Shown: positions 1-64,000 of the stretch, in pieces | Position numbering within the stretch: position 1 is the first letter of the stretch | Layout of the letters: each line of letters starts with the position of its first letter | NCBI GenBank assembly: GCA_039630085.1 | Contig: JBCNVM010000002.1 | Location: forward strand, 64,001 to 128,000 | From: Candidatus Caldarchaeales archaeon | GTDB lineage: Archaea > Thermoproteota > Nitrososphaeria_A > Caldarchaeales > Calditenuaceae | Direction: 5' to 3' | DNA length: 64,000 nt | Position numbers and translations under genes: made by a program | Notes under the pieces: model-generated | Database searches by the model: none | Told to the model about the DNA's origin: nothing | Seen by the model: only the letters and a program-made list of their open reading frames with translations

Positions 1-919
1 CGCCCGGAACTCCGATCACCGCGTAACCCTCCTTCAGCTCGTACCTTCTGCCCTCGATCGTCGCCGTGGCTCCCCTACGACCCATCACGAGGAGTCTCCT
101 CAGGCATCCGCACAAGGTCTCCGGGAAGACCTTCAGGTTCCCTCTCACGCTCACCTTCACGGTCCTCCCGCACCCGCAGGATAACCTGTCCGCTAGCAGC
201 TCGGAGGCCTCCATCAGGACCTTCGGGTCGTAGACGTCGATGGCGGCGTGTCCCACCGCGGGGAACTCGGGGAAGGGGTTCCAAGGTTCGAACATCGCTA
301 TCACGAGCGCGTCAACCCCGAGGGCCTCGCCGTTTACGTACACGGACGACAGCCTGCCTCGTCCCCTTATCCGCTCGACCCTGCCCCTCAGAACCGTGAC
401 CTCGTCGGGGACTCTCAACTCGGGGTCGTCCTTCGACGGGCCGGAGGGGTCTACTACGACGACTCCTATGACGTGCTCTAAGAGCTTGGATGCGAGCAGT
501 ACGCTGTACCTGTTCAGACCGTACAGGGCTACGTGCCTGCCCGGCACGAGCCCCTCCGTCAGGAGGTCCAGGACCGCGTGATAGGGGTACACACCAGAGG
601 GCCTGTCTCCGAAGATCCCCAGCTCAGCGGGCGTCAGGACCCTGAAACCGGTGGCCACCACGCAGCCCCTCAAGCCCTCGACTCCATCACTCGAGACGGC
701 CACTAATTCGCCTCTGACCCTAACGGCCGTCCTCTCGGTCTCGACCCTCACCTCCCGAGAGACCTCGTCCACTATGCTCATGGCCTCTGGGTCCGTCGCG
801 GAGATGCCGCCCAGCCTGCGCCTTGTCTCGATGACCCTCGCGTCGATCCCCCTCTCGAGCAGCTCCTTGGCGAGCGAGAGCCCAGCTAGTCCCGCCCCTA
901 TGACCGTTCTACCAGCCAA
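1..919 (-). CDS. FAD/NAD(P)-binding oxidoreductase, likely partner subunit of the glycerol-3-phosphate dehydrogenase-like enzyme (3' end outside window)
   Basis: Translated by hand from TTG at 919: MAGRTVIGAGLAGLSLAKELL (GxGxxG) ... CVVATGFR ... GIFGDRPSGVY; open to the window edge; overlaps the upstream gene's stop. Confidence 0.75.
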   Translation of the reverse strand, partial: MAGRTVIGAGLAGLSLAKELLERGIDARVIETRRRLGGISATDPEAMSIVDEVSREVRVETERTAVRVRGELVAVSSDGVEGLRGCVVATGFRVLTPAELGIFGDRPSGVYPYHAVLDLLTEGLVPGRHVALYGLNRYSVLLASKLLEHVIGVVVVDPSGPSKDDPELRVPDEVTVLRGRVERIRGRGRLSSVYVNGEALGVDALVIAMFEPWNPFPEFPAVGHAAIDVYDPKVLMEASELLADRLSCGCGRTVKVSVRGNLKVFPETLCGCLRRLLVMGRRGATATIEGRRYELKEGYAVIGVPG

Positions 920-2310
920 GAGCCCTCACTTCCCTTGACGAGGGCCTCTGGGTTGAGACCGGTCAACCTCAGCACCTCGATTATCGCCCTGCCTAAGCAG
1001 TGCTGACCCTGGCAGGACCCCATGCCCAGCCCCGTCCTGAACATCACACCATCGAGCGTCCTGGATCCCGCCCTGACCGCTTCCTCGATGTCAGCCAGGC
1101 TGACGGACATGCACGGACAGACGACGATGCCCCTCGGGCCCTTGACCGCGGTCGGGTCGACCTGAAGCAGCTCCCGGGTCTTACGCGGGAACTCGGGATC
1201 CCGGAGGCCGGTCTTCAGCTCGAGATCCAAGCCAGCTCTCTTGAGCATGTTCAGCACGATCACGGCGATGGCAGGTGCGGCCGTGAACCCCGGCGACTCG
1301 ACGCCCACTAGGTTCACGATCCTGAAGGTCTTAGGGGAGTAGGCGATGACGAAGTCGCCGCGGACGTGCGAGGGCCTTACGCCGGCGTACGCCTTGAGGA
1401 GCCTGCCCCTACTCCTGACGATCCCGCCGAATCTGGCAGTGAGCACCTCGACGTCCTCCGGGTAAACTCCCTTGTCGTCCCTCGAGCCCCCTCTGGCGAG
1501 GTTCGGCCCCCAGATGGTCCTGCCCCAGACCGTCGGTATTATCCCGCCGCCCTTGGTCTCCCCTCCGCGAACCAATTGGAGGGGCGCGACGACGCTCCTG
1601 ACCTGAAGCCCTTCGAAGACCAGCATCGCTCCCCTTTTCGTGACCAGTGACTCCTCGGCTCCGCTGAGGTTCGCTATCCTGTCGGACTCCAGACCCGCCG
1701 CATTGACGAGGAACTTCGACTTCACGGGACCCCGGTTGGTCCGTAGGACGACGCAGTCCGGCTCGATTTCTATTCCTACGACTTCTGTGTTGAAGAGGAA
1801 CTTCACGCCGCGACTCCTGGAGACATCGTGCAGCTTGTACACCAGATCGAAGGAATCGATGACGCCGTAGCCCGAGATCCTGATGGCGGCGTAACCTATC
1901 ACGTTGGGCTCCAGGGCCCTCAACTCGGCGCCGTTCACCACCGACACATCGAAACCTTTGGCTCCGTAGTAGAGCCTCAGGACCGCGTAGATGAGCGGCA
2001 TGATGAGGAGCTGCCCGAACGAGCGCGCCACTAGGAGCGCCGGAAGTCGCCAAAGTTTGACCTTCAGCTCTGCAGCTACCGCGTCGTACATCCTGTTGCC
2101 CTGCAGGCACAGCGCGCTCTTAGTGGACTTGAGGGGCAGCTGGACGACGTGCAGAACGCCCGCGTGTCCCTTCGAAACCCCGAACCCGGGCTCGGCCTCT
2201 TTCTCCACCATTACTACGTCGACGTCGTATTTTGACAAATGATAGGCTATGAAAAGCCCCACGACGCCGGCTCCGATTATCGCTACGTCGTGGGCCCGAT
2301 CACCCTTCAT
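898..2310 (-). CDS. FAD-dependent oxidoreductase with C-terminal BFD-like [2Fe-2S] domain (GlpA/LhgO family)
   Basis: IIGAGVVG, LVNAAGL, YAGVRP, ESPGFTAAPAIA; C-terminal CPC...RTGLGMGSCQGQHC. Confidence 0.85.
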   Translation of the reverse strand: MKGDRAHDVAIIGAGVVGLFIAYHLSKYDVDVVMVEKEAEPGFGVSKGHAGVLHVVQLPLKSTKSALCLQGNRMYDAVAAELKVKLWRLPALLVARSFGQLLIMPLIYAVLRLYYGAKGFDVSVVNGAELRALEPNVIGYAAIRISGYGVIDSFDLVYKLHDVSRSRGVKFLFNTEVVGIEIEPDCVVLRTNRGPVKSKFLVNAAGLESDRIANLSGAEESLVTKRGAMLVFEGLQVRSVVAPLQLVRGGETKGGGIIPTVWGRTIWGPNLARGGSRDDKGVYPEDVEVLTARFGGIVRSRGRLLKAYAGVRPSHVRGDFVIAYSPKTFRIVNLVGVESPGFTAAPAIAVIVLNMLKRAGLDLELKTGLRDPEFPRKTRELLQVDPTAVKGPRGIVVCPCMSVSLADIEEAVRAGSRTLDGVMFRTGLGMGSCQGQHCLGRAIIEVLRLTGLNPEALVKGSEGSWLVERS

Positions 2311-4006
2311 GAACTCCACACCCTCCACGGAGCCGATAGTTCAGCCACCTCGAAGCGAAGAGCGCTACACCAGCGACCGCCATCAGAGGTGTTCCGAAGA
2401 ACCCCGCGAAGGCGGATCTCATCAGCGCGTTGAAGAAGAACAGCGCGTCGTTCATGTCCGGAAACGGGAACCTGAAGCTGACGCCGTAATCGACGTAGAA
2501 CGGCAACGCGTAAGCCAGGCTGACGAGTATCACGGACAGCGCCGTGAAGACGACGGTCACTAGAACCCTCAGCAGGCCCTTCCTAGAGGGCGCGAACCCG
2601 ACCGTCCCGATGAGGGGGCCCGCGACCAGAGCTCCGACGATTACGCTCGCCTGGATCCTGCCCATCAGCCATTCGAACGATACTACCTCCGAGAGACTGA
2701 AGGGGCCGTCGTTCAACGCGTAGGATGTCCAGAACGAAATCTCGTACGCCAGCAGTCCCGCGATCAGCGGAATCAAGTGCCTCCGCAAACCTCTGACTAA
2801 GGTGACTCTGAACGCGAGTCCTGCCGCCCCGACTGCGAAGGAAGTCGCCGCGGCGGCCAGGGCTAACCTCAGGGTCCCGCCCTCCCTCCTCAGCTCCTTC
2901 GTCACCAGGTCGTATCGGCTCAAAGGGTCCGACGTTGGATCAGTCCTGAGGCCGGCCGCCTCGCTCAACGCTCCGACAACCCTCTGCCCCTGTTCGACCG
3001 ATGCTCTCCGGTAACGCTCGACGGAATCACTGGGGAGGGCGAGGCCTCCGTCCAGCACGGTGCCCATGGAGTTCGCGGGGATCCTCCACCCCATTATCAT
3101 CGATACCGTGGGAGCGATGTCGTTGTGCGTGAACGCCGCTTCGTAGACTCCGGGCTTCACGACAGGTCCCAGCAACAGCAAGAAGACCCTCCTCACCTCG
3201 CGCTCGGGTCCTCCGTGATACGCTCCTCTCTTGAACCCGTGATCGTTTAAGATGACTATCAACGTGTCGTCGCTCAGGCCGTCCTTTCTCAAGGACTCCA
3301 AGAAGTTCAAGGTCAACTGGATCGCGTTCACTGCGGTCGCGTTGTACTCCTCTCCGGGAAAACCTGCGTTGTGTCCCATTATGTCTACGTCGTTTACCCC
3401 GATCCACAGGAAGGCCCTGTAACCCATATTGACGTGCTTCTTGAATAGCTCGTAGCCTTCGCTCATGGAGAGGGCGCCGTGCCCTCCGCCCTCAGCGACA
3501 CTGACGCACTCGTCGATGAGGGGCGAAAACAGGGTCCTGAAGGATTCGTCGCCGCTACAGAGGATCTTGTATCCCGAGTCCTTGGCGACCTTGACTAGGC
3601 TGTCGACCTCAAGGGGCCTCTTGAAGTCGTTCGAGGACGCTTCGTTCACCTCCGGAGGTGCTCCCGTGAGCACGGAAGCCCTTGCGGGCAGGGAGTAAGT
3701 GGGCAAGTTCGACAGGCCGTTCGGGTAGAACGCGCCGAGGGACAGAAGAGCGGCTACGTGTTCGTGCTCGCGACTCAGGTCGTTCAGGACCCTGACGTCT
3801 AAGCCGTCGAGAAGTATGAAGACGACGTGCTTCACCGCGGCCCTACCCGAAACCTTTACGCGATCGACCTCGATCAGGACGTCTAGGTATGGATTCTCGT
3901 AATTGATCCAGCCTCTGTAGGCGCTGAGGGCCGTGGAGGCCGCAGCATACGAGAGAGCCAGAACGAGGACGAGGGCGATCGCGACAGACGCGTAGAATAG
4001 CTTCAA
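2300..4006 (-). CDS. Membrane-anchored alkaline phosphatase-superfamily protein (phosphodiesterase / phosphoethanolamine transferase-like)
   Basis: N-terminal TM; FILLDGL, PTYSLP nucleophile loop, DIMGH, NDHG..YHGG; about 5 C-terminal TM helices; start uncertain (TTG 4006 or ATG 4042). Confidence 0.8.
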   Translation of the reverse strand: MKLFYASVAIALVLVLALSYAAASTALSAYRGWINYENPYLDVLIEVDRVKVSGRAAVKHVVFILLDGLDVRVLNDLSREHEHVAALLSLGAFYPNGLSNLPTYSLPARASVLTGAPPEVNEASSNDFKRPLEVDSLVKVAKDSGYKILCSGDESFRTLFSPLIDECVSVAEGGGHGALSMSEGYELFKKHVNMGYRAFLWIGVNDVDIMGHNAGFPGEEYNATAVNAIQLTLNFLESLRKDGLSDDTLIVILNDHGFKRGAYHGGPEREVRRVFLLLLGPVVKPGVYEAAFTHNDIAPTVSMIMGWRIPANSMGTVLDGGLALPSDSVERYRRASVEQGQRVVGALSEAAGLRTDPTSDPLSRYDLVTKELRREGGTLRLALAAAATSFAVGAAGLAFRVTLVRGLRRHLIPLIAGLLAYEISFWTSYALNDGPFSLSEVVSFEWLMGRIQASVIVGALVAGPLIGTVGFAPSRKGLLRVLVTVVFTALSVILVSLAYALPFYVDYGVSFRFPFPDMNDALFFFNALMRSAFAGFFGTPLMAVAGVALFASRWLNYRLRGGCGVHEG

Positions 4007-4224
4007 GGGGCACCCACAAAAATAAAATGGGCTGAACGCCATTTAAGGGTTGAAGCCCCCTTTAACGAGAGTCGGAGCCGACCGAGCAGGCTTGTCGAGG
4101 AACGTCATTCGGTCGCAGTTAATCTTATCTCACGTCGTTCTCCGAAGCCACTGGCTCGCTGATCGAACGCGCGGGCAGTCCGCACGCCCCGTAGCGGCAA
4201 CGGGTCGCATGTTCACGGTGGCGA

Positions 4225-5877
4225 TCACGGCCACAGTATGAAGCGTCGCAGCAGGTAAGTCATGACGCCGGCCACCAACGCGGCGATCAGGTTGCCGGTC
4301 ATCTGGAACTGACCGTACGCTACTCCCAAGAGCAGGTACCACGCGATCAGGGGCCCGAGGAGGATCCTCTCGCCGAACTCGATCAGGAGCATTAGGAACG
4401 TGCTGAGGCCCGAGACCAACAGGAGAGCCTTGACGGGCCACTGCCTCGCGAACGGTATCCACGGCCAGAGCGTGACGATCGGTGCGAGGAGGACCACGGT
4501 CCCGAACCTGTTGTGGAGGAGCGAGGCGACTGCTGCGACTGAGAGCGCGACCATCGGGGGGAACGGGTGCGCGCGTCCCCTAGGACGGAAGAGGACCGCG
4601 GCCGCGACTGGAGGAGCGACGAAAAGGGCGAAGAGCAGCGGGTCAGGCGAGTAGAGGTAGGGATGCCGCGGCGGGGGAGGGTAGGTGTCGTACCTCGATA
4701 TGAGGCCGAGGGCAGGCGAGGCCGAGACGAGCGAGAAGGAGGCGGCGAAGGAGGTCGCGTAGACGCTGAGCTCGAGGAACGCGCCCTTGACCTCCCTCCT
4801 CTCCCGGAGCGACGCCGCGTGGACGACGACCGGTATCGCGAGGACCGCGGGAGCGATGTAAGTCACCAGACCCGGCGCGTACTGTCCGTCCAGAGCGAGG
4901 TAATCGTCGTCGTAGGGAGATATACGACCGGCTTCGTCGAGGCTCTTGAGCAGCGCGTAGACGAAGCGGCCGTAAGCCTCGAAGGAATTGACCCTCATGT
5001 TCTCCATCGTGTCCCTTGGCGTGTGGTAGACCTCCCTCGCGAGCTCAGGAGCGTCTCCCCTGCTCGAGACCTCGATCGCAGGTATCCCCCTCGCTATGAT
5101 TGGTCCTTGATCCGTGAAGGAGATGTCGACCGCCCTGTAGATGTATTCCCAGAGGCCGCTCGGATCCTCGACGCGGACGCCCAAGCGGTCGCCCACGTCC
5201 CTGCAGAGCCTCCTGAGCCAGAGCGGGGCGTACCCGGAGAACTGGCCCATCGACTCGAGGTAGATCGAAGTCAGGTTGCCCACGGTGAGGTCCTCGGCTA
5301 CCACCACCGCCCTGATCGGCGGGCCCTCGTACCGCTCGACGAAGTGCCTCGCTCCCTGCATCCCCCACTCCTCCGAGTCGACGAAGGCGAAGACGATCTC
5401 GCGCCTGTTGGGGACTTCCCTCATCGACCGCGCCAGCTCGAGAAGGACTCCGACGTGTCCGGCCGTGTCGCTCGCGGCCTGATGACTCGTGGGGGCCATG
5501 TCGTAGTTCGCGAGGACGACGACCGCCTCGGGAACGCTGCCCCTGAGCGACGCATAGACGTTCCTCCCCTTCCTGGGTTGCCCGATGACCACCTCGAACT
5601 CCTGGACCTTGACCTCGTAGCCCATCTCGCGCAGTCGGTCGCCGATCCAGTTGGACGCCTGAAGGGCGCCCTCGCTGCCGGTGGGCCTGTACGGGAAGCG
5701 GGTCGCGAGCTCGGCGGCGTACTCGTAGGCCCTAGTCGCGTTGAACCCGATCTCCGGGACGACGGCCTCGACCTCCGGCACGACCGGTTCCGAGACGAGG
5801 TGCAGCAGCAGGAAGGCCGCGACGCAGGACGCGTACACGGCCGCTAGGGCCTTACTGCCCCTCAACGCCGACGCCAA
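4225..5877 (-). CDS. M28-family peptidase-like protein with N-terminal TM and multi-pass C-terminal membrane domain
   Basis: RPTGSEG, GRNVYA, ANYD, ASDTAG, SEEWG, YHTPRDT; hydrophobic C-terminal third. Confidence 0.85.
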   Translation of the reverse strand: MASALRGSKALAAVYASCVAAFLLLHLVSEPVVPEVEAVVPEIGFNATRAYEYAAELATRFPYRPTGSEGALQASNWIGDRLREMGYEVKVQEFEVVIGQPRKGRNVYASLRGSVPEAVVVLANYDMAPTSHQAASDTAGHVGVLLELARSMREVPNRREIVFAFVDSEEWGMQGARHFVERYEGPPIRAVVVAEDLTVGNLTSIYLESMGQFSGYAPLWLRRLCRDVGDRLGVRVEDPSGLWEYIYRAVDISFTDQGPIIARGIPAIEVSSRGDAPELAREVYHTPRDTMENMRVNSFEAYGRFVYALLKSLDEAGRISPYDDDYLALDGQYAPGLVTYIAPAVLAIPVVVHAASLRERREVKGAFLELSVYATSFAASFSLVSASPALGLISRYDTYPPPPRHPYLYSPDPLLFALFVAPPVAAAVLFRPRGRAHPFPPMVALSVAAVASLLHNRFGTVVLLAPIVTLWPWIPFARQWPVKALLLVSGLSTFLMLLIEFGERILLGPLIAWYLLLGVAYGQFQMTGNLIAALVAGVMTYLLRRFILWP

Positions 5878-6931
5878 GACCTCTGAGCCCCTCCAGGAAC
5901 GACAGGGGATCGATGACGGCCTCCGGCGGAAGCACGCCCCTCTCCGACACCTCGCCCTTCAGGATCAGGCGGGCGCCGAGAGCGGCTGGCGCGGCCGTCA
6001 ACTTCCTCATCCTGTTCACCGAGCAGTAGCTAACTCGCCTCTCGCCCCTCACGGCCTCTACCCTCACGCCGCTGAGCGCAGGTCCTCCGACCCTGAAGAC
6101 GCCCTCGACCCTGTGGACCGCCCTCGAGAGCCGCTCGAGCCTCTCCTCGGTCGAGGTCAGCCCCATTCCGACCAGCGCCCTGAGCAGGCCGTTCTGCCAC
6201 GCGGGGACGAGGCCTCCTCTCACGGTCACGTTCCTGGAGACCTTGAGGTGCTTGGATATTGTGAGCGGCTCCGGGTGGCCCACGTAGTACAGCTTCAGCT
6301 TCCCCACGCCGGGGAACTCGAAGACGGCCGGCGACGTGCCCGCCTTCACCTTGGTCAGCCTGCCCTCGAGGTACATCGGGACCTCGCCCGTGACGGCGTG
6401 GAACAGGTGCATGACGACCGCAAGCCCCTTCGAGTCCGCGGCCGACCCGAACCAACTGATGCTCACCTCGTCGACCTCTCCTCCCAGCTCCTCGCAGCAC
6501 TTCTTCGCTAGGATGTTAGAGAGTCCGGGCGTCCATCCGAGCCCCGTGACGAAGGTGACTTCCTTCTCGACGGCCCGTCGATGCAGTTCGAGGATCCTCT
6601 CGGCGGCGTCGTGGTCGTCGCAGACGTCGACCGCGTCGATCCCCAGCTCGATCAGGGCCGAGGCAACGACGTGACCGTGCCTGTAGAACGGCCCCACGGC
6701 GTTAACGACGACATCGTACCTCCTCGCTGCGGCCATGTCTTCCTTCGAGGTGACATCGACCTTAACGACCCCGACATCTCCAAAGTGTTTCAGGGAGCGA
6801 GCGACCCCAAGCGCCCTCTGGACGTTCAGGTCGCCGATGTCGACCTCTGCGCCCAGCTTGACCAGCTCCTCGACTATCGCGCTCCCTATGTCACCGGCTC
6901 CGCCTAGCACCAGGACGCGCCCGGCCCTCAT
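5852..6931 (-). CDS. Saccharopine dehydrogenase-like NAD(P)-dependent oxidoreductase
   Basis: VLGGAGDIG, VVNAVGPFY, GLGWTPGLSN, GHPEP, GVLPPE. Confidence 0.85.
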   Translation of the reverse strand: MRAGRVLVLGGAGDIGSAIVEELVKLGAEVDIGDLNVQRALGVARSLKHFGDVGVVKVDVTSKEDMAAARRYDVVVNAVGPFYRHGHVVASALIELGIDAVDVCDDHDAAERILELHRRAVEKEVTFVTGLGWTPGLSNILAKKCCEELGGEVDEVSISWFGSAADSKGLAVVMHLFHAVTGEVPMYLEGRLTKVKAGTSPAVFEFPGVGKLKLYYVGHPEPLTISKHLKVSRNVTVRGGLVPAWQNGLLRALVGMGLTSTEERLERLSRAVHRVEGVFRVGGPALSGVRVEAVRGERRVSYCSVNRMRKLTAAPAALGARLILKGEVSERGVLPPEAVIDPLSFLEGLRGLGVGVEGQ

Positions 6932-8025
6932 AGCGAAACACTGCTGAGGGCCTTCGGGAGCCTGGTCGTGTTCTCGTAACCTGAGGATCCCAGAACTACG
7001 TCGTCCTCCAGCCTCACCCCGAACTTCCCTGGCAAGTATATTCCGGGCTCGATCGTGAATATCATGCCAGGCTCCAGCGGAGACCTGTTGCCCTCGACTA
7101 TGTCCGGTGCCTCGTGGACCTCTACACCTAGCCCGTGGCCGGTGCGGTGTATGAAGAACGACGCGAAGCCCTCCCGTGCTATGACCGATCTCGCTGCTCT
7201 GTCGACCTCCTCAGCCGGAATTCCCGTTGCCACGGCGTCCAGGGCCCGCTGTTGTGACTCCAGCACGACGTTGAAGACGCGCTCCTGCTCCGGGCCGGGG
7301 TTTCCGACCACAAGGGTTCTCGTGAAGTCCGCGTAGTAACCCCTGTAGCAGACCGAGGCGTCGAAGACTACCACGTCGCCCTCGCGGATCGTCCTCGACG
7401 TGGGCTCGAGGTGAGGGTTCGCGCTGTTCGGTCCGGACTGGATCAGGCAGTAAGCGCTCTCGGCGCCGAGGTCGTGGCAGAGCCGGTGGAACTTGCTCAT
7501 CGCATCCCTCTCGGTCGTCCCGTGCTTGAGCTCCGCCATCGTCTGAAGCATCGCCTCCTCTAAGACGCGAGCGGCCATCGCGTGCCTGACCACCTCGTCG
7601 GGGTCCTTCCGAACCCTCATGCCGACGACGACGCGGTCGACCTCCTCGAACCTCAGCCCCGGAGCCCTCTGCGCGAGGGCCCTGTAGAGCCCCACCGGGA
7701 GCCTCCTCTCTACGCCGACGACCCCTGAGAGGCCTGAGAACAGTCTCTCCACCAGACCCCAGGGGCCGGTCTCGTCGCCGTAGGAGAGGACCTCGCAGTA
7801 GCGCCCTATCGCCTCCTCGACCCTGTCCCTGTCGAGCTTAGGAACGACCATCGCCGGCTCCCGGTCGAACCCGATCAAGAGGAACGCGGGCCTCTCGAAG
7901 ACCTCCAGCGTGAAGTCGATGAGATACCTCATGTTGGGGCCGGGCACGATTACCGCGCCTTCGAACCCGGAAGCCCTGCAGAGCTCGAGGAACCTCTTCA
8001 GCCTGGACTCGACGCGAACCGGCAT
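6928..8025 (-). CDS. pepQ: Xaa-Pro peptidase (M24B)
   Basis: SANPH, YYADFTRT, HRTGHGLGVEVHEAP, TIEPGIY, GVRLEDD. Confidence 0.92.
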   Translation of the reverse strand: MPVRVESRLKRFLELCRASGFEGAVIVPGPNMRYLIDFTLEVFERPAFLLIGFDREPAMVVPKLDRDRVEEAIGRYCEVLSYGDETGPWGLVERLFSGLSGVVGVERRLPVGLYRALAQRAPGLRFEEVDRVVVGMRVRKDPDEVVRHAMAARVLEEAMLQTMAELKHGTTERDAMSKFHRLCHDLGAESAYCLIQSGPNSANPHLEPTSRTIREGDVVVFDASVCYRGYYADFTRTLVVGNPGPEQERVFNVVLESQQRALDAVATGIPAEEVDRAARSVIAREGFASFFIHRTGHGLGVEVHEAPDIVEGNRSPLEPGMIFTIEPGIYLPGKFGVRLEDDVVLGSSGYENTTRLPKALSSVSL

Positions 8026-8163
8026 ACCGGACGGCCGCGGGGGCTGGACTTAAGTCGAGAGGTCTCAACGTCGATCGGAGCGCGTCGTGGCGCTCTTCCG
8101 GCCTCAGCGGACGCGGGAAGAAGCCGGAAAGTCAAAATACGGAACGGCATCGCTCAACGGAGG

Positions 8164-9132
8164 ATGGACGCGGAGCCGCTCCTCGCGGTGCGGGGCCTGA
8201 AGACCTACTTCTACACCTCGATGGGCGTCGTGAGGGCCGTCGACGGCGTCAGCCTGAGGGTGAGGAGAGGGTCCGCCGTCGGGATCATCGGGGAGTCAGG
8301 CTCGGGGAAGACGATGACCGGGCTCTCAATTCTCAGGCTCGTGCCCTTCCCCGGCCGCATAGTCGCGGGCGAGGTCCTCCTCGACGGGGTGGACCTGCTC
8401 AAGCTCAGCGAGGATGAGATGAGGAGGATAAGGGGGAAGAGGATCTCGATCGTATTCCAGGACGCGCTCACCAGCCTGAACCCGGTGCTGACGGTCGGCG
8501 AGCAGCTGGCCGAGCCCCTGATGACCCACCTAGGCCTCAGCAAGAAGGAGGCCTACGATCGGGCCGCGGAGATACTCCAGAGGGTCGGCATACCCGATGC
8601 GAGCAGGAGGCTCACCAACTACCCTCACCAGTTCAGCGGCGGCATGAGGCAGCGCGTCCTGATAGGCATGGCGATCTCCTGCAACCCGGAGCTCCTGATC
8701 GCGGACGAGCCCACGACGGCCCTCGACGTGACGACCCAGAAGCAGATCATGGACCTCTTCAGGGAGCTGATGGCTAGGATGAACATGACGCTCCTGCTGA
8801 TCACCCACGACATAGGGGTGGCCGCCGAGATGTGCGATTACGTCTACGTGATGTACGCCGGCCAGATCGTCGAGGGCGGACCGACGGAGCGGATCATCTC
8901 GGACCCGAAGCACCCGTACACGAGAGGGCTGATAGAGTCGATACCGAGGGGCTTCAAGACTGAGACGCGGGTCAAGCCGATCGGGGGGACCGTGCCCTCG
9001 CTCCTCGACCTCCCTCCGGGGTGCAGGTTCCATCCCCGATGTCCTCTGGCGACGGAGAGGTGCGTGAGAGAGGAGCCCAATCTCATCGAGCTCGGTGACG
9101 GGAGGAGCGTGAGGTGTCTCCTGTATGATTGA
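8164..9132 (+). CDS. Peptide/nickel ABC transporter ATPase (OppD/DppD)
   Basis: GESGSGKT, YPHQFSGGMRQR, ADEPTTALD, C-terminal GCRFHPRC. Confidence 0.95.
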   Translation: MDAEPLLAVRGLKTYFYTSMGVVRAVDGVSLRVRRGSAVGIIGESGSGKTMTGLSILRLVPFPGRIVAGEVLLDGVDLLKLSEDEMRRIRGKRISIVFQDALTSLNPVLTVGEQLAEPLMTHLGLSKKEAYDRAAEILQRVGIPDASRRLTNYPHQFSGGMRQRVLIGMAISCNPELLIADEPTTALDVTTQKQIMDLFRELMARMNMTLLLITHDIGVAAEMCDYVYVMYAGQIVEGGPTERIISDPKHPYTRGLIESIPRGFKTETRVKPIGGTVPSLLDLPPGCRFHPRCPLATERCVREEPNLIELGDGRSVRCLLYD

Positions 9133-10090
9133 AGGCGAGTTCCTGATCAGATTGGAGGACGTGAGGAAGTACTTCCCCGTCTACAGGGGGATCCTCAGGC
9201 GGAAGGTCGGCGAGGTGAAGGCCGTCGATGGAGTCTCGCTGGGGGTGAGGGCAGGTGAGGTCTTCTGCGTCGTCGGGGAGTCGGGGAGCGGGAAGACGAC
9301 CCTAGGGAGGATCGCCTGCGGTCTCATCGAGCCGGACGGCGGTGCGGTCTACCTCTGGGACACTCCACTGAGCGAGCTGAACGGCCGGAACGCGGCTCAC
9401 GTCAGGAGGCGGCTCCAGATCGTCTTCCAAGATCCCGACTCGTCCCTGAATCCTAGGATGACCGTCGAGGCGACCCTCCGGGAGGCCCTAAGGGCCGCGG
9501 GGAAGGCCGGCACCCGCGCCGAGGCCCTCGAGCTCCTCCACATGGTGGGCATGAGGGCTGAGCACCTCGTCCGGTACCCGCACGAGCTCAGCGGCGGCCA
9601 GAAGCAGAGGGTCTGCATCGCCAGGGCTCTGGCGGTCGATCCGGTCTTCATGGTGGCCGACGAGCCCGTCTCCTCGCTCGACGTCTCGATCAGGACTTCT
9701 ATCCTGAACCTGATGCTGGACCTCCAGAGGAGGCTGAACCTCACGTACCTCTTCATCTCGCACGACATGGCCGTGACGAAGTACGTCGCGGACAGCGTCG
9801 CGGTGATGTACTTGGGGAAGATCTGCGAGATGGCTCCGGCGGGCGCGTTCTTCGGCAACCCGCTCCACCCGTACTCGAGGGCGCTGCTCTCTTCTGTCCC
9901 GCAGTTCTATGACCTCTGGTCCGGAGAGCCGGTGAAGCTCGTGGGAGATCCTCCGTCCGCAATGAACCCGCCGCAGGGTTGCAGGTTCCACACGCGCTGC
10001 CCATACGCTTTCGAGAGGTGTAGGGTCGAGGAGCCGAAGTTGATCGAGGCCGCTCCCAACCACTTCGTCGCGTGTCACCTCTACGGCTAG
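9125..10090 (+). CDS. Peptide/nickel ABC transporter ATPase (OppF/DppF)
   Basis: GESGSGKT, YPHELSGGQKQR, DEPVSSLD, GCRFHTRC. Confidence 0.95.
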   Translation: MIEGEFLIRLEDVRKYFPVYRGILRRKVGEVKAVDGVSLGVRAGEVFCVVGESGSGKTTLGRIACGLIEPDGGAVYLWDTPLSELNGRNAAHVRRRLQIVFQDPDSSLNPRMTVEATLREALRAAGKAGTRAEALELLHMVGMRAEHLVRYPHELSGGQKQRVCIARALAVDPVFMVADEPVSSLDVSIRTSILNLMLDLQRRLNLTYLFISHDMAVTKYVADSVAVMYLGKICEMAPAGAFFGNPLHPYSRALLSSVPQFYDLWSGEPVKLVGDPPSAMNPPQGCRFHTRCPYAFERCRVEEPKLIEAAPNHFVACHLYG

Positions 10091-10986
10091 AGGAGCCTCA
10101 TCCTGGGGTCCAAGGCGTCACGGAGTCCGTCACCGATCAGGTTGAAGGAGAGGACGGTCAGGAATATCGCGAGGCCCGGAGCGAGCACGAGGTGCTGCTG
10201 CGAGAAGATGTAGAGGTAGTACTCCCCGAGCATCTGGCCCCACTCCGGCGTCGGCGGCTGTACACCAACCCCGAGGAACCCGAGGCCCGCGGCGACCAGT
10301 ATCGCGGTACCCATGTAGAGCGTGGCCTGGACGATCACCGGCGAGAGAGCGTTGGGGAGGACGTGCCTGAACATTATCACGTAGCTGGGGAGCTGGAGTG
10401 CCCTCGCGGCCTCGATGTAGTGCATCTCCCTGATCGTCAGGACCGAGGCCCTCACGAGCCTCGTGAAGACCGGGACGGCCGTCACCCCAACCGAGATGAT
10501 CACGTTCTGGAGGCCGACCCCGAGCATCGCGACCAGCGAGAGGGCGAGGAGGAAGGTCGGGAAGGAGAGCAGGACGTCTGTGACCCTCTGGACCACCATG
10601 TCCACCCACCTCGAGAAGTAGCCGGAGAGGAGACCGAGGACGACCCCGATCGCCGCCCCAAAGGAGACGGCCGCGAGCCCCACCAGCAGGGACATCCTGC
10701 TCCCGTGGAGGATCCTCGAGAGGACATCCCTTCCGAGCTGGTCAGTGCCGAGCGGGTGCTCCGGGCTCGGAGGACTCAGCGCGTTCGCAAGGTCCTGCCT
10801 GATCGGATTGTGCGGGTAGTAGTCGGCGAGCAGGGCGCTCGCGATGAACCCCAAAAGCATCACCAGCCCCGCGACTGCGGCCCTGTTCCTCCTGTACCTC
10901 CTCCAGAACTCCCTGAGGAGCGCGAACCTTGTCCTCTCCTCGACGCCCTCGAGCTCCCTGAGCAGCTCCGTCTCCTGGCTAGTCAT
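10087..10986 (-). CDS. Peptide ABC transporter permease (DppC/OppC)
   Basis: HPLGTDQLGRD, EAA loop YIEAARAL, PPTPEWG, GDGLRDALDP. Confidence 0.95.
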   Translation of the reverse strand: MTSQETELLRELEGVEERTRFALLREFWRRYRRNRAAVAGLVMLLGFIASALLADYYPHNPIRQDLANALSPPSPEHPLGTDQLGRDVLSRILHGSRMSLLVGLAAVSFGAAIGVVLGLLSGYFSRWVDMVVQRVTDVLLSFPTFLLALSLVAMLGVGLQNVIISVGVTAVPVFTRLVRASVLTIREMHYIEAARALQLPSYVIMFRHVLPNALSPVIVQATLYMGTAILVAAGLGFLGVGVQPPTPEWGQMLGEYYLYIFSQQHLVLAPGLAIFLTVLSFNLIGDGLRDALDPRMRLL

Positions 10987-11908
10987 ATCTGATCCGCGGG
11001 TCTAAGTAGGAGTAGATTACGTCGACGACGATGTTGATCACTATGAAGATCACCGCGGTCATCAGGACGACGCCTTGGATCACCGGGTAGTCCCTGGCCA
11101 TCATCGACTCGTACAGCAGTCTGCCGATGCCCGGCCACGCGAAGACCGTCTCCGTCAGGACTGCTCCCCCGAGCAGGTTCCCGAACTGGAGGCCGACCAC
11201 CGTGACGACCGGTATCAGCGCGTTCCTGAGGGCGTGCTTGTAGACCACCGTCCTCTCTTCGAGCCCCTTCGACCTGGCCGTCCTGACGTAGTCCTGGCTC
11301 AGCGCCTCGATCATGCTGGACCGGGTCATCCTGACTATGAGAGCCGAGGAGAAGAGCGCCAGCGTTAGGGCCGGGAGGACGACGCTCTCGGGCCTCTCGG
11401 CTCCCGCCGCGGGGAGTAGGCGCAGGTTCACCGCGAAGACCAGGATGAGAATGATCCCGAGCCAGTAGACGGGCATCGAGACCCCGAAGAGCGAGGCGGT
11501 CGTTATCGCGTAGTCTGCTCTGGTGTAGCGGTGCCTTGCCGAGAAGACGCCTACCAGGACTCCCACGGTGATAGCGATGGCCATCGCGGCGAGCGTCAGC
11601 GCGAAGGTGTACGGAAGGCGCGAGGCTATCTCCACGATGACCGGGCTCCCCGTCCTCGCGGAGGTCCCGAGGTCGCCCCTGATCAGGTTGGAGAGGAAAA
11701 CGATGTACTGCTCGTGTATGGGTTTGTCGAGCCCGAGGAAGGCCCTGATCCTTTGGACCTCCTCCTCGCTCGCCAGAAGACCCGCGATAACCCTCGCTGG
11801 GTCGCCGGGGAGAAGCCTGACCATCATGAAGACCAAGAGCGAGACGCCGAAAAAGGTGGGGATTGAAATTAGGACCCTCCTTACGACGTAGTTGAGCAGT
11901 CCGCCCAC
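10979..11908 (-). CDS. Peptide ABC transporter permease (DppB/OppB)
   Basis: LLPGDPA, DYVRTARSKGL, HALRNAL, ETVFAWPGIG, RDYP. Confidence 0.95.
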   Translation of the reverse strand: MGGLLNYVVRRVLISIPTFFGVSLLVFMMVRLLPGDPARVIAGLLASEEEVQRIRAFLGLDKPIHEQYIVFLSNLIRGDLGTSARTGSPVIVEIASRLPYTFALTLAAMAIAITVGVLVGVFSARHRYTRADYAITTASLFGVSMPVYWLGIILILVFAVNLRLLPAAGAERPESVVLPALTLALFSSALIVRMTRSSMIEALSQDYVRTARSKGLEERTVVYKHALRNALIPVVTVVGLQFGNLLGGAVLTETVFAWPGIGRLLYESMMARDYPVIQGVVLMTAVIFIVINIVVDVIYSYLDPRIRYD

Positions 11909-11915
11909 GATCCTA

Positions 11916-13496
11916 TCACGCCGGCTCTGCGGTCACTATGACGAACTTCTCGTTCGGCAGGTAGGACACTCCCTTGATCTTCGCGGAGTAGACCAGCGGG
12001 AAGTTCTGGGTCCAGAGGAAGATGAACGGCGCGTCGTCCCAGACGATCCTGGCTATCTCGCAGAGCACCTTCGCCCTCTCGTTGGGGTCGGTGATCCTCA
12101 GCTGCTGATCGAAGAGCTCGTCGACCCTCGGGTTCTTGTAGTACGAAGTCGCCAGCCCGGCCGGTGGCCAGTAGCCGGACCAGTAGACGAGGAACATCTG
12201 GTACGCGTCGAGGTAGGCGGGCGCCCATCCGAGCAGGTGCAGGTGGTGAGAGACCTGGTCGGGAGGCCTGTTAATGGTCGCGACGTACGTCGGCCAGTCC
12301 ATCGTCCGCATCTCGACGTCGAACCCGACCTCCCTCAGGTACCCCGCCACCGCTTGAGCCGCGACCGCGTCGTTGATGTACCTGCCCGTCGGATAGAGGA
12401 AGAGGACCTTCGTGCCGGGCCTGACTCCGGCCTGTCTCAGCAGCTCGCGCGCCTTCGCGGGGTCATAGGGATACTGTCCGACGGGGCAGTACCCGAAGAG
12501 GCTCTTGTGCATCGGCGCGTCGACCGGATCGACGATCCCAAACATCACGTTCTTGATGATGGATTCCTTATCGACGGCGTAGTTGAGCGCCTGACGGACT
12601 CGCTTGTCGTTGAAGGGCTCGACCCTGTTGTTGATGGAGATGAAGATTAGCCTGTCGCTCGGCGCAAGGAGCACCTTCACGTTGGGGTTGGCCTTCAGCC
12701 TCTCGATCTCTGCAACCGGCGGGAGCATTATCATGTCGACCTCGCCGGCCAGAATCAGGGACAGCCGAGTCGCCGCGTCTGGCACTATCTTAAAGACGAT
12801 CTGGTCGTAATACGGCCGCTTGCCCCAGTATTCTTGGGCTCTCGTTAGAACGAGCCTGTCTCCCCTGACGTACTCGCTGATCACGTACGGGCCCGTGCCG
12901 ATCGGCCTGGTGATCAAGGTGTAGTTGTTGCCCGGGGTCTCGACCGTCTTAGGCGAGATGATGGCCGACGTCGTCCACGTAAGTGCATGGATAAGGGGCG
13001 CGAACGGGTACTTCAGGACGAGCCTCACGGTGAGGTCGTCAACCACCTCGACGCGCTCAATGGGGGTATACGGCGCCCTGATCGGGACCCTCACCTTCGG
13101 GTCGAGGACCCTCTCGAGGGAGAACTTCACGGCCTGAGCAGTCAGGGGGCTGCCGTCGTGGAACTTGACGCCGGACCTCAGCTTGATGATCACCACTTTG
13201 CCTTCCTCCTCGTACCTGTACTCGGTAGCGAGGTTCGGGAGCAACTCTCCCTTCTCGTTGATCCTGAAAAGCGTCTCCACGACGTGGTCGAGCATGTTAG
13301 CGACGGTCGTCGTCGTCTGACTCGCCGGGTCGAACGTGTCGATGTCCACGCTCACCGCCATCCGGAAGACCTTCGGGGCCGGCGGCTGCGAGGGCTGAAG
13401 GAGGAAGAACCCTGCAACCAGCGCGACCACCAGCACGGCGGCCGCCAGTATAACGAGGGACCTGCTGAGACCTCTCGCGTCTCTCATCATTTTCAT
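11916..13496 (-). CDS. Peptide ABC transporter substrate-binding protein (family 5)
   Basis: N-terminal TM anchor, KFHDGSPLTA, IGTGPY, VRQALNYAVD; start moved downstream of the ORF-track start. Confidence 0.93.
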   Translation of the reverse strand: MKMMRDARGLSRSLVILAAAVLVVALVAGFFLLQPSQPPAPKVFRMAVSVDIDTFDPASQTTTTVANMLDHVVETLFRINEKGELLPNLATEYRYEEEGKVVIIKLRSGVKFHDGSPLTAQAVKFSLERVLDPKVRVPIRAPYTPIERVEVVDDLTVRLVLKYPFAPLIHALTWTTSAIISPKTVETPGNNYTLITRPIGTGPYVISEYVRGDRLVLTRAQEYWGKRPYYDQIVFKIVPDAATRLSLILAGEVDMIMLPPVAEIERLKANPNVKVLLAPSDRLIFISINNRVEPFNDKRVRQALNYAVDKESIIKNVMFGIVDPVDAPMHKSLFGYCPVGQYPYDPAKARELLRQAGVRPGTKVLFLYPTGRYINDAVAAQAVAGYLREVGFDVEMRTMDWPTYVATINRPPDQVSHHLHLLGWAPAYLDAYQMFLVYWSGYWPPAGLATSYYKNPRVDELFDQQLRITDPNERAKVLCEIARIVWDDAPFIFLWTQNFPLVYSAKIKGVSYLPNEKFVIVTAEPA

Positions 13497-13595
13497 GCAA
13501 CATCCCATTGTTGTTGATGATAAAGTTTTTTGGAGATAAAGCTTGCCGGGGTAACCGGCGCAAACGTGATATCCGGAGGGGCGGACGGGCCGTCG

Positions 13596-14648
13596 ATGAA
13601 CCCGCCCGTGATCGACCTGCACGAGGACGTCTCGCTCTACTACACGTTCGCGGGGCACGGTCTGAAGTTCGGGCCGGCGGACTTCGACGCAGACGTGCCG
13701 GGAAGGCACGGCGATATCCCCAAGTACAGAAGGGCGAACGTGAGGCTCGTCTTCGCCGCGATCGCGTTCGTGATGCCGACGGTCAGCGGGTACAGGTCCG
13801 CCCAGCTGACCGCCGGTTACGGAATGAGGTTCGGGACCTACAGGGTCAGGGCTCCGGTGGCCGTTGCGCTGGAGCACGTCAAAGTCTACTACGGCCTCCT
13901 CTCGAAACACGGCCGCGACCTAGGACTGATCAGGCGGCCGGAGGACGTGAAGGAGGTCGAGAGGGGCGACGGGAGGACTTGGTTCCTGATGGCCCTAGAG
14001 GGCGCAGAGCCGCTGGAGGACGTCGAGGACCTTGACCTCTTCTACGCGCTGGGACTGAGGTCCTTACAGCTCACCTGGAACTTCGACAACAAATACGCGG
14101 CGTCGTGCATGTCAAGGCGGGACTACGGCCTGACGGGCGACGGTGCCGAGCTGGTCAGGAGGTGCAACGAGCTGGGTGTCATCGTGGACCTGGCCCACGC
14201 GAGCAGGAGGACAGCGCTGGAGGTCCTCGAGACCTCGGAGCTCCCTGCGGTGATAAGCCACGCGAACGCCTCGGCAGTCCACCAGCACAAGAGGAACGTC
14301 GACGACGAGGTCCTCGAGCGGTTGAAGGGCAACGGCGGGGTCATCGGGGTCACCCTGATAGAGCCCACGATCGGGGCGGAGGCGGACTTCAGGAGGCTCG
14401 CGGACCACGTGATGCACATAAGGAGGAGGATCGGGATCGACCACGTCGCGCTGGGGACGGACTTCTTCGGGCTGCTGAACATGCGGGAGCCGGAGGGCCT
14501 CGAGGACGTCACGAGGCTCGAGAACCTCTGGAGGGAGCTGCGCTCGAGGGGCCTGAGCGAGGAGGAGGTCGAGAAGGTCGCGTTCCGTAACGCCATGAGG
14601 GTGATATGGGCCAACGCGGAGAGGTGGGTCGATCTGTTCAGGCGCTGA
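13596..14648 (+). CDS. Membrane dipeptidase family (M19)
   Basis: DLHED, LEGAEP, LTWNFDN, VDLAH, SHAN, RNVDD, LGTDFFG. Confidence 0.9.
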   Translation: MNPPVIDLHEDVSLYYTFAGHGLKFGPADFDADVPGRHGDIPKYRRANVRLVFAAIAFVMPTVSGYRSAQLTAGYGMRFGTYRVRAPVAVALEHVKVYYGLLSKHGRDLGLIRRPEDVKEVERGDGRTWFLMALEGAEPLEDVEDLDLFYALGLRSLQLTWNFDNKYAASCMSRRDYGLTGDGAELVRRCNELGVIVDLAHASRRTALEVLETSELPAVISHANASAVHQHKRNVDDEVLERLKGNGGVIGVTLIEPTIGAEADFRRLADHVMHIRRRIGIDHVALGTDFFGLLNMREPEGLEDVTRLENLWRELRSRGLSEEEVEKVAFRNAMRVIWANAERWVDLFRR

Positions 14649-14733
14649 GCCTCCCTGACCAATCCGAGGACGGCCAAGCTACGAGTCGCCCGGTGTCATC
14701 AGTGGGCCTGGCGGTCTCGGGACCTCGACGGCC

Positions 14734-16509
14734 TCACTTGACGGTGACGCTCTTCGCGAGGTTCCTCGGTTTGTCGATCTCGGCGCCCCTCTCCAAGGCT
14801 AGGTAATAGGCGAGGAGCTGGAGCGGGAGGGCCTCGAGGAGGACCGTCGCGTACTTAGAACCCGTGCGAGGGAGCCTGAGGAAGTAGTCGTAGGACCTGT
14901 GGTGCTCGTCGGAGACCCCGATCACCTTCGCTCCCCTCGCCTTAACCTCCATGCAGTTGGAGAGGGTGTCGTGGTAGGTCTCGTCCTTGGGGTTGAGCAC
15001 GACGACCGGCGTGCCCTTCTCGATCAGGGCGAGGGTTCCGTGCTTCAGCTCGCCGGCCGCGAGGCCCTCCGCGTGGACGTAGGCGAGCTCCTTCACCTTC
15101 AGGGCCCCTTCGAGCGCCAGGGGGTAGTGTATGCCCCTTCCGATCACGTAGAGGTCCCTCGCGTCCCTGAGCTCCCTCGCGATCTCGGCGATCGACTGCT
15201 CCAGCTCCAGGACCTCCTCAACGGCCTCAGCGATGACCCTCGGGTCGAAGGGCATCGGCGATCCGGAGAGCCTCAGCGCGATCCTCAGCAGAGTCGCGAC
15301 CTGAGACGTGAAGCTCTTCGTCGCAGCGACTCCGACCTCCGGGCCAGCCGAGACGTTCAGGTGCAGGTCCGAGAGCCTCTCGAGGCTCGAGCCAGGCATG
15401 TTGACGATCCCGATGATCTTGGCGCCTCTCGACTTCGCGTCCCTGACGGCCTCCAGGACGTCCGCGGTCTCGCCGCTCTGGCTCACGGCCACGACCGCGC
15501 AGCCACCGTCGACCCACCTCGAGTGGAGCGAGTACTCGCTGGCAAGGACTGGGTGGACCTCGATCCCCGCCACCTCGGCGAAGATGTATCTCCCGACGAG
15601 GCAGGCGTGGTAGCTCGTCCCCGCCGCTACCAGAAGGACCCTCTTGGCGGACCTGATCGCTTCCGCGACCTCGTCGATTGGCCCGAGGTCGACGGTCAGG
15701 GACCTTAGGACGGTCCTCCGCTGGTCGTGGATCTCCTTCAGCGTGTGGTGGACGTAGCCCCGCTTCTCGATGTCGGCGATCTCGATCGCGACCTTAACGG
15801 GCTTCAGCTCGAGGGGTTCTCCGGAGATCAGCCAGGCCTCGACTCTGCCGGGCTCGATGACCGCGCAGGACTCGTTCTCGAGGAAGACCGCGTCGTCGGT
15901 GAACTCCAGGAAGCTCAGGACGTCGCTGGACGGGATGCAGGCGTCCCTCCTGTACCCGACGACGAGCGGTGGGCCGTGCCGGGCCGCGAGGATCCTGTTC
16001 CCCAGCTGAGCGGCTATCGCGATAAAGGCGAAGCTGCCCTGAAGCGACCTCACCACTCTCGTGAGGGCCTCCCTCGGGTCGGCGCCCGGCCTGCCAAGCT
16101 CCTCCTCCAGCAGGTGGGCGATCACCTCGGTGTCGGTCTCGCTGGCGAAGACGTGGCCCCTCGACTCGAGCTCAGACCTGAGGGCCTCGTGGTTCTCGAT
16201 GATCCCGTTGTGGACGACCGCGACCCTCCCGTCGCAGGAGAGGTGGGGGTGAGCGTTCCTGTCGGAGACGCCGCCGTGGGTCGCCCACCTCGTGTGCCCT
16301 ATGCCGACGCTCGACTTGGGCGCGTTGAGCCCGCCGATGGCTCCGATCAGCTCGTCGACGCTCCCGGCCCTCTTCGCGACCCACATTCGGTCTCCCTCCA
16401 GGAGGGCGACCCCGGCCGAGTCGTACCCCCTGTACTCGAGCCTCTTGAGGCCCCTGAGGACGACCTCAAGGGCGTCGCCCCTCCCGGTGAACCCGATGAT
16501 CCCGCACAA
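14734..16509 (-). CDS. glmS: Glutamine-fructose-6-phosphate transaminase
   Basis: MCGIIG, LEYRGYDSAG, GHTRWATHG, SQSGETAD, PRNLAKSVTVK. Confidence 0.97.
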   Translation of the reverse strand: MCGIIGFTGRGDALEVVLRGLKRLEYRGYDSAGVALLEGDRMWVAKRAGSVDELIGAIGGLNAPKSSVGIGHTRWATHGGVSDRNAHPHLSCDGRVAVVHNGIIENHEALRSELESRGHVFASETDTEVIAHLLEEELGRPGADPREALTRVVRSLQGSFAFIAIAAQLGNRILAARHGPPLVVGYRRDACIPSSDVLSFLEFTDDAVFLENESCAVIEPGRVEAWLISGEPLELKPVKVAIEIADIEKRGYVHHTLKEIHDQRRTVLRSLTVDLGPIDEVAEAIRSAKRVLLVAAGTSYHACLVGRYIFAEVAGIEVHPVLASEYSLHSRWVDGGCAVVAVSQSGETADVLEAVRDAKSRGAKIIGIVNMPGSSLERLSDLHLNVSAGPEVGVAATKSFTSQVATLLRIALRLSGSPMPFDPRVIAEAVEEVLELEQSIAEIARELRDARDLYVIGRGIHYPLALEGALKVKELAYVHAEGLAAGELKHGTLALIEKGTPVVVLNPKDETYHDTLSNCMEVKARGAKVIGVSDEHHRSYDYFLRLPRTGSKYATVLLEALPLQLLAYYLALERGAEIDKPRNLAKSVTVK

Positions 16510-16659
16510 GACTCGCTACCTGACCCTGTTCCGTCCCTCCCTCGATTTAAGCTGTGAGAACCTCCAACCTGCTCGAACCGGGGTTCTACCGTTAGAACAG
16601 CGCACGAACGCGAGACTGGCGCGGCTCACCTATATCACGGGCTCCAGACGAGGGGTGCT

Positions 16660-17580
16660 GTGGGCAGGGTCCTGGTGGCCTGCAGGCTCGACAGGGCCGG
16701 CGTCGAGATGATGAGGGAGGCTGGGCTGGAGGTAGTCTACAGGGAGGAGATAACCCAGGAGGAGTTCGACAGAACCTACGCCGACTACGACGCGGTGATC
16801 GTGAGGAGCAACGTCAGGGTCAGGCCGGTGAGGGGGAAGGGGAACTTGAGAGTGATCGTGAGGGCAGGGGTCGGGCTGGACAACGTCGACGTCGCAGGTT
16901 TCTCGGAGCTGGGAGTCAAGGTGCTCAACACCCCTGAGGCCGTCACGAGGGCGGTCGCCGAGCTTACGATCGGGCTGATGCTCTGCCTCGCGAGGGACAT
17001 CGTGAGGCTCGCCTCGGACCTGAAGGAAGGCAGGTGGTCGAAGGCGCAGGCACACGGCATCGAGCTCGCAGGGAAGACGGTCGGGATAGTCGGGTGCGGG
17101 AGGATAGGGAGGGAGGTCGCGAGGCTCGCTAGGGCGCTCGGGATGAAGGTCCTTGTGAACGACGTCATCGAGGTCCCGGGGTCTTTCCTCGAGGAGGTCG
17201 GGGCACGGCAGGTCGACCTCGAGACGCTCCTGAGGGAGTCGGACTTCGTGACCGTCCATGTCCCCCTCGACCCGAGCACCAAGGGCCTCATCGGCGAGAG
17301 GGAGCTGAGGTCGATGAAGCGGACGGCCTTCCTGGTCAACACCTCGAGGGGCGGAGTGATCGAGGAGGGGGCTCTGAGGAGGGCCCTCAGCGAAGGGTGG
17401 ATCGCAGGCGCCGCGCTGGACGTCTTCTCCAAAGAGCCTCCGGAGGACCTCGAGCTCCTCAGGCACCCTAGGCTGATACCCACCCCGCACGTCGGCGCGC
17501 AGACTTCGGAGGCCCAGAGGACCGCGGGGATCGAGGCAGCGAAGCTCGTGATCGCGGAGCTCGGTACGCGCCGGGCGTAG
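16660..17580 (+). CDS. D-3-phosphoglycerate / D-2-hydroxyacid dehydrogenase
   Basis: RAGVGLDNVD, GCGRIG, NTSRG, AALDVF..EP, TPHVGAQT. Confidence 0.9.
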   Translation: MGRVLVACRLDRAGVEMMREAGLEVVYREEITQEEFDRTYADYDAVIVRSNVRVRPVRGKGNLRVIVRAGVGLDNVDVAGFSELGVKVLNTPEAVTRAVAELTIGLMLCLARDIVRLASDLKEGRWSKAQAHGIELAGKTVGIVGCGRIGREVARLARALGMKVLVNDVIEVPGSFLEEVGARQVDLETLLRESDFVTVHVPLDPSTKGLIGERELRSMKRTAFLVNTSRGGVIEEGALRRALSEGWIAGAALDVFSKEPPEDLELLRHPRLIPTPHVGAQTSEAQRTAGIEAAKLVIAELGTRRA

Positions 17581-17629
17581 CGGATACGCGGGCTAAAGGA
17601 CAATTATAGGGTGTAACCGACCGTGTGGT

Positions 17630-19054
17630 GTGAGGCGAGGGATAGGGTTAGCTCTGGTCGGGATGCTGGCGGTCGCGCTGGCGCTGAGCCTCAACCCCGC
17701 CGAGGCCTCGAACTTCATCAGCTCGGTCCACGACGACAGGCTCACCGTCACGCTCACCTATCCCGCGGAGGTGAAGAGGGGGACCTGCTTCCAGGTCAGG
17801 GTCGAGGCCTTCGCCCACGAGCCGCTCTCCAAACTGAACCTGACCGTGAGGCTCGAGCTGCGTTCCGGAGCGACCGTGATCGGCCTCCTGTCGGCGCCGG
17901 TCGTGACGCTCTGGTCGGGCTCTCCGGGTCCGGTGGTCAACACCCACGTGGGAGCCTGCGTGGCGACATCGCACCCGACCGGCGTCATAGTCTCGAAGGT
18001 CGAATTCGAGTACCTCCACTCCGGGAGCGAGTTCAACCTAACGAACCTCTTCCAGATGGCCTTCGTGAGGGACCGGACCTACGAGGAGCTGGCTGCTCTC
18101 CTGGGCTCCGCGACCTCGGAGGTGGATAGCCTCCGCAACGCCCTGAACGAGGCGATGAGGACGATAGGTTCGCTGACGGAGGAGGTGAGGAGGCTCAGGT
18201 CGGAGCTCGAGAGGAGCAGGGCAGAGGTGGCCGCGCTCCAGAGGGAGAAGTCGGAGCTGGAGAACAGGCTCAACGCCCTGAACGCCCTCTACGAGGGGCT
18301 CAGGAGGGAGTACGAGTCGCTCAGGATGAACCACGAGAGGCTCCTGAGGGATCACGCGGCGCTCCAAAACGCGGAGGCTTCTCTGAGGAGGTCCTACGAG
18401 GAGCTGGTGAAGGCCCACCGCGACCTCCAAGGGGACTTCGCAACCCTTCAGGAGGCCTACGCGAAGCTTCGGGAGGAGCACTCGACCCTGAGGGCGCTCC
18501 ACGAGGACCTGAGGACCAGGCACGAGAGGCTTGGTGCGGCCTACGAGGAGTCGGTGAGGACCGCGGGCTCCTTGAGGGGAGCCCTCGAGGAGAAGGCGAG
18601 GCAGGTCGACGTCCTAACGGCGATGCTCGAGGGGGCCCTCAGGGAGAGGGCGATCTTCAGCAACATCGTGATCGGACAGGCGCTTGGGCTCGGAGGACTG
18701 GGGGCCCTCTATTTGCTCGAGCGGAGGAGGGTCAAGAGGGGCGCGTCGGGACAGGCCTCTGCGACCGGCAACGGTGCTGCGACCCCCTTACCACCCGAGA
18801 ACGGGAACGGCAACGGCGACAGCGAGTCCTTGATCCAGAGGGTGATATCGGGGAGGAGGATCACGATACCGAAGCCAATAGCCGAGAGGCTGGGGATCAA
18901 GGTAGGCGACCTCGTCGAGCTCTCGCTCGCTAACGGCCACGTGTCCGTCAGGCCGATCTCCCAGGCCCCGCAGCTCAAGCAGCAGCCGGAGGCTGCAGAC
19001 CAGCAGCAACGGCAGTCCTCAGGCCATCAGCCCGAGGGCGCTAAGGGCAAGTAG
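17630..19054 (+). CDS. Single-pass membrane protein: signal peptide, beta-rich head, long coiled coil, TM helix, cytoplasmic AbrB/MazE-type DNA-binding domain
   Basis: Signal peptide ending AEA; long heptad repeats; TM followed by RRRVKR; QRVISGRRITIPKPIAERLGIKVGDLVEL is AbrB-like. Confidence 0.8.
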   Translation: MRRGIGLALVGMLAVALALSLNPAEASNFISSVHDDRLTVTLTYPAEVKRGTCFQVRVEAFAHEPLSKLNLTVRLELRSGATVIGLLSAPVVTLWSGSPGPVVNTHVGACVATSHPTGVIVSKVEFEYLHSGSEFNLTNLFQMAFVRDRTYEELAALLGSATSEVDSLRNALNEAMRTIGSLTEEVRRLRSELERSRAEVAALQREKSELENRLNALNALYEGLRREYESLRMNHERLLRDHAALQNAEASLRRSYEELVKAHRDLQGDFATLQEAYAKLREEHSTLRALHEDLRTRHERLGAAYEESVRTAGSLRGALEEKARQVDVLTAMLEGALRERAIFSNIVIGQALGLGGLGALYLLERRRVKRGASGQASATGNGAATPLPPENGNGNGDSESLIQRVISGRRITIPKPIAERLGIKVGDLVELSLANGHVSVRPISQAPQLKQQPEAADQQQRQSSGHQPEGAKGK

Positions 19055-19137
19055 GCGCTGAGGCCGCTGGGGCGACCGGACTCGGAAGCACGGGAGAAAA
19101 GACGGACCGGAGGTGAGGTGGACGCTGGGCGCTCGGG

Positions 19138-20082
19138 TCAGGCCTTCGTCTCGACGAGCAGCCGGTCGACCTCCTCTTGGGCCTGCCTGACCTTCTCGAC
19201 GCTCCTCTCGAGCTCCGCCCTCTCGTCCGGGTCGAGGTCGATCTCTATCACCCTCTTCACGCCCTCGCTCCCTAGGACCGCCGGCACGACCGAGCAGACG
19301 CCGCTGAAGCCGTACTCTCCCTGGAGGTAGTATGAGACCGGCACGACGAGGTCCCTGTCCCTGACGATCGCCTCGACCATCACGGCGGCCCCAGCTCCCG
19401 GCGCGTGGCTCGCGGACCAGCCCTTCAGCGAGATGACCTTCGCGCCCATCCCCCTCGTCTCCCTCACGATCTCCTCGACCTTCTCCCTGCTTAGGAGGTC
19501 GGTGAGCCTCCTCCCGCCCACTATGGTCTTCTTCGGGAGGAGGACCATGGAGTCGCCGTGCTCGCCGAGTATCGGGGCCTCGATCGAGTTCCAGGAGACG
19601 CCAAGGGCCTTCGAGATGAGGGTCTTGTACCTCCCGACGTCGAGGAGGCCGCTGAACCCCATCACCCTTCTCCTCTCGAAGCCCGTGTGCCTGAGGGCGA
19701 CGTAGGTCATGACGTCGAGCGGGTTCGTGACCACGATCACCTTCGACTTAGGCGCGTGCTCCCTGATCTTGAGCGAGACGTCCCTCACTATCCCCGAGTT
19801 CTTGGTGAGGAGGTCCATCCTGGTCATGTCGGCCTTCCTGATGAAGCCCGCGGTCACGACCACTACCTCCGAGCCCTCGATGTCCCTGTAGTCGTTGGTC
19901 CCGGTGTACTCGACGTCGAGCCCGAGGATCGCGGCCATGTGGTTCAGGTCGAGCGCCTCTCCCTGGGGCAAGCCCTGCACGATGTCGACCAGCACGACGT
20001 CTCCGAGGGACTTCAGCCCGATGTGGAGCGCAGCCGACGTCCCAACCCTGCCGCTGCCGATCACGGAGATCTTGGGCCTCAA
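19138..20082 (-). CDS. mdh: Malate dehydrogenase (LDH-like)
   Basis: IGSGRVG, TAGFIRKADMTRMDLL, VTNPLD, LGEHGDS. Confidence 0.92.
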   Translation of the reverse strand: MRPKISVIGSGRVGTSAALHIGLKSLGDVVLVDIVQGLPQGEALDLNHMAAILGLDVEYTGTNDYRDIEGSEVVVVTAGFIRKADMTRMDLLTKNSGIVRDVSLKIREHAPKSKVIVVTNPLDVMTYVALRHTGFERRRVMGFSGLLDVGRYKTLISKALGVSWNSIEAPILGEHGDSMVLLPKKTIVGGRRLTDLLSREKVEEIVRETRGMGAKVISLKGWSASHAPGAGAAVMVEAIVRDRDLVVPVSYYLQGEYGFSGVCSVVPAVLGSEGVKRVIEIDLDPDERAELERSVEKVRQAQEEVDRLLVETKA

Positions 20083-20142
20083 GTGGCCTCGATACGTCCG
20101 CTGGCCCGCCGCTAGAAATATGTGAGCGGGGCAGGTGATGGG

Positions 20143-21477
20143 TCAGGCGGTCGGCCTCGTGAACCGGACCTCCCTGACCAGCAGGTAGGGAGCCCTTACC
20201 GGCGTCTCGACCTCCCACCACCTTATCGGGAACTTCTCCGATGAGACCTCCTCGATGTTCCTAAGGAGCCTGAGGAAGTTGTCCGAGAGCCTGAGGCCCT
20301 TCACCGCGTGCTCGATCGTCCCTCCCCTGACCAAGAAGAGCCCGTCCCTGGTGATCGTCGAGAAGTCGCCCCTGCTGATGTCCTGGTAGCGGAGGTACCA
20401 GTCGTTGGTCACGAGGATCCCCCTGTCGAGCTTCGAGAGCAGCCTGCTGAAGGGCGATGTCCCTCCCTCAACGACGAGGTTGAACGGCTGTGGCACGATC
20501 AGCCCCGCGTTCGCGGTCGATGAGGTCTCGAACTTCCTCGCGGTCGCGCTGTTGTGGAGGTAGCTCCTGAGGACGCCGCCGTCGATGATGACCGTCCTCC
20601 TGGTGGGGAGCCCCTCCTCGTCGAAGGGCTCGGCGCCGTAGGCGCCGGCGACCGTCGGGTCGTCGACCAGGGTGAGCGCCCTCGAAGAGACCTCCTTCCC
20701 GAGGAGCCCGGCGAGGAACGACATCCCGCTGTCGACGTAGAAGGCGGATGCGGCAGAACCGACCTCCTCGAGGAGGTTCGCGGCGGTCATCGGCCCTATC
20801 ACCGCGTCGTAGGCGCCCTCGGGAACCTCCCTCGGGTCCTTCGCGGCCTTCGCGACCTCTCCCGCCTCCCTACCCACCTGCTCGGGGTCGAACTCGGAGA
20901 GGTTCCCTGTTCCGGCCGCGAACTGGCCGCTCGACTCCCCGTCCAGGAACGCCCTGACCGAGAGCTCTATCGTGTCCTTTTGGGCCTCCGCCTCGACGCC
21001 ACCCGTCGTGACGAGGCTCCTGTGCGTCCTCGTGAGGACGAGTGAGCCCGCGACCCTGCTCGCACCGGCGCTCAGCGCCGCGTTCACCGCCGCCTCAACA
21101 GCGTCGACAAGCTTCTCCCTCCCGATCCCCTTCAGCCTCATGTCGAGCAGCCTCGGGTCGTAGGAGAAGGGGCCCGAGGGCAGAGGCGCGTACAGGTCCG
21201 AGGGCGGCGTGCTCTTCGCGAGCCTCAGCGCGTCCCTGACCAGCGCCTTGAGGCCGGAGGCGGTCACGTCGGTGGTTCCGGTCACGGCCCTCTGGGGCCC
21301 GAAGGCGACGTAGAGCGAGACGCTCTCCTCTTCGAACCTCTTCGAGACCGTTACCTCGTTGTTCGCGAACCTGATCATGTAGGTCGTCGTGGTGAAGGAC
21401 TCCACCGCGCAGTCGGTCGCGCCCTCGGCCTTGACGGCCTTGGTCAGGGCCTTCGCCCTCCTCGAGCTCAGGACCAA
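20143..21477 (-). CDS. TldD/PmbA family protein (TldE-like; no HExxGH seen)
   Basis: IRFANNE, LTLVDDP, PFDEEGLPT, SYLHN, GDFS. Confidence 0.88.
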   Translation of the reverse strand: MVLSSRRAKALTKAVKAEGATDCAVESFTTTTYMIRFANNEVTVSKRFEEESVSLYVAFGPQRAVTGTTDVTASGLKALVRDALRLAKSTPPSDLYAPLPSGPFSYDPRLLDMRLKGIGREKLVDAVEAAVNAALSAGASRVAGSLVLTRTHRSLVTTGGVEAEAQKDTIELSVRAFLDGESSGQFAAGTGNLSEFDPEQVGREAGEVAKAAKDPREVPEGAYDAVIGPMTAANLLEEVGSAASAFYVDSGMSFLAGLLGKEVSSRALTLVDDPTVAGAYGAEPFDEEGLPTRRTVIIDGGVLRSYLHNSATARKFETSSTANAGLIVPQPFNLVVEGGTSPFSRLLSKLDRGILVTNDWYLRYQDISRGDFSTITRDGLFLVRGGTIEHAVKGLRLSDNFLRLLRNIEEVSSEKFPIRWWEVETPVRAPYLLVREVRFTRPTA

Positions 21478-21568
21478 AGCCCCTCGGCGGTCCTCGCCGG
21501 CAGGAGGTAAAAAGCTGATCGGGAAAGGACAGGTTCATAGGACCGGGAGGCCGGGTACGGGCAGGAGG

Positions 21569-23095
21569 TTGCTCTTCGCGGTCAGGTATCCGGTCGCGTC
21601 GAGGAAGGGCGTCTACGGCGAGAGGATGGAGGTCGTCGAGTCGAGGGAGGGAGCGCTCAGCGCCTGCTCCGGGGAGGGCACGAGGAGGGTCGTCGTGGAC
21701 GCTGCGACGCTCTCTGCCGACGTCAGGAGGTCCGCGTACGGAGAGGTGCTCGCGGCGAGGCTCCTGACGCCGTTCACCGCCGAGGGCGACCTGAGGGCGC
21801 TCCGGTCGCTGCTCAGGGCGTACGTCAGGAGGTCGGTCGAGGACTCGCTGGTCGACATCAGGAGGGACTACGGGAGGGCCGCTGAGGAGTTGTTGATCGA
21901 CCCGAGCCACTTCGTCCTCAGGAAGGTCAGGGGGCTCGTCGCGCTCTACCCGCCGCTCTGGAGGGTATTCTGGTGGGCCTCGAGGTCCTCGCAGGACAGG
22001 GAGCTGCTGAGGAGGGTCGCGGATAACTTCAGGCCCGTGCTCGACGAGCTGGTCGATGAGGGGAGGCTGGCCGCGGACGGGTCTACGGGGCTCTACAGGC
22101 TCGCCAGGGGGACCGGACGGGAGGAGGTCGGGGCGTCGATGGGAGCAGGCCTCGTGAGGCGGCTCGAGTCGCTCCTGATCCCCGGGAGGCTCGGCGCCGG
22201 TCTCCCGAGGCTCGTCTTCGAGGAGGCCCTCGAGGGCGGATGGGAGGCGATGGTGCCGCCGGACCCGGAGGAGGCCCTCTCGATCAGGACCGAGACCGGG
22301 CTGCAGCCGCTCTCCTTCGAGGGCGACGTCGCGGAGTTCGTCAGGAGGCTCTGCGGGGGCGGCGTCGACTCGGTCAGGGTCCGGAGGGCCGGATGGCTCT
22401 TCAACTCGACCTACCTCGTCGAGGTCGAGCAGGGAGGCGACGTGAGGAGGCTCTTCGTGAAGAGGTACCTCGCGATGACCGACGTCAAGTGGGTGGCCGC
22501 GAAGCTCTGGTCCTTCCCGCTCAGGAACTTCCACCTCTCGCCGGCGGCGAGGCTCAGCAACGAGCTCTTCTTCATCTCGTACCTGAGGGAGAGGGGACTG
22601 AAGACGCCGCACGTCTTCGGCGTGAGCTGGAGGAAGAGGGTCCTCCTAGAGGGCGCGATACAGGGGAGCTCGCTGAGGGAGCTGTGGACCTCCGAAGGCG
22701 TCGAGGCCGGTCTGCTCGAGGAGGTGACGGTCAGGTCCGGGGAAGCGGTCGCGAGGGCCCACTCGCTGGGCGTGACGCTCGGCGACTGCAAGCCCGACAA
22801 CGTGATGGTCGACAGGAGGGGTCAGGTCTGGCTGGTCGACCTCGAGCAGGCGTCCCTAGGGGGAGACAGGGCATGGGACGTGGCCGAGTTCGTCCTCTTC
22901 ACCGCGAGGTATCTGGACCTGAGGAGGAGCAGGGAGTTCGCGAGGCTCTTCGGCGAGGGTTACCTGCGACACGGCAACCCCAAGGACGTCGAGAGGGCCC
23001 TCGACCCGAAGTACGTCCTAGCGATGGTCCCGGTCTCGCCGGTCTGGACGCAGGTCGCGGCGCTCGAGGGCCTCAGGAGCGCCCTCCGCGCGTGA
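21569..23095 (+). CDS. Conserved archaeal protein with C-terminal atypical kinase domain (Kdo/WaaP/Bud32-like)
   Basis: LFVKRY, NE helix, LGDCKPDN catalytic loop, VDLEQA, WDVAEF; start uncertain (TTG 21569 or ATG 21626). Confidence 0.75.
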   Translation: MLFAVRYPVASRKGVYGERMEVVESREGALSACSGEGTRRVVVDAATLSADVRRSAYGEVLAARLLTPFTAEGDLRALRSLLRAYVRRSVEDSLVDIRRDYGRAAEELLIDPSHFVLRKVRGLVALYPPLWRVFWWASRSSQDRELLRRVADNFRPVLDELVDEGRLAADGSTGLYRLARGTGREEVGASMGAGLVRRLESLLIPGRLGAGLPRLVFEEALEGGWEAMVPPDPEEALSIRTETGLQPLSFEGDVAEFVRRLCGGGVDSVRVRRAGWLFNSTYLVEVEQGGDVRRLFVKRYLAMTDVKWVAAKLWSFPLRNFHLSPAARLSNELFFISYLRERGLKTPHVFGVSWRKRVLLEGAIQGSSLRELWTSEGVEAGLLEEVTVRSGEAVARAHSLGVTLGDCKPDNVMVDRRGQVWLVDLEQASLGGDRAWDVAEFVLFTARYLDLRRSREFARLFGEGYLRHGNPKDVERALDPKYVLAMVPVSPVWTQVAALEGLRSALRA

Positions 23096-23184
23096 GTCGC
23101 CTGCCCCCCATGCCCCAGAGAGGTCGGACGCTTCTCGCCCGCTTCAACGGCTTTATCTATCAGCCCGGGATGGACTCGGCCGGA

Positions 23185-23352
23185 ATGGGGCTCAGGGACT
23201 TCGTCAGGTCGACGGTCGTCCTCTTCAGGGTCTCGAGGAAGCCCTCGAGGGAGGAGTACTTCGTCCTAGCGAGGATCGTCGCGATCGGCGTCGCGCTGCT
23301 CGGCCTGATCTCGATGGTCATAAGGTTCGTCTTCCTCGCGCTCCTAGGGTGA
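23185..23352 (+). CDS. secE: Protein translocase subunit SecE/Sec61-gamma
   Basis: VLFRVSRKPSREEY plus one TM; directly upstream of spt5. Confidence 0.9.
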   Translation: MGLRDFVRSTVVLFRVSRKPSREEYFVLARIVAIGVALLGLISMVIRFVFLALLG

Positions 23353-23795
23353 GGGACTTGGGCAAGCTCTACGCGGTCAGGACGACGGTCGGGCAGGAGA
23401 AGAACGTCGCTCAGCTGATCTGGGGAAGGATCGAGCCCGGGTCGAGGGACGTCCACGCGATCGTCACGCTCCCGAACCTGAAGGGGTTCGTCTTCGTCGA
23501 GGGCGCGGAGAGGGACAGGGTCGCGGTCCTGGTCAGGGAGCTGAGGCACGTCAAGTCCAGGGGGATAGTCCAGATATCACACGAAGAGGTCCTCAGGCAC
23601 ATGGTCGAGAGGCCGCTGATCGAGACGATTTCTGAGGGGATGACCGTTGAGGTGGTCGCGGGTCCCTTCAAGGGGTTCACTGGCAAGGTCACCAGAGTGG
23701 ACAGGATGAGGAAGGAGGTGATGCTCGAGCTCCTCGAGAGCAGCTACCCGTTCCCGATCTCAATACCCGTCAACCAGGTCAAGCCGGCCCAGTAG
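23349..23795 (+). CDS. spt5: Transcription elongation factor Spt5
   Basis: AVRTTVGQEKNVA, LKGFVFVE, KOW motif VEVVAGPFKG. Confidence 0.95.
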   Translation: MRDLGKLYAVRTTVGQEKNVAQLIWGRIEPGSRDVHAIVTLPNLKGFVFVEGAERDRVAVLVRELRHVKSRGIVQISHEEVLRHMVERPLIETISEGMTVEVVAGPFKGFTGKVTRVDRMRKEVMLELLESSYPFPISIPVNQVKPAQ

Positions 23796-23806
23796 GTAGG
23801 TCCGCG

Positions 23807-24295
23807 ATGGGCTTCAGGGATCTCCTCTTAGAGGTCCCCCTGAACGGCCGCAGGGTAGTCCAGTTCGGCTTCGCGGGCGTCGCGGCGGAGAGCGACGTCT
23901 TCAGGGCGATCGGGAGGGAGGGGGAGCTGCTGGTGCTGGTAAACAGCGAGAAGCTCAGGTCGAAGGCCGAGGCGTCCCTGCAGGGGACCGGGCTGAGGCA
24001 CAGGGTCGTCTACTCGCCGGTGATCGAGCACAACCCGGAGCTCGCGCCCTCGAGCTTCGACGCGGCCCTCTTCCTGAACGCGCTGGTCTCGGTGAGGGGG
24101 AAGAGGGAGCTGGTCAACGAGGCCTACAGGTTGCTGAAGGCTGGGTCGGGCGCCGTCGTCTACGAGTGCTACTGGCCGACGGCCTTCAGGCTCAGGAGGA
24201 CGCTGAGGAGTGTGCTGACGGAGAGGCCGGTCTTCCGGGTGAGGTCGATGAGCGTGGGACTGGACACCCTGACCGCGGTCCTCGAGAAGGCGTGA
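23807..24295 (+). CDS. Class I SAM-methyltransferase-like protein (degenerate)
   Basis: SFDAAL, EAYRLLKAGSG resemble motifs II/III; motif I weak. Confidence 0.5.
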   Translation: MGFRDLLLEVPLNGRRVVQFGFAGVAAESDVFRAIGREGELLVLVNSEKLRSKAEASLQGTGLRHRVVYSPVIEHNPELAPSSFDAALFLNALVSVRGKRELVNEAYRLLKAGSGAVVYECYWPTAFRLRRTLRSVLTERPVFRVRSMSVGLDTLTAVLEKA

Positions 24296-24299
24296 GGCC

Positions 24300-24539
24300 T
24301 TGACGCAGCTCGAGCTCCTCCTGCTGGGTTTCGCGGTCCTATCGGCGGGGACCCTCCTGCTCCTCTTCGCGCTGGCCTTCTCAGCCCGGGCGCCACGGGA
24401 AGGGAGGTCCGAGGGTTTCGGCGTCGTGCTGATAGGCCCCGTGCCGATCGTCTTCAGGGGGAGGGCCGCGCACGTCCTGCTGATCGCGGCAGCCGCGTTC
24501 GTCCTGATCCTGCTGCTGATGTTGGGTGCGCTGGCTTGA
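24300..24539 (+). CDS. DUF131/TIGR00304 family small membrane protein
   Basis: GFGVVLIGPVPIVF between two TMs. Confidence 0.8.
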   Translation: MTQLELLLLGFAVLSAGTLLLLFALAFSARAPREGRSEGFGVVLIGPVPIVFRGRAAHVLLIAAAAFVLILLLMLGALA

Positions 24540-24754
24540 GGCTCGTCGCGGTCGCGCTCCTCCTGATCGTCACAGGCATCGCGCTGATGGTCCTAGCGGC
24601 GGCGCAGCTCGGGGGCGCGGAGTTCAGGGGTTTCGGGTTCGTCCTGATCGGCCCGATACCGCTGTTCGTCTCCGACGGCCAGGCGGTGCTCCTGACGGCC
24701 CTGATAGCCTTGGCGGTCTTCGTCGCGGTCCTTCTGAAGGCGCTCGGGCGGTAG
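24536..24754 (+). CDS. DUF131-like small membrane protein (tandem paralog)
   Basis: GFGFVLIGPIPLF between two TMs. Confidence 0.75.
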   Translation: MRLVAVALLLIVTGIALMVLAAAQLGGAEFRGFGFVLIGPIPLFVSDGQAVLLTALIALAVFVAVLLKALGR

Positions 24755-24775
24755 AAGTTTTTCGGGGAAGATAGG

Positions 24776-25561
24776 TCACGCGGTCCTCAGGTACTTCTCC
24801 TCGATGCCCTTGTACCCAACCCTCTCCAGCTCTTCGGCGAGCTCGAACCCGCCGCTTGCGATGATCCTCCCGTCGTACATGATGTGGACGTAGTCGGGCC
24901 TCAGGTAGTTCAGGATCCTCGCGTAGTGGGTGATGACGAGGGCGCCGACGTTCTCCCGCTCGACCATGTCCTTCACCGCCGCCGCGACCACCTTGACCCC
25001 GTCGATGTCGAGTCCCGAGTCGGTCTCGTCGAGGATCGCGATCTTCGGCCTCAGGGTCAGCATCTGCACGATCTCGGACCTCTTCTTCTCGCCGCCCGAG
25101 AAGCCCTCGTTCAGGTACCTCCTCGTGAAGGACTCGTCGAACTGGAGCGCCCTGAAGTTCTCCACGAGCGTCCTGTGGAACTGCGAGGGCGAGACCTTCT
25201 TCCCCTCCTCGCCGTAGATCGAGAGGTAGGCCTTCCTGAGGAAGTTAGCCATCGTCAGCCCCGTGATCTCCTGCGGGTACTGGAACGCGAGGAAGATCCC
25301 CCTCTTCGCCCTCTGGTCCGGCGTGAGGTCGAGGATGCTCTCGCCGTCGAGCCTGATGTCGCCGCTCTCGACCGTGTACTTCGGGTGGCCCATGACGACG
25401 TAGGCGGTCGTGCTCTTCCCGGACCCGTTCGGGCCCATCAGCGCGTGGATTTCGCCCTGAGAGACGGTCAGGTTCAGGCCCTTGATGATCTGTCTCCCCT
25501 CGACTCCCGCGTACAGGTCGACGATCTCCAGCCTCAAGCCTCCCTGCCCGCGAATCGCCAC
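24776..25561 (-). CDS. sufC: Fe-S cluster assembly ATPase SufC
   Basis: MGPNGSGKST, FLAFQYPQEI, NEGFSGGEKKR, LDETDSGLD, ITHY. Confidence 0.95.
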   Translation of the reverse strand: MAIRGQGGLRLEIVDLYAGVEGRQIIKGLNLTVSQGEIHALMGPNGSGKSTTAYVVMGHPKYTVESGDIRLDGESILDLTPDQRAKRGIFLAFQYPQEITGLTMANFLRKAYLSIYGEEGKKVSPSQFHRTLVENFRALQFDESFTRRYLNEGFSGGEKKRSEIVQMLTLRPKIAILDETDSGLDIDGVKVVAAAVKDMVERENVGALVITHYARILNYLRPDYVHIMYDGRIIASGGFELAEELERVGYKGIEEKYLRTA

Positions 25562-25604
25562 AATATCTACTTCGGGGCTCCACTCGGCCCGGACCCGTCG
25601 GCCA

Positions 25605-25763
25605 TCATTTGGTCCTCTCTTCCTCCCCCCAGAGCTCCCTCCTGAGGAGGTCCCTGACCGCGGCCCTGAGGAGCGCTGACCTGCTCGGGTAGACCCCCCT
25701 CCTTATCAGCTCGTCCATCCCCTCGACGAGGGCCTCCGGGAGCTTTACGCTGATGAGCTTCAT
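25605..25763 (-). CDS. Ribbon-helix-helix transcription regulator (CdrS-like)
   Basis: MKLISVKLPEALVEGMDELIRRGVYPSRSALLRAAVRDLLRRELW. Confidence 0.85.
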   Translation of the reverse strand: MKLISVKLPEALVEGMDELIRRGVYPSRSALLRAAVRDLLRRELWGEEERTK

Positions 25764-25895
25764 AGCCGGTATGACCGAAGTCCTGCCACCGATTTGAGCT
25801 TTGCGCCGGAAGACGATCCCCGAAGGCGGGTACCGACGGGGGACGGGGAACGTTTTAAAGAAGGGCGGGAGTTGTGGGACCCGAGCAGGGTCGCG

Positions 25896-26186
25896 ATGGA
25901 CGTCAAGACCGAGCTGAGGGTTCTCAGGAGGACCGGGAAGGTCGTCTTCGGGTTCAGGCAGTCGTACCACGCGCTGATGCGGGGCGAGGCATCGGTCGTG
26001 CTGGTCTCGAGCGACTGCCCGGAGAGGTTCAGGAGGGAGCTGCAGGTGGTGGCCGCGATGAAGGGCGCGAAGGTCGTCGACGCGGGGATCAGCTCCAGCG
26101 AGCTCGCGAGGCTGCTCGGAAAGCCCTTCCACGCATCGACGGTCGCGGTGATCGACGCGGGATCCAGCGGCCTCGGCAAGGGGTGA
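25896..26186 (+). CDS. rpl30e: 50S ribosomal protein L30e
   Basis: TGKVVFG, ELARLLGKPF, IDAGSS; directly upstream of nusA. Confidence 0.9.
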   Translation: MDVKTELRVLRRTGKVVFGFRQSYHALMRGEASVVLVSSDCPERFRRELQVVAAMKGAKVVDAGISSSELARLLGKPFHASTVAVIDAGSSGLGKG

Positions 26187-26192
26187 GCTGGG

Positions 26193-26633
26193 GTGGCTGA
26201 GGGAGGGAGGACCTCGGTCAAGATCACGGAGAGCGAGTTCCAGTACATCTCGTTCTTCCAGAGGGTGACCGACGTCCAGCCGCTCGACTGCGTCGTGATC
26301 GACGACATGGTGGTCTACGTCGTCAACGCGGGCGACGTCGGAAAGGCCGTCGGGAGGAAGGGGAACATCGTGCAGGAGCTGAAGAACATCCAGAGGAAGA
26401 GGATCAAGATCGTCGAGTTCTCGCAGGACCCGAAGAAGTTCATCGCGAACGCCCTTCAGCCCGCGACGGTTTCAGAGGTCGAGCTTGTCGAGAGGGACGG
26501 GCGATTGTTCGCGCGGGTCAAGGTCCCCGACGAGGAGAAGGGCAGGGCGATCGGGAGGGGAGGAGTGAACCTGAGGGCGGCGGCCGAGCTCGCCCGGAGG
26601 CACTTCGGCGTGGAGAGGATCGTCATCAGGTAG
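26193..26633 (+). CDS. nusA: NusA-like KH-domain protein
   Basis: GKAVGRKG and GRAIGRGG KH loops. Confidence 0.93.
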   Translation: MAEGGRTSVKITESEFQYISFFQRVTDVQPLDCVVIDDMVVYVVNAGDVGKAVGRKGNIVQELKNIQRKRIKIVEFSQDPKKFIANALQPATVSEVELVERDGRLFARVKVPDEEKGRAIGRGGVNLRAAAELARRHFGVERIVIR

Positions 26634-26636
26634 CAG

Positions 26637-27746
26637 ATGAAGCTCGTCGTACGGACGCCGCTGGGCCTCGAGCCTGTCGTCAGGTCCAAGATCGAGCTCC
26701 TCGACCCCGGCGCGCTGGCAGTCCAGACGCCCTACGGACTGAAGGGGCTCGTCGTCGTGGAGAGCTGCTCGGACCCGGACCGGCTGAAGAGGCTGATCGA
26801 GGAGGAGGTCCCCGAGGCCGAGAGGGTGATCAGGCCCGACGTCGTTGTCCCAACGGAAGTCGACCTGATCATCGAGGCGGCGACCGCGGTCTCCAAGGAG
26901 AGGATCTCGCCCCACGAGAGCTTCGCCGTCAGGACCAGGAGGAGGGCCCGCGGGGGCTTCACGAGCCTCGAGCTGAACGCGAGGGTCGGCGCCTCGATCC
27001 AGCACGCGACCGGCGCGAGGGTCGACCTGGATAACCCGGACAAGGTCGTCGTGATAGAGGTCGTGGGCGACAGGACGGCGATCGCGGTCCTCGAGGGGAG
27101 CTCCGAGCACAGGAAGATGGCCCCGACGAAGCGGAGCTCGTGGAGGTTCTTCAACAGGGTCTCGGTTGTCCAGATGCCGTACCTCGGGACCGTCGAGGGC
27201 GCGAGGGAGGTCGGGAGGAGGATCGGGAGGTTCGTCCAGGCCTTCGAGGTCGGGGAGCTCGTGGTCGCGCCGGTCGGCGCGGTCGACGCCAGGGAGCTCT
27301 CGGCCTTCCTCGACGCGGTCTTCGAGGGCATCTCTTCGAGGTTGGAGGTCCAGAAGCGGAGCTACGGCAGGCCTGCGAGGGAGGTCAGGGTCCTGGTCCA
27401 GGACCTCTACCAACTCGTCCTCGAGAGGCGCCACGAGCCTATCTTGGTCTTCGAGCCCGAGGGCAGGGAGATCTACGGCGCGCTCCCCGAGGTGGCGGAG
27501 GCCGTCGCTAAGGCCAAGAGGATCAACGTCCTCCTGGGTTCCAGGGAGGGGATACCGAAGGGCGTATTCAGGACGGCGACCGCGGTCTTCGACCTCTGTC
27601 CCGACGTGACCCTGCCGACGGAGCTGGCCGCGCCCGCGGCGCTCATCGCGCTCTACAACCTCCTCAAGCGGGAGGGCCTGGAGGTCGAGGCATCACCTGG
27701 TGGCGGATCCGAGGAGGAAGGCGACAAGGGCGACGAACATCCATAG
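26637..27746 (+). CDS. THUMP domain plus SPOUT-type RNA methyltransferase
   Basis: SFAVRTRRR, VDLDNPDKVVVIEV; LGSREGIPKG...DLCPDVTLPTE. Confidence 0.85.
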   Translation: MKLVVRTPLGLEPVVRSKIELLDPGALAVQTPYGLKGLVVVESCSDPDRLKRLIEEEVPEAERVIRPDVVVPTEVDLIIEAATAVSKERISPHESFAVRTRRRARGGFTSLELNARVGASIQHATGARVDLDNPDKVVVIEVVGDRTAIAVLEGSSEHRKMAPTKRSSWRFFNRVSVVQMPYLGTVEGAREVGRRIGRFVQAFEVGELVVAPVGAVDARELSAFLDAVFEGISSRLEVQKRSYGRPAREVRVLVQDLYQLVLERRHEPILVFEPEGREIYGALPEVAEAVAKAKRINVLLGSREGIPKGVFRTATAVFDLCPDVTLPTELAAPAALIALYNLLKREGLEVEASPGGGSEEEGDKGDEHP

Positions 27747-28547
27747 CAGGTACTGGTTCTTCACGCTCCTCGAGACGGTCGGCGTTGGGCTCCGGATCAG
27801 GCGGTACGAGGAGTAGGCGAAGCCCGCGTCCGCTAACGCCACGCTCGGCAGGTAAGCCCACCCGAGGACGCCCGTGACGTAGGGCAGCGGGCTGAGCGCG
27901 ACCGCAGTCATCACGGCGCCCGCGCCCAGCCTCGAGGCGAAGGCCGCCCCCCTGACCCTCGCCACCGTCCTGACGCCCCTGACCGAGTCGCCCTCGACGT
28001 CCGCGATGCCCTTGACGACCTCCCTCCCGAGGCTCGAGAGGAAGGCCAGGGCCGCCAACGTCCCAGCACCGAGGTCCGGGACCCCGACCGCGACGGCAGA
28101 CCCGAAGAGGAAGGGAGCCGCGACCGTTGCGCTGACGGCGGCGTTCCCGATCAGCCCTGTCTGCTTAAGGCTCACGTTGTAGAAGAGAGCCAGCGCGTAA
28201 GAGGCGGCAGCGATCGCGAGGGGGAAGGCGCCGAGCGGAGCAGATGCCGCGAGTCCCACGACCCCGAGTGAGGCCGCGAGGGCCTTCGCCTCGGTCGGGC
28301 TCACCGCGCCGGACGGTATCGGCCTCTCGGGAGCGTTGACCCTGTCCGCATCGACGTCGACGAGGTCGTTGACGGCCATAGAGGATCCGTTGAGGCAGTA
28401 GGCCGCGAGGAACGAGAGCGTCAGCGGCTGGAGGTCGGGCAGCCTCCCGGAGGAGACGAAGTGGCCCGCGAGGACCGCGACGAACATCATCAGGCCGTTC
28501 GGAGGCCTGGTAAGCCTGATCAGCCCAGAGAACTTGCCCAACCTCAA
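27693..28547 (-). CDS. Digeranylgeranylglyceryl phosphate synthase (UbiA family)
   Basis: LTRPPN, NDLVDVDADRVNAPERPIPSG, REVVKGIADVEGD. Confidence 0.9.
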   Translation of the reverse strand: MRLGKFSGLIRLTRPPNGLMMFVAVLAGHFVSSGRLPDLQPLTLSFLAAYCLNGSSMAVNDLVDVDADRVNAPERPIPSGAVSPTEAKALAASLGVVGLAASAPLGAFPLAIAAASYALALFYNVSLKQTGLIGNAAVSATVAAPFLFGSAVAVGVPDLGAGTLAALAFLSSLGREVVKGIADVEGDSVRGVRTVARVRGAAFASRLGAGAVMTAVALSPLPYVTGVLGWAYLPSVALADAGFAYSSYRLIRSPTPTVSRSVKNQYLLWMFVALVAFLLGSATR

Positions 28548-29080
28548 CCACCTGCTACGTTGACCGGAGAGACCTCGGAGCACGTGTAGTAGACGACCTC
28601 GCCCCGCCTGTCGACGATCGCGAGCAGGAGCTGCTTCCCCACGTTCTTCGAGTGCCAGACCAGCTCCATCAGGTCCGAGACCTTCACGGGGAAGCCCTCG
28701 AAGATCGGGAAGACGAAGTACTTCGCGCTGTCGGTCTTCCCCCTCTCGTAGACCATGAGGTAGAGGCCCGGGGACGGCCCGTGCCTGACGTGGTACCTCC
28801 TCCTTTTCAGGTCCCGGTAGACGACGAAGTTGATCCAGAAGCCCCTCGTCGAGCCCGAGAACCGCCTCACCAGCGAGGTGAAGTCGAGGGCGTCGCCCGC
28901 CTCGTCGACGACGATCAGCTCCCCCTCCTCGGCCAGATAGGCGGCCTCGTAGGGAGTCAGCTCGAGCGTCCCGGGCTCGACGAGCTCGCCGTATCCCCAG
29001 CTGTACAGCCTGTTGGCGGCCGCGCCCCTCACGACGACCCTCTCGTCGCCGACCATTCTGCCCTCCGCGACCTCCTCCAT
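28544..29080 (-). CDS. endA: tRNA-splicing endonuclease subunit, probably structural (non-catalytic)
   Basis: EAAYL, VVYRDL, VYERG, AIVDRRGEVVYY; catalytic Tyr (KYG) and His positions read SPG and DSA. Confidence 0.85.
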   Translation of the reverse strand: MEEVAEGRMVGDERVVVRGAAANRLYSWGYGELVEPGTLELTPYEAAYLAEEGELIVVDEAGDALDFTSLVRRFSGSTRGFWINFVVYRDLKRRRYHVRHGPSPGLYLMVYERGKTDSAKYFVFPIFEGFPVKVSDLMELVWHSKNVGKQLLLAIVDRRGEVVYYTCSEVSPVNVAGG

Positions 29081-29188
29081 CCCCGCCCCGACCGGGTCCG
29101 ACGCTTATTAGCGATGAGCGTCTCCCGGAATTCGTCCGCCGCCCTTCCCCCGGAAGCCAAATATCCGGGCGCCCCCGTGTAACCGAAG

Positions 29189-29962
29189 GTGCCGAAGCCG
29201 AACAGGATCGCGCCGGCCCTCTTGGCTGCTGCGCTACTCCTGCTCCTGATGAACAGCCCTCCGCTCGGCAGCGGCTCTAAGCAGCTCGTCGAGGTCATCT
29301 ACTTCGCGGAATTCGGGTCTGGCCAGCCCCTGCTCCACGAGGTCGAGGTGGTCGTCCTCCATTCGGTCGACTGGGGCTCTCCCAGGAGGGCGAGGGCCGG
29401 GGAGGCTGTCGTCTTCATCGCCGGCGAGGTCAGGAGGGTCGGCTCCGACGGGGCGGTGAGGCTCAAGGTCCCCAGGGGCAACCACACGCTATCGGTCTAC
29501 TGGGCCGACGGAAGGCTCGCGCCCCTGAGGACGAAGGTCTCAGTCGACAGCGACCTCTCGGTCACGGTGACATTCACCGAGGTCCGCTTGAAGCCGGCCT
29601 CGTTCATCCTCTCGCCCGACGTGACGAAGGGCGTCACTTCCCTAACGGTCGCGTTCGACCTGTTCAGGACCGAGGACGTGTACTTCGCTCCCCCGATCGT
29701 GAGGTACTTCACCTCCACCGGCGAGCTGAGGGTCGTACCGCCTGTCGTCAGGCCCGAATTGGTCTCCGCGCTCCCCTACTCGGTCAGACCGAGCTCGCTG
29801 TTCGTAGGACAGGTGGACGAGGCCGCGCTGGAGGAGGGAGCGGTGCCGTCGCAGGCGTCGATCAGCGTCGAGCTACCGGGAATAGCCGCGACCGTGCTGC
29901 CCGACAGCTACGTCCCCATGCTCGTGATAGACCACTCGGTGCGGGAAGTTGAGCGCGGCTGA
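29189..29962 (+). CDS. Secreted hypothetical protein (beta-rich, carboxypeptidase-regulatory-like segment)
   Basis: Signal peptide; GSDGAVRLKVPRGNHTLSV. Confidence 0.55.
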   Translation: MPKPNRIAPALLAAALLLLLMNSPPLGSGSKQLVEVIYFAEFGSGQPLLHEVEVVVLHSVDWGSPRRARAGEAVVFIAGEVRRVGSDGAVRLKVPRGNHTLSVYWADGRLAPLRTKVSVDSDLSVTVTFTEVRLKPASFILSPDVTKGVTSLTVAFDLFRTEDVYFAPPIVRYFTSTGELRVVPPVVRPELVSALPYSVRPSSLFVGQVDEAALEEGAVPSQASISVELPGIAATVLPDSYVPMLVIDHSVREVERG

Positions 29963-30440
29963 GCTGTTCTACAGCCCGGCTTTCTGGGTAGCGGTGAACG
30001 CCGCGATCGCCGCGGCCCTTCTCCACGCCGTCAGGCGGTTCAGGAGGAAGAGGGCCGATGGGCCGACGCTCCGGGAGCGGTTCGGGGAGGTGAAGGCGCT
30101 CCTCGGTTCCGGAGGGTCCGGAAGGGAGTACGTCGTGACGGTCTCGAGGGCCCTGCTCAGGGACCTCAGGGCCGAGGGCTTCGTGGTCAGGGGCTCGATG
30201 AGCTTCAGGGAGGCCGTGTCCGCGGTCCTGAAGTCGGCGGGCTCCGAGGACCGGTTTGAGGACGTCGTCAGGTCCTTCGAGGACGCGAGGTACGGTGGGT
30301 CCAATCCCGATGACCGGGAGGTCGAGGACTTCAGGCGCAGGGTAGGGGAGCTCATCGGCCTCCTAGAGGTCTCCCTGTCAGCTCCCGGTGAAGCTCGACG
30401 ATCGCGCGGCGCGGATCAGGGCCGAGCGGCCCCCCGATGA
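29949..30440 (+). CDS. Membrane-anchored hypothetical protein (DUF4129-like)
   Basis: N-terminal TM; SMSFRE...FEDARYGG. Confidence 0.55.
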   Translation: MSAAELFYSPAFWVAVNAAIAAALLHAVRRFRRKRADGPTLRERFGEVKALLGSGGSGREYVVTVSRALLRDLRAEGFVVRGSMSFREAVSAVLKSAGSEDRFEDVVRSFEDARYGGSNPDDREVEDFRRRVGELIGLLEVSLSAPGEARRSRGADQGRAAPR

Positions 30441-31317
30441 CCAAGCCGTCGATTTCCTTGAGCGGCAACCCTTCGATCGCCCTCGAGACGTCCTCCGCGG
30501 TCCCCGCGAGGGCCACGGACGAAGCCACATCGTCCGGAAGCTCCTCCCTCACCTCCTGCCACCTGCCTGCCCTCACGAGGTCCCTGACGCGGTCGAGCAG
30601 CCCCTCGTCGACGCCCAACCTCGCCGCGTACTCGGCCGGAGAGCCCGCGAGCACCACCGCGACGTACGGCTTGACCGCCCTGAGGGCCTTCGCGCGGTCC
30701 TCGCAAACGGAGACCATCAGCCCAACCTCGACCGCGACCGTCCTTCCGGCCCTCTCGGCGGAGGACCTCACGAGCCTCGCCGACTCCTCGATGAAGGGGA
30801 GGTTCGTCGGGTTGATGAGCGCGCCGTCCCCCTCCTCCCCCGCCAGCTCGAGCATCTTCGGGCCCTGGGCCGCGACGTAGATCCTGACCTCCGAGGCCGG
30901 CCTGAAGTCGAGCCTCACCCCGCCAGCGAGCCCCTCGCCTCCCAAGAGTGCCCTCACGGACCTCACGCAGGCCCTCACCCTCTCGACCGGGTTCTCCCTC
31001 CGGACGCCGAGAGCCTCGAGGGTCGTCGCGTCCCCGGCTCCGATCCCCAGCATCACCCTTTCCGGCCCGACCTCCGTGAGCGTCGCCGCGACCTGCGCGA
31101 TCAACGCCGGGTGGTAGGCGTACGGGTTCAGGACGCCTAATCCGACCTCGGCCCTCCTCAGCCTCGAGAGGAGGTAAGCGGCCGTGACAACCGAGGACCT
31201 GTTGAAGAAGTGCTCGGAGAGCCAGACCGCGTCGAACCCGAGCCTCTCGGCCAACCCCGCTAGGACCCCGATCTCCCAAGTCGGCGACCTCGGCGCGAGC
31301 TCGACTGAGACCCTCAT
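30352..31317 (-). CDS. Mer-like F420-dependent LLM oxidoreductase
   Basis: AERLGFDAVWLSEH, GVLNPYAYHP, LGIGAGD, AAQGPKMLELAG, GPLGPD. Confidence 0.85.
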   Translation of the reverse strand: MRVSVELAPRSPTWEIGVLAGLAERLGFDAVWLSEHFFNRSSVVTAAYLLSRLRRAEVGLGVLNPYAYHPALIAQVAATLTEVGPERVMLGIGAGDATTLEALGVRRENPVERVRACVRSVRALLGGEGLAGGVRLDFRPASEVRIYVAAQGPKMLELAGEEGDGALINPTNLPFIEESARLVRSSAERAGRTVAVEVGLMVSVCEDRAKALRAVKPYVAVVLAGSPAEYAARLGVDEGLLDRVRDLVRAGRWQEVREELPDDVASSVALAGTAEDVSRAIEGLPLKEIDGLVIGGPLGPDPRRAIVELHRELTGRPLGGR

Positions 31318-31470
31318 GCCCTCGCGGCTTGCCCCGGTGCCCCGTCTCTTCGGGATCGTAAAGACCTTCGGCCGACGAACCCCTCAGCGGTCCGCGGAGG
31401 CCGAGGCCCTTGACCAGAACCCGACTCATCCTCCGGCCCTCCTTTTTAGTGAGGGCGGAGGCCGCAGGCC

Positions 31471-32169
31471 GTGCTGGGCTACGTAAGTCCCAAGGCTACC
31501 GTGAAGGGCGTCGTGATCGAGGGCGCGGTCGTGCTCGGGCCCTCGAGGATCGGCGAGGGATCGATCGTCGACTCGATGACGACCGTAGGCTATCCCATGA
31601 GGTCGAAGCTCCTAGGACTGAAGGAATCCGGGATCGGGTCGCTCGACGAGGTCAGCTCCGGGAGCGAGCTCGGCAGGAGGTGCGTCGTGAGGAGGGGATG
31701 CGTCGTCTACGAAGGCGCTGTCTTGGGGGACGAGGTCGAGCTCGGCCACAACGTCCTGATCAGGTCCGGGAGCGTGGTTGGGAGGGGGACTAGGATAGGC
31801 ACCGGGACGCAGCTGGACGGCGAGGTCACTGTGGGAGAGGGGTGCTCGATCCAGTCGATGTGCTACCTCCCCCACCTGACCAAGGTCGGTTCCGGGGTCT
31901 TCATGGGCCCGAACGTCGTCGTGATGAACGACCGATATCCGCCCAGCGACCGGCTCGAGGGCGCCGAGATCATGGACGGGGCAGTGATAGGCGCAGGTGC
32001 CCTGATAGTGGCGGGAGTCAGAATCGGGAGGGGAGCGGTGGTGGGCGCGGGATCGGTGGTGACGAAGGACGTCCCCGACGGGTCAGTCGTGCTGGGCGTC
32101 CCCGCGAGGTTCGCCTACACGCGTGATGCCTACGAGGCGAGGAGGAGGGCCTCGGTCAGTCGAACCTGA
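31471..32169 (+). CDS. Hexapeptide-repeat acyltransferase
   Basis: Left-handed beta-helix repeats, FMGPNVV.MND.YP, GAGSVVTKDVP, GVPAR. Confidence 0.9.
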   Translation: MLGYVSPKATVKGVVIEGAVVLGPSRIGEGSIVDSMTTVGYPMRSKLLGLKESGIGSLDEVSSGSELGRRCVVRRGCVVYEGAVLGDEVELGHNVLIRSGSVVGRGTRIGTGTQLDGEVTVGEGCSIQSMCYLPHLTKVGSGVFMGPNVVVMNDRYPPSDRLEGAEIMDGAVIGAGALIVAGVRIGRGAVVGAGSVVTKDVPDGSVVLGVPARFAYTRDAYEARRRASVSRT

Positions 32170-32830
32170 TCCCGATGACCGTGCAGGGCGCCCCGTCGAC
32201 CCTCTCGACCCTGAGCGGCGCGACCACAACGAGGTCGTAGCTCTCCGGCTTCCCGGCGAGGTCCATGTCCTCTACGATCAGGAACCTCCTCGAGACCAGC
32301 AGCCTCCTGTGGGCCTCCCTCCCCATCTCCCTCCTTAGCGGCGAGCTGATGCTGATCGCGTCGATCCCGAAGGCCCTCACGTTACCGAAGCCGGCGATGT
32401 AGGAGGCGGCCTCGGGGTGGAGCGACACACCTTCGCCCGAGTACCTTGAAGGTTCGGACCTCCTGTAGACCTGCAGGCCGGTCCTGACCATCAGCATCCC
32501 GCACTCCCCGATCAGCCGCTCGTGGGGCCTCAGGTCCTCGACCCCGATCACGCCTCCCGGCTCCTTCGGGACGTCCAAGACCAGGCCGCGCCCGATAACG
32601 AGGTCCTCCGCCAGCAGGTCCTCCACCTTGGGTCCCGAGTCGTCGAAGTGGTTCGGCGCGTCGACGTGCGTCCCGACGTGGTTCCCCGAGCTCATCCTCC
32701 AGGAGTTCGAGGTGTCTCCGCGGGCTATGCTCCTCACCTGCTCGAGCCTCAGCGGCGGCGTCCCGGGGTAGACCGGGTCCTCCTCCCTCAGGACGTGCGA
32801 GAGCAGGTAGACCCGCATCGGGCTCATCAT
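32156..32830 (-). CDS. Cyclase family metal-dependent hydrolase (KynB-like)
   Basis: HVGTHVDAPNH, GIDAISI, DGAP. Confidence 0.9.
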   Translation of the reverse strand: MMSPMRVYLLSHVLREEDPVYPGTPPLRLEQVRSIARGDTSNSWRMSSGNHVGTHVDAPNHFDDSGPKVEDLLAEDLVIGRGLVLDVPKEPGGVIGVEDLRPHERLIGECGMLMVRTGLQVYRRSEPSRYSGEGVSLHPEAASYIAGFGNVRAFGIDAISISSPLRREMGREAHRRLLVSRRFLIVEDMDLAGKPESYDLVVVAPLRVERVDGAPCTVIGIRFD

Positions 32831-32888
32831 GACGCCCTCGGTAAAAACGGTCTCCGGGTCGTCAGCGTCCGCATCGCCACCGGCGAAG

Positions 32889-32896
32889 GTATTTAG
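32889..32896 (+). promoter_or_regulatory. TATA-like box of tRNA-Pro
   Basis: GTATTTAG about 25 nt upstream of the tRNA 5' end. Confidence 0.5.
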
Positions 32897-32918
32897 CGAG
32901 TCCGGAGCAGGTCGACGA

Positions 32919-33014
32919 GGGGCCGTAGTCCAGCATGGAGTGGACGCCCGGCTAGCATGGAGTGATGCCCGGACTGGGCCCGGGAGGTCGCCGGTTCAAA
33001 TCCGGCCGGCCCCA
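32919..33014 (+). tRNA. tRNA-Pro(UGG) with 21-nt intron at non-canonical position 33/34 (32954-32974)
   Basis: Acceptor GGGGCCG/CGGCCCC-A, D stem GTCC/GGAC, anticodon stem CCCGG/CCGGG, spliced loop CT-TGG-GC, T arm GCCGG TTCAAAT CCGGC; BHB with CCGG/CCGG helix and CT^A, AC^T bulges. Confidence 0.9.
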
Positions 33015-33061
33015 CGCGGGAACACGAGAGCCTCGGCGATGATCCAGCCGGTCGGCGGAGC

Positions 33062-33406
33062 TCAGAGCCTGACCCTGATCCCCTTCGTCACCGCCTCCCG
33101 GACCACCGCCTTCCTCTCCCTGAACGCCTCGACCTGCGCCGGCGTGTATGGGAAGGCCTCGATGGTGAAAGACCCGTCCCAGAGGCCGCTGACCAGCATC
33201 GCGTTCTCCACGAAGCTCCGCTTCCCGAACTCCTCCGAGACGACAAGCATGTCGAGGTCGCTGTCGACCAGCGGAGTGCCGTAGACCCTCGAGCCGAAGA
33301 GGTAGACCTCGGTGACGTTCAGCTCCCGCTTCAGCCTCCTGAGGAACCTGGCGAGCTCGGCACTCTGCCTCCTCGAGAGCCTGACGCGCTCAAGGGCCTC
33401 AGTCAG
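33062..33406 (-). CDS. Minimal nucleotidyltransferase (MNT antitoxin-like)
   Basis: VYLFGSRVYG...SDLDMLVVS, YTPAQ; start uncertain (CTG overlapping HEPN stop). Confidence 0.85.
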   Translation of the reverse strand: MTEALERVRLSRRQSAELARFLRRLKRELNVTEVYLFGSRVYGTPLVDSDLDMLVVSEEFGKRSFVENAMLVSGLWDGSFTIEAFPYTPAQVEAFRERKAVVREAVTKGIRVRL

Positions 33407-33771
33407 GGAAGCCCCGCCCTCGACCTGACCCATCCTATCACCCTCTCCGCCGCCTGCAGGCACCTCAGGACGATCTCCCTGCTGTAGGCCTCGCTCGGAA
33501 CCGTGTTCGCGGCGTTCGGGTACCTGGCGATCGTGTAGTGAGGGTTGAGCGCCTTCAGGTCGTCCATCAGCTCGTCGGCCTCCAGCGCCCTCCCGAGCTT
33601 GACGAGGTCGTGCCCCCTCGGAGGCAGCCTCGACTTCGCGACGACATAGAGGGCCTTCAGCGCCTTCCCGGCAGCCTAGTGGGCGAGGAAGGCCGAGACG
33701 CTGTACTCCTCGATCTCGTAGTTCCTCCTCGCCTGCCTGAGGTTGTGGAGGGCCTCGCGCCACCAGTCCAT
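33403..33771 (-). pseudogene. HEPN domain protein with in-frame TAG
   Basis: MDWWREALHNL...AFLAH*AAGKALKA...GHDL...ARYPN; TAG at 33678-33676 where CAG (Gln) is expected. Confidence 0.85.
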
Positions 33772-33948
33772 CGCCTCCTCCCTGACCTCGCCCGCCGGCA
33801 AGCCTCTCCCCGTCAGCCGAGCGCCCCCGGATAGATAACGTTGCACCGATCGAACGGATGCGCCTCTCCCGACGTGAGCTCTGGTGCGTTAGGGAGACCG
33901 AGCCGACGGACCAGCAAAGTATAACCTCTGGCCTCCAGAGTGAACGGT

Positions 33949-34431
33949 ATGCAGCTCCACCTAGTTAAGGTCGAGTTCCCGGAGGGAGTCCAGCTGATAC
34001 TCGCCCAGAGCCACTTCATCAAGACCGTCGAGGACGTCCACGAGGCCCTCGTCACCGCCCTCCCGGGGATCAAGTTCGGGATAGCCTTCTGCGAGTCGTC
34101 GGGGAAGAGGCTGGTCAGGCACTCGGGGACCGATGAGGAGCTCGAGAGGCTGGCGGTCGAGAACGCGCTGAGGCTCGGGTGCGGCCACCTCCTCGTGGTC
34201 CTGCTGAGGAACGCCTACCCGATCAACGTCCTCCCGAGGCTGAGGGAGGTCCAGGAGATAGTCGGGTTCTACTGCGCGACCGGGAACCCGGTGCAGGTGG
34301 TCGTGGCCGAGACCGACCAGGGCAGGGGCGTGCTCGGCGTGATAGACGGTCAGACGCCGCTTGGCGTCGAGGGTCCCGAGGAGGTCAGGGAGCGGAAGGA
34401 GTTCCTCAGGAAGATCGGTTACAAGCTTTGA
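33949..34431 (+). CDS. Adenosine-specific kinase family (DUF355)
   Basis: QSHFIKTVED, FGIAFCESSG, CATGNP, GRGVLGVIDG, IGYKL. Confidence 0.9.
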   Translation: MQLHLVKVEFPEGVQLILAQSHFIKTVEDVHEALVTALPGIKFGIAFCESSGKRLVRHSGTDEELERLAVENALRLGCGHLLVVLLRNAYPINVLPRLREVQEIVGFYCATGNPVQVVVAETDQGRGVLGVIDGQTPLGVEGPEEVRERKEFLRKIGYKL

Positions 34432-34437
34432 GCGACG

Positions 34438-34719
34438 CTAGTACCTGATCCTGAAGCCCGCTTCTGAGCCGGTGTACTCCTCCCAGCTCACCTCGACGCG
34501 CTCCACGACCGCGTGCCGAGGTCCCCTTTTGCACCACTCGACCGCCTTCAGGACGGCCTCCTCGGGCCCCTCGAAGACCGCCTCGACCCTGCCGTCGGGG
34601 AGGTTCCTGACCCACCCGCTCAGTCCTAGCTCGTCCGCGACCCTCTTCGCGTTGGCCCTGAAGAAGACGCCCTGGACCCTCCCGGAGACCCAGACGTGGG
34701 CCCTGACCATCTTCGGCAT
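34438..34719 (-). CDS. acyP: Acylphosphatase
   Basis: VSGRVQGVFFR, GWVRNLPDGRVE. Confidence 0.95.
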   Translation of the reverse strand: MPKMVRAHVWVSGRVQGVFFRANAKRVADELGLSGWVRNLPDGRVEAVFEGPEEAVLKAVEWCKRGPRHAVVERVEVSWEEYTGSEAGFRIRY

Positions 34720-34772
34720 CCCGGGTCATTCCCGGACCACGCTTTATCAACCTCATCGACCTCCGCGAGCCG

Positions 34773-35474
34773 GTGGGGCTGGAGTCGGTTGCCTACAGGA
34801 GAGTGGTCTACGACCGGGAGAGGTGGAGGATCCTCTCGGAGAAGCGGGAGAGAGCCGCCTCGATCATGTCGGTCCTCAGGTCGAAGGGGATCGCGGACGC
34901 GTTCGTCTACGGCAGCGTCGCGAGGGGCGACGTGAGGCCGGAGAGCGACGTCGACGTCTTCGTGCCGAGGGTCGTGAACCCCGAGCTTCTGCAGTTGATC
35001 GCGGAGTCGGAGCTCGGGGGCTACGAGAGGAGGACGGTCGTCCAGGCGACGCCCGGCTACGTCGTGAAGGGCTACATCCACCTCGACGAGCTCACGTCGA
35101 TCTCCTTCCCCTTGATAGAGTTGCTCCCTGCGGAGCACGAGTTCTACACGATCGCGGGAAGAATAGAACTGGACGGGCTGATCGTAGGTAAGAGGGTCCC
35201 GGGGATGAACAAGTCCCTGACCGTCGTGGTACCAATCGAGGAGGGGCACTTGGAGTTCCCTGCGGAGTCGGCGCCGGAGATCGCCGCGAAGCTGATCGGG
35301 TGCGACCCGAGGGCCCTCAGGGAGCGGATCAGGGTCCTGAGGAGGAGGCAGGAGCACGGCAGGACCGGAGTCTACCGGGAGCTGGTGCTGGAGGGAGACC
35401 AGACGTTCTCTTGGGCGCTGAAGAGGCTCGTCGAGGAGAACCCGGTCCTGAGGAGGAGGCTGAGGTCCGCGTGA
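34773..35474 (+). CDS. Predicted archaeal nucleotidyltransferase (COG2413-like)
   Basis: YGSVARGDV..ESDVD, VQATP, RVPGMNK, GRTGVY. Confidence 0.85.
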   Translation: MGLESVAYRRVVYDRERWRILSEKRERAASIMSVLRSKGIADAFVYGSVARGDVRPESDVDVFVPRVVNPELLQLIAESELGGYERRTVVQATPGYVVKGYIHLDELTSISFPLIELLPAEHEFYTIAGRIELDGLIVGKRVPGMNKSLTVVVPIEEGHLEFPAESAPEIAAKLIGCDPRALRERIRVLRRRQEHGRTGVYRELVLEGDQTFSWALKRLVEENPVLRRRLRSA

Positions 35475-35563
35475 GCGGAGCGCGAGGGCCCTCGTGACCC
35501 GGAACCTAGAGGCCTGAGCCGATCCCGGATACCTCTATCACGGGGCTGTCCGCAAGGGGCGTA

Positions 35564-36841
35564 ATGAACGCGCAGGACTTCGCGGCAGGAGCGCTGGTCC
35601 TCGGGATACTCCTTGGCGGGACCGCCCTCCGGAGCAGGTTCCCGAGGGTCCCCCTCTGGTCGGTGATGATGCTCTGCACCGCCGTGACGCTCGTGACGGA
35701 CCTCGTGCCCGTCGACGAGGCCATGGCGCTCGTGGACCTCGACGTGATCACCCTGCTGATAGGGATGTTCGCGCTGGTCGGGATGGCGGAGAGGTCTGGG
35801 CTGCTGGACTTCCTCGCGTACTACTTCCTCTCGAGGCTCGGGACGACGAGGTCCATAGTCGTGGGCTCCGCGCTCCTCTTCGGCCTAATGTCGGCCTTCT
35901 TCGTCTACGACACCGTCGCCCTGATGGGCCCTCCGATAGCCGTGACAATAGGCAGGGTCCTCGGAGGCAACTACGAGTTCGCCTTTCTCCTCCTCTGCTT
36001 CTCAATAACGATCGGGTCGACGATGACGCCGATCGGTAACCCGCAGAACGTACTGATCGCGATCCAGTCTGGGATGAGGGCTCCCTTCGTAGAGTTCATG
36101 ATCCACCTGGCGGTCCCGACGCTCCTCTCGCTGGTTATCGCGGCGCTTCTGATGGCGCGGCTTTACAGGTTGCCCAACGTCGGGTCGCAGGTCGTCGTCT
36201 CGCCCTGGGAGGCGATCAGGTCGAGGAGGGAGTTCGCCCTCGCGCTGGTCGGAGGAGGCGTCACTGTGGCGGTCCTGGTGGTCAACGACGTCAACGCGGC
36301 CCTCGGGCTTCCCCACGTGGCCGCCAGAGGTCTCATACCCTTCACCGCGGCCGCCGCGCTCATAGCGTTCACTGAGGGCCCTAGAGAGGTCCTCGCGAGG
36401 GTGGACTTCGGGACGATCCTCTTCTTCATCGGGATGTTCATCACAGTGGAGGGGATCTGGAGGTCCGGCGTCCTCCAGCCGGTCTTCTCTGCCCTGTTGC
36501 TCGATAACCCCTCGACGCCCCTCGGCCTCGCGTCCCTCGCGGTCCTCTCCTTGGTCATGAGCCAGCTGGTCAGCAACGTGCCCTACACGAAGCTCGCGAT
36601 CCATCAGCTCAGGGAGCTCGGGGTGACTGGGGCCGAGACAGACGTCTGGGTGACCCTCGCGGCCGCCGCGACGCTCGCTGGCAACCTCACGATACTCGGC
36701 GCGGCGTCGAACGTGATCGTCCTAGAGGTCCTCGAGAGCAGGTACGGGACCACGATATCCTACGGGAGGTTCGCGAAGGTCGGCGGCCTCGTCACCGCGG
36801 TCACGGTCCCCCTCTTCCTCCTCTACCTGGTCCTCCTCTGA
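35564..36841 (+). CDS. ArsB/NhaD/SLC13-family anion permease
   Basis: GSTMTPIGNPQN, SQLVSNVP, AGNLTILGAASN; many TMs. Confidence 0.9.
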   Translation: MNAQDFAAGALVLGILLGGTALRSRFPRVPLWSVMMLCTAVTLVTDLVPVDEAMALVDLDVITLLIGMFALVGMAERSGLLDFLAYYFLSRLGTTRSIVVGSALLFGLMSAFFVYDTVALMGPPIAVTIGRVLGGNYEFAFLLLCFSITIGSTMTPIGNPQNVLIAIQSGMRAPFVEFMIHLAVPTLLSLVIAALLMARLYRLPNVGSQVVVSPWEAIRSRREFALALVGGGVTVAVLVVNDVNAALGLPHVAARGLIPFTAAAALIAFTEGPREVLARVDFGTILFFIGMFITVEGIWRSGVLQPVFSALLLDNPSTPLGLASLAVLSLVMSQLVSNVPYTKLAIHQLRELGVTGAETDVWVTLAAAATLAGNLTILGAASNVIVLEVLESRYGTTISYGRFAKVGGLVTAVTVPLFLLYLVLL

Positions 36842-36893
36842 GGGCGCCGGAATCGGTTAATCACGGGCGGCGGCGGGTCTGCACGGGGAGGTC

Positions 36894-37976
36894 GTGAGGG
36901 CGGTAGCGGTCGACGAGTTGAGGAGGTCCGTGAGGCTCGTGCCGGAGTCGGGAGTCGACCTGATCAACCTCTACAGGTCAGTGGAGAGGGGGGACCTGGT
37001 CTTCGCGGAGACGACGAGGGAGATCAAGAGGGAGAGGGCCTCCGGCGAGGTCGACAGCAGAAGGGTCGCGATCAGGATTGGGGTAGAGGTCGAGAGGAAG
37101 TCGGCTGACCCCGGGGTGAGGAGGATCTCGTTCCTAGGCAGGATCGTCGAGGCGGAGGGCCACGAGGACCTCCTGAAGAAGCACCACACCGTCCACGTCG
37201 AGAAGGGGAAAGAGGTCGAGGTCGTCTCGAGGGAGAGGTTCGGGAGGCTGGTCGCGCTGGCGGAGGCCGGGAGGCGGAGGGCTCCGAGGCCGATGCTTGT
37301 CCTCTCAGCAGACGACGAGAGGGCCGTACTGGTCCTGATCGACAACGAGGGCGTCCAGGTCCTCGCGTCCTCTCAGGTCTCCTCGGGCCCGAAGCTCTTC
37401 GGCTCGAAGGATCGGACGGGCTGGAGGGAGGAGCTCGTGGAGGGCGTGAAGGACGCGGCGCTCGACGCGATCGAGAGGCACGGCGTCTCGGAGCTGGTCG
37501 TCGTCGCGCCCCAGCCGCTGGTCGACGGCCTCGCTTCCGAGCTGAGGAGGTCGCTCTCCTCGAGGGCGGAGGTGCTCAAGAGGACGGTCCCTGCCTCCGT
37601 GGGAGGTATCGAGGGCCTGATGGAGGTCCTGAGGAGGGGAGGGCTCGGGAAGGAGCTTAGGCCGCTCTACGACGCGCTCCTGATCGAGAAGGCGCTGGAG
37701 CTGGCATCGGAGGAGCCGGGATCGGCCGCCTTCGGGACCCTGGACGTCCTGAAGATGGTGAGGGAGGGAAGGGCCGGATTGGTGCTGGTCTCGGAGGAAC
37801 ACCTCTGGCGTAACCTCGAGAGCCCGGAGCTCGACGAGGTGCTGAGGGGCGCGGAGTCGGGCAGGTACAGGCTCAGGGTCGTCGGCCCCGGAGGGCTCGC
37901 GTCGGAGAGGGTGGAGGCCTTGGGAGGGATCATAGGGCTGGACAGGGCCCTCGCCTCTATGTTGCCCGCGGAGTGA
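36894..37976 (+). CDS. pelA: Pelota/Dom34-like ribosome rescue factor
   Basis: LVPESGVDL..L...GDLV...TTR, HHTV, C-terminal ALGGIIG. Confidence 0.8.
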   Translation: MRAVAVDELRRSVRLVPESGVDLINLYRSVERGDLVFAETTREIKRERASGEVDSRRVAIRIGVEVERKSADPGVRRISFLGRIVEAEGHEDLLKKHHTVHVEKGKEVEVVSRERFGRLVALAEAGRRRAPRPMLVLSADDERAVLVLIDNEGVQVLASSQVSSGPKLFGSKDRTGWREELVEGVKDAALDAIERHGVSELVVVAPQPLVDGLASELRRSLSSRAEVLKRTVPASVGGIEGLMEVLRRGGLGKELRPLYDALLIEKALELASEEPGSAAFGTLDVLKMVREGRAGLVLVSEEHLWRNLESPELDEVLRGAESGRYRLRVVGPGGLASERVEALGGIIGLDRALASMLPAE

Positions 37977-38014
37977 GGCACGGTTTTCTTTAGGACGGGC
38001 CGCCTGAAACCGAG

Positions 38015-38692
38015 TTGCCGCTGGTGGTCAAGATCGGTGGACACGTCTTCGCGAAGGGCGAGCCAGAAATCGACCTGATCAAGGCCTACGCGCGGGTCCT
38101 CAGGGAGTCCCACGACGGCTCCGACCGCTGGGTAGTCGTGATGGGAGGAGGCGAGCCCGCGAGGGCCTACATCAGGGCCGCGAGGTCCCTCGGCGCGGAC
38201 GAGGTCACCTGCGACGAGATCGCGATCGCGGTCACGAGGATCCACGCCACCCTGATGGCCCTCGCGCTGGGCGAGCTGGCGTATCCGGAGGTCGTGAGGG
38301 ACATGGAATCCTTGAGGAGGGCCCTAGCGGTGAGGAGGGTCGCCGTAGCCGGAGGGCTCTGGCCCGGCCAGTCGACGTTCGCGGTATCGGCGCTCTGCGC
38401 CGGCGCGATCGGCGCCGACAGGCTCATCGTCGCGACCGACGTCAGGGGCGTCTACGACCGGGACCCGAAGCTCCATCCGGACGCGAGGCTCATCCCGCGG
38501 ATGACCTACGACGAGCTCCTCTCCAGGCTCAGCTCGGTCTCCCACAGCGCGGGGGAGTACAAGCTGGTCGACTCGGTGGGCCTCGCGATGCTGAAGAGGT
38601 CTGGGGTGAGGCTGCTCTTCGTCGACGGCACCGACCCGGAGAACGTCAGGAGGGCGATACTCAGGGGCGAGGCAGGCACGGTCGTCGAGTGA
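38015..38692 (+). CDS. pyrH: Uridylate kinase
   Basis: VVKIGG, MGGG..AR.YI, PGQST, TDVRGVYDRDP, AGTVV. Confidence 0.93.
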   Translation: MPLVVKIGGHVFAKGEPEIDLIKAYARVLRESHDGSDRWVVVMGGGEPARAYIRAARSLGADEVTCDEIAIAVTRIHATLMALALGELAYPEVVRDMESLRRALAVRRVAVAGGLWPGQSTFAVSALCAGAIGADRLIVATDVRGVYDRDPKLHPDARLIPRMTYDELLSRLSSVSHSAGEYKLVDSVGLAMLKRSGVRLLFVDGTDPENVRRAILRGEAGTVVE

Positions 38693-38697
38693 GTCGG

Positions 38698-40368
38698 TCA
38701 GGAAGGCTTCCTAGCCACCATGGCGGCGACGAAGGCGGCCGCGTAGACCAGCACGGTCGCGGCCCCGACGTTGGCGTCCAAGACCCACGCGAGCGCCAGG
38801 CCGCCGAGCGCCGAGGAGGCCGAGATCGCGGCCGAGACCGCCATGTAAGTCGCGGGGCTTCTGGCGAGCAGGTACGCGGTCGCAGGCGGCACGATGAAGG
38901 AGGCCACGGTGGGGACCGCGCCGACTGTCATGAAGGCGGTGATGACCGTCGCCGAGAGCAGCGCCAGGAGGCCGTAGTGGAGGAGCGAGGTCCTCAGCCC
39001 GATGGACTCGGCGTAGACGGGGTCGACGCAGTAGACCGTCAAGGGCCTCCTCGCCGCGAGGACCGCCGCGATCGAGGCCGCCGAGAGGGCCAGCGACCTG
39101 ACGAGGAACTCGTCCGAGACCGCGAGGACGTCCGCGAAGAGCACGTCCTCGATGTTCAGGGCCGCTCCGCCGGCCATGGAGAGCATCACGACCGCCAAGG
39201 CCAGCATGGAGGTGAAGGTGACCGCGATCGCGACATCGCCCCTCAGCTTCGTCCTCCGCTCGATGTAGGAGACCGAGAGGGCCACCGCGAGGCCGGCGGC
39301 GAGGGCTCCGAGGTAGTAGTCGGCCCCGACCAGGTAGGCAGCGACTAGGCCTGCTATCGCTCCGTGGGAGAGCGCGTCGCCGAAGATCGCCCAGCCCCGC
39401 ATCAGCGCGAAGCTCCCGACCAGAGAGGAGGTGACGGTGACCGCCACCAGCGCGACGACCCCGACCGCGACCACGGCGAAGAAGGCGTCGAGACGCGGCC
39501 GCTCCCGGTGGGAGCTCAGGGCCTCGACGACCTGCATGACGTTCCACCTGACGAGGTCGGCGTAACTTCCGATCCCGCGCTCAGGGTCGAGCCTTTCGTA
39601 GTAGACCGGCCCGAGGACCTCGACCCCAGACCTCGAGGCGAGGTTAGCCGCGACCTCCTTCAGCGTCGTCCCCTCCTCCTCGGCCTCCAAGAGTATCGGA
39701 GCTCGTAGCCGACCGATCTCGACGAAGACCCGCTCCAGCCTCGAGAGCTGCTGCTCGAAGGTCCCAAAGCCCTCGGTGAGCGCGATCGCCCTCACACTTC
39801 TCATCCCCCTCAGGAGGTCGTCGAGCGAGGGCCTGATCGTCACGACAGCGGCTCCGGGGCTTATCGAGCGGCCCATCTCGTCGACCCACGACGCGAGAAG
39901 CCTCAGCTCCGCGATGGCCCTCTGCCTGTTGAGCTCTATTTTTTCGGAGGCATGGGGGAAGTGCCTAGCGAGGACCCACGCCAGCGCGTCGACGATCCCA
40001 GCGGCGCCCTCGGGCGAGAGCCAGAACGCGGACCTCACCTCGCCGATGCCCAGCAGCTCCGAGAGCCTGTACGTCGGGAGGCCCCTCCTGACCGCGGACG
40101 CCAGCTCTCCGACCCTCGCCTCGGCTCCGTAGCCGACGTAGACGAAGACCTCCGCCCTGACGATCCTCTCGACCGCGCTCGGCCTCATCCTGAAGGACGC
40201 GGAGCTCGACCCGCCGAGGAGGCTCTCAACCCTGACCACGCCATCGCCCACGTCTCCCGCCAAGTCCGCGAGGACCTCCGTCGTGACGAGGACCAGCGGC
40301 CGCTCAGGGACCTCGGACGCGTTCGAGAGGAGGGCAGCTGCTGCAAAGAGCGCGACGAGGGCTAGCAA
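38698..40368 (-). CDS. Fused metal ABC transporter binding domain plus permease (ZnuA/ZnuB-like)
   Basis: Signal peptide, cluster A-I SBP pattern (FWLSP, YADLVRWN), then ABC-3 permease GDALSHGAIAG, TVGAV, PPATA. Confidence 0.85.
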   Translation of the reverse strand: MLALVALFAAAALLSNASEVPERPLVLVTTEVLADLAGDVGDGVVRVESLLGGSSSASFRMRPSAVERIVRAEVFVYVGYGAEARVGELASAVRRGLPTYRLSELLGIGEVRSAFWLSPEGAAGIVDALAWVLARHFPHASEKIELNRQRAIAELRLLASWVDEMGRSISPGAAVVTIRPSLDDLLRGMRSVRAIALTEGFGTFEQQLSRLERVFVEIGRLRAPILLEAEEEGTTLKEVAANLASRSGVEVLGPVYYERLDPERGIGSYADLVRWNVMQVVEALSSHRERPRLDAFFAVVAVGVVALVAVTVTSSLVGSFALMRGWAIFGDALSHGAIAGLVAAYLVGADYYLGALAAGLAVALSVSYIERRTKLRGDVAIAVTFTSMLALAVVMLSMAGGAALNIEDVLFADVLAVSDEFLVRSLALSAASIAAVLAARRPLTVYCVDPVYAESIGLRTSLLHYGLLALLSATVITAFMTVGAVPTVASFIVPPATAYLLARSPATYMAVSAAISASSALGGLALAWVLDANVGAATVLVYAAAFVAAMVARKPS

Positions 40369-40371
40369 GGG

Positions 40372-41079
40372 CTACCACTTTCCGTTGTAGGCCTCGGAGA
40401 GCAGCCTTTTCTCGGAGAGGACCTCGTGGGGCTTCCCGACCGCAAAGACGCGCCTGTTGAGGAGCACGACCCTGTCGAAGGGCGTCGGGTCAGGGACGTG
40501 GTGCTCCGAGATGAGGACGTGCTTCCCCCTCCGCTTCTCCTCCTCGAGCGCGGAGATCACCGCTCCCTCGCTGGGCCTGTCGATCGACTCGAAGGGCTCG
40601 TCGAGCAGGTAGACGTCCGGGTCCTGCGCCAGCGCCCTCGCGATCAGCGCCCTCGCGAGCTGACCGCCCGAGAGCTCCGAGAGCCTCCTGTGCCTCAGCC
40701 CGGATATCCCCACCCTCTCCATCGCCTCGTCGGGGTCTGCCCTGAGGCCACGCCCCCTCGCGACCTCCGAGCCCATCTCCACCAGGTCCATCACCCTCAG
40801 CGGCGGGCCGAGCGCGATCGACCTCTGCTGCGGGACGTAGGCGACCCTTCTCCTCACGGACCTGTCGGACCAGGGGTCCGAGCCGAGGACCTCGACCCTA
40901 CCTCTGTAAGGCCTAATCAGCCCCGCGAAGGCCCTGAGGAGCGTCGACTTGCCCGCGCCGTTGGGGCCCATCAGCAGCACCATCTCGCCCGCGTTCCCCG
41001 AGAAGGTCACGCCCTCGAGCGCCCTGCTCCCGTTGTAGCCCGCGTAGAGGTCGACGGCCCTGACCAGGACCCCCGGCAT
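40372..41079 (-). CDS. Metal ABC transporter ATPase (ZnuC-like)
   Basis: GPNGAGKSTL, YVPQ, LSGGQ, LLDEP. Confidence 0.92.
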   Translation of the reverse strand: MPGVLVRAVDLYAGYNGSRALEGVTFSGNAGEMVLLMGPNGAGKSTLLRAFAGLIRPYRGRVEVLGSDPWSDRSVRRRVAYVPQQRSIALGPPLRVMDLVEMGSEVARGRGLRADPDEAMERVGISGLRHRRLSELSGGQLARALIARALAQDPDVYLLDEPFESIDRPSEGAVISALEEEKRRGKHVLISEHHVPDPTPFDRVVLLNRRVFAVGKPHEVLSEKRLLSEAYNGKW

Positions 41080-41087
41080 CCTGCTGA

Positions 41088-41111
41088 GTTAACCCTGGTA
41101 AACAATTTTAA
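41088..41111 (-). promoter_or_regulatory. TATA box and candidate operator for the metal ABC operon
   Basis: Minus-strand TTAAAA (41111-41106); inverted repeat GTTAACC-CT-GGTAAAC (41088-41103) between it and the start codon. Confidence 0.45.
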
Positions 41112-41169
41112 CCTTCCTTCACTTTCCGAGCCGGTCACGGATAAATCGGGCGGCGAAGTTATTCGGGGT

Positions 41170-41230
41170 GCGGCGATGACCGGTCAGGGTTACCGCGACG
41201 GAGTGAGCGGAAGGCGTTTGAGAGAGCCGC
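41170..41230 (+). ncRNA. Candidate C/D-box sRNA, guides apparently against 23S helix 69 and the adjacent region
   Basis: C-like GCGATGA (41173-79), C'-like GAGTGA, D-like TTGA (41218-21), terminal GCGG/CCGC stem, upstream GATAAAT; guide complement GCGGUAACCCUGACCG has the H69 pattern (from memory). Confidence 0.55.
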
Positions 41231-41288
41231 GCCGAAGCGCCGGTGACAACCTTTATCTCAAGCCCGAGGACCGTTAGGTGACTATAAC

Positions 41289-41975
41289 ATGCGTCTCAGT
41301 CTAGTGGTCGGGGCGGTCGTCGCGCTGACGTTACTGTTCGCGGTGTCACCGGTCGCTCAGGCGTCGAGGCCGCTCCCGGGGACGAACTTCGCCAATGCTC
41401 CCTCCCTCAGGCCCGGTTCCTACACCTATGACCTCCAGCCCGGCGACCTCCACTTCTTCAGGGTCGACCTCGTCAAGGGGCAAACGCTCTTCGTGGTGGT
41501 CAGGGTTCCGGCTGACCAGGACTTCGACGCGGTCCTCTTCTCGCCGGAGAGGGACCCGATCGAGCAGAGCGTGAGGCCGAGGGGATTCTACGAACGGATC
41601 TCCTACAAGGCCGTCGCCTCAGGCCCCCACTACATCGTGGTGTATCCCTTCGGCCCCTCTAGGGGAGTTTACACGCTCGAGGTCTCGGTGCTCGACGAGC
41701 CCGCGGTTACGGTCACGGTCACCGCGACCGAACTCAGGTACGTCACGGTGACGGTTCCCGGAGCGACTGTAACTGCGCAGGTGGTCTCCTTCAGGACGGT
41801 GATGCTCGAGCCGAAGGACGTCGGGACCGAGGCCTGGAGCGCGATCGGGATGGGGCTGGTCGCGATCGGGCTGGTCGCTACGGCGGTGATCTTCCACGAC
41901 TCCATCACAAAGCTGAGGGGGGCTCAGGGCGCCGAGGCGCGGCCTAGGCAGGAGGGTGGAGGCGAGGGAGGGTGA
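41289..41975 (+). CDS. Secreted PPC-like domain protein with Thr/Val linker and C-terminal TM anchor
   Basis: Signal peptide, DLHFFRV, DFDAVLFSP, GPHYIVV, GVYTL, TVTVT repeats, TM. Confidence 0.7.
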   Translation: MRLSLVVGAVVALTLLFAVSPVAQASRPLPGTNFANAPSLRPGSYTYDLQPGDLHFFRVDLVKGQTLFVVVRVPADQDFDAVLFSPERDPIEQSVRPRGFYERISYKAVASGPHYIVVYPFGPSRGVYTLEVSVLDEPAVTVTVTATELRYVTVTVPGATVTAQVVSFRTVMLEPKDVGTEAWSAIGMGLVAIGLVATAVIFHDSITKLRGAQGAEARPRQEGGGEGG

Positions 41976-42733
41976 CCCGCGCGTTCAGCGGCAGAGTCTT
42001 CTTGGCCGTGGTTTTGGTCGTAGGGCTGGCGCTGGGCCTCTCGGGCTACTTCCTCGGGTACTCGGCGGGACGCGAGGAGGCGCTCGCGGAGTTCAGACAG
42101 CTCAGGTCGGTGAACGAGAGGCTGGGGGCCGAGCTCGAGTCCCTCAACGCGCAGCTCTCCCAGCTCAGGCTCGAGCGGGACGACCTCAGGGTGAGGGTCA
42201 ACTCGCTGCAGGCGAACCTCGCCTCGCTCAGCGAGTCGGTGTCCGCGCTCCAGTCGAGGCTAAGGGCGGCTGAGTCGACCTCGGCGGAGCTCGGCAGGAA
42301 GGCCGAGAGGGCGAGGTCCGTGATCTCGAGCTTAGAGAAGGCGATCGCCATCTACACCCAGATCTCGGGAAGGGACCTGCTCCTCCAGCTCCTCTTCGTT
42401 GACGTCACGGACGTCCAGCAGCTGAACGAGACCCGCGTCAGGACCTTCCTAACTGAGTACTGGTCCGGGCTGAAGTCGACGGTCGCGGAGTACGAGCCGC
42501 AGCTCACATCCTCGGTCGACAGGATAATCGGCAACATCGGCGGCGTCATCGATTACATCAGGTGGCTTCAGCGCCAGCCGCCCGCCGGGGCGAGCTCCGA
42601 CGAGATCCTCAAGTGGCTCCTCGCGTACCCCTCGAGCTTCGACGCGTACCAGGAGTCGGTCCTTCGGTTCCTCGACGAGTTCATGCTCTCCGTCTCCTCG
42701 AAGATCATCGCGCTCCGGGACGTCGGCCTCTGA
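41972..42733 (+). CDS. Membrane-anchored coiled-coil hypothetical protein
   Basis: N-terminal TM, about 90 aa of heptads, helical C-terminal domain; start overlaps upstream stop. Confidence 0.7.
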   Translation: MTRAFSGRVFLAVVLVVGLALGLSGYFLGYSAGREEALAEFRQLRSVNERLGAELESLNAQLSQLRLERDDLRVRVNSLQANLASLSESVSALQSRLRAAESTSAELGRKAERARSVISSLEKAIAIYTQISGRDLLLQLLFVDVTDVQQLNETRVRTFLTEYWSGLKSTVAEYEPQLTSSVDRIIGNIGGVIDYIRWLQRQPPAGASSDEILKWLLAYPSSFDAYQESVLRFLDEFMLSVSSKIIALRDVGL

Positions 42734-42781
42734 CGTCCGGGAAGGTCTAAATCGATCCGCACGGAACCCGGTGTTGCGGAA

Positions 42782-42891
42782 AGCCCGGTCGTCTAGCGGT
42801 CAAACTGGCCAGAGGACCAGGGATTCCGGGCTTTGGATCCCCTCTGGGGAGGAGGAACCCGGAGACGCCGGTTCGAATCCGGCCCGGGCTA
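42782..42891 (+). tRNA. tRNA-Gln(UUG) with two introns (21/22: 42804-42820; 37/38: 42837-42856)
   Basis: Acceptor AGCCCGG/CCGGGCT-A, anticodon stem CCGGG/CCCGG, loop CT-TTG-G^A, T arm GCCGG TTCGAAT CCGGC; BHB helices GGTC/GACC and CTTT/GGAG. Confidence 0.92.
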
Positions 42892-43028
42892 CCTCAGAGC
42901 ACGACGTCGAGATGCGAAGGGCCTCGGTCAGGTCTACTCTGTGGACCGTCAGCTCCCGCTGGGACCTCGCAGGGCACTTGGAGAGCGTCGCGCACGCAAA
43001 TATACCGGGTCCGACTTCGTTCGTGGGA

Positions 43029-43958
43029 TTGACCGGATTCGGCGAGGTCATCGCGAGGCTCGAGCGCGAGAGGAGGCCCTACGCGATCGCGACCATCGTC
43101 AGGGTCGAGGGCTCCTCGCTGGGGAAGCCGGGGTTCAAGATCGTCGTCGACGGTGAGGGCAGGGTCCTCTACGGGACGCTCGGGGGCGTCTGCCCCGAGG
43201 GCCCGATCGTCTCGGTCGCGGTCGAGGCGATCAGGCAGGACAGGCCGAGGCTCGTCACGGTCCACCTAGTAGGCCCGGAGGAGTCGGTGGCCCGGATGGC
43301 GGCGGGGAAAGCGTCGGAGGACGAGATCTTCGTCGAGACCTTCTGCGGCGGGAGGCTCGAGATCTTCGTCGAGCCGAGATCACCGAGGAGGAGGCTCGTG
43401 ATCGTGGCGCAGGGAGGGAGGGACGACGTCGAGGAGGCGCTGGTGCGTTTCGGGAGGATACTGGGGTTCGAGACGGTCGTCGTCAACCCCGCGCCGGCCC
43501 TGACCGTCGATCCGGACGTCCTGATCACCGACCTCTCCTTCGACATCGGCTCGCTGAACCTCGGGGAGCGGGACTACGTCGTCGTCTTGACGAAGGGAGG
43601 GAGGGACTTGGAGGTGCTGGAGGGCCTCTCGAGGACGAAGGCGGGCTACGTGGGGCTGGTCGCGAGCAGGAAGCGGGTCGCTAGGAACGTCGAGCTCCTC
43701 AGGTCGAGGGGCGTCAGCGAGGAGTTCATCACGTCCCTCAGCGCTCCAGCAGGGATCGACATCGGGGCCTACACGCCGGAGGAGGTGGCCCTGGCAGTCG
43801 TCGCGGAGATCGTCGCCAAGATCAGGGGCGTGAGGGTGAGGAGGAAGGGAGAGGAGGGGCAGGCACGGGCCGCGGGGCCGACCGGGACGACCGAGGCGGC
43901 CGGAGAGGTCAGGGTAGTGGGTGGGGCCTGCGAGCCTTCGCCGAGGGCCGGGGCCTGA
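43029..43958 (+). CDS. XdhC/CoxI family molybdoenzyme maturation factor
   Basis: ATIVRVEGSS, GTLGGVCPE, CGGRLEIFVEP, YVGLVAS, APAGIDIGAYTPEEVA; start moved downstream of the tRNA. Confidence 0.9.
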   Translation: MTGFGEVIARLERERRPYAIATIVRVEGSSLGKPGFKIVVDGEGRVLYGTLGGVCPEGPIVSVAVEAIRQDRPRLVTVHLVGPEESVARMAAGKASEDEIFVETFCGGRLEIFVEPRSPRRRLVIVAQGGRDDVEEALVRFGRILGFETVVVNPAPALTVDPDVLITDLSFDIGSLNLGERDYVVVLTKGGRDLEVLEGLSRTKAGYVGLVASRKRVARNVELLRSRGVSEEFITSLSAPAGIDIGAYTPEEVALAVVAEIVAKIRGVRVRRKGEEGQARAAGPTGTTEAAGEVRVVGGACEPSPRAGA

Positions 43959-44006
43959 AGGAGCGACCCGGCTCACGCTTATACCCCACTTCTCTCAGTC
44001 CAAGTT

Positions 44007-44303
44007 GGGGACGGGCAGCTGGGCGGGCTTCGGGGAGATCCCGGGGAAGTTCCTCCCTCCCACGGTGGGCCCGGTGCCGCGAGGCACGGGGGGAGACCCC
44101 TGGCAACGCCACAGAAACGACACCCCTCCGGCCGGATGCGGGCTGACGCGGGAGGTCCCGCCGACGACGGCCGGAGACCGGATGAAACGGGCGTCCCGGG
44201 CGGAGAAAGTGACCGGGGCCGTGAGCCCCACCGTCGAGCCCTGGAGGGACGAGAAGACGGATCCCGCCTAAAACGGAAGGAGGGCTACGGGCTGCCCGTC
44301 CCC
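44007..44303 (+). ncRNA. rnpB: RNase P RNA (archaeal, type A-like)
   Basis: P1 GGGGACGGGCAGC/GCTGCCCGTCCCC, CR-I GGGGAAGTTCCTCCC, CR-II ACAGAAA, CR-III TGAAAC, CR-V AAAACGGAAGGAGGGCTA; TTATA at 43979-83. Confidence 0.93.
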
Positions 44304-45544
44304 GCCGCTCTCTCCTTCTTCCCCCTGCCGAGCCTCTCGTGGGCCCTCGCGAGGTGGTGAGCCGAGAGGGCGGACATTAGCGAGAGCTCGCCGGCCAGCG
44401 CGGCCGCCGCCAGCACCTCCGCGAACCTCTTCGCGTTGGTCCCCGGAGGGTCTCCGGGCCCCGCGACGCCCATGATCGAGAGCGCGGCCCTCTGCGCGGG
44501 GAGCCAGGTGCCGCCGCCGACGGTCCCGACCTCGAGGCTGGGCATCGTGAGGCTGAAGTAGAGGTCGCCGTCCTGCGTGACGTCTGCGAAGGAGATCGAC
44601 ATGCTGGACTCTACGACCTGTGCGGGGTCCTGGCCGGTCGCGATGAAGACCGCCGCGACCACATTCGCGACGTGGGCGTTGAAGCCCCCGAGGGCCCCCG
44701 CCAAGGCAGACCCGACGTAGAGCTTCGCGGAGACCACCTTGACCACGGCCTCGGGGGTCGTCTTCAGCACCGAGGCGACCGCCTCCCTCTTGATCACGGC
44801 CTCCGCGGAGACGGTCTTCCCCCTTCCGGTCACCCAGTTGACGGCCGCGGGCTTCTTGTCGGTGCAGAGGTTGCCGCTGAGGGAGACGTGCCTGACCCAG
44901 TCGAGCCTCGACGCGATCTCCTCGACGACGCGCTCCGCTGCCCTCGTGACCATGTTCATCCCCATCGCGTCGCCCGTCGTGGCCTCCATCCTGAGGAAGA
45001 CGTACTTCCCGGCTACGAAGGGCCTGATCGCCCTTAGGTCGCCGTGGGAGGTCGTGGACCTGAAGGCCTCCCTGAGGACCTGGAAGTTCTCCTCGATCCA
45101 CTTCGCGAGCCTTAGGCTCCACTCGAGGCCCGGAGTCTCGAGCGCTGGGGCTCTCGTCATCTTGTCGTCCAAGACCCTCGCCCTCACCGCGCCAGAGGCC
45201 CTTATCGCGGAGGCTCCCCTGTTCACCGTCGCGACCAAGGCGCCCTCCGTCGTCGCAAGGGGGACGTAGGCGTCGCCCCTGAAGTGTTCGCCCTCGACCG
45301 GAATGGGTCCGGCTATACCAACAGGAACAGTGACGCCCCCTATCGTGTTCTCGCAGTTCCGGCCGATTATCCCCTCGAACGGCAGGTCGACGTTCAGGGC
45401 CGAGAGGTCCAAGTGGAGCTTGCTCTCGAGGAACCTCCTCCGGAGCGCGGTCGCGTGTCTGGGACCGACGATCTCGTCGAGCGCGTGGAGCTTGACCCTC
45501 CCGGTCAGCAGGTCCTCGAGCGTGACGGCCTCGGTCCCGCTCAG
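44285..45544 (-). CDS. hmgA: HMG-CoA reductase, class I
   Basis: CENTIG, PLATTEGALVA, TGDAMGMNM, SGNLCTDKK, GQDPAQ, VGTVGGGT, GELSL; frame extends to CTG at 45544. Confidence 0.95.
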   Translation of the reverse strand: MSGTEAVTLEDLLTGRVKLHALDEIVGPRHATALRRRFLESKLHLDLSALNVDLPFEGIIGRNCENTIGGVTVPVGIAGPIPVEGEHFRGDAYVPLATTEGALVATVNRGASAIRASGAVRARVLDDKMTRAPALETPGLEWSLRLAKWIEENFQVLREAFRSTTSHGDLRAIRPFVAGKYVFLRMEATTGDAMGMNMVTRAAERVVEEIASRLDWVRHVSLSGNLCTDKKPAAVNWVTGRGKTVSAEAVIKREAVASVLKTTPEAVVKVVSAKLYVGSALAGALGGFNAHVANVVAAVFIATGQDPAQVVESSMSISFADVTQDGDLYFSLTMPSLEVGTVGGGTWLPAQRAALSIMGVAGPGDPPGTNAKRFAEVLAAAALAGELSLMSALSAHHLARAHERLGRGKKERAAGTGSP

Positions 45545-45545
45545 C

Positions 45546-47081
45546 TCACCTCACCACCTTCGGGACCGTCGGCGAGTACCTCATCCTCTCCCTGACGGGC
45601 TTCGGCCAATCGTCGACCTCGAACCCGTGCCTCGCGAGGAAGGCCGCGGCCCACCTCGAGATCCCGTGGCCGATGCAGCCGGTCCAGATCGGCCTCTCCT
45701 TCACCTCCTTTATCCTGAAGGCGTTGACGTAGAAGTCCCTGTGCACCGTCGCGGCCGTGATCTCGAGCCACTCGGCGCTCTCCCTATCTCCCCTGTAGGC
45801 CATGTAGACCTCGACGTCGAGCGTCGGGATCTTCGCGGACGTCGAGACGTCGATCACCCTCTTCCTGGCCTCCTCGGGGGAGAGGTAGAAGGGCGCTCCA
45901 GCGACGACCCGCCACTCGAGGTCCAAGTCCTTATCGACTACCTCGACGGCCCTGTCGACGACCGAGTCCCTCAGCTCGACGACGTCCTCCGGAGAGCCTA
46001 GCACCACCATCTCCATCCTGAGGAACTCGTTGGTCCTGACGATCCCCTCGACCCCTCCCGCCTCGTTCCTCCACGTCCACCCTCCCATCACGTCGAAGGC
46101 CTTCACCGGGAGGTCCTCGACCCTGACGTACTCCTGGCTGAAGAACTGGTAGAAGGGCGGGCACTGGACCGCGTCCAGGACGTACCTCGGGTCCTCGAGG
46201 ACGCCCCTCAGCAGGTCAATTCTGAGCTCCTTCCTGAGCGAGTACTCCCTCTTGAACTCGGTGAAGGCGTCCGGGTCCCTCGGGGGCGGACAGACGTAGA
46301 AGAGGCCCTCAGGGAGGTGCTCGACGTAGGTGGAGAGCCTCTGGAAGACCTCCATCGGGAGGAGCCTCGGGAAGACCCACTCTTGGAAGCCGAGCGGCAG
46401 GCATATTCGGTCTATTATCAGCTGAACTATGGACCTGATGAGCGAGGCCATGGGAGGAGCGTAGATCCACTGGCCCCTACCCGGGAAACGCTTGATCCAG
46501 CCGAGCGACTCCGCCACCTGCCCCACGTCCTCGGTCACCTTCTGGGGCTTCGCGGGACCTCTCCTCAGGACGGTCCCGAAGGTCGCCGGGACCACGATCT
46601 CCTCCGCGACCGCGCTGACCCTCACCCTCCTCAGCGCCCTCTCCACGAGCCTGTCCTGTAGCTCCTTCTCGGTAAGGCCCGCGAACTTGACCTCGAGCGA
46701 CTCCCCGACCTGCGAGACCTCCGCGACGCCCTCCAGCTCCCTCACCGCCCTCTCCCTGTCGAAGCCCCTCTCCAGCCGGACCCTCAGCTCCTCGACCAGC
46801 GTCCCCCTGACCCCGACCCTGTAGGACCTCCCCATCGACTCCGCGACCGCGTTCTTCAGCCTCAGGACCGCGTCGGTCGCCCATACCGCGGTCCCCGACT
46901 CGACCTCGAACTGGAACTCGTTCCCCCTCAGCTCGAACCTCAGCAGCCTCGCGCCCTCGGCCGCCTTCTCCGGCGAGACTCCCTTCGAGAGGGCCGCGTT
47001 GAGGTCCGCGACGACCCTCTGGAGGCCCTCCGCGTCGACGGACGGCGCTGCGCTGAGGACGAACTTGCCCCTCGCGAGCAT
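45546..47081 (-). CDS. serS: Seryl-tRNA synthetase, methanogen-type (Zn-dependent)
   Basis: GWIKRFPGRGQW, CPPPRDP, QCPPFY, GGWTWRNEAGG..G..RTNEF.R.E, WTGCIG.GISRW. Confidence 0.9.
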   Translation of the reverse strand: MLARGKFVLSAAPSVDAEGLQRVVADLNAALSKGVSPEKAAEGARLLRFELRGNEFQFEVESGTAVWATDAVLRLKNAVAESMGRSYRVGVRGTLVEELRVRLERGFDRERAVRELEGVAEVSQVGESLEVKFAGLTEKELQDRLVERALRRVRVSAVAEEIVVPATFGTVLRRGPAKPQKVTEDVGQVAESLGWIKRFPGRGQWIYAPPMASLIRSIVQLIIDRICLPLGFQEWVFPRLLPMEVFQRLSTYVEHLPEGLFYVCPPPRDPDAFTEFKREYSLRKELRIDLLRGVLEDPRYVLDAVQCPPFYQFFSQEYVRVEDLPVKAFDVMGGWTWRNEAGGVEGIVRTNEFLRMEMVVLGSPEDVVELRDSVVDRAVEVVDKDLDLEWRVVAGAPFYLSPEEARKRVIDVSTSAKIPTLDVEVYMAYRGDRESAEWLEITAATVHRDFYVNAFRIKEVKERPIWTGCIGHGISRWAAAFLARHGFEVDDWPKPVRERMRYSPTVPKVVR

Positions 47082-47207
47082 CCTCAAAGCCTTTCCACGA
47101 CCTGTGGTCCTCCGGTAACATAAACTTACGCGGAATCCCGCTGAGGCCTCCGCCATCGACCTTCGCTGTAGACTGATATAGGACCCGGGGTCGAGGGTGA
47201 TGCGAGG

Positions 47208-47549
47208 ATGGAGTTCTGCCCGAACTGCGGCAGCTTCATGACGACCGCGAGGACGAGCGGAGGAGTCGCGCTAGTCTGCAGGCGATGCGGCTACAGGAAG
47301 GCGGGCAGGACCGTGGAGATCAGGCTGAGGGCCTCCAACAGGCCTACAGGAAGGCAGAGGGTGGGCGTCGTCGTGGAGGAGGCCGATGTGGAGTCCTCGG
47401 TCCACCCGAAGACGACCGACGTGGTCTGTCCGGAGTGCGGGAACAGGGAGGCCTACTGGTGGACGGTGCAGACGAGGTCCGCCGACGAGCCGATGACCCA
47501 GTTCTTCAGGTGCACCAGGTGCGGCCACACCTGGCGCGAGTACTCCTGA
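47208..47549 (+). CDS. tfs: Transcript cleavage factor TFS
   Basis: Two Zn ribbons; QTRSADEP acidic hairpin. Confidence 0.95.
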   Translation: MEFCPNCGSFMTTARTSGGVALVCRRCGYRKAGRTVEIRLRASNRPTGRQRVGVVVEEADVESSVHPKTTDVVCPECGNREAYWWTVQTRSADEPMTQFFRCTRCGHTWREYS

Positions 47550-47557
47550 GCACGCGC

Positions 47558-48277
47558 TCACCTCTCGACGAGGACCGCCTTCTTCCTGCACCCCACCGGG
47601 AACCTGATGGAGTTCCAGACCTCCTCCCTGGCGTGGAGCGAGTAGATCCCTGAGCACCTGATCCCCCTGTCCTGGAGGAAGGAGATGAAGTCCGTGAGCG
47701 GACTGGGCGATCCGACCGAGCTCGCGAAGACCAACACCCCGTCCCTGAAGGCCCTGATGACCGACGGCACCCAGAGGTGCCTCGAGGAGTAGTCGCCCTT
47801 CGGCCTGTAGGTGACCGGGAAGTATTCCTCCGTGTCGCACATCGGCCGCTCGCCGATCATCACGATCCCGCAGCCCGTGACGAGCGAGAACGCGACTGTC
47901 AGGGGGACTGCCTGTGGGTCCAAGTTCGCGGCCCCGACCACCCTGGTCCCCTCGAACGTCCCGAGCGCGTGGTACGCGAGGAGCTTCAGGGCCTGGCCGT
48001 CGGCGGCGAGCCTGACCGCCCATCCATCCCGGTAGTGCTCAACGTACTCCCTCACGAGCTCCTCAGGCCTTATGATCTCGAGGGCGCGCCTCACGATCTC
48101 CCTCGCTACGCGCGGCCTCGGGACGGTCCTCCTGTGGAGGTACCTCACGAGGGTCGACTGCGAGATCCCCAACAGCTTCGAGAGCTTGCTGTAGTTGTAC
48201 CTGCTCTTGAGGAAAGAGAGGACGTCGACCGCCGCGGTCACGTTCTGCGTCGTGATCACCGTCCTCCGGGCGGTCAT
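47558..48277 (-). CDS. HTH plus degenerate phosphoribosyltransferase-like regulator
   Basis: YSKLSKLLGISQSTLVRYL...P; PRT-like C-terminal half without the DD loop. Confidence 0.65.
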   Translation of the reverse strand: MTARRTVITTQNVTAAVDVLSFLKSRYNYSKLSKLLGISQSTLVRYLHRRTVPRPRVAREIVRRALEIIRPEELVREYVEHYRDGWAVRLAADGQALKLLAYHALGTFEGTRVVGAANLDPQAVPLTVAFSLVTGCGIVMIGERPMCDTEEYFPVTYRPKGDYSSRHLWVPSVIRAFRDGVLVFASSVGSPSPLTDFISFLQDRGIRCSGIYSLHAREEVWNSIRFPVGCRKKAVLVER

Positions 48278-48332
48278 CCCCCACAGACCTTCCGTCCGAA
48301 ATTAAGTGATTATCCCCCGGGTCCGGAGCCAC

Positions 48333-48854
48333 TCATTCGCGGAGCCTCAGGTTCCTCCTGTGGTGCTCGGGGAGGACGCCGAGGAGCCTCTCGTAGGTGC
48401 CGGAGAGGAGCTCGGGGAGCACCTTGGTGTCGCCTATCACCGGCATGAAGTTCGTGTCGCCCACCCACCTCGGGACCACGTGGACGTGTATGTGGTCCTC
48501 TATACCTGCGCCGGCCGCCTTGCCCAAGTTCATCCCCACGTTGAACCCCGAGGGCCTGTAGGCCTTGTTCAGCAGCTCGACGGAGAGCCTCGTAAGGCTC
48601 ATCATCTCGGCCAGTTCGTGGTCCCGGAGCCTCGTGATGTCCCCCTCGTGCCTCACCGTCGCGACCATCAGGTGTCCGGTGTTGTACGGGAACGCGTTCA
48701 GGATGACGAAGGCCCTCCTTCCCCTTACTAGGATTAGGTTAGCCCGGTCGTCGCTGTCGTTGAACTTCTGGCAGAAGATGCACCCCTCCCTCGGGCCCGA
48801 CTTCACCGCCTTCTCGATGTAGCCCATCCTCCAAGGCGCCCAGAGCCTCTCCAC
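48333..48854 (-). CDS. HIT-family (Ap4A) hydrolase
   Basis: LWAPWR, CIFC, NAFPYNTGH, HIHVHVVPRW.GD.NFM. Confidence 0.93.
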   Translation of the reverse strand: MERLWAPWRMGYIEKAVKSGPREGCIFCQKFNDSDDRANLILVRGRRAFVILNAFPYNTGHLMVATVRHEGDITRLRDHELAEMMSLTRLSVELLNKAYRPSGFNVGMNLGKAAGAGIEDHIHVHVVPRWVGDTNFMPVIGDTKVLPELLSGTYERLLGVLPEHHRRNLRLRE

Positions 48855-48943
48855 GCACGTTGGTCGCTGACCACGCCCTTAAAGCTTGAGCCCTCAACGG
48901 GACAGCGTTATTGACGAGCTGCGGCCTCTTCGAGGTGGTGTCG

Positions 48944-49147
48944 GTGTTGTTCTACGTCGTGAGGTGCCCCAAGTGCTCCAAGATCTCCGTGACGAGGGCT
49001 AGGACGGCCTACAGGTGTCCGTTCTGCGGCCTGAAGGTCTCGGTCGACGAGACGACGGTCCTCCACGTCGCGAGGGACGCCAGAAGGGCTAGGGAAGTCG
49101 CGTCACAGCTGAAGGTCAGGGGCTCAGGCTCGGATCAGACCGAGTGA
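48944..49147 (+). CDS. Small Zn-ribbon protein (DUF1922-like)
   Basis: RCPKC...RCPFCG, then AREVA helix. Confidence 0.65.
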   Translation: MLFYVVRCPKCSKISVTRARTAYRCPFCGLKVSVDETTVLHVARDARRAREVASQLKVRGSGSDQTE

Positions 49148-50271
49148 AGCTCCACGACCCGTGACTCCCCTGTGAGGGCCATCCGCCTAGAGGGCGAGGC
49201 CCACTCCGCCTCCCTCCCGTAGACCACGGCCTCTAGGAGGAGCTCGGCGACGCCCGCCGACCTCATCAGGCCGTAGCCGTCGAGCCCGTCGACGACGAAG
49301 CAGTTGCTGGTCCCGGGCACCCTGCCCACCAGCGGCATTCCGTCGTACGTCGAGCTGCAGGGCCCCGCCCATCCGCCGTCTACGAGAACGCCCTCGGGCC
49401 GCCTCAGCCTCTCCGAGAGAAGGTCCACGATGTGGTACACGTACTCAGGCTCGACCGGACCTATCGCGCCCTCAGCCCTGTCGACCACCCTCGAGTAACC
49501 GTTCCCGGCCAGCGAGGTCCTGCCGAATTCCCGCCGCATGTAGAGGTGGTTTTCGGAGACGTAAAAGGGGACGTAGCTGCGCGGCTCAGGTATCCTCAGC
49601 TTCACCACCTGGCACTTGTATATCACCGTGGGGACATCGTAGATCCCGAGCTCCGACAACAGAGGCCTGTTCCACGGTCCGGCCGCGAAGACCAAGTTGT
49701 CGGCCCTCAGGCTCCCCGTGCCGTTGAGTTGGACATCCTCTATCGAGTCGCCCGAGGTGCGGACCCCGGTTATCCTGTTCCCCGAGTAGACCTTCACGCC
49801 CAGCTGGTCGATGAGCCTCGAGTAGGCCCTCCCGAGCCCCTCCAAGTCTACGACCCTGTCGACTCCCGTGTAGACACCCATCTCGTGGTCCTTGGTCAGG
49901 AGCACCGGGACCAGCTCCTGCAGCCCCTCGCGGTCCAGCAGCCTGCAGTTCACGCCCTGCGAAGCTAGTGACCTCGCGGTCTCCTCAGCCATCCACCGGG
50001 GCTCGACGGTGACGAACCCGGTCTCCTCCATGAACTTCACCTCCGAAAGCGTCTCGACCTCCTCGAGGACCTCTATCGTCCTCATGGCCAGCCTGATGTC
50101 TTGCTCGAGGCTCAACTGGGCAGTCACAATCCCCGCGCTGAAACCCGTGGCCCCGCTCAGAACGTTGTGCCGCTCGATCAGCGCTACCTTCATTCCCCTC
50201 TTCGCTGCGAGGTAGGAGATCGCGAGCCCGACTGCTCCACCGCCGATCACCGCTATGTCGTATGAAGTCAC
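49135..50271 (-). CDS. FAD-dependent oxidoreductase (DAO / sarcosine oxidase beta family)
   Basis: IGGGAVG, GATGFSAG, AAGPW, WAG...TYDGMPLVG, GYGLM. Confidence 0.88.
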   Translation of the reverse strand: MTSYDIAVIGGGAVGLAISYLAAKRGMKVALIERHNVLSGATGFSAGIVTAQLSLEQDIRLAMRTIEVLEEVETLSEVKFMEETGFVTVEPRWMAEETARSLASQGVNCRLLDREGLQELVPVLLTKDHEMGVYTGVDRVVDLEGLGRAYSRLIDQLGVKVYSGNRITGVRTSGDSIEDVQLNGTGSLRADNLVFAAGPWNRPLLSELGIYDVPTVIYKCQVVKLRIPEPRSYVPFYVSENHLYMRREFGRTSLAGNGYSRVVDRAEGAIGPVEPEYVYHIVDLLSERLRRPEGVLVDGGWAGPCSSTYDGMPLVGRVPGTSNCFVVDGLDGYGLMRSAGVAELLLEAVVYGREAEWASPSRRMALTGESRVVELHSV

Positions 50272-50405
50272 GGGCTTTCCCCGATCATTTCGTTTCCATC
50301 ATGTGATATAACTGTAGGTTCTTTTATTTTCAGTAATACGGCGAAATGATATAATAAAAACCAAGCTCTTAAAACACATTGCGAGAAATTGCACGCAAAA
50401 GGAAC

Positions 50406-51770
50406 TTATCTTGATGAACCGGACGTTATGTAGCTATTAAGTATCCTATGGAACTTTTTTACAACGTCTACGGCATTAACACCGAATATAAGGGTCATGG
50501 GCTCTTTTCCGTAATCTCCAGTGTGATATACTAGGTCAGTCACTCTGCCAGTGGACTTTATGGCTTCACCGACGCCCCACCTGATCGTCATCCCTTCAAC
50601 CCGCTTGATGTCCGGAGGCTCCCTGGCGCGGTCGTAGCTCGAGACCGAATATCCAAGGGAGCGGGCTACCTCGATGAACCTCGCGTCGAACCTCACGTTC
50701 ATCGCGGACCTGATCCCCCTGTCGAAGGAGTGCGCGGTTAAGACCGCTGAAGCCACGTGCCTCGAGCCTCCGGGCATGGGGCAGGTGCTGGCCCTGAGCC
50801 TTTCACCGGACCTCACGATCCTCCCGGGGTATCCGATCACGTCCTCAACGGACTGACCGTACTCTATCGTCTCGACCAGGTTGATCATCGACTCGGGGCA
50901 CATGAGACCAGCGCCCTCAATTGACTCGAGGAGCTCCGTCGCGGCCTGGACGCTCTCGCAGGCGTCGAGCAGCCGGGCCTTCCTGAGCGCGGCCCAGACC
51001 GGGTTCACGGGACCGGAACCGCGACCTAGGTCAAGACCGTACCGTATCGCGTCCTCGACGAACTTCTTCGCCATCCTCACCGACCCGACGACGCTCCTGC
51101 CGTGCGCCAAATGGGCAGCGATCGCGGAGGCAAAGACGCACCCTGTGCCATGGGTGTTCCTCGACTCGATGCGGTCGCCCTCGAGCGTGACGAGCTCGCC
51201 TTCGTGGTAGACCACGTCGACGACCTTACGGCCTGGGATGTGCCCTCCCTTCACCACGACCGCCTTGCAGCCGAGCTGCGCGATCTCCTTCGCGGCCCTC
51301 GCCTGGTCCTCGACCGACCTGACTTCGAAGCCGCAGAGCCTCTCGGCCTCTCTGGCGTTGGGCGTGACGACCGTGGCGATCGGTAGAAGCTCGGACCTCA
51401 ACGATTCGACGGCATCAGGCCTCAGCAGGGGAGCTCCGCTCTTGGCTACCATCACGGGGTCGACGACGATCGGGACTCCGACTCCCCTGAGCTCCGCGGC
51501 CACGGCCCTGATTATCTCGGTGGTGTGGAGCATTCCGGTCTTCACGGAGTCTACCCCGATGTCCTCGACGCAGACCCTGATCTGCTCCACGACCATCTCG
51601 GGGTCCAGGTCCACGATCCTGGTCACCTGGTGCGTGTTCTGGGCCGTGATCGAGGTGATCGCGGACATGCCGTGGACGCCGAGCGCGGCGAACGTCTTCA
51701 GGTCAGCCTGTATCCCCGCACCTCCTCCCGAGTCCGAGCCTGCGACCGTGAGGGCCCTTGGCAGACGCAC
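50406..51770 (-). CDS. thiDN: Bifunctional HMP/HMP-P kinase and thiamine-phosphate synthase
   Basis: AGSDSGGGAGIQADLK, VDPVM, NTHGTGC; ThiN part PGRIV, SRHVA, SAMNVR, GDYGKEP. Confidence 0.93.
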   Translation of the reverse strand: MRLPRALTVAGSDSGGGAGIQADLKTFAALGVHGMSAITSITAQNTHQVTRIVDLDPEMVVEQIRVCVEDIGVDSVKTGMLHTTEIIRAVAAELRGVGVPIVVDPVMVAKSGAPLLRPDAVESLRSELLPIATVVTPNAREAERLCGFEVRSVEDQARAAKEIAQLGCKAVVVKGGHIPGRKVVDVVYHEGELVTLEGDRIESRNTHGTGCVFASAIAAHLAHGRSVVGSVRMAKKFVEDAIRYGLDLGRGSGPVNPVWAALRKARLLDACESVQAATELLESIEGAGLMCPESMINLVETIEYGQSVEDVIGYPGRIVRSGERLRASTCPMPGGSRHVASAVLTAHSFDRGIRSAMNVRFDARFIEVARSLGYSVSSYDRAREPPDIKRVEGMTIRWGVGEAIKSTGRVTDLVYHTGDYGKEPMTLIFGVNAVDVVKKFHRILNSYITSGSSR

Positions 51771-51866
51771 GGGGATCGACCTCGTCAGCGTCCGGGGTTT
51801 GCTCGCCCATAAGGGTGACCGCACGAGCTCGACCCGAGTGGGGCGCGTTAGACCCGACCGGCCCGC

Positions 51867-52817
51867 TCACACCTCCCTGACCATCCTGTTCCTCAACAGG
51901 CCGATCCTCTCGATCTCGGCCTCGACGACGTCGCCGTGCTTGAGGAACTCCCTCCCGGCCGCGGCAACGCCTGCCGGAGTCCCCGTCGCCAGAATGTCGC
52001 CGGGCATGAGGGTCAGACCGTCGGATAGGTACTCGATCAGCTCGCCGACCCTGAAGACCATGTCCTCGGTCGTGCTGTCCTGCCTCAGCTCTCCGTTGAC
52101 CCTGAGGGTCAGCCTCAGAGGGTAGGGGCTGCCGACCTCGTCCCTGGTGACCAGGTAGGGCCCGCAAGGGGCAGCGGTGTCGAGGCTCTTCCCGTGAACC
52201 CAGTTGTACCCGAGCCGGCTCGCCCTCTGCGGCCAGCCCGGCGGGAACTGCTTGTCCCTGAAGCTGACGTCGTTGAAGACCGTGTACCCGGCGATGACCT
52301 CCTCCGCCTCCCTCCTCGAGACGTACTTCGCCTTCCTTCCTATCACGACCGCAAGCTCCACCTCGTAGTCGACCTTTGCCGAAGTCCGCGGTATCAGCAC
52401 GTCCGACCCGTGGCCGACGAGCGCGTTGGCGAACTTCCCGAAGAAGTAGGGCCTCTCGGGTATCTCGACCGACATCTCCTCGGCGTGGGAGCGGTAGTTG
52501 ACCGCGACGCAGACGATCTTCTGCGGGTCCGGGACCGGAGGTAGGAACTCGACCTCGTCCGGCTCCCTGAGGACCGCGGCCTTAGTCTTGGGTTCCTCTT
52601 CGAGGATCCTCTCGGCCCTCTCCGCGAGCCTCCTGACGAATCCCATCGCCTCCTCTCCCGCCGAGAGCAACGCCATCATCGACCTGAGCCATCGGGGGAC
52701 GGACTCCTCGCCGTAGATGATCTTGTACGCGGATCCGACGTCCAATATCCCCCTTCTTGAAAGGAGCCCGAGCCTCACGTCCTCGTCGCCCTTTGCCCTG
52801 AACGAGAGGAGCCTCAT
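51867..52817 (-). CDS. Fumarylacetoacetate hydrolase family protein
   Basis: VNYRSH, DYEVEL, NDVSFRD, GKSLD, GDILATGTP. Confidence 0.92.
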   Translation of the reverse strand: MRLLSFRAKGDEDVRLGLLSRRGILDVGSAYKIIYGEESVPRWLRSMMALLSAGEEAMGFVRRLAERAERILEEEPKTKAAVLREPDEVEFLPPVPDPQKIVCVAVNYRSHAEEMSVEIPERPYFFGKFANALVGHGSDVLIPRTSAKVDYEVELAVVIGRKAKYVSRREAEEVIAGYTVFNDVSFRDKQFPPGWPQRASRLGYNWVHGKSLDTAAPCGPYLVTRDEVGSPYPLRLTLRVNGELRQDSTTEDMVFRVGELIEYLSDGLTLMPGDILATGTPAGVAAAGREFLKHGDVVEAEIERIGLLRNRMVREV

Positions 52818-52951
52818 GGTCAGGATCTCGGGACGCGAGCGGTCAATACGCGGGTAAAAGGTTTGTGCGAGACTGCGGGGCGGTTCGTTGAGAGCGGGTT
52901 GAAGGGCTCGCTTCCTCGGCGCGCTCTCGATGCCCTAATCTCGAGCCACGA

Positions 52952-54088
52952 GTGCGAACGGGCGTGGGTCGCGTCGCGGTCGTCGGCGCAGGTCCCGCGG
53001 GCCTAATCGCCGCGAGGGAGCTGGCAGGGTTGGGGCACGAGGTGACGGTCTTCGAGGAGGACGAGGTCGTGGGGAGGCCGGAACATTGCGCGGGCCTCTA
53101 CAGCGTCAGCGGGCTCAGGAGGATAGGCGCGTGGAGTCCGAGGTACGTCCTGAACTACGTGAGGGGCGCGGTCTTCAGGTCTTCGAGGGGGAGGGAGCTG
53201 GTCGTGAGGAGGCCGACGCCGGTCGCCGTGGTGGCGAACAGGGAGGAGCTCGACCGCCTCCTGGCGGAGCTCGCGGTTTCAAAGGGCGCCGAGATCGGGC
53301 TGGGCGCGAGGGTGACCGGCCTGAGCCTGAGGGAAGGCCCCGAGTTGCACGTCGGCGGCGACCGGAGGAAGTTCGACGCGGCGGTTATCGCGGAGGGGAT
53401 GAAGAGGTCGTTGGCGAGGGCGCTCTTCGGCCCTTTGACGAGGGCTCAGCCGGTCCCGATAGTCCAGTCGCTGATCAGGGGTCACGGACTCGACCCCGAC
53501 GCGGTCCACGTCTGGTTCGAGCGGTACCTGAAGGACTACTTCGCCTACGCCGTTCCCCTCGACGAGGAGCTGGCCAGGATAGGGCTCGCTTCCAAGAGCG
53601 GGACGCCGGAGCTGCTGAAGAGGTTCGCGAGGGAGAGGTTCCCGGGGGCGAAGGTCCTGGGCTATCAGGTCCACTCGCTCTGGCTGGGGGGGCCCTTGAA
53701 CGTCGGGCTCGGGGGCCGGGCGGTGCTGGTCGGAGACTGCGCCGGTCAGACCAAACCGCTCACGGGCGGAGGCGTGGTGGTGGGTGGTCTCTGCGCGATC
53801 GCGGCCGCTAACCACGTCAACGCGCTCCTAGTGGAGGGGAGGGACGGGACATACAGGAGGGCCGTGAGGTGGATCTACTGGGACCTGAGGGCGTCGAAGC
53901 TCCTCAAGGACCTGCTGACGCGGAGGATGGGGGTCGATGACCTGATAGAGGCCGCGGCGGACTCGGGCATCGAGAAGAGGATCTCGGAAGTGGGGGACAT
54001 GGACTTCCACGCGCTCACCGCGCTCAGGGCCCTGCCCTCGCCGAGCGGTATGAGGTTCCTAATGGGCCTCCTGAGGTCCTTGTTCTAG
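52952..54088 (+). CDS. Geranylgeranyl reductase family flavoprotein
   Basis: VGAGPAG, GRPEHCAG, REELDR.LA, VGDCAGQTKPLTGGG. Confidence 0.85.
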   Translation: MRTGVGRVAVVGAGPAGLIAARELAGLGHEVTVFEEDEVVGRPEHCAGLYSVSGLRRIGAWSPRYVLNYVRGAVFRSSRGRELVVRRPTPVAVVANREELDRLLAELAVSKGAEIGLGARVTGLSLREGPELHVGGDRRKFDAAVIAEGMKRSLARALFGPLTRAQPVPIVQSLIRGHGLDPDAVHVWFERYLKDYFAYAVPLDEELARIGLASKSGTPELLKRFARERFPGAKVLGYQVHSLWLGGPLNVGLGGRAVLVGDCAGQTKPLTGGGVVVGGLCAIAAANHVNALLVEGRDGTYRRAVRWIYWDLRASKLLKDLLTRRMGVDDLIEAAADSGIEKRISEVGDMDFHALTALRALPSPSGMRFLMGLLRSLF

Positions 54089-55248
54089 TGGCGCTCCTCG
54101 ATCGGGACGTACCTCTGCCCCACGGGAGGACCGACGTAATGATGCACCGGTCTGATCAGCCTATTGTCCTTCCAGTACTCGAGGACGTGGGCGACCCAGC
54201 CGACCACCCTGCTGACCGCGAAGACCGCGGTGAAGTAGTCTGGAGGTATTCCGACCGCGGTGTAGACCATCGGTGTCCAGAAGTCCAGGTTCGGGAAGAG
54301 CCCCTTTGGAGCCAGCCTCGCCATCGCGGCCTCCTCGAGCCTCGTGGCGATCTCGTAGAGGGTCTTGACCCTGCCTCCGACGATCTGCGCGGCCTTGGCG
54401 GCCATCGCCTTGACGACCTTCGCCCTTGGGTCGTAGATCTTGTAAATCCTGTGGCCGAAGCCCATCACCCTCCTCTTCTCTGAGAGGGCCTTCTCCAGCC
54501 AGGCCTCGACCCTGTCGGGGTCGCCGATCTCCACGAACTGCCGGTACGCAGCCTCCGAGGCGCCCCCGTGAAGCGGTCCCTTGAGGGCCATGATGCCTGA
54601 GACGATCGAGGAGTAGATGTCGCTGAGGGTTGAAGCGGTGACGACCGCGCCGAAGGTCGAGGCGGGCACGCCGTGCTCCGCGTGGAGGATGAGGATGTCG
54701 TCGAGGAACTCGAGCTGATAGGGCTCAGGCCTTTTTGACGTGACCAAGTAGATTAAGTTGCCGGCTATGCCCAACGACGGGTCCGGAGGGACGGGCTCCT
54801 CGCCCTGATGGACCCGAATGACGTTCCCGAGGACTGACCCGGCCTTCGCTAGCGCCCTGATCGCGTGGCGCATGTGGTCCCCGTCGCCCGCCGCGCCCTT
54901 CCCGGCCAAGATGTAATACGCAGCCAGCGCGTCCATCCCTCCTGACCTCTTCGCCGAGAACTTCACGGTCTCGAGCTCGTCGCCGTCGAGGACCATCTCC
55001 TCCCTCAGCCTCGCGACGAACTCCCCGAACTCGGCCCGATTGGGGAGCCTGCCGTTGAGCAGCAGGTACGCCACCTCCTCGTAGCTGCTCTTCACCACGA
55101 GCTCCTCGACGTCGTAGCCGACGTAGTACAGCTTGCCGTTCTCCGTGTCTATCAGGCAGAGGGAGCTTTCGAGCACGTGAACGCCCTCGAGACCCTTATA
55201 GACTCTGGGAGGCGTCTCCATGATCGACTCTTGAATGATGTTAGCCAT
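54085..55248 (-). CDS. Citrate / 2-methylcitrate synthase
   Basis: KGLEGV, HAEH..PASTF, GPLHGGA, MGFGHRIY, DPR, PNLDF. Confidence 0.92.
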   Translation of the reverse strand: MANIIQESIMETPPRVYKGLEGVHVLESSLCLIDTENGKLYYVGYDVEELVVKSSYEEVAYLLLNGRLPNRAEFGEFVARLREEMVLDGDELETVKFSAKRSGGMDALAAYYILAGKGAAGDGDHMRHAIRALAKAGSVLGNVIRVHQGEEPVPPDPSLGIAGNLIYLVTSKRPEPYQLEFLDDILILHAEHGVPASTFGAVVTASTLSDIYSSIVSGIMALKGPLHGGASEAAYRQFVEIGDPDRVEAWLEKALSEKRRVMGFGHRIYKIYDPRAKVVKAMAAKAAQIVGGRVKTLYEIATRLEEAAMARLAPKGLFPNLDFWTPMVYTAVGIPPDYFTAVFAVSRVVGWVAHVLEYWKDNRLIRPVHHYVGPPVGQRYVPIEERH

Positions 55249-55273
55249 TAATAGTCTTTACACCCAAAGGAGA

Positions 55274-56650
55274 TCAGGTTCGCCTCACGTAGAACTCGGT
55301 CAGCTCCGAGACCGAACGGAGGTTCTCGACGTCCGTGGCGAGCCGGAGCAGCTGCCCGGAGCGCGAGGGGCCGAGCACGGGCTCCACGAGCCTCCTGAAC
55401 TTCTCAGCGAGCTGGCCGTCGGACATGGGGTTCCTGAAGTGGCCGGTCGGGTAGATGACCTCCTTGGATAGCGTCCGGCCGTCGGAGGTCCTCACGGTCA
55501 CCCTGTTCGGGACGGCGCCCGGGTAGATCTCGTCGTACTTGGGGTCGACCTCGACCCGCGTCTTGGAGATGACCTCGAGCAGCAGGGGGTCGCTGAGCTT
55601 CTCGTCGGTGTAGGAGTCGATCCAGATGTCGCCATCGATCAGGGTCCTCGCGGTGATGTAAGGGAGGCTGTGGTCTGCCGTCTCCCTGGTCCTCGGCCTC
55701 CACTTCTCCGGGTCCTTGACGATGATCTTGTGCGAGACCGTGAACGTGTGGATCTCCACGCCCGCGATCCTCCTCGGGTCCTGGACCTCCCTCTTCAGCT
55801 CGATCGCCGCCTCCACCGCCGACATCGAGTGGTACTCGACAGGCCACCTCTTGATGCTGGTCATCAGGGTCCTGAAGGGCTGGCCCTCCCTGCCTCCCAG
55901 GGACGGGAGCGCCGGGAAGGCCCCCGCTATCACCCTCCAGTAACCCATCTCGCCCTCGAAGATCGGAGCAGGGCCGGTTAACCCCTCCGCGGCCAGCATC
56001 GCCGCGAAGACGCCGTGCCGGGCCGCGTACGCCGCCGCGCAGCCCTTCCACATGCTCAACTCCCCCGCCCTAGTCTGCCTCAGGGCAGCCGCGTTGACGC
56101 CCGCGATGTTGATCGCCTGGACGGTTCTCCTGTGGTCCAGCCCGAGTATCTTCGCGGCCCCGGCGGCCGCGCCGAACGCGATGTTCGAGACGTGGTCGAA
56201 GCCCCTGTCCCTGAGGGTAGCCGTGTCGGCCAGTGCGAGGGCCACATCGTAACCAGCGACGATCGAGGTGACCAGTTCGCGGCCCGACGCGCCCACGTAC
56301 TCTGCCAGGCCGATCAGCCCCGGTATCATGTCGCTCGGGTGGAGCGCCTCCTTCGAGAGGTAGGTGTCGTTGAAGTCGAGGTACCTCACGGCGACGCCGT
56401 TGGAGAACGCGGCCATGTCCGGAGACACCTTCGTGCCTGAAGAGAGGAGCGTCGCCCCGCGCTCCGTCCTGTGCTTCTCCGCGACCCTCCTGGCGATCGC
56501 AACCGGTTCGGCGTCGATGGCGCCGTACATCACCGCCAGCGAGTCGACCAGCCTCCTGCTCACCTCCCTCCTCACCTCTGGCGTGAGGTCCCTGAACTCG
56601 AGTGAGGTCACGTACTCCGCTATCCTATCGGCAACGGACCTCTCCGACAT
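55274..56650 (-). CDS. prpD: MmgE/PrpD family 2-methylcitrate dehydratase
   Basis: RYLDFNDTY, HPSD, GFDHV, SMWKG, TRETADHSLPY, GHFRNPM. Confidence 0.9.
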   Translation of the reverse strand: MSERSVADRIAEYVTSLEFRDLTPEVRREVSRRLVDSLAVMYGAIDAEPVAIARRVAEKHRTERGATLLSSGTKVSPDMAAFSNGVAVRYLDFNDTYLSKEALHPSDMIPGLIGLAEYVGASGRELVTSIVAGYDVALALADTATLRDRGFDHVSNIAFGAAAGAAKILGLDHRRTVQAINIAGVNAAALRQTRAGELSMWKGCAAAYAARHGVFAAMLAAEGLTGPAPIFEGEMGYWRVIAGAFPALPSLGGREGQPFRTLMTSIKRWPVEYHSMSAVEAAIELKREVQDPRRIAGVEIHTFTVSHKIIVKDPEKWRPRTRETADHSLPYITARTLIDGDIWIDSYTDEKLSDPLLLEVISKTRVEVDPKYDEIYPGAVPNRVTVRTSDGRTLSKEVIYPTGHFRNPMSDGQLAEKFRRLVEPVLGPSRSGQLLRLATDVENLRSVSELTEFYVRRT

Positions 56651-56689
56651 CGGACCGTTCGCGGGTCAGGCTGAATAAATAAGCTCCGG

Positions 56690-57451
56690 TTAGCCCTCCT
56701 CCCTTCCCGGAGACGTGGAGTGGAACGTCCCGGTCGTCGTGTCGACGGAGACGATGGCCCTGAGGACGGCCCGGCCCACCCTGTCCACGTACGCCCTCAG
56801 TTGCTCGGCGTGGTGCATGGGGACGTGCTCGACGAGGTTGTCGCTGACGATCAGCGCCGCGCCTGACTTGACGCCCCTCATCATGCATATCCCGAAGATC
56901 GTGGCGCACTCCATCTCGACCGAGACGTAGCCCCTCGAGACCCACTTCCTCACGAAGTCGGGGTCCTCGGCGTAGAAGGCGTCGCTTGAGAAGACCGGAC
57001 CGATGTACGGCCTGATGCCCTTGGCCTCGAGCTCCTCGACGATCCGCTTCTGGACGTCGAAGCTCGGGACGGGCGTGATGTGTGCGTCGGTGACGTACTG
57101 GAGGAGGGGGCCGCTGACGTACGCTGCGCCCGTCGGAACGACCACGTCGCCTATCCTCATCCCTTTCAGGAAGGCACCGGTGGTCCCCAGCCTGACGATG
57201 ACTCTCGACCCGAGCATGATCAGCTCCTCGACCACGCCCGCGGTCGATGCGCCGCCGACGCCGTGGCAGGCTACCGTGACCGGGACGCCCTCGAACTTCC
57301 CGGTGTACGTGACGAAGCCCCTGCTCTCGTTGACGAGCCTCGCGTCCGAGAGGTGTTCAGCCAGCTGCCTCACCCTAGCGGGGTCGCCGACGACGACTGC
57401 CCTCTCGGCAATGGCCTCCCTCGGCGCCCTGATGAAGACCGGTTCCGGCAC
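56690..57451 (-). CDS. Nucleoside phosphorylase (PNP/UDP family 1)
   Basis: GDPARV, HGVGG, RLGTTG, SSDAFY, EMECA, VSD. Confidence 0.92.
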   Translation of the reverse strand: MPEPVFIRAPREAIAERAVVVGDPARVRQLAEHLSDARLVNESRGFVTYTGKFEGVPVTVACHGVGGASTAGVVEELIMLGSRVIVRLGTTGAFLKGMRIGDVVVPTGAAYVSGPLLQYVTDAHITPVPSFDVQKRIVEELEAKGIRPYIGPVFSSDAFYAEDPDFVRKWVSRGYVSVEMECATIFGICMMRGVKSGAALIVSDNLVEHVPMHHAEQLRAYVDRVGRAVLRAIVSVDTTTGTFHSTSPGREEG

Positions 57452-57482
57452 GACCTACCCAGCGAGAAGAGCGATATCAGCG

Positions 57483-58772
57483 TTATCGGATTGGACCCGC
57501 GCCCCTCTTCGTCTCCGTGACGAACTGCTCGACCTCCGTCGAGCCCTCCAGCGCCCTCGCGGAGACCTCGCCCCCGGTTATCACGTCGTAGAGCTTGTCG
57601 TAATAGTGGGTGCCTACGAAGGTCTGGTGCTTCGCCGCCCTGTAGCCGGACCTCTCCAGCTCGAACTCCCGCTCCTGGAGCTCCACGTAGGCCGGCATCG
57701 CCCTCTGCCTCAGCCCCCTCGCAAGCTCGAACATCGAGGCGTTGAGCGCGTGGAACCCGGCGAGCGTGATGAACTGGAACTTGTAGCCCATCCTGCCGAG
57801 CTCGTCCTGGAAGACCGCGATCTCATCGTCGGTGAGGGACTTCTTCCAGTTGAAGGACGGAGAGAGGTTGTACGCGAGCATCTTCTCGGGGTACCTGGAG
57901 AGGACCTCCTTCGCGAACTCCTTCGCGTCGCTGAGGCTGGGCCTCTTCGTCTCGAACCAGATCATCTCCGCGAGCGGAGCGACCTCGAGGGCCCTGTCGA
58001 TCGCGGCGTCGAGCCCTCCCCTGAACCTGAAGTACCCCTCGGGAGTCCTGTCGCCGTAGACGTACTTGCTGTCGACGTGGTCGTGGTCGCTCGTGACGTA
58101 CGACGCTCCCTCCGCGTCTGTGCGGGCTATCAGGACCATCGGGACGTCCAGGACGTCGGCCGCGAGCCTGGCAGCGACGAGCGTCCTCTTGAAGTTGCTG
58201 AGCGGCGCCAGGACCTTCCCGCCTAGGTGGCCGCACCTCCGCTCGGTCGGGTGCTGGTCCTCCAGATGCACCGAGGCGGCTCCGGCCTCCAGGAACGCGC
58301 TGACCAGCTCGAAGGCGTGAAGCGGTCCTCCGAACCCGGCCTCGCCGTCGGCGATCAGGGGGACGAAGTAGTCGGGGCCGCTCCTCCCCTCGAGGGCCCT
58401 GATCTGGTCAGCCCTCCGCAGTGCCTTCAGGATCCTCCTCACCAGTATGGGGCCGCTGTTGCTGGGGTAGAGACCTAGGTCCGGGTACGTCGATTGGGCC
58501 TCGTTGGCGTCCGCCGCGACCTGCCACCCGCTCACGTAGATCGCCTCGAAGCCCGCGTCGACCATCTGGACCGCCTGGCTGCCCGTGAGGGCTCCGGCCG
58601 CGAAGACGTACGGTCTGGTCCTGAGGAGGTTCCAGAACTTCTCCGAGAGAGCCTTCGCGATAACGCAAGTAGTGGGCCAGCTGCCCCTCAGCAGCTTAAC
58701 GTCCTCGAAGGCGTAGGGCCTCTCGATCCCGCGCCACCGCTCTCCCTTCCAGCCCTCAGCCATGTCCATCAC
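57483..58772 (-). CDS. aceA: Isocitrate lyase
   Basis: IYVSGWQVAAD, YPD..LYP, ADGEAGFGG, HLEDQ, RRCGHLGGK, IARTDA, WFET, YNLSPSFNW, QFITLAG. Confidence 0.95.
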   Translation of the reverse strand: MMDMAEGWKGERWRGIERPYAFEDVKLLRGSWPTTCVIAKALSEKFWNLLRTRPYVFAAGALTGSQAVQMVDAGFEAIYVSGWQVAADANEAQSTYPDLGLYPSNSGPILVRRILKALRRADQIRALEGRSGPDYFVPLIADGEAGFGGPLHAFELVSAFLEAGAASVHLEDQHPTERRCGHLGGKVLAPLSNFKRTLVAARLAADVLDVPMVLIARTDAEGASYVTSDHDHVDSKYVYGDRTPEGYFRFRGGLDAAIDRALEVAPLAEMIWFETKRPSLSDAKEFAKEVLSRYPEKMLAYNLSPSFNWKKSLTDDEIAVFQDELGRMGYKFQFITLAGFHALNASMFELARGLRQRAMPAYVELQEREFELERSGYRAAKHQTFVGTHYYDKLYDVITGGEVSARALEGSTEVEQFVTETKRGAGPIR

Positions 58773-58932
58773 ACATCATCCAACCCGTTGATATAACCAT
58801 TTACGACCCGTTCGCTAGAACTTACCTTTTCAACCTGATCCTATACCTTGCTTAAGACCATCGATTCCAACGCGTTACGTGTCCTAACGTTAATCGTAAA
58901 GCAGGATATGCCGGTGGGACGGAATCCTTCGA

Positions 58933-59571
58933 TCACTTGAGAGGGTTCTCCTTGAGGTACCTTTTGATGACGTAGACCGAGACGAGCAGGAGGAGGATCG
59001 TAACCGCGACGTTCACGGGGAACGGGAACCAGAGGGAGGGAGTAGTGATCAGGGAGATCGCTGCGAGCGTCGTCGGGAGGAGGAAGAAGAGGAGCGCGAC
59101 GAAGAAGAGGTCGTAGAGCCTCGAGGAGACGAGCTGCGCGACGGAGTCCAACCAGCTGTCCTTGACCGGAGCGTCCACTGGCTGGGTCTGAAGGGTCGTC
59201 ACTAGGTCGGCGAAGAGCTTGCCGTCGGAGGAGTACACGCCGTCGGAGGAGACGAAGGCCACGTTCCTGTCGCCCGACCTGATCACGATCATGCTGGAGG
59301 TCGGCACGGCCTCGAAGCCGTGCATCTTGGCGACCCTCGTCACGGCCCTTATCGTGGCGTCGCTGATCTTGATGCCGAGCTTAGGGTCCGAGTATCCGAC
59401 CACTATCGGGTACACGGAGGCCACCTTGTTCACCGTGAACCGCTCGTCCCTGAACGTCGGTGCTTCCTTCATGATCGCGGTCGGGGACGCGCCTTGGGAG
59501 AGCTGGGACCGCACCCAGTCGACGGCCTTCTCGAAGGCCTCGGACATTTCGTCGTCTCGGGATCCGGCCAT
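58933..59571 (-). CDS. Hypothetical protein with two C-terminal TM helices
   Basis: 212-aa ORF with host-like codons, divergent from nuoA. Confidence 0.65.
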   Translation of the reverse strand: MAGSRDDEMSEAFEKAVDWVRSQLSQGASPTAIMKEAPTFRDERFTVNKVASVYPIVVGYSDPKLGIKISDATIRAVTRVAKMHGFEAVPTSSMIVIRSGDRNVAFVSSDGVYSSDGKLFADLVTTLQTQPVDAPVKDSWLDSVAQLVSSRLYDLFFVALLFFLLPTTLAAISLITTPSLWFPFPVNVAVTILLLLVSVYVIKRYLKENPLK

Positions 59572-59605
59572 TAATTTTAACGTTCTTTTACAAAGGGTAT
59601 CCCTA

Positions 59606-59628
59606 AATTGCCCTGATCACGGGCAATT
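59606..59628. promoter_or_regulatory. Perfect 8-bp inverted repeat, candidate operator
   Basis: AATTGCCC-TGATCAC-GGGCAATT ending 4 nt before the nuoA ATG. Confidence 0.55.
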
Positions 59629-59632
59629 CGAG

Positions 59633-60013
59633 ATGGCTGCGCCTCCGGAGCAGCTGTGGTTCCTCTGGGACCCCTTCATCTTGTACGTGATACTAGTGCT
59701 TCTGGCGCCCGACGCGTTCTACATCGTCTCGTGGCTGATCTCGCCCAGAAGGTCCTCCAGGGTGAAGAGGATGGCCTTCGAGTCGGGCCAGGCGCCCATC
59801 AGGTCGGCGATAGGCTCGTTCCCCGTCGAGTACTTCCCGTACGTCATCATTTACGTCGCCTACGCCGTCGTGGCCATCCTGGTCTTCGTCTCGCTGGTCT
59901 CCGTTGTGGAGACCGGGGTCACGCCGCTGGTGCTCCTGCTGCTCGTCCTCGCGACCGTCGCTTCGTTCTACGCGAGCTCTCAGCTGAAGGAAGTGGTGGG
60001 GAGGAGGGGTTGA
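59633..60013 (+). CDS. nuoA: NADH-quinone oxidoreductase subunit A-like
   Basis: Three TMs, LISPRR...K..AFESG..P loop, EYFPY. Confidence 0.75.
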   Translation: MAAPPEQLWFLWDPFILYVILVLLAPDAFYIVSWLISPRRSSRVKRMAFESGQAPIRSAIGSFPVEYFPYVIIYVAYAVVAILVFVSLVSVVETGVTPLVLLLLVLATVASFYASSQLKEVVGRRG

Positions 60014-60017
60014 GGGG

Positions 60018-61070
60018 ATGATCGACCTGATCGCGCAGCAGCTCTCGGCCGCGCCCGAGCCGATCAAAACGCTCCTCACCTGGGTCTTCTCCGACGCCTT
60101 CATCAAGGCCGCGATATTCCCGGGAGCGCTCTTCAGCACGATACTCGGGATGTTCGCCGTTTGGTACGAGAGGAAGCTCCTCGCGAGGGTGATGCTCAGG
60201 GTCGGGCCGCTCCATGTGGGGAAGGTCTCGGGCGTGCTGCAGCTGATAGCCGACGCGGTCAAGTTCCTCGCGAAGGAGCCGATAACCCCCTCCTCCGCCA
60301 TCAAGCCCCTCTTCTGGACGATGCCCTCCGCGGCCCTCCTGCTCTCCCTGCTGCTCTTCGCGTTCCTCCCCTTCGGAGCCGGCTGGATCATCTATCCGAG
60401 CGAGATCGGCCTCCTGCTCTTCTTCGCGGTGATAGCGGTCTCGCCGATCCCGATACTGCTGGCCGCCTACGCCTCCGGTAGCAAGTACCCGCTGATAGGG
60501 CTGACAAGGATGGCCCTTCAGCTCTTCGGCTACGAGGTCCCCCTCTTCCTCGCGCTCGCGGGTGTGGTGCTGATGGCCGGGTCGTTCAACATAGAGAAGA
60601 TCGTGGAGGCCCAGTCCAAGGCGCCCTTCGTCCTCCCGCAGTTCATCGGGTTCGTCGTCTTCTTCACGGCGGTCCTGGCTGAGACCGAGAGGGTGCCCTT
60701 TGACATCCCGACCGCTGAGGGCGAGATCGTCTTCGGGTGGCAGACCGAGTACTCCGGGGCCCACTTCGTCGTCTTCCAGCTTGCGATGTACGAGAAGGCG
60801 CTGGCCCTCTGCGTCCTCGGGGCGCTCCTCTACCTCGGAGGGTGGCACGGACCTCCGATCCCGTTCCTTCCCGAGACGGTCGCCGCGCCGTTCTGGGTGA
60901 TCGTCAAGGCGCTGATCCTCTTCACGCTGATGGTGCTGATCAGGGGAGCCTACCCGAGGCTCTCGATCGACAGGGTGCTGGACGTAGGGTGGAGGTATCT
61001 GATACCGCTGGCGCTGCTGAACCTGTTGGTCGCGGGCACGATCGTCTACCTCTCGGAGACCCTGGCCTGA
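60018..61070 (+). CDS. nuoH: NADH-quinone oxidoreductase subunit H
   Basis: ERKLLAR...RVGP, LQLIADAVK...KE, SKYPLIG, YEVP, ETERVPFD, EYSG, PRL. Confidence 0.93.
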   Translation: MIDLIAQQLSAAPEPIKTLLTWVFSDAFIKAAIFPGALFSTILGMFAVWYERKLLARVMLRVGPLHVGKVSGVLQLIADAVKFLAKEPITPSSAIKPLFWTMPSAALLLSLLLFAFLPFGAGWIIYPSEIGLLLFFAVIAVSPIPILLAAYASGSKYPLIGLTRMALQLFGYEVPLFLALAGVVLMAGSFNIEKIVEAQSKAPFVLPQFIGFVVFFTAVLAETERVPFDIPTAEGEIVFGWQTEYSGAHFVVFQLAMYEKALALCVLGALLYLGGWHGPPIPFLPETVAAPFWVIVKALILFTLMVLIRGAYPRLSIDRVLDVGWRYLIPLALLNLLVAGTIVYLSETLA

Positions 61071-61412
61071 TCAGCCTCCCTTGAGCCTCTTCAGCCTGAA
61101 CTCAATCCCAACCGAGATTATATTGGCCCTCGAGATCGAGTAGACCGCCTGCTGGACCAAGAGGCCGTGGTCGATGTCGTCGAGCCTGCCGTTGGACTCG
61201 GAGACCCTCCTGTCCATCTCCCTGACGTTGTTGACTAAGTCCCTCAGCCCCGAGAGCTCCGACATCAGCTCCTCCCTCTCGAGCGCCCTGACCCGCTCCG
61301 AGGCGTTCCTGACGAACCCGTAGTCGTCGGTCTCGACGAACGCCCTCAGGTCCGAGATCACCAGCCTCAGCTGCTCCCAGGCCTCGCGGAGCGCCCTCTC
61401 CCCCAGCGGCAT
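61071..61412 (-). CDS. Helical hypothetical protein
   Basis: MPLGERALREAWEQ...IEFRLKRLKGG; start moved from the ORF track. Confidence 0.7.
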   Translation of the reverse strand: MPLGERALREAWEQLRLVISDLRAFVETDDYGFVRNASERVRALEREELMSELSGLRDLVNNVREMDRRVSESNGRLDDIDHGLLVQQAVYSISRANIISVGIEFRLKRLKGG

Positions 61413-61504
61413 CGCCGTGAGCTCTGCGCGGTGGTATTTGAGCCGCTCACGATCCCGCGCCCCTGAACCGTTTTTTAGATGGCCGCCCGCAGGCCGGGAA
61501 GGCG

Positions 61505-62362
61505 ATGTCGGCGACGGCGCTGCTGAGGCCCAGGGAGAGGAAGTCGAGGGAGATCGAGCTCCTCGCGGAGCTGATGTCCTCGAACCCGGTCGTGATGGTG
61601 CTGGACCTGACAAGGACCAGCGCGAACGTCCTCCACGGCTTCAGGGGCAAGGTCAAAGGGACCGCGACCGTTAGGGTGACGAAAAAGAACCTCGCCGTCA
61701 AGGCGGCCGAGAGGGTGGGGAGAAGGGCGCTGGCGGAGCTCCTCTCGGGGCTGAAGCACCCGGTCGGGCTCGTGCTCTCTCCGAAGAACCCGTTCCTCCT
61801 GAAGCTGGACGTCGACGCCAGCAGGATCCTCACGCCGCCTAAGGCCGGAGAGGTGGCGGACATCGACGTGACGGTCCCGGAGATGAACACAGGAATACCG
61901 CCGGGGCCGATCCTCTCGGAGTTCGGGAAGCTCAGGATACCGACGAAGATCGAGGGAGGGACGATCTGGATCGCGAGGGAGACGGTCGTCGCGAAGAGGG
62001 GCGACGCGATATCGCCGGCCCTCGCCAGCCTCCTCAACAAGCTGGACATCCCCGCGGTCTACAGGGGCCTCAACGTCGTCGCCGCGGTGGACGGGGAGAC
62101 GGTGATCCCCGGCGACCAGCTCGCCCTGGACTTCGAGGCGGTGAGGAGGGACGTGGCGTCGTGCCACTCGACAGCGAGGGCGCTCCTGATCGAGCTCGGA
62201 ATCCCCGAGCCCGATGTGATCGCGGACCTCCTGGCGGCTGCCCACGTGAGGGCGATGCGGGTCGCGGCCGAGGCCGGTTACGTCACGCCGGACACGGTCG
62301 CTTCAGTCCTACAGAGGGCCGAGGCGCAGGCGAGGGCGCTGGCGGCGGCTATCGGCCAGTGA
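61505..62362 (+). CDS. rpl10: 50S ribosomal protein L10 (P0)
   Basis: VTKKNL, NPFLL, KAGEVA, NTGIPPGP, IPTKIEGGTI. Confidence 0.93.
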   Translation: MSATALLRPRERKSREIELLAELMSSNPVVMVLDLTRTSANVLHGFRGKVKGTATVRVTKKNLAVKAAERVGRRALAELLSGLKHPVGLVLSPKNPFLLKLDVDASRILTPPKAGEVADIDVTVPEMNTGIPPGPILSEFGKLRIPTKIEGGTIWIARETVVAKRGDAISPALASLLNKLDIPAVYRGLNVVAAVDGETVIPGDQLALDFEAVRRDVASCHSTARALLIELGIPEPDVIADLLAAAHVRAMRVAAEAGYVTPDTVASVLQRAEAQARALAAAIGQ

Positions 62363-64000
62363 CCTCCTTTATCGCGCCGACGACCTTCCCGTAGAGCTCG
62401 CCGACCTTCAGGCCGTAGGCCTTGAAGCTCAGCTGCCTGAGGCCCGCCTCGACGACGTTGGCGCCCAGAGAGTCCCTCAGCGCGCCGGAGAGTCTCTCTA
62501 AGTCGAGGCCGGCAGACACGGCCTGCCTGTTGAAGGAGATCCACGCCCTGATCGCCTGCCCCTCATGCCTGAAGAGGACGACCACGGTCGGTTCCTGGAC
62601 GTTGTTGACCGTCTGGAGCATCTCGGAGACGAGGTCGTCGTTCCTGGTCCGCAGGTAGTCGAAGACCACCTTCACGCCCTTCACAGTCTCCTCCTTCTGG
62701 TACCTCCTGAGGTCGAGCCAGAGCCTAGCAGCTAGGGCGTAGTGGGACCTGACGCTCGACCTGAGCGACTCGGGGTCTCCGGGGACCTCGGACTCGACCT
62801 GCTCGAGGAACTTCTCCGCGTATAGCTTCAGCTCCCTGTTCTCGCTCCTCAGGCTCTCGAGCTCGCCGCTCAGCTCCGCAACTTGGGACTGGACGTACTC
62901 GAGCGCGGCCGGGCCCGCGGCGAACTCGATCCTCACGACGCCGTCCGCGATCTTCTCGGTCCCTATCACCCTGATGAACCCGACCTCGGCGGTGTTGCTG
63001 CAGTGCGTCCCCCCGCAGGCCTCCGCGTCCCACCCGGGTATGTTCACGACCCTCACGATCCCTGCGGGTGCCTCGCCGCCTTGGTAGAGGGTGAAACCGA
63101 AGGTCCGGTCCGCGACGTTCCTGTGGAGCCAGCTCACCTCGACCGGCAGCCTCCTCGCGACGACCTCGTTGGCGACCCTCTCGATCCTCCTCACCTCCTC
63201 CTCGGTGAGGGCCCTGTAGTGGCTTACGTCGAGCCTGGCCCTCCTCTCCTCCTTCCTCGCGCCCATCTGCCACGCGTGCCTTCCGAGGACCCTCCTCACG
63301 GTCCCGATCAGGACGTGGGTCGCGGTGTGGTGCCTCATGATGCTCAGCCTCCTCTCCCTGTCGACCCTGCCCCTCACGACCTCGCCCGCCTTCGGGAGCG
63401 GGCCCTCGACGAAGTGGACGATCACGCCGTCGTAGGACTGGACGTCTACGACCCTGCAGCTCCCGGAGCCGTGCTCGATCACGCCGGTGTCCGCGACCTG
63501 TCCCCCGCCCTCTGCGTAGAAGCACGTCGCGTCCAGGACGACCATCCCCCTCTCGGCCGCGAGGACCCTCGCCTCGAAGTCGGTCCTGTACTGGTCGGCG
63601 TAGTAGAGCCTCTCGGTCTGGGGGAGCGACTTCGCCAGCGCGGCGGCCATAATGTCCCTCTGGTCGGCCATCTCGGACTTGGGTGACTCGGAGACGTGCA
63701 TGCTCGCGACGATCTCCTGGACGTTCTCCGGAGCTTCGACCTCGACGCCCCACTTCGCCGCGACCTCCCTCACCAAGTCAGGGGGGAGGCCCCTCTCGTC
63801 GTAGAGCCTGATCATCGTCTCGGTCGTCACCTTGCCTCCGGTGGACTTGAGCTCCCTCATCGCCCTATCGAGGAAAGCGGTGCCCCTCGCGAGGGTCTCG
63901 TTGAACCTCTTCACCTCGTAGTCGACCAGCTCGAGGACATCGTCGCGGGCCTCAGCGAGCTGCTTGAACCTCCTCCCCCAGTGCCTCAGCTGGACATCGA
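62349..64000 (-). CDS. alaS: Alanyl-tRNA synthetase (5' end outside window)
   Basis: LYDERGLPP, TCFYAEGGGQVAD, RHHTATH, LYQGG, EACGGTH, GVVRIEF. Confidence 0.95.
   Translation of the reverse strand, partial: DVQLRHWGRRFKQLAEARDDVLELVDYEVKRFNETLARGTAFLDRAMRELKSTGGKVTTETMIRLYDERGLPPDLVREVAAKWGVEVEAPENVQEIVASMHVSESPKSEMADQRDIMAAALAKSLPQTERLYYADQYRTDFEARVLAAERGMVVLDATCFYAEGGGQVADTGVIEHGSGSCRVVDVQSYDGVIVHFVEGPLPKAGEVVRGRVDRERRLSIMRHHTATHVLIGTVRRVLGRHAWQMGARKEERRARLDVSHYRALTEEEVRRIERVANEVVARRLPVEVSWLHRNVADRTFGFTLYQGGEAPAGIVRVVNIPGWDAEACGGTHCSNTAEVGFIRVIGTEKIADGVVRIEFAAGPAALEYVQSQVAELSGELESLRSENRELKLYAEKFLEQVESEVPGDPESLRSSVRSHYALAARLWLDLRRYQKEETVKGVKVVFDYLRTRNDDLVSEMLQTVNNVQEPTVVVLFRHEGQAIRAWISFNRQAVSAGLDLERLSGALRDSLGANVVEAGLRQLSFKAYGLKVGELYGKVVGAIKEVTGR

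Follow-up and report, generated by a model that had tools for sequence, protein, structure and literature searches.

Regulators of the ToxR/CadC type carry an N-terminal cytoplasmic winged-helix DNA-binding domain, a transmembrane (TM) segment and a C-terminal periplasmic sensor. In archaeal envelopes, SlaB (NCBIfam NF040788; PDB 8QOX chain B), the stalk that anchors the S-layer of Sulfolobales to the membrane, comprises a signal peptide, beta-sandwich domains, a coiled coil, a C-terminal TM segment and a short basic tail; its stalk is put at 20 nm in the available part of the S-layer review and at about 30 nm in the available part of a preprint (10.64898/2026.08.21.746120). The same part of the preprint places tall, self-anchored S-layers of the PySLP type in Thermoproteales, Thermofilales and Caldarchaeales, with a height of 37 nm in Pyrobaculum, and describes PySLP as a lattice-forming protein of 2,667 residues with 19 Ig-like domains and an Ig-domain pillar (10.64898/2026.08.21.746120). 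The swapped-hairpin protein Sso7c4, in the sections of its description available to us, contacts DNA through loop 1, strand 2, helix 1 and loop 3, with conserved Arg11 and Asn12 in loop 1; Arg15 of AbrB is equivalent to the loop 1 contact position (PMC3159460). According to the same sections, Sso7c4 has an extensive hydrophobic dimer interface and does not denature fully near 100 °C. Ca. Calditenuis is filamentous and has an actin gene, and the available portion of its description makes no mention of the protein described below (PMC4681859).

The window analysed here is a stretch of 64,000 nucleotides from a Candidatus Caldarchaeales archaeon. It contains a gene of 474 codons plus stop (17630..19054; all features given below are in window coordinates and on the + strand) that encodes a head, a stalk, a TM segment and an AbrB domain. 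The gene starts with GTG and is present as one copy in the window's genome; the single 474-residue ORF that the earlier note had seen is confirmed by the list of open reading frames and by an identical protein on record (P0002). About 25 nucleotides upstream of the GTG, in surroundings of roughly 65% GC, the sequence reads AATTATA (17603..17609), an AT-rich TATA-like element that may possibly be the putative promoter of the gene itself, which would then give a leaderless transcript. From their translations we take the flanking ORFs to encode a 2-hydroxyacid dehydrogenase-like protein and malate dehydrogenase. Comparison of loci showed that this gene order is kept within family f1 only, and that families f3 and f4 have unrelated housekeeping genes as neighbours (ThiF/rhodanese, NAD synthase, TiaS, a Nuo/Mrp subunit, an amidase, a PUA protein and a radical SAM protein). 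No recurrent neighbour or operon partner emerged across the loci of the three families, and no gene for an S-layer or large surface protein adjoins the stalk gene at any locus compared.

The earlier note had read the protein as a cleavable signal peptide ending in PAEA/S, a beta-rich head of about 120 residues with two cysteines and two NLT sequons, about 190 residues of continuous heptads making a stalk of some 28 nm, a Gly-rich TM segment with an Arg-rich inside flank and, at about 18835-18955, an AbrB/MazE motif. Each of these elements was recovered by computation, with one qualification for the sequons. The signal peptide (residues 1-27, 17630..17710) consists of an RR pair, a hydrophobic core with Kyte-Doolittle windows of 1.5-2.1 and the PAEA/S end; the N-termini of all 28 orthologous ORFs inspected are likewise hydrophobic and are followed by a small-x-small motif. 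The head (residues 28-150, 17711..18079), predicted to be extracellular, is an all-beta, Ig-like sandwich in the AlphaFold2 model (mean pLDDT 94.1). Its two cysteines, C53 and C110, are invariant in the 22 divergent sequences aligned and are probably disulfide-bonded. The sequons are both present, at N70 and N136, but the first is kept in only six of the 22 aligned sequences.

A Pfam scan assigned the head to no family, and its profile matched no PDB sequence at E <= 10. Structural comparison with the PDB using Foldseek returned only generic Ig-like or E-set sandwiches (Der p 2/NPC2, CTLA-4, arrestin and GAE) with TM-scores of about 0.4-0.55 and 9-17% identity, and a structure-atlas search gave hypothetical proteins of Bathyarchaeota (0.77-0.80) followed by arrestin- or CARDB-like folds. 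The derivation of a specific function from the head fold was rejected since the matches are generic only.

The stalk (residues 151-341, 18080..18652) is defined by heptad analysis, AlphaFold2 and a two-copy model. Residues 150-345 hold 28 unbroken heptads with Leu at 21 of the 28 positions of one phase (P = 1e-11 per phase; none of 20000 shuffles reached 21, the maximum being 14). In the AlphaFold2 model residues 151-339 form one helix, which at 0.148 nm per residue measures 28.0 nm. Leu occupies the 'd' positions; at 'a', the middle and lower stretches have Tyr, His or Phe (aromatic at 12 of 15 such positions between residues 207 and 305). Indels among relatives are of 7 or 14 residues. The aromatic 'a' positions could fit an oligomer higher than a dimer; the state that we modelled is that of two copies.

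Two copies of residues 27-474 were modelled in three runs with an alignment of our own. The median score was 0.65 (0.65, 0.71 and 0.61) against 0.00 for the best control; the score mark is reached by 20 of 30 known same-chain pairs and by one of 23 single chains, counts that are rough here on account of the alignment used. The runs share at least 93% of their contacts, with a partner pLDDT of at least 79. Contacts between identical residues (189-189, 203-203 and so on) extend along 151-340 and correspond to a parallel, in-register arrangement, to which the head adds contacts at residues 29-36, 46, 119 and 135-142. Our model, of the multimer type that the earlier note had proposed, supports the idea that the ectodomain is a parallel, in-register dimer over head and stalk. 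Since coiled coils are well represented among known structures, the result may in part reflect likeness to solved examples. The confident contacts lie in the head and stalk; the TM and AbrB parts are absent among them, which is not evidence against their contact.

The stalk runs into a Gly/Ala-rich TM segment (residues 342-363, 18653..18718), assigned by hydropathy and with a mean pairwise identity of 0.427 across the class; its pLDDT is below 50, so it is not confidently modelled. Hydropathy, alignment and AlphaFold2 then delimit a basic flank, ERRRVKR, and a low-complexity linker (residues 364-400, 18719..18829). In relatives the linker is 22-58 residues long with an identity of only 0.218; its pLDDT is about 30, and all of residues 335-397, TM segment included, lie below 50. 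A type I topology with the AbrB domain inside the cell, in agreement with the earlier prediction, is indicated by hydropathy, by the positive-inside rule and by the invariance of the Cys pair. In this protein and in the relatives checked, the coiled coil leads into one C-terminal TM segment, which has a basic flank.

The AbrB/MazE swapped-hairpin domain (residues 401-447, 18830..18970) is identified by PF04014 (29.8 bits against a cut-off of 24.7, residues 410-446; 32.6 bits with the tail alone), by TIGR01439 (34.9 bits against 28.3, residues 409-443), by profile matches and by conservation; the motif first placed by eye corresponds to residues 403-442. In the PDB the tail profile matches MazE/PemI (3e-5), Sso7c4-type archaeal AbrB (1.2e-4) and the AbrB N-domain (2-7e-4), as well as SpoVT and Abh chains. 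Among its best matches are also double-psi barrels of the Cdc48 type, which do not bind DNA, and the fold alone is therefore no proof of DNA binding. Conservation peaks in the AbrB block, where mean pairwise identity is 0.461 (head 0.346, stalk 0.33). All 25 sequences share S407, G408, R409, R410, P414 and G426, and in every one of them the block has a net charge of +1 to +5. When the offset of the PDB profile alignment is extended without gaps, R409 and R410 fall on the loop 1 contact positions of Sso7c4. The same extrapolated alignment puts E419, a Glu in 18 of 25 sequences, at the helix 1 Arg (Arg22 of Sso7c4 and Arg23 of AbrB in the sections available of PMC3159460); beside it A418 is kept in 21 of 25 and a basic residue follows one position after E419 in only 17. 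The invariant loop 1 Arg pair and the constant positive charge make DNA binding by the tail the most likely property to be predicted from these residues.

In the monomer AlphaFold2 model the AbrB part has strands at 400-404, 428-434 and 437-442 and a helix at 415-421 (pLDDT 67-80). The second strand (ITIP) is not assigned, as would be expected if the fold is completed only in the dimer. Beyond it, alignment and AlphaFold2 mark off a Gln/Pro-rich variable tail of residues 448-474 with the stop (18971..19054), which is of low complexity, is 0-33 residues long in relatives with an identity of 0.251 and has a pLDDT below 50.

Six PF04014 matches occur in the window's genome, and the stalk protein is the only one with a TM segment, the other five ORFs having no TM-like segment. 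A structure-atlas search for other membrane-tethered AbrB proteins gave only small soluble AbrB/MazE clusters, and a search of the atlas by features yielded no hit of use. The search for shorter proteins resembling residues 338-474 found three, of 149-185 residues, all C-terminal fragments of the same family; the longest copies of their contigs measure 945, 3096 and 12568 bases and their starts are internal Met codons of the stalk, so we regard them as gene fragments and not as a released form. Among 658 candidates no longer protein shares the TM-AbrB part, which is weak evidence.

The head profile, which matches the window's gene with E = 9.8e-48, has one match, and no more, in each of 65 out of the 76 class genomes (Caldarchaeales/"Aigarchaeota"). 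Precomputed annotation places PF04014 in 42 of 43 homologs of 391-487 residues, and in the 43rd (P0005) the motif can be seen on alignment. All 20 aligned sequences keep the blocks of the TM segment and of AbrB, and the AbrB domain is present, in one frame without stops, in 20 of the 32 class genomes examined, from at least eight genera. The fusion is thus real and widespread in the class, and neither read-through nor an assembly artefact accounts for it. The earlier note had also considered homologs that end after the TM segment. These do exist in part of the family: eight of eight loci in genus g7 and four of five in g6 lack the AbrB domain and keep the rest of the protein (one of the latter, L014, stops inside the TM segment), as do all 14 loci from outside the class, which end in short tails, often of poly-Pro. 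Outside the class the head family occurs in 24 genomes of the same phylum, Thermoproteota (12 of 23 in f14, 8 of 12 in f28, 1 of 8 in f13 and 3 of 62 in other families). The named lineages with the family are Pyrobaculum, Thermofilum and Caldarchaeales, all within orders to which the preprint ascribes tall PySLP-type S-layers (10.64898/2026.08.21.746120). Among 64 head-bearing representatives drawn from 1.84 billion, the AbrB domain is restricted to the group with the highest scores (11 of its 14 members, and one fragment); the head begins within the first 51 residues in 62 of the 64, the three largest offsets being 82, 86 and 1875. In a check for a link with the actin (crenactin) cytoskeleton, PF00022 at E <= 1e-10 was found in 75 of 401 genomes, with a threshold that cuts through the signal, as the 0 of 15 for g25 (read as Pyrobaculum) illustrates; actin-like genes also occur in f2 (3 of 3) and f10 (11 of 17), both of which are without the head family.

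Six-frame translation downstream of the AbrB-less genes revealed no AbrB remnant (best E = 0.46). In the tree the AbrB-less g7 is sister to the AbrB-bearing g10 with a support of 100, and the AbrB-less members of g6 group with an AbrB-bearing g6 member, again with a support of 100. Four changes are needed to place AbrB presence on the tree, three of them forced by starred branches, and this computation indicates one gain at the base of the class followed by at least two losses. Since the same head-stalk-TM plan exists without AbrB, the AbrB tail was added to an envelope-stalk family of broader distribution. Its loss at least twice, with the remainder kept, means that its function is dispensable in some lineages, and the retention of that remainder in AbrB-less members implies a core role that is extracellular, or in the envelope, and does not need AbrB. 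The stalk protein is accordingly not primarily a sensor with a DNA-binding output.

The best reading, which we hold tentatively, is of a stalk protein with a DNA-binding dimer that a flexible leash tethers to the membrane. After cleavage of the signal peptide, the Ig-like head would be held about 28 nm above the membrane by a parallel, in-register coiled coil, its 'd' positions filled by Leu and its 'a' positions mainly by Tyr or His, and anchored by the single TM helix. The basal form, in Pyrobaculum, Thermofilum and others, would reach only a few residues into the cell with a basic tail, often of poly-Pro, and would most likely serve as a structural element or spacer in the broad zone beneath a tall S-layer; its body plan is analogous to that of SlaB. 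An AbrB/MazE domain would then have been appended behind this basic tail at the base of the window's class. A parallel stalk would let the cytoplasmic tails emerge side by side, so that they could form the obligate AbrB dimer, which would sit just beneath the membrane on its disordered leash of 22-58 residues. There the tail would most likely bind DNA at the inner membrane face, either as an attachment point between nucleoid and envelope, the tether that the earlier note had named as an alternative, or as a membrane-held regulator. It would be bolder, and distinctly improbable on our own estimate, to propose that one dimeric protein couples surface to chromosome in the filamentous Caldarchaeales, with its head at the underside of a PySLP-type S-layer or other pseudo-periplasmic structure, its stalk across a gap of about 30 nm and its AbrB domain on DNA. 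Were this so, the position or segregation of the nucleoid along the filament would be tied to the envelope, the protein would be an archaeal functional analogue of envelope-spanning linker complexes and its AbrB-less poly-Pro relatives would represent an ancestral linker to a different cytoplasmic partner.

The AbrB-like barrel might instead serve without binding DNA, as a cytoplasmic clamp on the stalk oligomer or a dock for a cytoplasmic protein such as a cytoskeletal or division factor. We consider this rather unlikely. Swapped-hairpin barrels are obligate and very stable dimers, with Sso7c4 as a case of an extensive dimer interface and resistance to heat (PMC3159460), the relatives of the fold include barrels that do not bind DNA, the helix 1 Arg equivalent is replaced, the tail is dispensable in some lineages and the poly-Pro tracts of many tails and linkers could be protein-binding sites. 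Nevertheless, a clamp would need neither an exposed Arg pair that never varies in the loop contacting DNA nor a constant positive charge, a disordered leash of this length adds little stability to a coiled coil of 190 residues, and no candidate partner was identified. It is unlikely, too, that the protein is a transcription factor awaiting release, in which damage to or shedding of the ectodomain would lead to cleavage in the Gly-rich TM segment and the freed basic linker and AbrB domain would dimerize and regulate envelope genes. The TM segment is well conserved and unusually rich in Gly and Ala, which destabilize helices, yet packing of helices within an oligomer would account for such small residues just as well. 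High conservation of the AbrB block with its basic loop would suit a released regulator, a disordered linker excludes allostery and not release, and the loss of the tail in some lineages is compatible with a regulatory element having been added to a structural protein. Against this, no protease gene is linked to the stalk locus in any lineage compared, no conserved cleavage motif was identified, and the three short proteins described above are gene fragments.

The one-component envelope sensor suggested in the earlier note, taken here as one in which a signal from the head would pass allosterically through stalk and TM segment to DNA binding, is disfavoured and in our view very improbable. Its predicted topology resembles that of ToxR/CadC-type regulators, but a low-complexity, low-confidence linker of 22-58 residues, disordered and variable in length, makes the transmission of a conformational change implausible; moreover, orthologues and outgroups keep head, stalk and TM segment without the output domain, and the head is a plain Ig-like fold with no recognizable ligand-binding family. 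Almost no credence can be given to a type II antitoxin or to an artefactual fusion of a surface-protein gene with a small AbrB gene. The name of PF04014 comes from the MazE antitoxin, and some records name relatives after PrlF-type antitoxins. The absence of an adjacent toxin gene reported by the earlier note nevertheless holds in the window and at all compared loci, where the neighbours are housekeeping genes; the segment after the barrel is short, variable and of low complexity and is not a conserved toxin-binding extension; and the PADLOC defence library gives only coiled-coil noise. A toxin-antitoxin identity was rejected on these grounds. An artefact is refuted by conservation of the fused frame, the same in-frame fusion occurring in 20 independent genomes from at least eight genera and in 42 database relatives.

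The stalk gene bears on how an archaeal S-layer or pseudo-periplasm is linked to the cell interior, and on how chromosomes are positioned in lineages whose segregation machinery is not well understood. It is a nearly universal, single-copy candidate for such a role in Caldarchaeales, with the AbrB-less variants as natural controls. It also defines a previously unnamed family of envelope proteins in Pyrobaculum and Thermofilum. Both can be cultivated and the structures of their S-layers are at present being determined, so that experiments on the basal function are feasible. Should the tail prove to bind DNA, the protein would, as far as our literature search found, be the first case of an envelope stalk whose cytoplasmic domain does so; if it does not, the family is still a new component for models of tall archaeal envelopes. 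The AbrB-tailed form, found in one hot-spring lineage only, is a candidate physical link between envelope and chromosome. Our literature search found no description of a membrane-anchored AbrB protein or of this stalk family, in line with the earlier note, to which no described archaeal system of this architecture was known, and the term 'AbrB' occurs nowhere in the S-layer preprint (10.64898/2026.08.21.746120).

The protein shares the body plan of SlaB set out above, and its stalk of 28 nm is of similar length. It is not a member of that family: NF040788, with a cut-off of 700, gives it 25.8 bits, and these come from the coiled coil alone. Homology of the head with SlaB was likewise rejected, profile comparison with hhalign giving a probability of 2.7% over one aligned column. 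[quoted passage not shown] In the available part of the S-layer review SlaB is described as a trimer, and its gene as adjoining and co-transcribed with slaA; the stalk protein was modelled as a dimer only and its gene has no slaA-like neighbour. SlaB also lacks a cytoplasmic domain, where the Caldarchaeales protein has AbrB. In our genome samples, at E <= 1e-10, the SlaB model matches 9 of 10 genomes in f21, 4 of 5 in f20 and 10 of 25 in f12, and none in f1 (0 of 11), f3 (0 of 18), f4 (0 of 11), f14 or f28, a pattern complementary to that of the head family.

The likeness to PySLP lies in overlapping lineages, Ig-like domains, a C-terminal TM segment and a basic cytoplasmic tail, and its 37 nm compare with about 28 nm plus the head. 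Members of the stalk family are, however, ten or more times smaller; they have a single head on a coiled-coil stalk and are unable to build a canopy by themselves. The window's assembly of 66 contigs holds no intact ORF longer than 1531 residues that could be a PySLP-type gene. Several ORFs of 600-850 residues in this genome have a C-terminal TM segment and a basic tail.

With the soluble AbrB/MazE/SpoVT proteins (the AbrB N-domain, MazE and Sso7c4) the tail has in common PF04014/TIGR01439 and the basic loop 1 positions. Those proteins are free in the cytoplasm at about 50-100 residues, or form N-terminal domains of soluble regulators, whereas the AbrB domain here is C-terminal, tethered behind a TM segment and fused to an extracellular part of 340 residues; it does not keep the helix 1 Arg of Sso7c4 and AbrB and has no toxin partner. 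Like ToxR/CadC and membrane-tethered transcription factors that are released, the stalk protein combines a cytoplasmic domain of DNA-binding type, one TM segment and an extracytoplasmic domain. It differs from ToxR/CadC in its reversed polarity (a C-terminal domain, type I), in having an AbrB barrel in place of a winged helix, in a structural stalk of 28 nm in place of a compact sensor and in its disordered linker. Unlike ToxR/CadC, finally, the stalk family keeps the rest of the protein in lineages that are without the domain of DNA-binding type.

The gene at window 17630-19054 (+) has a GTG start and an open frame 474 codons long. It is present in a single copy in the genome, and the identical protein appears, unnamed, as database record P0002. 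All of the elements listed in the earlier note were found in this frame, and the transmembrane (TM) segment and the AbrB motif lie where that note had placed them. Residues 1-27 form a signal peptide, a hydrophobic N-terminus ending ..PAEA/S. The next 120 residues form the head, for which AlphaFold2, given an alignment of 22 divergent sequences, produced an all-beta sandwich with a mean pLDDT of 94.1; this is a generic Ig-like/E-set fold and provides no functional lead. Both head cysteines are invariant (22/22 sequences). The two N-glycosylation sequons reported previously are present, but in the 22-sequence alignment they are kept only among close relatives.

In the stalk (residues 150-345) 28 heptads follow one another without a stutter, and 21 of their 'd' residues are Leu. 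At a Leu content of 16%, the probability of this is ~1e-11 per phase, and the maximum in 20000 shuffles was 14. In the full-length model residues 151-339 form a single helix, which at 0.148 nm per residue is 28 nm long. A Gly-rich hydrophobic TM segment (residues 342-363) is followed by ERRRVKR, a low-complexity linker with a pLDDT of ~30 and the AbrB domain, which scores 29.8 bits against PF04014 (cut-off 24.7) and 34.9 bits against TIGR01439 (cut-off 28.3). The topology is predicted from hydropathy, the positive-inside rule and the invariant Cys pair.

An isolated AT-rich element ~25 nt upstream of the start codon suggests a putative promoter of the gene's own and a leaderless transcript. 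No gene neighbour recurs across genome families at the loci compared. Further along the window, the ORF at 20143-21477 (-), read from its translation as a putative TldD/PmbA-like protease gene, and that at 21389-23095 (+, 568 aa) overlap head to head by ~90 nt when counted from their first start codons; one of the two probably begins at a later start codon.

The fusion of a surface protein to an AbrB domain is real and conserved. Among 5.8 billion proteins searched there are 43 relatives of 391-487 residues; precomputed annotation assigns PF04014 to 42 of them, and the motif is visible in the alignment of the 43rd. Their source names are those of Nitrososphaerota/'Aigarchaeota' genomes, including Ca. 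Calditenuis and Ca. Geocrenenecus, and their labels are limited to 'hypothetical' or 'AbrB/MazE/SpoVT family DNA-binding domain-containing protein'. The TM segment and AbrB domain are the most invariant blocks of the alignment. Indels in the stalk are of 7 or 14 residues, so that the heptad register is preserved. With a head-only profile, a single copy was found in 65 of 76 genomes of the class (Caldarchaeales/'Aigarchaeota'), with counts by genome family of 17/18 (f1), 32/35 (f3), 15/18 (f4) and 0/4 (f2). Among 25 diverse AbrB-bearing members the mean pairwise identity is highest in the AbrB block (0.461), followed by the head (0.346), the stalk (0.33) and the linker (0.218), the last of which ranges from 22 to 58 residues. 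In the same set S407, G408, R409, R410, P414 and G426 are invariant and the AbrB domain has a net charge of +1 to +5 in 25/25.

The earlier note had named homologs that end after the TM segment as a finding that would refute its reading. Part of the family does end there: 12 of the 32 class genomes inspected, which were chosen partly for short-looking matches and are not a random sample, lack AbrB, and the other 20 carry it. In genus g7 all eight loci end 20-30 residues past the TM segment in an Arg-rich, poly-Pro tail. AbrB is absent from four of five loci in genus g6, three of which end 15-50 residues past the TM segment, while in the fourth (L014:2951-3997, from genome G023) the frame stops inside it. 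Neither a separate AbrB ORF nor a decayed remnant was found downstream of the AbrB-less class genes.

Outside the class, the head profile found the family in 24 of the 401 phylum genomes sampled, with counts of 12/23 in family f14, 8/12 in f28, 1/8 in f13 and 3/62 in other families. These lineages include Thermofilum, with a hypothetical protein of T. pendens, and Pyrobaculum (a named assembly of this genus gives 72% identity). None of the 14 outside-class loci fetched gave an AbrB match. The 12 with an intact C-terminus have a signal peptide, head, coiled coil, TM segment and short tail, often poly-Pro; of the other two, one is cut off once the stalk has begun, and the other includes masked bases. 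Among 1.84 billion representatives searched exhaustively with the profile, only 64 proteins bear the head. It begins no later than residue 51 in 62 of them, the three largest offsets being 82, 86 and 1875, and AbrB is confined to the top-scoring group (11/14) and one 121-residue fragment.

A maximum-likelihood tree was calculated from the shared part of the protein (39 rows, with Thermofilum- and Pyrobaculum-type sequences as outgroup). The AbrB-less genus g7 is sister to the AbrB-bearing genus g10, and the AbrB-less members of g6 group with the AbrB-bearing member, both with support of 100. Four state changes are needed on the tree, three of them forced by well-supported branches. In the simplest history AbrB was gained once, at the base of the class, and lost at least twice, and the tail is thus an add-on to a wider family. 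We hold the architecture and this evolutionary history, taken together, with high confidence. Since AbrB-less orthologs exist, the head, stalk and TM segment have a function of their own.

Several loci are irregular. Orthologous matches in genus g11 contain in-frame TAG codons, two in G052:C46:7412-8731 and one in G038:C8:48573-49820, and could be pseudogenes, sequencing errors or cases of read-through. The gene of genome G017 apparently lies in two pieces, a frame of 443 aa covering profile positions 9-387 and another of 192 aa with linker and AbrB (G017:C17:11510-12646 and 12841-13152); this gene and the L014 frame may be frameshifts or decaying copies. In database record P0096 (121 aa) the AbrB block of this family follows immediately on approximately the first 30 head residues; the record is probably a metagenome mis-assembly or gene-calling artefact rather than a natural minimal form.

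Aromatic cores are unusual in dimeric coiled coils. In the stalk, Tyr, His or Phe fills the 'a' position of 12 out of 15 consecutive heptads at about residues 207-305 (window 18248-18544), and across 25 relatives this position is mostly Tyr, with Leu at 'd'; the upper third has ordinary Ile, Val or Leu at 'a'. The Tyr/His ladder may bear on the oligomeric state of the stalk, and its His residues could confer sensitivity to pH or metal. Only the dimer state was modelled. Two copies of the mature protein gave a median score of 0.65 (runs 0.65, 0.71 and 0.61; best of three controls 0.00). This is above a mark that was attained by 20 of 30 proteins whose solved structure is a pair of identical chains and by one of 23 solved as a single chain, a calibration that is rough here because our own alignment was used. 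Contact agreement between runs was at least 93% and partner pLDDT at least 79. The confident contacts join the same residue in both copies (189-189, 203-203 and so on) from 151 to 340, and there are head-head contacts in addition. This result may partly reflect a likeness to coiled coils, which are common among solved structures. In a parallel stalk the cytoplasmic tails would leave the membrane side by side, an arrangement suited to a fold that, in the available part of the work on Sso7c4, needs two interdigitated chains to be complete.

With the tail profile, matches were obtained to MazE/PemI, Sso7c4-type archaeal AbrB proteins, the AbrB N-domain, SpoVT and Abh. In the part of the Sso7c4 study available to us, loop 1, strand 2, helix 1 and loop 3 are the elements that touch DNA by NMR mapping, and R11 and N12 are conserved, with an equivalent in AbrB Arg15 (PMC3159460). 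If the alignment offset is extended without gaps, the loop-1 contact positions coincide with the invariant R409 and R410 of our family. The helix-1 Arg of Sso7c4 and AbrB aligns with E419 by the same extension, and the residue after it is basic in 17/25 sequences. The DNA-contact face would therefore be only partly kept, and we regard the predicted binding of DNA by the tail as evenly balanced. A serious rival is that the tail serves a purpose other than DNA binding, as a clamp or in docking; R409 and R410 lie on one side of this question and E419 on the other.

The AbrB-tailed stalk protein is real and conserved. Our best combined explanation is an envelope stalk that, in this class, would carry a membrane-tethered AbrB dimer on a leash, most likely binding DNA at the membrane; we offer it tentatively, at somewhat less than an even chance. 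It is preferred because the linker is disordered and AbrB-less orthologs exist. A linker both disordered and variable in length argues against allosteric signalling from head to tail. A leashed dimer that binds DNA may tether the nucleoid, may hold a regulator at the membrane or may be released by proteolysis.

Four other ORFs of the genome (C34:4284-5273, C1:58093-59052, C23:24292-25341 and C23:88328-89767) encode soluble proteins of ~320-350 aa that carry AbrB/PF04014 close to the N-terminus and look largely helical in the remainder; the open frame of the fourth spans 480 aa, and its start probably lies well inside. These proteins may resemble archaeal AbrB-PhoU-type regulators. A small stand-alone AbrB ORF lies at C1:243486-243839.

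We found no curated model for the head family, and none of the database names listed for its members indicates one that has been studied. Neither literature searches nor length-shifted and atlas searches yielded any account of a stalk protein of the envelope that carries AbrB in the cytoplasm. The available part of a 2026 preprint on the Pyrobaculum S-layer (10.64898/2026.08.21.746120) does not mention the head-stalk family, and the term 'AbrB' occurs 0 times in it. It describes a 292-kDa protein that anchors itself and rises 37 nm above the membrane, with homologs in Thermoproteales, Thermofilales, Caldarchaeales and Culexarchaeales, a list that encompasses all of the nameable head-stalk lineages. 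A 28-nm stalk with its head would nearly span the 37-nm gap; the overlap of lineages is a correlation between that list and our own searches. No intact colossal ORF is found in the window's fragmented assembly. Two adjacent Thr/Ser/Val/Gly-rich ORFs on another contig of this genome, C65:20281-22824 (-) of 848 aa and 22828-25116 (-) of 763 aa, both with a C-terminal TM segment and an Arg-rich tail, are candidate surface proteins that could be relevant to the organism's S-layer. An actin-family gene (PF00022, E = 1.4e-12) at C56:19269-20024 fits a report, in the part available to us, of actin genes in every known member of the Aigarchaeota and of Ca. Calditenuis being filamentous (PMC4681859).

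The head-stalk family has its body plan in common with SlaB, which anchors the Sulfolobales S-layer as a coiled-coil stalk (S-layer review, in the part available to us). Homology to SlaB was rejected: the SlaB model gives 25.8 bits against a cut-off of 700, through the coiled coil only, and the head compared with genome-derived SlaB sequences has a profile-profile probability of 2.7%. In the phylum samples the SlaB model matches 9/10 genomes of family f21, 4/5 of f20, 10/25 of f12 and 3/43 of f5, and no genome of f1, f3, f4, f14 or f28. The head family shows the reverse pattern, occurring in these last five families, and no genome family in the samples has both, in raw counts from related and so not independent genomes. 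Neither the AbrB domain nor the SlaB-like body plan is new in kind, and the distributions suggest that SlaB and the head-stalk family are alternative solutions to the same envelope task.

Follow-up and report, generated by a model that had tools for sequence, protein, structure and literature searches.

A 21-nt intron in a tRNA-Pro gene of a Calditenuis archaeon, probably gained by tandem duplication of its own exon

The tRNA-Pro(UGG) gene of a hot-spring Calditenuis archaeon (Caldarchaeales, 'Aigarchaeota'; the genome studied, designated G000) is interrupted by a 21-nt insert that is a recognisable tandem copy of the exon bases immediately preceding it. We interpreted this as a probable recent intron gain by tandem duplication, in which the duplicated unit would be excisable because it ends two bases past a self-complementary CCGG.

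The gene occupies positions 32919-33014 of the window, that is, of the whole 64,000-nt stretch of DNA that was analysed. It matched the Rfam tRNA model RF00005 with 52.6 bits (cut-off 29), and its anticodon loop contained 25 letters where the model expects 4, a surplus of 21 nt. ARAGORN reported tRNA-Pro(tgg) with a 21-nt intron from gene position 36 when introns were allowed, and missed the tRNA-Pro gene when they were not. This was the sole tRNA-Pro(UGG) gene in the G000 assembly, which represents an 89.9% complete genome, and about 23 of the 41 Rfam tRNA hits of this genome are interrupted. Positions 32932-32975, read unbroken, are AGCATGGAGTGGACGCCCGGCTAGCATGGAGTGATGCCCGGACT, consisting of 22 exon bases (tRNA positions 14-33), the 21-nt insert and U34. 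CCA is not encoded in exon 2. In the alignment, the TATTTA box upstream of the gene was kept in G000, in the sister species (G003) and in G006, and reads TTTTTA in G004. The features are listed in Table 1.

Table 1. Features of the tRNA-Pro(UGG) gene and a splicing-endonuclease paralogue in the window
Feature	Position	Strand	Basis
TATA-like box TATTTA, probable archaeal promoter (putative function)	32890-32895	+	about 27 nt upstream of tRNA start
Exon 1, tRNA 1-33: acceptor, D arm, 5' strand of anticodon stem, C32, U33	32919-32953	+	Rfam alignment, ARAGORN, BHB parse
Tandem repeat copy 1, 22 nt of exon: D loop from A14, 3' strand of D stem, G26, C27-G31, C32, U33	32932-32953	+	alignment
Central helix H, 5' strand CCGG, tRNA 28-31, pairs with 32969-32972	32948-32951	+	geometry test, H 4/4
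5' bulge C-U-A, predicted cut 32953/32954	32952-32954	+	standard BHB rule
21-nt intron at non-canonical position 33/34; with U34 (32975), repeat copy 2	32954-32974	+	Rfam, ARAGORN, BHB parse; G003 orthologue
Intron hairpin h': GCAU (32955-32958) pairs with AUGC (32965-32968), 6-nt loop	32955-32968	+	folding
Central helix H, 3' strand, intron CCGG	32969-32972	+	geometry test
3' bulge A-C-U, predicted cut 32974/32975	32973-32975	+	standard BHB rule
Exon 2, tRNA 34-73: anticodon UGG, 3' anticodon stem, variable loop, T arm, acceptor, discriminator A	32975-33014	+	Rfam, ARAGORN, BHB parse
Splicing-endonuclease paralogue, 178 aa, resembles structural (beta / N-terminal repeat) unit	28544-29080	-	sequence match

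Global alignment of the insert plus the next base with the preceding 22 exon bases gave 20 matches, one mismatch and two one-base gaps. This bore out the original prediction of a direct tandem repeat of exon and intron with one substitution and two single-base indels. The opening 11 bases of the two copies are identical. The boundaries of copy 2 are exactly those of the intron, and the two units abut with no bases between them.

The resemblance was measured by a tandem score (match +1, mismatch -1, gap -1.5), and the tRNA-Pro(UGG) gene scored 16.0. Among the remaining 40 Rfam tRNA hits of G000, the highest score was 11.0. For 72 further tRNA loci, of which 60 were drawn from the 61 long tRNA hits in three sister genomes and 12 were others, the highest score was 11.5 (mean 6.0, sd 1.8), and 29 more tRNA genes from relatives also gave a best score of 11.5. 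No other tRNA among the approximately 140 examined in G000 and its relatives displayed the tandem signature. Because this is a single case among about 140 tRNAs, duplication as a general route is not established.

The original prediction had proposed that identity to the adjacent exon be compared with shuffled controls. None of 300 dinucleotide shuffles of the gene reached a score of 12. A score of 16 was reached by none of 200,000 random introns obeying the same splicing design, and by none of 200,000 versions in which the free letters of the intron itself were permuted (maximum 14 in each case); the random-intron null was granted CCGG and the 4-bp hairpin beforehand. The probability of an 11-base identical run in tandem register was 1.9e-7, and this run lies in the D loop, without a pairing role in the bulge-helix-bulge (BHB) motif. 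The intron and the next exon base are in exact tandem register with the exon, beyond chance and the requirement of the motif; the per-intron p, about 4e-6, has to be set against the thousands of introns surveyed.

Further candidates for tandem cases all scored within the null range: the tRNA-Ala(UGC) intron compared with its own T arm (11.0), the tRNA-Pro(GGG) gene of G007 (11.5), G013 (8.5) and the tRNA-Pro(UGG) gene of G006 (11.5), the last of which was explained by the pseudo-symmetry of the BHB motif. At least 118 stretches with two T-loop motifs 5-30 nt apart were considered as intragenic duplications, yielded no interrupted genes and were set aside as a test of the model. Of the 12 archaeal double-T-loop loci inspected, 9 had a complete tRNA gene followed by a second T-loop-like string downstream.

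The two copies of CCGG pair at all four positions as the central helix H of the BHB motif, as had been predicted. Both bulges are 3 nt long (CU/A and AC/U, the slash marking the predicted cut), the intron hairpin h' has 4 bp, and the outer helix h has 1 bp (C27-G35). Because the outer helix is only 1 bp, the motif is relaxed rather than a strict hBHBh'; relaxed BHB forms are defined in the available text of PMC5829648. The GCAT/ATGC helix had been taken for the outer helix, which was a misassignment: it is the intron-internal h'.

Among 81 BHB-like parses, only the cut at 33/34 with full H and h' yielded a 75-nt tRNA-Pro that has its anticodon in place, and ARAGORN recognised the predicted spliced product as a 75-nt tRNA-Pro(UGG). 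This agreed with the earlier suggestion that splicing at 33/34 would restore CT-TGG-GC, the predicted product being the 75-nt tRNA of the relatives, and the intron is predicted from the sequence to be removed at this position. When copy 1 was taken out instead (gene positions 14-38 or 15-37), the parses retained H 4/4 but had no h', and by reading their 71-73-nt products lacked a pairable D stem and had lost U33.

The fold with the BHB enforced lay above the minimum free energy by 2.8 kcal/mol at 37 C and by 2.2 kcal/mol at 70 C. In the minimum-energy fold, the 3' cut site is buried in a helix formed by positions 26-31 and the stretch from the intron end to 38. A rigid hand-drawn BHB fold (-36.1 versus -50.0 kcal/mol for the minimum-energy fold) was misleading, with the rest of the molecule left unpaired, and was rejected. 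A strict BHB filter combined with ARAGORN, applied to 83 long tRNA genes of G000, G003, G004 and G006, was also discarded as unreliable: it 'spliced' class II tRNAs and shifted the 43/44 family.

An exact 22-nt duplication made in silico retained H, both bulges and three of the four h' pairs. Through the C-to-T change in copy 2, an A.C mismatch of the intron helix becomes an A-U pair. The differences between the copies had been thought to be those that build the outer helix and the bulge. The C-to-T change clearly builds structure, but it is only one of the 4-5 differences.

The insert was seen only in G000 and G003, whose sister grouping received supports of 97/98 and 85/92. When 76 genomes of the order were searched for the intron pattern, matches with no mismatch came only from the G000 and G003 orthologues, and matches with three mismatches were about as frequent as those of a reversed-pattern control. 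The same intron, which the original prediction had suggested looking for in other tRNAs, was not found in any of them in these 76 genomes.

A comparison of orthologues had likewise been proposed, and it returned relatives that either lack the insert or have other introns. In three other species of the same genus (G001, G002 and G005), the tRNA-Pro(UGG) gene is uninterrupted and lies at a different locus, adjoining an M19 peptidase gene. Because of this difference in locus, the polarity of the intron rests on the outgroup state and not on positional orthology. G006 and G004 share the locus of cyclase and tRNA genes, with flanks 84% (G006) and 75-81% (G004) identical, and their tRNA-Pro(UGG) genes contain unrelated introns at 37/38 and 43/44. 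In other genera, 11 of 13 tRNA-Pro(UGG) genes were uninterrupted by reading. The intron is young and confined to a terminal clade.

Between G000 and G003, 4/21 intron bases and 21/139 flank bases differ, as against 0/75 exon bases (Fisher p = 0.0018 and 0.00013). The exons are identical at 75/75 positions among G000, G003 and G006, and by reading the T stem is the sole place where the spliced product departs from the uninterrupted genes of G002 and G005. The exons are under purifying selection. Two of the four intron changes constitute a compensatory replacement of a U-A by a C-G pair in h' (32958/32965). This one pair, in two sequences only, is the helix covariation seen, and H is invariant.

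At all four intron sites that differ between the two species, G000 carries the base of the exon, and the G003 insert is the less exon-like of the two. Counted since the duplication, the 4-5 changes in 22 nt lie somewhat above the expectation for one lineage from the intergenic divergence, which over two lineages is 9-25% for G000-G003 and 14% for G000-G006. Rapid tuning, or a first copy that was imprecise, would be needed to account for this excess.

Support for the insert from reads had also been called for, and the insert was present in contigs of independent assemblies. A contig from run X1 matches positions 32700-33005 without difference, and contigs from two other studies (X3 and X5) contain the sister-species version, which in run X5 is very abundant at a contig depth of about 2,000. 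No contig skipping 32954-32974 was seen among the contigs of the three studies. The insert is not an assembly artefact. Neither an exact-duplication allele nor an insert-free allele was present in the contigs, which hide rare variants. A segment of about 0.5-0.77 kb downstream, found only in G000 and G003, was considered as an insertion tied to the intron gain, and rejected. Because all four species (G000, G003, G006 and G004) retain its 3' remnant, independent deletions in G006 and G004 are likelier.

G000 encodes two EndA paralogues, one of the catalytic-half type and one of the structural-half type, and an RtcB ligase. The structural-type paralogue lies in the window (Table 1), and the catalytic-type partner at G000:C45:32182-32745. 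According to the available text of PMC5829648, Aigarchaeota have EndA of the (alpha-beta)2 type, and solely the (alpha-beta)2 and epsilon2 types cut non-canonical introns.

In the proposed origin, the 22 bases from A14 to U33 would have been duplicated in tandem in the common ancestor of G000 and G003. The duplicated unit would end two bases beyond the self-complementary CCGG at positions 28-31. Both copies of CCGG would pair as the central helix, and the two bases past each CCGG, together with one more base, would form the two 3-nt bulges. Cuts after the second bulge base of each strand would remove exactly one unit and restore the original tRNA. The precursor would be cleaved by an endonuclease of the alpha+beta heterotetramer type, which tolerates relaxed motifs in non-canonical places, and RtcB would then ligate the two halves. 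Copy 2, freed from the constraints of the tRNA, would have drifted, and one C to T change would have completed the 4-bp intron hairpin. We infer the duplication event, its mechanism and the order of the changes. Of the original idea of birth by slippage duplication, the tandem copy is supported; slippage would be one of several routes to it, and no microhomology is visible at the junction.

The tRNA-Pro sequence in the insert could have come from elsewhere than local slippage: from a paralogous or foreign gene copy, by double-strand-break repair, or by integration and excision of a mobile element that left an excisable partial copy. The D-loop string copied in the intron is present in each of the genus's three tRNA-Pro isoacceptor genes. 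The UGG and CGG genes within a genome share the type of T arm, and the G004 pair shares an intron, which indicates exchange between paralogues. The intron's GAUGCCCGG is also the junction of D stem and anticodon stem in tRNA-Pro genes of sister genera. Intron gain through element integration was proposed for Caldiarchaeum, of the same archaeal group, in the available text of Sugahara et al. 2012 (PMC3293823). On the other hand, the copy is exactly adjacent to the exon with nothing between the units, and the nearest donor is the gene's own exon: by eye it requires about 4 events, versus at least 6 for the sister-genus tRNA-Pro type, and it shares 11/11 opening bases with copy 2, versus 7. The flanks are collinear in G000, G003, G006 and G004, and no integrase or homing endonuclease was present among the neighbouring ORFs scanned, which encode a cyclase, a hexapeptide transferase and a nucleotidyltransferase (NTP_transf_2). 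We consider such an origin unlikely.

It is also quite unlikely that the likeness to the exon came from chance and structural constraint, the intron itself having arrived by another route such as transposition from an unsampled donor. Some likeness would arise because H must pair with CCGG and because the BHB motif is pseudo-symmetric. The palindromic H accounts for the four shared CCGG bases, and the unrelated canonical intron of G006 attains its score by symmetry alone. A rare coincidence could surface among the very many windows surveyed, and the intron family of tRNA-Ala, tRNA-Asn and tRNA-Met shows that G000 has translocatable introns. Against these points, the random introns did not attain the observed score even with CCGG and the hairpin granted, the 11-base run in the D loop has no pairing role in the motif, and the repeat boundary is the splice site. 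A donor was not found in the 76 genomes, and the less exon-like copy of G003 is what decay of a young copy predicts. A very improbable reading is that the insert is not removed at all, the gene being a decaying pseudogene or an assembly error and a working tRNA-Pro(UGG) lying in the unassembled 10% of the genome. The incompleteness of the genome and the relaxed motif with its 1-bp outer helix would allow this. It is opposed by the occurrence of the insert in contigs of three studies and two species, by exons that stayed identical in three species while intron and flanks diverged, by the compensatory pair in the intron helix and by the conserved TATA-like box upstream; a second UGG gene was not found in G000.

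The intron probably gained by tandem duplication resembles the non-canonical archaeal BHB introns of Thermoproteales, Caldiarchaeum and others, which are cut by (alpha-beta)2 EndA. It is short, lies outside 37/38 and has a relaxed motif, in a genome with many interrupted tRNA genes and both alpha and beta subunits. Unlike those introns, it is recognisable as a tandem copy of the adjacent exon. In the available text of the reviews PMC4090602, PMC4033280 and PMC4390854, intron-first, transposition and mobile-element origins are given, and a tandem exon-copy origin is not.

Translocatable intron families (Fujishima et al. 2010, Mol Biol Evol, as cited in the available text of PMC4090602 and PMC4033280) consist of near-identical introns across different tRNA species. 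They share with the present intron a recent lineage-specific gain, a non-canonical site and a permissive endonuclease, but no similar intron was found in other isotypes in the 76 genomes. A separate intron family common to tRNA-Ala, tRNA-Asn and tRNA-Met of G000 does fit this description, and translocatable introns exist there.

In the tRNA-Thr gene of Caldiarchaeum subterraneum, integration of a mobile element is proposed to have led to intron gain, according to the available text of Sugahara et al. 2012. That case is from the same archaeal group, and likewise presents a direct repeat of the 5' part of the tRNA and a gain in a short evolutionary time. There, 1.8 kb with a recombinase gene is described as lying between the repeat units, and the attachment site of the element is regarded as the source of the intron, whereas here the units abut and there is no element.

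PMC11782384 describes short direct repeats close to intron borders in every intron class, four archaeal introns among them, and reads them as transposon-like footprints. In its available text, these repeats are short and within +/-40 bp, whereas the present one is a full-length exon copy, and tandem duplication and slippage are unmentioned. In a 2026 preprint, copying from one tRNA to another, mobile elements and reverse transcription were tested for Asgard archaea, and the available text states that 'how they arrive remains open'. The words 'tandem', 'slippage', 'de novo' and 'flanking exon' do not occur in that text, and its two instances of 'duplicat' refer to whole-gene duplication and to de-duplicated references. 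No published proposal of tandem exon duplication as an origin of BHB introns was found in our search of the main texts of open-access literature.

Spliceosomal introns have reportedly been explained by a tandem-duplication model, said to be that of Rogers in 1989 and of Hellsten and colleagues in 2011, in which the signal is a duplicated AGGT. As in that model, one tandem duplication would supply both splice sites here, and removal of one unit would restore the gene. The machinery is different, and the signal here would be a self-complementary tetranucleotide whose two copies pair with each other and form the BHB core.

This locus looks like a rare snapshot of the origin of an archaeal tRNA intron, with the donor (the own exon), the product and the bracketing relatives all visible. 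It is conceivable, though doubtful, that tandem duplication is a general and self-sufficient source of archaeal introns that needs no mobile element or donor. On this view, every duplicated unit that stops two bases past a self-complementary tetranucleotide would have a BHB core from the outset and be excised precisely. Permissive (alpha-beta)2 lineages with GC-rich palindromic stems (such as CCCGG/CCGGG) would then accumulate non-canonical introns in this way, and older cases would mostly have decayed past recognition. In G000 the insert may also be favoured, as it would destroy the DNA target of tRNA-directed homing endonucleases and integrating elements. The model makes a testable rule, namely that the cut site is the end of the palindrome plus two and that the excised piece is one repeat unit. 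If this rule holds, archaeal introns would have an equivalent of the tandem-duplication route that has been proposed for spliceosomal ones.

The tRNA gene at window positions 32919-33014 (plus strand) was matched over its full length by the Rfam tRNA model (52.6 bits; cut-off 29), with 25 letters in the anticodon loop against 4 in the model. ARAGORN, with introns permitted, reported tRNA-Pro(tgg) with a 21-nt intron from gene position 36. With default settings it did not call this gene and mislabelled a different locus. The boundaries of the parts were assigned by hand from the sequence (see the table). No second UGG gene was found in the source assembly, which is 89.9% complete. A TATA-like box lies about 27 nt 5' of the gene and is conserved among the relatives.

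Positions of the RNA and splicing-endonuclease features in the source genome (window coordinates unless a contig is named; parts of tRNA-Pro by manual reading)
Feature	Position	Strand	Remark
tRNA-Pro acceptor	32919-32925	+	
tRNA-Pro D arm	32928-32945	+	
tRNA-Pro G26	between D arm and 32947	+	
tRNA-Pro anticodon-stem 5' strand, C27-G31	32947-32951	+	
tRNA-Pro C32 and U33	32952-32953	+	
tRNA-Pro insert	32954-32974	+	21 nt
tRNA-Pro anticodon U34-G35-G36	from 32975	+	
tRNA-Pro remainder of normal tRNA	to 33014	+	discriminator A last
tRNA-Gln(UUG) gene	42782-42891	+	two introns
tRNA-Gln(UUG) D-loop intron	42804-42820	+	17 nt; central helix GGTC/GACC
tRNA-Gln(UUG) canonical intron	42837-42856	+	20 nt
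Archaeal RNase P RNA	44011-44299	+	Rfam RF00373, 142.7 bits
Endonuclease paralogue, 187 aa	contig C45		resembles catalytic (C-terminal) half of two-unit enzymes
Endonuclease paralogue, 178 aa	28544-29080		resembles structural (N-terminal) half; weakly beta-subunit models

The 22 exon bases at 32932-32953 were aligned with the 22 bases at 32954-32975 (intron plus U34). The alignment gave 20 matches, one mismatch and two single-base gaps, and the initial 11 bases were identical in the two copies. Tandem repeats were scored at all unit lengths of 12-40 nt (match +1, mismatch -1, gap -1.5), and the tRNA-Pro(UGG) gene reached 16.0. The maximum was 11.0 among the 40 remaining Rfam tRNA hits of the genome, 11.5 (mean 6.0, sd 1.8) in 72 additional tRNA loci (60 of the 61 long hits of the three nearest genomes and 12 others), and 11.5 in another 29 tRNA genes of relatives. 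None of 300 dinucleotide shuffles of the gene attained a score of 12.

In the fairest null, the intron was granted its fixed CCGG, a 4-bp hairpin and the correct lengths, and the rest was compared with the exon in tandem register. No such random intron out of 200,000 reached 16 (maximum 14), and permutation of the intron's own 17 free letters had the same outcome. The null counts dropped about tenfold per two score units (86 at about 12, 8 at about 14), which put the chance at about 4e-6 per intron. Even if thousands of introns were screened, such a chance remains low, though not zero. The tandem exon/intron repeat of the original prediction, with one substitution and two single-base indels, was thus borne out, all controls scoring 14 or less.

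Every pair of cut sites was compared with the standard bulge-helix-bulge (BHB) geometry: a 4-bp central helix (H) and two 3-nt bulges, each strand being cut after its second bulge base. The gene gave 81 BHB-like parses. Among those with H 4/4 and a 4-bp flanking helix, only one, with predicted cuts after 32953 and after 32974, yielded a 75-nt tRNA-Pro that has its anticodon in place. In this parse, H is formed by the exon CCGG (positions 28-31) and the intron CCGG (32969-32972), as had been predicted for the two copies. The bulges are C-U-A and A-C-U, the intron-internal helix (h') is a GCAU/AUGC hairpin with a 6-nt loop, and the outer helix (h) is the C27-G35 pair alone. The motif is of the relaxed BHB type, not the strict one. 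Parses excising the first copy instead had a full H, but on reading they left an unpairable D stem and lost U33, and they were rejected.

The BHB conformer was not the thermodynamic minimum. In the minimum free energy (MFE) fold, the 3' cut site is buried, and positions 26-31 pair with a segment that runs from the last intron base to position 38. When the BHB pairs were enforced and the rest left free, the fold exceeded the MFE by only 2.8 kcal/mol at 37 °C and by 2.2 kcal/mol at 70 °C. Splicing in vivo is predicted to occur at 33/34.

The source genome encodes RtcB and two splicing-endonuclease paralogues. According to PMC5829648, an (alpha-beta)2 type endonuclease is present in Aigarchaeota, and non-canonical introns are cut only by the (alpha-beta)2 and epsilon2 types. 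Judged from hit lengths, interrupted genes make up about 23 of the genome's 41 tRNA hits. Together with the endonuclease set, this indicated that splicing at odd positions is routine in the organism.

Other interrupted tRNA genes were also inspected. Part of tRNA-Gln(UUG) was mislabelled tRNA-Pro by default ARAGORN. In its paralogue tRNA-Gln(CUG), on contig C8, the D-loop intron and the exon before it both end in the six letters GGCCAA, which accounts for a palindromic central helix and the same bulge dinucleotide; the tandem-register identity, 10/17, was not significant alone. Related introns at about 43/44 occur outside the window in tRNA-Ala(UGC), tRNA-Asn and elongator tRNA-Met (C1:31709-31806, C1:113588-113685 and C12:14811-14906). 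They share a GGCGGG...CGCC hairpin and end in CCGGGAG, several of the genes were mislabelled by ARAGORN, and they look like a translocatable intron family of the Thermoproteales kind. At 9 of 12 archaeal loci inspected (L147, L159, L160, L164, L179, L189, L191, L202 and L205), a second T-loop-like string (GGTTCRARTCC) was seen 10-15 nt downstream of a complete tRNA gene; it may be a processing element or the scar of an attachment site.

A search for the 96-nt gene covered 41 genomes, among them the source genome (G000), and tRNA genes were called in the retrieved loci. The sister species (G003) carried the same 21-nt insert at the same site, with differences at intron positions 5, 10, 11 and 12. 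Of these, 5 and 12 pair with each other in h', as U-A in G000 and as C-G in G003. Among the other Calditenuis genomes, G006 had an unrelated 22-nt intron at the canonical 37/38, G004 had an unrelated 22-nt intron at 43/44, identical to that in its CGG paralogue, and G001, G002 and G005 had uninterrupted genes. In other genera of the order, 11 of 13 tRNA-Pro(UGG) genes were read as uninterrupted, and the remaining two (G013 and G032) had different inserts, located in the region of the D arm.

The locus is orthologous in G000, G003, G006 and G004, the tRNA adjoining the same cyclase gene in all four. Flank identity to G000 was 90.6% in G003, 84% in G006 and 75-81% in G004. The tRNA gene of G001, G002 and G005 instead has an M19 peptidase gene as its neighbor. 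In trees of GlmS and of a tRNA-binding-domain protein, G000 and G003 were sisters (support 97/98 and 85/92) and grouped with G004 and G006, apart from the other three. Seventy-six genomes of the order were screened with a degenerate pattern that fits both intron variants. At 0 mismatches it found only the two orthologues, and at 3 mismatches it matched at about the rate of a reversed-pattern control. The same intron in unrelated tRNAs, named beforehand as counting against the original prediction, was not found in these 76 genomes.

Several further observations were made at these loci. Across four close species, one orthologous tRNA-Pro(UGG) gene (L001 in G000, L003/L060 in G006, L014/L061 in G004) has introns at 33/34, 37/38 and 43/44, with exons that are identical or nearly so; introns turn over very rapidly at this gene. 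UGG and CGG tRNA-Pro share their T-arm type within a genome (L014 and L032 in G004, L001 and L047 in G000), and the 43/44 intron is common to both in G004, the orthologues in other species being different. This suggests gene conversion or anticodon switching between the isoacceptors. The tRNA-Pro(UGG) of G013 (L011) has a 28-nt insert before the anticodon arm and resembling that arm, with a tandem score of 8.5, within the null range. On a 4.1-kb contig, the uninterrupted gene of G002 (L044) is flanked by the M19 peptidase gene on one side and by a Cas6-Cas1-Cas4 gene set on the other. An NTP_transf_2 (MNT-like) nucleotidyltransferase stretch (window about 33148-33658, to about 33913; minus-strand ORF 33062-33763) is found in G000 and G003, with about 511 nt absent in G006 and about 770 nt in G004. 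Separate deletions are likelier than an insertion, since the adjacent 3' remnant persists in all four species.

A comparison of G000 with G003 gave differences at 0 of 75 exon positions, 4 of 21 intron positions and 21 of 139 positions in the immediate flanks (Fisher, exon versus intron p = 0.0018; exon versus flanks p = 0.00013). The G006 exons were also identical (75/75). Exon identity while intron and flanks diverge indicated strong constraint on the exons. The intron drifts about as fast as spacer DNA, with its hairpin retained, as should be expected for a spliced intron in an essential tRNA.

The insert was supported by contigs from three sequencing runs of independent studies. The X1 contig spanned 32700-33005 with no difference, and those of X3 and X5 had G003-type substitutions at 32958 and 32963-32965. 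No contig skipped 32954-32974; contig-level data hide rare alleles, so this does not argue against an insert-free allele.

The repeat statistics, the boundaries and the lineage restriction made a recent tandem copy of the gene's own exon, as originally predicted, the best-supported explanation of the intron, and we consider it probable. If the 22 bases A14-U33 were duplicated in tandem, a second CCGG would come to lie 22 nt beyond the first. The two could pair because CCGG is self-complementary. Both bulges and both cut sites would arise together, since the same two bases follow each copy, and the piece between the cuts would be exactly one repeat unit. The odd site 33/34 would also be explained, because the cut must fall two bases past the palindrome. 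In an exact duplication built by script, H and both bulges were intact, and three of the four h' pairs were kept, the fourth being an A.C mismatch. Relative to this construct, the present intron has lost one base of the hairpin loop and carries a C-to-T change and two changes in the 3' bulge (CU to AC). The original prediction had these differences building the outer helix and the bulge. The C-to-T change, which repairs the A.C mismatch of h', is the only one that would clearly improve the motif; the others brought it no clear gain.

At all four sites differing between G000 and G003, the exon's base is in G000, and the tandem score of G003 is down to 10.0. This fits a G000-like ancestor with decay in G003. 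The sample is one case of an exon-copy intron. The 4-5 changes in 22 nt are somewhat above the single-lineage expectation from spacer divergence (9-25% for G003, 14% for G006), an excess that is not significant with so few sites; fast tuning or inexact copying could also account for it. Another tRNA-Pro copy is conceivable as the source, through recombination, as GAUGCCCGG of the intron is also present where the D stem and the anticodon stem meet in tRNA-Pro genes of sister genera. However, the gene's own exon matches the intron more closely than those genes do, in favor of duplication of the own exon. The DNA mechanism may have been, for example, slippage; no microhomology is visible at the junction. 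Break repair is a conceivable source too, and protection of the gene a conceivable benefit; the neighboring ORFs scanned (cyclase, hexapeptide transferase and nucleotidyltransferase) include no homing-endonuclease gene.

The intron is an ordinary non-canonical BHB intron, unusual in that its origin is readable from the sequence. Published origin models include intron-first and split genes. Others are the transposition of introns on a large scale in Thermoproteales (attributed to Fujishima 2010), element integration as an intron source (Sugahara 2012) and transposon-like direct repeats at introns (PMC11782384). In a provisional literature search of partial coverage, covering main texts, no proposal of BHB intron birth by tandem duplication of a flanking exon was found. 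Closest in concept is the tandem-duplication model proposed for spliceosomal introns. As a single computational case, the tRNA-Pro(UGG) gene offers a concrete, testable route for intron birth.
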